DNA of 13,131 bases from Candidatus Hodarchaeota archaeon (lineage in GTDB: Archaea; Asgardarchaeota; Heimdallarchaeia; Hodarchaeales; Hodarchaeaceae): the NCBI GenBank assembly GCA_016840035.1, contig JAEOTC010000269.1, positions 1 through 13,131 on the forward strand, written 5' to 3'. The stretch's first letter is position 1, and every line of letters starts with the position of its first letter. The translations under genes were made by a program, and so were the position numbers. Of the stretch, positions 1-13,131 are shown piece after piece. Below the pieces are notes generated by a model. The model saw only the letters and a program-made list of their open reading frames with translations. It did not search any database and was not told the DNA's origin.

Positions 1-198
1 ACGGATTTTAATAAACGACGAACTCGAAAAAAAGCGGGAGAAGTTTACTTAGCGATTAGTACAAAATCCGACTCTCTCTCTGTGCAGTTAGATGTCGATT
101 CTACTCTCCCACGAGTTCAGATGCGTCAGGAAATAAGTTGGAAAATATTAACCCAACTGGAATTGTTTTTGAAGTCCCTTGAATTGCCAAAACCATAG
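1..198 (+). CDS. 3' part of a CinA/PncC-like (NMN deamidase-type) C-terminal domain protein, truncated by the window edge
   Basis: Frame 1 is open from base 1 to TAG at 196-198: TDFNKRRTRKKAGEVYLAISTKSDSLSVQLDVDSTLPRVQMRQEISWKILTQLELFLKSLELPKP. The K-x-G-x-V-Y-L-A-I ... R-x-x-x-R ... L pattern resembles the end of CinA domains. A T-run follows immediately. Not in the ORF track because there is no start in the window. Confidence 0.6.
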   Translation, partial: TDFNKRRTRKKAGEVYLAISTKSDSLSVQLDVDSTLPRVQMRQEISWKILTQLELFLKSLELPKP

Positions 199-205
199 TT
201 TTTTT
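199..205 (+). terminator. oligo-T archaeal-type terminator candidate
   Basis: T-run directly after the TAG at 196-198. Confidence 0.5.
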
Positions 206-243
206 AACCGAAATTCTTAGATCTTTTCTTACATGTAATTATG

Positions 244-251
244 TTTATATA
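244..251 (+). promoter_or_regulatory. TATA-box candidate (TTTATATA) for the leader/rio1 transcript
   Basis: Matches the archaeal TTTAWATA consensus and would place a start site near 270-280, just before the uORF SD at 296-302. The BRE is weak and the region is AT-rich. Confidence 0.4.
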
Positions 252-311
252 TGGAAAGACAAGAATTTCGTCATTTTCATGATAACCAAAGACCCGAGGT
301 GAATTTGTGCA

Positions 312-389
312 ATGTTAAGTAACACAATGTTAATGAAAATCCATTTGGCTCATTCTACTTGCACAAAAATCGCGGGTAATTTGAGATAG
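312..389 (+). CDS. putative 25-aa leader peptide/uORF (MLSNTMLMKIHLAHSTCTKIAGNLR)
   Basis: GAGGTGA SD at 296-302, ATG at 312-314, TAG at 387-389. No recognisable homology. Confidence 0.35.
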   Translation: MLSNTMLMKIHLAHSTCTKIAGNLR

Positions 390-795
390 GGACACTGTCT
401 ATCGATTCTCATTTTTCTTTTGCTTATTTTGCAAGTAGGGCTTAGAGATACAAATCCAGATGGATTTTTTTAAAAAAATACCCTTGAAACATACGTTCAA
501 TCCATTAGCTTGGATTGAATTTCATAATCTTTGATTTTAAGTGATCAAGATGCGAAAATTCAGAAGTTCCGTAGTCATATCTCCTTTCATCAGTGGATAC
601 TCCGTATTTCAGTCATAGAAAGCGTTTAAGCAAAATGTTTTTATAGTGAAGTTATAAAAACTGATTGTACTGTTGATAGACAGTCTTTAGTGGTGAAAAA
701 CAATATTGAAGGAAAATTTACCTTTAAAAGTAACTTTCAGAATAATAAGCGGTATATGTAGAAGAAATACTGATTATTCGTTCACCAGGAGGTGT
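335..795 (+). ncRNA. putative structured RNA / cis-regulatory 5' leader of rio1 (no known family recognised)
   Basis: Hand-paired stems: 335-348/456-469 (14 bp), 353-363/430-440 (11 bp), 385-390/398-403, 495-504/511-520 (10 bp), 527-536/543-551, 637-646/652-661 (10 bp), 669-674/679-684, 691-697/781-787, 706-712/721-727, 740-746/773-779, 750-755/767-772, 577-585/787-795. The non-Watson-Crick pairs within these stems are G-U on the + strand. Confidence 0.6.
788..794 (+). promoter_or_regulatory. Shine-Dalgarno GGAGGTG of rio1
   Basis: Strong archaeal SD consensus 6 nt upstream of ATG at 801. Confidence 0.75.
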
Positions 796-800
796 TTAAA

Positions 801-1760
801 ATGAGTTCAGATCACAATCAGAGAATCGGATTTGAAAGATATGGGAAAATCGCTCCTGGACGGGAAGAGTATCGAATTTCCCGGGAGAGTAAAGTCCAGC
901 CAAAAGAGGTTCGGATCACAGATGCGATAACTCAACTTCTTGAAACTCGGAAAGTAAGACAGGTGTATTCTGTTATCGGAGGGGGAAAAGAAGCTACTGT
1001 TTTATTAGGTGAGGATCCAGAAGGAAAGCTTGTTTGTGCTAAAGTATTTCGTTTCTATACAAGTACAAACAGAAAACGTCTCAAGGGAACTAAACATCTC
1101 TTGCATAGTGATATGGCAATGATCGCTGCAAGACAGGAATATTGGAACCTCCATGCAATGGTCAAACAAACTTCTGTACCAAAACCTATTGCTCTCCTCG
1201 AGAATATTGTCTTAATGGAATTCATTTCGGAAAATCCATCCAATCCTATGATTCCAGCACCTTTAATCAGGGATGTTGATCTCACATCTTTCAATCCAGA
1301 AGAAATCCTCTATTCAGCAATTGATATATTGGCTCAAGTATTTCTCAAATCTCAGATGATCCATGGAGACTTTTCTGAACACAATCTTATGATCCAAACA
1401 CATTCTGGAAAGCTTTTTACAATGGATGTTTCTCAGTCTGTAGAATATAATAGTAAGACATTCGTCAATACCCCTGTACGCATTCGTATTGACAGAGCTG
1501 TTAAAATGCTCGAAATTGATATTAAAAATATTAACCAGTTCTTTAGAAGGATCTATAGGATAAGCATTGATCCTGAGGAAGTGAAGGAAGAAATCATTTC
1601 TGAACTACCTCAACATCTGAAAGATTTTCTCGCTGAAAAAACTATGAATGTTTATCCAGGTGAGTTAGTAGCGCATGAGTCTTTCTTGGGGAAAGGGCAA
1701 CATAGAAATGATCTCGTGGTGAAAAGAAGGCGTAGAGTTCGTCAAGCTCCGAAACGATAA
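801..1760 (+). CDS. rio1: RIO1-family atypical Ser/Thr kinase/ATPase (small ribosomal subunit maturation)
   Basis: P-loop IGGGKEATV, beta3 AKVFR, helix-C QEYWNL, catalytic loop HGDFSEHN, metal-binding DVSQSVE, DIKNINQFF. No N-terminal wHTH of Rio2 is apparent. Start moved from GTG 792 (inside the SD) to ATG 801. Confidence 0.92.
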   Translation: MSSDHNQRIGFERYGKIAPGREEYRISRESKVQPKEVRITDAITQLLETRKVRQVYSVIGGGKEATVLLGEDPEGKLVCAKVFRFYTSTNRKRLKGTKHLLHSDMAMIAARQEYWNLHAMVKQTSVPKPIALLENIVLMEFISENPSNPMIPAPLIRDVDLTSFNPEEILYSAIDILAQVFLKSQMIHGDFSEHNLMIQTHSGKLFTMDVSQSVEYNSKTFVNTPVRIRIDRAVKMLEIDIKNINQFFRRIYRISIDPEEVKEEIISELPQHLKDFLAEKTMNVYPGELVAHESFLGKGQHRNDLVVKRRRRVRQAPKR

Positions 1761-1766
1761 ATCAAA

Positions 1767-1776
1767 TTTGTTTTTT
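1767..1776 (+). terminator. oligo-T terminator candidate after rio1
   Basis: TTTGTTTTTT a few nt after the TAA. Confidence 0.45.
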
Positions 1777-1912
1777 ATTGTCTCAAACCCTGCCCAGAGT
1801 CATGGTGATAACCCTTTTAAAAGATGAAATCATAAGTAATTGGTCGAGCAGATAATTTGACGAAAATTCGAGAAAACAGCATGAGGGTAATGTTGTAGGG
1901 TGTTTTGATGAA

Positions 1913-2137
1913 ATGAGTAACGAGAATTTCCAAGAAGTTGTAGAACGACTGAAACGTTCGGTTGAGGATCAGAAAAACAAGAAAGCAAACATTTCTCTTG
2001 AGGATCAGTTAAAAGTTTTACGACAAGAGAGAGAAAGGCAGATTCAAATAGACCAAGTATATCAACGTAGAAAAGAAACTGCCGCGAAGCAATTAAGAGA
2101 AGGAATGAAAGAAATTAGAGACAAATTAGACCTTTAA
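1913..2137 (+). CDS. hypothetical small charged helical/coiled-coil protein (74 aa)
   Basis: ATG-started non-overlapping ORF, E/K/R/Q-rich, no Pro, amphipathic periodicity. Confidence 0.75.
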   Translation: MSNENFQEVVERLKRSVEDQKNKKANISLEDQLKVLRQERERQIQIDQVYQRRKETAAKQLREGMKEIRDKLDL

Positions 2138-2142
2138 TTCTT

Positions 2143-2238
2143 CTATTTGATTCTTTGGCCTCCTCTTAATTCTCTTAGAGCGTACACCAAAAATCGGAGA
2201 TGTTTTCCTTGTCTAGATCTTGATTTCGTATGCACCAT
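2143..2238 (-). CDS. candidate small basic protein (31 aa, MVHTKSRSRQGKHLRFLVYALRELRGGQRIK)
   Basis: ATG at 2238-2236, TAG at 2145-2143, converging on the 74-aa gene with a 5-nt gap. Below the ORF-track cutoff; no clear SD. Confidence 0.3.
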   Translation of the reverse strand: MVHTKSRSRQGKHLRFLVYALRELRGGQRIK

Positions 2239-2369
2239 TCTCTAATTTTATAATTAACATTCAGTTTTTCCATAGCAAGCGTTTTTACATAACATTTCTA
2301 GGAACCTAAATTAAGGGATATTCAAGAATATTGACTATAATTACTTTGAAAAGTGATTGAGGCTTTTTA

Positions 2370-5300
2370 TTGAAATCAACAACTTATCAATATACATATT
2401 TCATTGCAAGATTGATTTTAGTACTCTTACTTTTATTCCCAAGTCCATTATTTATATTAAGTGGTCAGTTAGGGAGTAAATCATTAAATAATGCGATTTC
2501 AAGTCAAAAGAGTAACGAAGAATCTACCCTTCATCTCTTCACGTATAAGCACGAAGAAATGGAGGAGATAATGAACTATTTTGTCCAAAATTTCAACAAA
2601 GTACCAAAATTTTTCCAGAATGTGCAGATAGGTATGGTATCTATTACAGAGGAGGAATATACCGACGTTCGTAGTACTTTTGGCTTGTTTTCTTCCCGTA
2701 TGCAAACTTCTAGCGTAATAAATGTCCTCCCTTCGATTGAGGAGTTAAATATCCAAAGGATCCGAGCATCTAGCCAGGGTCTTCAACTTCCCAGTAGTAT
2801 TGTTAACGCTTCAGTACAAATAGGAAAGGGATATGATGGTTCGGGTATTAAGATAGCTATCTTAGATTCAGGAATAGATACCACTCATCCTGATATAGAT
2901 AATGTTGGGTATCAAGAGTCCTTCATTTTACCTGAATATGGATTTTCTTCCGAAGAGGGGACTTCTGATTTACATGGTCATGGCACGCATGTTACTGGAA
3001 TTGCAGCAGCGAGTGGTTCATATCCAGGAATTGCTCCTGGATCAGAAATCGTTAATTTAAAAGTAGCAGATATGTTTGGTGGTGCTTCCAGTGCAGCAGT
3101 AATTGCCGCTTTGGATAAAGCTATCGAGCTAAATGTTGATGTAGTCTCAATTTCACTCGGATTCGGTCTTACGGATCCTTGGGGCTCAGAAAATGTTTTA
3201 GATCTTGCGGTAAATTCTGCTGTTGAACATGGAATAATCGTTGTCGTTTCTGCCGGTAATGAAGCTGATAGTTCTACTCCTTTCATGACAATAAATACTC
3301 CTGCTTCCGCACAAAAAGCAATTACAGTTGGAGCTACAAACGGGAGTGAGAATGTCGTACGATTTTCAAGTCAAGGGCCTACGTTTGATTTTCGTCCAGA
3401 CCCTGATCTCGTAGCTCCAGGATATCAAATAATTGGGCCTCTTGCTTCAGGAGGTGTGATTGATTTAGCCTATAATGCTTTAGTTGATGTATCTATTGTG
3501 GATTATGTGATATTGTCAGGTACCTCAATGGCAGCTCCTGTTGTGAGTGGAGCAGTAGCTTTACTTTTAGATCAATTTCCTAATGCTTCTCCGTATGCTA
3601 TACGAGCTGCACTCCAAGAATCTGCAACTGATCTAGGTGAAAGTGAAACTATCTATACTCAAGGAGCTGGATTGATTAACGTTGGTTTAGCTGCAGAGGA
3701 GTTAGAGAGGACTCAAATTAGCTCTGGTTTTGAAATTATTTCAACAAATCCTAGAGCAAATGATAGAGCTATAGAATTTTTTCATCCAGCAAGATTTCCA
3801 GGAGATCAGGCAGAATTCACACTACCCTTTGTTACTGGATCAGCTGGAACCATCACATGGGAAATCAGTGGTGAAATTAGTTCATTTATTGAATTTGACA
3901 CTACACCTACAGTTATTCCCTCTGCTAAATATTTTGAGAAATTAATTACAATCGATATTCCCTTGAATGTTCCTTCAGGGCTTTATCAGGGAGATATTGG
4001 ATTCTCTTTTGGTACAAAGGATTATGAACTTCCAATTTCGATTGAAGTACTCCTACCGAAGGATAAACTTTATTGGGATACATATCACACTGGGGTCGAT
4101 GATTCATATTTCCTTAATTATAGATCCTTTAATCAGTATATCCAAGGACCAAACCATCGTTATGATATAGATGACTATACTTCTCCCATTGTTAACGCGA
4201 ATCTAACACAGAGTGGTATATTAGTTTTAACGGATCTTGAAAATCCCTTAACTTCTCGCGAAATTAAGGAAATTAAGAACTTTCACAATAATAACGGATC
4301 TATTCTTATGATGACTTCATTCCTACCATATTTCAACCTTGATCCCTATGAAAAGATCGTAAAAGCATTAAATTTACCAATTAACCTTTCTGATAACAGA
4401 GAATTTGTTAATTATGTTGATAATGGACGTGAAAGATATCCAGTCCCTTGGACCCTATCTTTAGAGAGTTTAGAAATAAGTTTAGGCAACCCATTCCTTA
4501 AAGATGTTGAAGAACTTCCAAAATTAGGAGAAAATGCATTCTACGGTAATATGACAGACGAGTCTTTAACTCACTATGCTCAGATTGATGATCATCTGCT
4601 TTTAGCAAGTATAGAGAAATCCAATAAAGGAAAAGTTTTGATACTGGGAACAGAAAATTGGTTGGCACCATCTTATCTTCAAAGTACTTCTGGTGAAATA
4701 TTTACGACAAATATTCTTAAATGGTTGTCTCCTGACCAACCCGCATTTAATGTGCGGTTTGATCCACTGAGTAATGATATAGAGATTGCAGTCTATCCAG
4801 AATCAGCTCAAAATTTTTCCCTTTCAATTGAATTAGCAAATGGTACAAAGATTTCTAATATAGCAGTTTTTTATGATCAATACCTCAACTTTTCCTATAG
4901 GCAGTATAAGCTAAATAGCGTTGAGGGGGTTGAAATTAAGGCAAACATTTTTGGAGATCATCCAGAAAAATTTAATGTGACTTTTAACATATTTCTGTCT
5001 TCAAGTAACCTTCCTCTTGTTGAAGAAATATTAGTAGGTTCGATCGATGAAGCGGGTGTCCAAAAACCGTCATGGTGGGAAGAATCAGAAACACTCGTTG
5101 ACACTGGATTAATATTATCAGTGAATCATTCAACATCCGCAAGAATTTCAGCAACTGCTTTAATATTCAGTCAATATCAGAAATCGCTTGATGTAATCCT
5201 TCCTCCTCTAACGTCCCCATTTTTTGAGGTTAGTTACGTAGACGAAATAAACTTTACTAATGAATCGTTGGAATTAAAATCAGCGCTTTGGGATAAACCA

Positions 5301-6092
5301 GACGGTTTACTAACTGGCTACTATAGTTATGAAGTTCAAGTATGGTGGAAAAATGAATTTAATCAAATTGTTTTGCTAGAATCTATTCGAGAAACCTTTT
5401 TCGTTCCAGATACTGAACCTGAAATACACATTGATCAGAGTTACGTTGGAGATTTAACCATAAATGACCATCGGAATATACTTACTTTCGAAGATCTTCC
5501 AAAATGGAAACCAGGAGAACAGATTGATATTTACTTACAGCTTCTGGATGTCGAATCAAGTCATTTTGAGGTATATTATCAGCTTCTTCATTATTATCTC
5601 TTCGCTGCAGATAGAATCGTATTAAATACCCATATTCTGTATCCTACTTCTTCAGATAGTAGTATTCATTCAGGGATATTTTCTGTACCCGATCTTCCAA
5701 TTCCATTACCAGATGAGGAGGGATTTGAAGTGGAATTAGTTGGTGAATATTTTGTCCTCCTATTCTTTATACGAGATGCCCAAGGAAATTCAATTATTGA
5801 ACCAATCTTTTTTCAAATCTCATCTGCGGGAGCAATGGATATGACACTTGTTATTGTTGTTGTATTATTTGCGCTCGTAGCAACTGGAGTGATAGTATTT
5901 CTCCTTCAACGAAACCAACGAAGAATGTATGATCCTTACTCCTATCATCAAACCCGAACCCAAGAAGTTAGTACAAAACCTAAATCTTCTTTACATAAGT
6001 ATTGTATTAACTGTGGACAACGATTAGCCTTTCAAGCTCAGTACTGCCCATATTGTGGTAAAATCCTAAATTTTGATTATGAAAATCAGTAA
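2370..6092 (+). CDS. membrane-anchored S8 subtilisin-like serine protease, site-1-protease (MBTPS1)-like architecture, with C-terminal TM helix and zinc ribbon
   Basis: N-terminal hydrophobic signal/anchor; putative prodomain; triad ILD166SG, HGH204GTH, GTS386MAAP; oxyanion SAGNE; WDTYH...GILVLTDLE...EI GATase/GIFT-like domain; TM MTLVIVVVLFALVATGVIVFLL; CINCG...CPYCG. The TTG start is uncertain. Confidence 0.93.
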   Translation: MKSTTYQYTYFIARLILVLLLLFPSPLFILSGQLGSKSLNNAISSQKSNEESTLHLFTYKHEEMEEIMNYFVQNFNKVPKFFQNVQIGMVSITEEEYTDVRSTFGLFSSRMQTSSVINVLPSIEELNIQRIRASSQGLQLPSSIVNASVQIGKGYDGSGIKIAILDSGIDTTHPDIDNVGYQESFILPEYGFSSEEGTSDLHGHGTHVTGIAAASGSYPGIAPGSEIVNLKVADMFGGASSAAVIAALDKAIELNVDVVSISLGFGLTDPWGSENVLDLAVNSAVEHGIIVVVSAGNEADSSTPFMTINTPASAQKAITVGATNGSENVVRFSSQGPTFDFRPDPDLVAPGYQIIGPLASGGVIDLAYNALVDVSIVDYVILSGTSMAAPVVSGAVALLLDQFPNASPYAIRAALQESATDLGESETIYTQGAGLINVGLAAEELERTQISSGFEIISTNPRANDRAIEFFHPARFPGDQAEFTLPFVTGSAGTITWEISGEISSFIEFDTTPTVIPSAKYFEKLITIDIPLNVPSGLYQGDIGFSFGTKDYELPISIEVLLPKDKLYWDTYHTGVDDSYFLNYRSFNQYIQGPNHRYDIDDYTSPIVNANLTQSGILVLTDLENPLTSREIKEIKNFHNNNGSILMMTSFLPYFNLDPYEKIVKALNLPINLSDNREFVNYVDNGRERYPVPWTLSLESLEISLGNPFLKDVEELPKLGENAFYGNMTDESLTHYAQIDDHLLLASIEKSNKGKVLILGTENWLAPSYLQSTSGEIFTTNILKWLSPDQPAFNVRFDPLSNDIEIAVYPESAQNFSLSIELANGTKISNIAVFYDQYLNFSYRQYKLNSVEGVEIKANIFGDHPEKFNVTFNIFLSSSNLPLVEEILVGSIDEAGVQKPSWWEESETLVDTGLILSVNHSTSARISATALIFSQYQKSLDVILPPLTSPFFEVSYVDEINFTNESLELKSALWDKPDGLLTGYYSYEVQVWWKNEFNQIVLLESIRETFFVPDTEPEIHIDQSYVGDLTINDHRNILTFEDLPKWKPGEQIDIYLQLLDVESSHFEVYYQLLHYYLFAADRIVLNTHILYPTSSDSSIHSGIFSVPDLPIPLPDEEGFEVELVGEYFVLLFFIRDAQGNSIIEPIFFQISSAGAMDMTLVIVVVLFALVATGVIVFLLQRNQRRMYDPYSYHQTRTQEVSTKPKSSLHKYCINCGQRLAFQAQYCPYCGKILNFDYENQ

Positions 6093-6123
6093 TCGTATTA
6101 TTCAGGACTCAAGGGAAAGATAA

Positions 6124-7221
6124 ATGAAATACAAACAGTATGTCATTAAAAGAATTCTTCTATTGATTCCTGTAATGCTCGGAATTAGTTTTACTAGTTG
6201 GTATTTGAGTGATATAATTGGAGATCCCCTTGCTGCTCATATAAATCCTTTTCAATTGGATGTGATGACGAATGATGAATTGGATGCAATGAGCGAAGAA
6301 TTAGGCTTGAATCGGCCTTGGTATATTCGTTTCATTGACCATACAATCAAGCTAATTCAAGGAGATTGGGGGATTAGTCCCAAAGTATTCCGAGGATCGG
6401 CTATTCTTGATTTACTAATTGTTAGATTACCTGCGACGATTGAATTAGCCATCATTTCGATGATCATCGCAATAAGTGTAGGTATTCCCCTAGGAGTATT
6501 ATCAGCAATTAAGAAAAACATGAAAACGGATGTATTCGCGCGTTTAACGTCATTAGTGGGAGTAGCTATACCAGTATTTGTGTTAGGTATGTTAATTCAA
6601 GCGGTTATTCATGATGGTAGCATGTGGATTAGTGAGTTCTTTTTCCAAGACCATCGGTTACTTGGTTTGATACCTTATGAAGGTAGGTACCACCAGGATT
6701 ACTTTGAATATCCTTCGAAAATACTATTTGGTCTATTCCCTTCTACTGGATTATTGACTCTTGATAGTCTACTTTCATTTAATATTGTGTTATTCTTTGA
6801 TTCCCTTTTACACATAATTATACCCGCTTGTGTATTAGCTTACTCTCAGGTAGCAATTATATCTCGAATGACAAGAGCGAGTATGCTAGAGACATTGAAG
6901 GAAGATTACATACTTTTAGCTAGAGCGAAAGGATTATCAGAAAGAACAGTAATTTACAAGCATGCTCTAAGAAATGCTATCTTTCCTACGTTTACGATTG
7001 GTTCTATAATCCTTGCTACACTCTTAACAGGATCAGTTCTAATTGAAACTGTTTTTAGATGGCCAGGATTGGGAACATTTGCAACAGATGGGATTAATTC
7101 TATAGATATGGCAATTATCCAAGGATTTGTAATGATCTCTGCCATTATTTTCGTAATTACAAACCTCATTGTTGATCTTGTTTATGGTTATTTAGACCCA
7201 AGAATAAGGTTATTAGAATAA
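6124..7221 (+). CDS. dppB: ABC peptide/nickel transporter permease, DppB/OppB type
   Basis: N-terminal YVIKRILLLIPV, LGLNRPWY, RLPATIELA, EAA loop EDYILLARAKGLSERTVIYKHALRNA, IETVFRWPGLG, C-terminal DLVYGYLDPRI. Confidence 0.93.
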   Translation: MKYKQYVIKRILLLIPVMLGISFTSWYLSDIIGDPLAAHINPFQLDVMTNDELDAMSEELGLNRPWYIRFIDHTIKLIQGDWGISPKVFRGSAILDLLIVRLPATIELAIISMIIAISVGIPLGVLSAIKKNMKTDVFARLTSLVGVAIPVFVLGMLIQAVIHDGSMWISEFFFQDHRLLGLIPYEGRYHQDYFEYPSKILFGLFPSTGLLTLDSLLSFNIVLFFDSLLHIIIPACVLAYSQVAIISRMTRASMLETLKEDYILLARAKGLSERTVIYKHALRNAIFPTFTIGSIILATLLTGSVLIETVFRWPGLGTFATDGINSIDMAIIQGFVMISAIIFVITNLIVDLVYGYLDPRIRLLE

Positions 7222-7251
7222 CAGCGAATAATCCCTTGATTATCTCCTCAT

Positions 7252-9516
7252 TCAATTTCTGGATAGGAGTTTTAGTTGATTTATGATTTCAAAAGCTACA
7301 CTTTTACTCAATGGAGAGTTATCATTTCCACATTTGGGTGATTGAACGCACGATGGACAACCATCACTACAAAAACATTCGAGGATTAATTGTTGGACAT
7401 TAGATAATAATAAACTCCAATTTTCATAGAGTTTTTCAGCAATACCAATCCCTCCTGGAAATCCATCGTAAATAAATATTTTAGATGTCCCATCAGCCGG
7501 GAAATTCGGATATGAAGTTCCTCCAATATCCCAACGATCACAAAGTGCAAATAAGGGAGATAGAGCAATAGTAGCATGCTCTAATGCATGGATCCCTCCT
7601 GGAAAGTCTTTTTTTTCTGTTTTTAGTTTCTCCACGATAGATGAGGGAATTTCTATCCAAACAGATTTTGTTTCAAACTCCAACGGCGGGAGATCGAGAG
7701 GATTAATTTCGAGAAGTTCATCGTAGGTCTTTTTTCGATAAGCAAAGTAATATTCAGTTACCTTGACATTTCCAAATGTAATAGTATAACCATTATCTTT
7801 TTCTTGAATCTTTGAAAGAACTTCGACATCACTTGTTGAAATTGCTTCAGTATAATAATCAACATCATGACGGGATGCGATGGCTTTCCTGTTCTTCCAA
7901 TCAATCGTTTCAAGTAAATATTTCTCGCCTTGATGAATTAATATTGCTCCTTCGTGTGCTTCACGATATGCTTGCGATGTGGTCATCGTTTCTAACAATT
8001 TATTATTAACAACTATCTCTATAGTTTCAGTAAATGCTGAATTCAAACTTACCTGTGCTGAGGGGTGTTTGATTGATTTAAGAACGATACCTGCAGGAAG
8101 AATTTTGATAATATCATTTTTCAATAATTCTTTAACTAATTTGAGACCAGTCTTTCCCCAAATTTTACTAATTTCAGATTTTTTTATGGGTAGTTCTGCT
8201 GCAGCACATAAGATGTGCCCTTTCAGAATGTATTTATTTGATAAATCAATAATAGCATTTTCTGGAGATTTATCAAGGAAATACTCCGGATGTCGACCTA
8301 AAAATTGTTGATATGCATCCTCAAATAAAACTAAGGTTGCAAGGGAAGGACGGGTAGTTCTACCTACGCGTCCTATTTGTTGCCATGTTGAGATTATCGT
8401 ACCTGGGAATCCACTTAGTATTACAGCATCGAGGTTTCCAATGTCTATACCTACCTCAAGTGCATTTGTACTGACAACTGCAGTTAGTTCCCGATTTCTT
8501 AACTGAGCTTCAATTTTTCTTCTTTCGTGAGGACGATAACCAGCGCGATATGCCATTATTTGGTTTGGATCATCCCCCGTCTGTTCTAGGTCTTGTCTGG
8601 CCCAAACAGTTAGTATTTCAGACATTTTTCTTGACAGTGTGAAACATAATGTTTGATAATGCTCTTTTAAATGAGTAAATAACAGGTTTCGAGTTTCTTG
8701 ATGAGGTGATCGTCGTTCTAGTTCAAATTGGTCTATATAAGGGGGATTCCAAATCACTAATTCTTTTGACCCTTGTTGAGAACCATCATTCGTGACAACA
8801 TGAACAGGTTTACCGATTAATTTTTCAGTAAAATCCTTGGGATTATTTATTGTTGCAGAAGAAAGAATGAATTGTGGTTGAGTACGATAAAACTCACAAA
8901 TTCTATGCAATCTCCGAATAAGTTGAGCAACATTTGACCCGAAAACTCCTCGATATGTATGAGCTTCATCTATGACAATATAGCGTAAATTCCGAAAAAA
9001 CCGTTCCCATTTCGAATGCCAGTCTAAATACCGGTGAAAGGCGTACGGATTTGAAATAATCACTTTAGCGGTGTTTCGAATTGCTGGTCGTCTTTCAGAT
9101 GGAGTATCACCATCATATATGAACGGACGTAGTCTTCCATCTAGTACAGCGTTTAATTCTTCCATTTTGGAAAGCTGATCATTAGCTAGTGCTTTCATGG
9201 GGTATAAAAACAATGCTGTGGAGTTTCTTTTTTGAGTAATGGCTTGAGCGACTGCTAAGGAAAAAATTAACGTCTTTCCTGAGGCAGTCGAGGTAGTAAC
9301 AACAATATCCTTCCCTTCATTTATTTTATTGAGTGCCTCGGCCTGATGAGAATATAGTTTCCATTCGTTATTTTGTAACCAATGTTCGAGTTCTGGTGCA
9401 ATTTGAAAATTCAGTGTACCAAATTGGGGTTTCTTTGCAGGAATAGATTTATGAAATATGATCTGGTTTTTATAAGATTTATTAGATTTTATTTGGTTAA
9501 TGAACTCAGAAATCAC
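7252..9516 (-). CDS. SF2 DEAH-box helicase with C-terminal DUF1998 Zn-binding domain (Hrq1/MrfA/SftH/RecQ4-like)
   Basis: LYSHQAEA, motif I TSTASGKT, Ia YPMKALANDQ, YDGDT, II DEAH, III SAT, YRAGY, V TNALEVGIDIG, VI QQIGRVGR, HALEHA, YDGFPGGIG, CFCSDGCPSCVQSPKC. GTG start overlaps the upstream TGA. Confidence 0.95.
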   Translation of the reverse strand: MISEFINQIKSNKSYKNQIIFHKSIPAKKPQFGTLNFQIAPELEHWLQNNEWKLYSHQAEALNKINEGKDIVVTTSTASGKTLIFSLAVAQAITQKRNSTALFLYPMKALANDQLSKMEELNAVLDGRLRPFIYDGDTPSERRPAIRNTAKVIISNPYAFHRYLDWHSKWERFFRNLRYIVIDEAHTYRGVFGSNVAQLIRRLHRICEFYRTQPQFILSSATINNPKDFTEKLIGKPVHVVTNDGSQQGSKELVIWNPPYIDQFELERRSPHQETRNLLFTHLKEHYQTLCFTLSRKMSEILTVWARQDLEQTGDDPNQIMAYRAGYRPHERRKIEAQLRNRELTAVVSTNALEVGIDIGNLDAVILSGFPGTIISTWQQIGRVGRTTRPSLATLVLFEDAYQQFLGRHPEYFLDKSPENAIIDLSNKYILKGHILCAAAELPIKKSEISKIWGKTGLKLVKELLKNDIIKILPAGIVLKSIKHPSAQVSLNSAFTETIEIVVNNKLLETMTTSQAYREAHEGAILIHQGEKYLLETIDWKNRKAIASRHDVDYYTEAISTSDVEVLSKIQEKDNGYTITFGNVKVTEYYFAYRKKTYDELLEINPLDLPPLEFETKSVWIEIPSSIVEKLKTEKKDFPGGIHALEHATIALSPLFALCDRWDIGGTSYPNFPADGTSKIFIYDGFPGGIGIAEKLYENWSLLLSNVQQLILECFCSDGCPSCVQSPKCGNDNSPLSKSVAFEIINQLKLLSRN

Positions 9517-11891
9517 AGAATATCACTCGCAGTACTCTTCATGGATCTTCCTGAACTATCACGGGTAATTTGGATTGAATGGGGAAATTGGTTTGCAATT
9601 TCTGTGATGTGGGTGATCAATATGATCTTAAATCTACCACTTAATTCAAACAGCTTCTTCACAAACGCTTGTTGAGCTTCAGTAGTATCAAGAGATCCCA
9701 AATCACCTTCATCAATAAATAGTGTTTTCTTAGATGGAGAATCACGTGTACTTGTTCCCCCAAATGACGAGAGTTCTTCACTAATTGCTAATCGAAGTGC
9801 AGCGTTAATCTGCGTTCTTTCACCTCCAGAAAAAGTAGAAATGTCTCTTGCTCCTTGAGAGGTGTGGATATTTATCTTAAAACCAAGTCCTTGCTTTCCT
9901 TTTTCAGTACGTTCTAATTGAACACTTGTGAGTCTTTGATTGGTCAAATCTGAAAGAATTAGAGAAGCTCTTCTTCCTAAATATGGGAGAATCTTGTTAA
10001 TGGCATAGAAAGGAGCTCCTTTTGTATGAAAAATCTCGTTCTTTAGTTTATTTAGAATATTTTCTTCTTGAACGAATTCGTTATATTTTTTCTCAAGATT
10101 TTTGATCTCAGGTTCTAATTTCAATATTTCTTGTACATTAGACTTAAGATTTTTTATATCTTGATCTATTCGAACACATTGTATCTGGATCTTCTCAGCT
10201 TGTTCGGTTTTTTCCTTAAAATCGGCCTTTACTTCGTCAAATTTTAGCTGAAATTGTTTGAAACTTGTAAGTTCTTTTTTGTAACCTGTTTGTTCTTCTT
10301 TTATTGATTCTATTTGTGCTTCCAACGTCTTGATTTTGCTGGTTGGATCAATTTTTGTTTCAAGCTTTTGTTTGGCTTTCCTATAATCAGTTCTAATCTT
10401 TTCATTCGATTTCTGAGATTTCTTCAATGTATCAAGATGTTTTTGAATTTCTGGAGTGAATTTTAACTGTTTAAGTCTAGATTTTTCTTCTTCAAGGTCC
10501 TTAGTTGAAGATTCTTTGAGTTCCTTTTTTCTCTGATTCAGAGTATCAAGTTCTGTTGTGAGTTGCTTTCCCAAATCCTGAATTTCAGAAAGTGTAAATG
10601 AATCAATATTGATCTTCTCTTTTTCGTGTACCAATTCTTTGAGATCTGCTCTGGCTGTCAATTGTTCATGATTTAGGTCCTTAATCAGGTTATCTGGTAA
10701 TTTCCATGACTTTTCAAGAGAAATTCTTTGAACTCTTTCCCCTAATCGGCCTTCTTGTTGCAAGATTTTGAAGGCTTTGTGATGGTCAATATCGGTTGAA
10801 AGGTTGGAAATTCGATCTGCAGTTTCTCTCTTTCGTTCAGTTTTTTGTTTGATCTCTTTAGTAATGCGCGATTCCTCTGCAATAAACCGTTTTTGATGTT
10901 TTTCAAGATTTGTATGAATTAGTGTATATTCCCGTTTTTTACTTTCTAGATTTCTTATCTCTTCATCGTGATCGGCAGCAACTTCAGTTTGTTTTTCTAA
11001 CTCTTTAACTCTTTCCTTCAGCTTTTTGAATTCCTTTAATTCCCCTTCTGTAGCATTTTTACTATAAATAGACTTTTCGAGCTGTTTTTCAGCATTTTTT
11101 TGTTTCTCCAGGATAATTTGATATTTTTCATGTTGAATTTGAAGTTTAGAATTCTCTTTCTCTTTTTCTGAGAGCTGAGAAAGAATCTTCTTCTCCTTGT
11201 CTTTTAGAGAATTGAGTTCTTTGGTTAATTTCTTTACTTTTCTTTCTAGATCCTCTTTTGAAGCAAAATTTCTCTTTTTCTCTCGCAATTCACCCTCTAC
11301 GTTATTTTTTAGGCCATTAATGGTGTTAAACTGAGCTTGTGCGTCCTGTATAGCTTTTTTGAAAATATCTAATCGAAAAAGATTTTGTAATGCTTCTAAA
11401 CGTTTTGTTGACGATTTAGATCCGAGTGATTTCATTTCATCTTGACGAATTATTGTGGAGTTGATAAAAGCAGCATAATTCATTCCCAATATTGTTGAGC
11501 GTATTTTTTCATTTAGCTCTGGAATCTTCCCATTTATTGGTTTACTGTTAATGAATAATTCAAGAAAGGTCTTGCCCTTAGTATCACGTCCTCGAATAAC
11601 TCTGTACGAGTTTTTACCGACGTTAAAGCGGCAGGTGACTCTCCCATTTTTACCACAAACATCCTCTGTTTTAACTACCGGTAGATCTAATCGTGAACTT
11701 CTACCAAAAAGGGAAAATGTCAATGCATCCAAAATGGTGGTTTTTCCTGAACCTGTGGGCCCTGAAATGACAATATTTGGAGCTTTGAAGGAAAATTTTG
11801 TAGGATTACTTCGATAATTCATAAAGCGGTAGACTTCTATGCTGGTTAAGTCAAAACCACCACCAATGAAGCTATTTTCTGTGCTACTCAC
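9513..11891 (-). CDS. sbcC: SbcC/Rad50-family SMC-like ATPase lacking the CxxC zinc hook
   Basis: Walker A GPTGSGKTT, Q-loop IRQDEM, long coiled coil, signature FSGGER, Walker B/D-loop LFIDEGDLGSLD, H-loop LITH; directly downstream of an SbcD/Mre11 gene. Confidence 0.92.
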   Translation of the reverse strand: MSSTENSFIGGGFDLTSIEVYRFMNYRSNPTKFSFKAPNIVISGPTGSGKTTILDALTFSLFGRSSRLDLPVVKTEDVCGKNGRVTCRFNVGKNSYRVIRGRDTKGKTFLELFINSKPINGKIPELNEKIRSTILGMNYAAFINSTIIRQDEMKSLGSKSSTKRLEALQNLFRLDIFKKAIQDAQAQFNTINGLKNNVEGELREKKRNFASKEDLERKVKKLTKELNSLKDKEKKILSQLSEKEKENSKLQIQHEKYQIILEKQKNAEKQLEKSIYSKNATEGELKEFKKLKERVKELEKQTEVAADHDEEIRNLESKKREYTLIHTNLEKHQKRFIAEESRITKEIKQKTERKRETADRISNLSTDIDHHKAFKILQQEGRLGERVQRISLEKSWKLPDNLIKDLNHEQLTARADLKELVHEKEKINIDSFTLSEIQDLGKQLTTELDTLNQRKKELKESSTKDLEEEKSRLKQLKFTPEIQKHLDTLKKSQKSNEKIRTDYRKAKQKLETKIDPTSKIKTLEAQIESIKEEQTGYKKELTSFKQFQLKFDEVKADFKEKTEQAEKIQIQCVRIDQDIKNLKSNVQEILKLEPEIKNLEKKYNEFVQEENILNKLKNEIFHTKGAPFYAINKILPYLGRRASLILSDLTNQRLTSVQLERTEKGKQGLGFKINIHTSQGARDISTFSGGERTQINAALRLAISEELSSFGGTSTRDSPSKKTLFIDEGDLGSLDTTEAQQAFVKKLFELSGRFKIILITHITEIANQFPHSIQITRDSSGRSMKSTASDIL

Positions 11892-13111
11892 AGCTTTTCT
11901 TCCACCTGAGCAAGCGCGTTGTCAAGAATTTCGAGACCTTTCTTCCGTAATTGCTCCAAATTAGGATCTTGATGGAAGGATTTTGTTATAAAGTCATTGA
12001 ATAGAACTAAAGGATCTAAAACAAAATCTTTAAGAACTACTTCTCGTTTTTTAGTGGAAGTATCCCAAAATAACTCGAAATAAAAGGATGCTTTCAGCGC
12101 CTGATGAATACGTAGTAATCTCACCTTATTCTTTAAATCGGTAGAGATTCTAATAATAATTCGAACTACCGCTCCTTCTATGTCTTTTGGTAGTTTTTGT
12201 AAGATATAATCAGTAGGATCCTCAACCATCGGAACTTCTATTGCTTTTTTAACGTATGAACGTGGATTATTAGAGATAAACTCTAATTTTCCTGTCTTAG
12301 TTTCGAATACATAGAATCCCTTGTCTTCAACCATTTCCCCAAAATCTACTCGTTCTAATGATCCTGGGATGAGGACTTTTTCGTTATGTAGTGTTTGTGT
12401 GGTATGGACATGACCAAAGATTGCAAGATCAATTGAATCGAAGGGTATCATATCTTTCTTAATTTGGAATTCGTGAGGAAGAAGGTTAGGGTAAGGAATA
12501 ATATTAATTTTTGAGTCCTCATAGAAATAATGTCCAACAATAATTTTTACTTTCGTTTTTAATTTAGCCAGCTCACGTCCAATAAAGTATTTGATGTATT
12601 CTTGACTTGCAACCATTCGTCGGTCTTTTTCAATCGTTTTCCCAAGCCTCTTATCAGCAAATTGTGCAATTTGCGATGCTGTAAGATAGGGAAGGAGGAT
12701 AAACCCCATGTCTTCTTCTGTATTCGCCGCTCGAACAGTAATTGCTTTGGGGGTTCTAGCAACGATACTTTTTGGGATTAATGAAATTTCTCCTAATGGT
12801 GAACCTTTTTCTAAGATCTGTGGAGAGTCATGGTTACCTCCAATACACACAATTGGTATCTTAGATTCGATAAGAGGCTTCCAAACCTTGTCCCTGACAT
12901 ATCGGAGAAGTGTAGGGCCAACAGTTACACGATCAAATAAATCTCCTGCAATGACAACTACATCTGCTTTGTTATCGATCGCATATGAAACAACTCTTGA
13001 TAAGGCATTAACGAAATCTAATGTTCGGTCACTCATTCCAGTCTTCAAATCTACACGGTAGGTATAGCGTTTTCCAAGATGAACATCGCTTACAATAATG
13101 AGCTTTGCCAT
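11888..13111 (-). CDS. sbcD: SbcD/Mre11-family metallophosphoesterase DNA repair nuclease
   Basis: Phosphoesterase motifs SDVHLG, AGDLFD, GNHD, GH, FGHVH, then PGSLERVDFGE..EDKG and a C-terminal helical region that plausibly binds Rad50. ATG at 13111 is preferred; TTG at 13120 is an alternative. Confidence 0.93.
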   Translation of the reverse strand: MAKLIIVSDVHLGKRYTYRVDLKTGMSDRTLDFVNALSRVVSYAIDNKADVVVIAGDLFDRVTVGPTLLRYVRDKVWKPLIESKIPIVCIGGNHDSPQILEKGSPLGEISLIPKSIVARTPKAITVRAANTEEDMGFILLPYLTASQIAQFADKRLGKTIEKDRRMVASQEYIKYFIGRELAKLKTKVKIIVGHYFYEDSKINIIPYPNLLPHEFQIKKDMIPFDSIDLAIFGHVHTTQTLHNEKVLIPGSLERVDFGEMVEDKGFYVFETKTGKLEFISNNPRSYVKKAIEVPMVEDPTDYILQKLPKDIEGAVVRIIIRISTDLKNKVRLLRIHQALKASFYFELFWDTSTKKREVVLKDFVLDPLVLFNDFITKSFHQDPNLEQLRKKGLEILDNALAQVEEKL

Positions 13112-13131
13112 TCTGATCAATTCACATATGA

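Follow-up and report, generated by a model that had tools for sequence, protein, structure and literature searches.

A self-masked upstream open reading frame as a candidate translation-gated leader of a divergent RIO-kinase gene in an Asgard archaeon

What occupies the 602 nt that separate a RIO-domain kinase gene from the preceding open reading frame (ORF) in a Hodarchaeales genome? The window analysed here, the whole 13,131-nt stretch of contig JAEOTC010000269.1 of a Candidatus Hodarchaeota archaeon, belongs to a 4.3-Mb metagenome-assembled genome of about 35% G+C, and the gap (199-800) runs from the ORF stop at 198 to the kinase ATG at 801. No ORF of more than 33 codons was found within it. 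The initial annotation had described the gap as an RNA leader of about 500 nt, filled with a dozen stems, controlling a Rio1 ribosome-maturation kinase. The gap itself is borne out by comparison, since the orthologous loci from 14 genomes of the genus and 12 metagenome contigs each have 400-750 nt upstream without a long ORF. The impression that no known riboswitch or non-coding RNA family is present also agrees with an Rfam 15 scan of positions 1-2500, in which no family reached its gathering score; the top matches, SpF36 (27.5 bits, gathering score 48) and the Na+ riboswitch (18.5 bits, gathering score 40.5), had E values of 0.37-0.94 and both sit on the AT-rich stretch 446-502. No tRNA gene was found by ARAGORN. 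A repeat or mobile-element origin of the gap was rejected, as both its DNA and the element model R1 are single-copy in the genome. We read the 5' third of the gap (about 244-475) as a translation-gated leader belonging to the kinase gene, and give this reading a probability of about 0.55.

The gene that such a leader would serve needs to be defined before the leader itself:

801-1760, + strand: divergent third RIO-domain kinase paralogue of 319 aa (PF01163, E 2e-26)

The initial annotation had called this gene Rio1. Its product matches the solved Rio1 structures with an E value of 4e-12 and scores 58.9 bits against the NCBIfam Rio1 model, for which the cut-off is 480. The canonical Rio1 is a separate gene on contig C71 (E 1e-47 to solved Rio1), and the canonical Rio2 lies on contig C184 (E 3e-53). 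Judged by its sequence, the gene in the window is an extra, lineage-specific RIO paralogue and not Rio1, so that the name "Rio1 ribosome-maturation kinase" over-states what is known of it. Across 14 orthologues of this paralogue there is no variation in the motifs GGGKEAT, HGD..SEHN and MDVSQS, which we take to be the RIO P-loop, catalytic loop and metal-binding motif. Orthologues were found in 14 other genomes of the genus (55-78% identity) and on 12 metagenome contigs, as well as in other families of the class at 27-36% identity.

We compared about 35 loci, drawn from five or more families of the class. When the five closest relatives were aligned, the gap resolved into conserved blocks separated by freely diverging sequence, one of which holds the uORF and its SD. 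The 5' part of the gap has the following features:

244-251, + strand: TATA-like box TTTATATA, read from the sequence as the promoter of the leader
296-301, + strand: Shine-Dalgarno (SD) sequence GAGGTG, 16 nt from its first base to the AUG
312-389, + strand: upstream ORF (uORF) of 25 codons, with the stop codon TAG at 387-389

In each of the five close relatives, GAGGTG leads an ORF whose length is exactly 25 codons. The layout holds over a wider range. In every orthologue examined, whether among the 24 distinct elements from the genus and from metagenomes or in the more distant families (27-36% kinase identity), an SD is followed after 9-13 nt by an AUG that opens a frame of 21-28 codons, and a cis anti-SD comes 60-75 nt downstream of the SD; the AGGT core of the SD is invariant in the 24 aligned elements. 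Nearly all lineages have an AT-rich, TATA-like box 38-52 nt 5' of the SD, and its conservation is strong in the sister clade and in other families. From the position of this box, transcription of the leader is predicted to start near 273-280, about 15-25 nt ahead of the SD. The TATA-like box, the SD, the 25-codon uORF and a U7 tract had all been pointed out by the initial annotation, and each lies where it was described.

Initiation led by an SD is plausible in this organism, given that SD-like motifs at -15 to -10 precede 18% of the long ORFs of the genome against a background of 4.8%. A search of four genomes with the archaeal 16S model gave no match and no 16S 3'-end motif was found in this assembly; as no 16S rRNA gene was found in the genome, the anti-SD of the organism is assumed here and not read. 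The genome-wide profile of TATA positions was too flat for promoter placement, and a genome-wide descriptor scan for an SD, a mini-ORF and an anti-SD returned 19 matches compared with 14 in the reversed-sequence control, which is no enrichment.

The relation between the SD and the cis anti-SD is the core of the evidence. In the window, the two arms that would mask the ribosome-binding site (RBS) of the uORF are:

292-312, + strand: 5' arm of the RBS-masking helix (P1, 292-296 and 298-300; P2, 307-312)
359-377, + strand: 3' arm of the RBS-masking helix, inside uORF codons 16-22

Pairing joins 292-296 to 373-377, 298-300 to 369-371 and 307-312 to 359-364, P2 including the A of the AUG, and the SD is masked in the minimum free energy (MFE) fold of 24 out of 24 elements. 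SDs of ordinary genes often find distant partners as well (mean long-range pairing probability 0.41 in 41 genes vs 0.74 for the elements), so that the fold of a single sequence is unremarkable, and for this reason co-evolution was tested directly. Between clades, the cis anti-SD and the flank of the SD change together, as in GGTGTC/GACACC, GGTGTTT/AAACACC, GGTGTAA/TTACACC, TGAGGT/ACCTCA and CAGGAG/CTCCTG. When arms were swapped among 14 clade representatives, cognate pairs had a mean energy of -17.9 kcal/mol and non-cognate pairs -11.8 kcal/mol; with the invariant SD core masked, the values were -8.2 and -5.4 kcal/mol, and in both cases no derangement was as good as the cognate set. The arm-swap test was also run in a version with 20 sequences.

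RNAalifold found no consensus fold on MAFFT alignments of all elements because the register of the helix slides between clades, and this approach was replaced by the arm-swap test and by alignment to a covariance model. The model was built on 15 elements and recovers the non-seed elements at the expected sites. In the covariance-model alignment, 77.4% of the cells are paired, compared with 61.6% in shuffles and 37-50% with slid partners; both partners have changed in 11 of the 12 pairs, and covariation scores 0.414 vs 0.184 in shuffles and at most 0.122 in slides, values that lean towards structure since the alignment was fitted to the model. The initial annotation had proposed that upstream regions of relatives be collected and examined for covariation, and doing so revealed a conserved, co-evolving element. 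Taken as an RNA element formed by the SD, the uORF and the anti-SD, dependent on translation and tied to the RIO paralogue, it is very probably real. The annotation had also placed an anti-SD over the RBS of the kinase itself, a CTCCT near 580, which is present in two of the five close relatives and was rejected as a conserved anti-SD; the one that is selected and co-evolving is the cis anti-SD inside the uORF.

Two further structures follow or overlap the uORF, each with a run of T residues behind it:

384-400, + strand: small hairpin with the uORF stop in its 5' arm; T5 (412-416) and T4 runs come after it
336-471, + strand: alternative rod formed by 336-348 and 456-468, ending in U7 (465-471)

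The small hairpin appears in the local MFE fold and in the RNAalifold fold of the five close relatives. A hairpin at or over the stop codon is predicted in many lineages, made of different sequences in the sister clade, and its mean z-score is -0.9, so that we regard the support for this candidate hairpin as moderate. An obvious U-run follows it in several families, and T-runs of at least 5 are found after the uORF in about 16 of 26 lineages. The rod is a 13-nt inverted repeat (92% complementary) which uses the 3' two-thirds of the uORF, leaves the RBS open and excludes the RBS-masking helix. The five close relatives retain it, two of its pairs having changed in both partners, and a T-run is present in four of the five. 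The RBS-open fold of 284-484 lies only 4.2 kcal/mol above the RBS-masked MFE fold.

The rest of the gap holds a few conserved blocks of another kind:

496-519, + strand: 9-bp hairpin
591-603, + strand: motif CAGTGGATACTCC, within a 22-codon ORF at 553-621
706-730, + strand: 7-bp hairpin (706-712 with 721-727) and TATA-like TTTAAAAG at 723-730
782-794, + strand: TCACC and then the kinase SD AGGAGGTG, invariant in the five close relatives

A hairpin of 5-9 bp with differing arms was seen by eye at the aligned position of 496-519 in all five close relatives, and it was not recovered by RNAalifold. The ORF at 553-621 is open in close relatives only and was rejected as a second mini-ORF encoding a conserved 22-aa peptide, as its core recurs in a different frame in the sister clade. 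There the motif CAGTGGATACTCC is found in two to three tandem copies about 29 nt apart, and it is also present in lineage L048; its occurrence in another frame indicates that it is conserved as nucleotides and not as peptide, and it may be a protein-binding or promoter-proximal site. The pairs of 706-727 are invariant in the five close relatives, and so structure is neither supported nor refuted at this position, which is possibly the kinase gene's own promoter (706-730). RNAalifold pairs the region 782-797 over a long range with the uORF RBS (292-302), with no covariation. As a whole, the conserved blocks of 480-800 could be either DNA sites, of promoter or operator type, or pieces of a long 5' untranslated region.

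If the element serves the kinase, it should be found with it, and this is what the searches indicated. Model R1 matches only the window in its own genome (E 2e-30; the next best match has an E value of 0.43). The broader model R2, applied to 41 related genomes, gave at most one match in each and 12 in all. Eleven of these lie directly before the kinase paralogue; one of the genomes has a contig that breaks off 33 nt past the element. One extra match to the element lies upstream of a gene encoding a GNAT-domain protein. The genes upstream of the element vary between clades, and the adjacency and orientation of uORF and kinase persist. From the uORF stop, the spacer to the kinase ATG is 411 nt in this genus, and to the kinase start 70-165 nt in other families. 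No match to the covariance model was found near canonical Rio1, near Rio2 or at loci from other classes, nor was an element found with this query at the best RIO matches in other classes of the phylum, which are probably canonical Rio1. Two other leaders were considered and rejected: the lone candidate mini-ORF before canonical Rio1 sits within an ORF of 207 aa, and those before Rio2 pair weakly with their SD and are unmatched by R2.

A similar architecture precedes the GNAT-domain gene in two sister families. GNAT homologues of a sister family have the SD, the cis anti-SD and a uORF, here of 26-30 codons, 106-130 nt before the gene; these leaders encode unrelated peptides, and the SD of the main gene lies within a small local hairpin whose arms differ between lineages. 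The same architecture before another gene argues for a cis-acting device rather than for a kinase-specific partner, and the self-masked uORF would then be a reusable design and not peculiar to the kinase. In the window, action in cis on the kinase is more likely than not.

The explanation that best survives besides a leader of the kinase is a small stand-alone transcription unit, consisting of promoter, SD, mini-ORF and an oligo-U terminator at about 412-471, whose RNA or whose translation would act in trans or have nothing to do with the kinase. Adjacency would then be only genetic linkage, and the kinase would be transcribed from its own promoter near 723-730. The unit does have its own conserved TATA-like box, T5 and T7 runs follow the stop in the window, as a hairpin and U-run do in several families, and the 411-nt spacer of the genus contains conserved blocks and TATA-like strings near the kinase. 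Oligo-T runs such as T5 and T7 act as archaeal termination signals; together with the conserved blocks and the TATA-like box at 723-730, they mean that the uORF unit could end before the kinase and that the kinase could have a promoter of its own. However, adjacency and orientation are kept across families despite the differing upstream neighbours, the spacer is as short as 70-130 nt in other families and ahead of the GNAT gene, and a cis leader would predict a single design shared by two unrelated genes. Moreover, a micro-protein acting in trans is unlikely for a peptide that evolves neutrally. We thus consider a stand-alone unit possible and yet unlikely.

The evolution of the peptide bears also on a second alternative, in which a functional micro-protein is made from the mini-ORF, for instance to act on the RIO paralogue as its partner or regulator, and the helix only tunes its amount. 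Many lineages do share a loose pattern (a basic residue, a hydrophobic run, E/Q-T-P/S and hydrophobic residues), and in the metagenome lineages L053 and L054 the E-Q-T motif is written with different nucleotides. On the other hand, between related pairs the uORF substitutions are distributed over the codon positions as 85:95:100, with no third-position excess, and 170 codon changes are non-synonymous against 28 synonymous. It is the structurally constrained anti-SD nucleotides that encode the recurring residues E/Q-T-P/S, and L044, L048 and L017 have a shifted frame relative to the anti-SD. The unrelated peptides of the GNAT leaders point in the same direction, and a functional micro-protein is in our view improbable. 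Across lineages, the leader peptides are mostly hydrophilic or mixed and no enriched or conserved amino acid or regulatory codon run was found in them. The frame itself is kept open, as 23 lineages have no in-frame stop over the span of the uORF and 72 and 50 stops in the other two frames. A frame maintained open at about 24 codons while its peptide is unconserved is the signature of a regulatory leader ORF: by this pattern of substitutions, the peptide evolves neutrally and selection would be on the translatability of the frame.

How much of the gap is structured RNA was a central point of the initial annotation, which saw it filled almost continuously with stems whose wobble pairs favoured the + strand. 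The whole gap has an MFE of -138.9 kcal/mol with a z-score of -3.45 on the + strand, which would agree with stems beyond chance, but its reverse complement has a z-score of -3.86 (20 shuffles each). Windows of 150 nt across the gap have z-scores of -0.8 to -2.8 on both strands, a range which windows in the kinase coding region also reach (down to -2.4). As the reverse strand scores as well and local z-scores are ordinary, thermodynamics alone backs neither a structured RNA of 500 nt nor a particular strand. The preference for the + strand holds for the uORF element only, where this strand is more stable in 20 of 24 lineages (mean -21.5 vs -16.9 kcal/mol) and where the SD helix relies in several lineages on G-U pairs, which are A-C mismatches on the opposite strand. 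Likewise, a continuous structure of about 500 nt shrinks to strong comparative support for about 244-475, with a few conserved blocks in the remainder. The stems with comparative support are the RBS-masking helix, the 384-400 hairpin, the 336-348/456-468 pairing and the 496-519 hairpin; most of the other stems of the 600-base gap are without support.

These results also bear on the weakest of the alternatives, that the element is a non-coding structured RNA or a protein-binding site with an incidental ORF and that the stems of 480-800 arose by chance in an AT-rich spacer: it agrees with the equal folding of both strands and the ordinary local z-scores of 480-800, with the blocks 591-603 and 706-730 being invariant or frame-changing as DNA sites would be, and with the lack of an Rfam match, but within 284-400 the frame-specific absence of stops and a conserved, correctly spaced SD would not be expected from it, and we hold it to be very improbable.

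According to the translation-gated reading of 244-475, the leader could work as follows. The promoter at 244-251 would start an RNA about 20 nt before a strong SD, which would drive translation of the 25-codon uORF. The whole RBS of the uORF, from SD to AUG, would be base-paired with codons 16-22 of the same uORF, and a small ribosomal subunit would be able to load only before the 3' arm is transcribed or when the helix breathes. Once translation is under way, a ribosome reading through the cis anti-SD would keep the RBS open. A translating or terminating ribosome would also cover the stop-codon hairpin and the 5' arm of the 336-471 rod, both of which lie before U-tracts, and in this way the translation state of the uORF would decide whether transcription, translation or both proceed into the kinase gene. 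From the arrangement of these features we infer where transcription starts, that the kinase shares the transcript, and how control would be exerted, in its direction and its level, transcriptional or translational. The option of a translation-sensing leader, raised by the initial annotation among others, is thus consistent with the selected element formed by SD, uORF and anti-SD, with strong support confined to about 244-475.

The arrangement can be compared with several known systems. In the ermCL-ermC, cat86 and cmlA attenuators, as here, there is a short leader ORF with its own SD. Mutually exclusive helices of the erm and cat attenuators likewise involve the leader coding region, and the position of the leader ribosome decides the fate of the downstream gene, as is proposed here; the leaders of cat and cmlA also encode a short peptide. 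However, their usual layout differs from that found in the window, where the helix would mask the leader's own RBS and no inducer or stalling motif is known. Since 70-550 nt separate the uORF from the main gene, direct unmasking of the main-gene RBS is shown at most weakly. The trpL, hisL and pyrBI leaders have in common with the element a promoter, an SD-led mini-ORF, alternative helices overlapping the ORF, and a hairpin and U-tract after the stop. Unlike trpL and hisL, which have a run of regulatory codons, the element has none and shows no conserved amino-acid bias. Archaeal termination also differs from that of trpL and hisL in that it depends mainly on oligo-U and not on a hairpin. As both predicted folds place a helix before U7, a terminator/antiterminator logic is not evident.

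Type I toxin mRNAs such as hok, aapA1 and tisB are similar in having a small ORF whose SD is occluded by a cis anti-SD and which is translated only in a kinetic or processing window, as would be the case here. Their products, however, are hydrophobic membrane peptides, whereas the leader peptides described here are not hydrophobic toxins and evolve neutrally, and the element, in contrast to those mRNAs, is linked to a downstream gene in the same orientation. Type I toxin-antitoxin systems also use an antisense RNA, whereas the - strand of the element folds less well than the + strand. In eukaryotes, the uORFs of GCN4 and ATF4 resemble the element in that it is the act of translating a short ORF, and not the product, that sets how much of the main ORF is expressed and signals the condition of the translation apparatus. 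They depend on scanning and re-initiation, while initiation at the element would be SD-dependent with an RNA helix as the gate, and no evidence was found for homology to uORFs of the GCN4/ATF4 type.

The features by which a leader peptide is recognised are present at this locus: an open, conserved short ORF with an RBS, located upstream on the same strand, and overlapping helices supported by covariation. Regulation by leader peptides is textbook knowledge in bacteria, and in eukaryotes uORFs have a central part in the control of translation. To our knowledge, no leader-peptide translational attenuator is known from Asgard archaea, and our literature search found none described in this group. 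The element is probably an undescribed archaeal switch that reads translation.

A more specific and doubtful proposal is that self-masked uORF leaders of Heimdallarchaeia sense initiation-competent small subunits and feed back on the synthesis of the RIO-type kinase and the GNAT protein. During a short co-transcriptional window, the leader SD would be contested by the cis anti-SD and the free 3' tail of mature 16S rRNA; in some lineages the cis anti-SD is the ACCUCC string which, we presume, stands at the 16S 3' end. If true, there would be a feedback loop between the supply of ribosomes and factors that act on the ribosome.

With the annotation corrected, the gene considered to be regulated is an extra RIO paralogue and not Rio1. 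What precedes it is a compact, single-copy element with compensatory changes, linked to a member of a kinase family of small-subunit maturation, and these properties make it a directly testable case of translation-coupled control in this lineage. The presence of the same design before a second gene suggests a small regulon, which can be mapped by computation.

Three RIO-domain kinases are encoded in the genome from which the window derives (G000): a canonical Rio1, a canonical Rio2 and the divergent paralogue of the window, which carries a basic C-terminal tail and is present across several families of the class.

RIO-domain kinase genes of G000
Window 801-1760, + strand: divergent paralogue
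G000:C71:23080-23973: canonical Rio1
G000:C184:134845-135741: canonical Rio2

A search of four whole genomes of the genus (G000, G010, G014 and G016), two of them single-contig, with an archaeal SSU rRNA model matched 0/4, and the same model matched all 14 of the 14 control genomes. The rRNA genes of these four genomes may be unassembled or interrupted.

Leaders of the RIO-paralogue type also precede, by 106-130 nt, GNAT-domain genes of two sister families (L079, L082-L086); they consist of a TATA-like box, an SD, a uORF of 22-30 codons and a cis anti-SD.

GNAT leader with the same architecture
L079:1009-1101, - strand

The protein encoded behind these leaders has about 300 aa, with the GNAT acetyltransferase domain at its C-terminus. 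No leader of this type was seen among the GNAT homologues examined in the window's genus. In G012, a genome of that genus, the RIO paralogue is followed after ~1.2 kb by the GNAT homologue.

The remaining genes of the window include a subtilase and, on the opposite strand, an overlapping group whose metallophosphatase is Mre11/SbcD-like and whose ATPase is Rad50/SbcC-like.

Other genes of the window
2370-6092: S8 subtilase of 1240 aa carrying a zinc ribbon at its C-terminus
7252-13129, strand opposite to the subtilase: overlapping genes for a metallophosphatase, an AAA_23/SMC_N ATPase and a DEAD/MZB/HRQ1-WHD helicase

At the upstream edge of the gap (window 199-241), relatives carry GACTTTATAAC immediately past the stop codon of the upstream gene, followed ~25 nt later by a conserved GCATG; this stretch may represent either a second promoter, lying farther upstream, or that gene's terminator region. 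At one distant orthologue locus, L025, a tRNA-like sequence lies just 5' of the leader promoter, ~330-400 nt ahead of the kinase start, showing once more that the upstream neighbour is variable.

Different clades have in common the motif AGTGGAYACTC before the kinase start.

AGTGGAYACTC
Window 591-603
L015, L016, L018, L023 and L045 (compared loci): ~70-130 nt 5' of the kinase start

In the sister clade it occurs in 2-3 tandem copies spaced by ~29 nt, and in L048, a metagenome lineage, a TATA-like box comes immediately after it. AGTGGAYACTC is a possible transcription-factor site.
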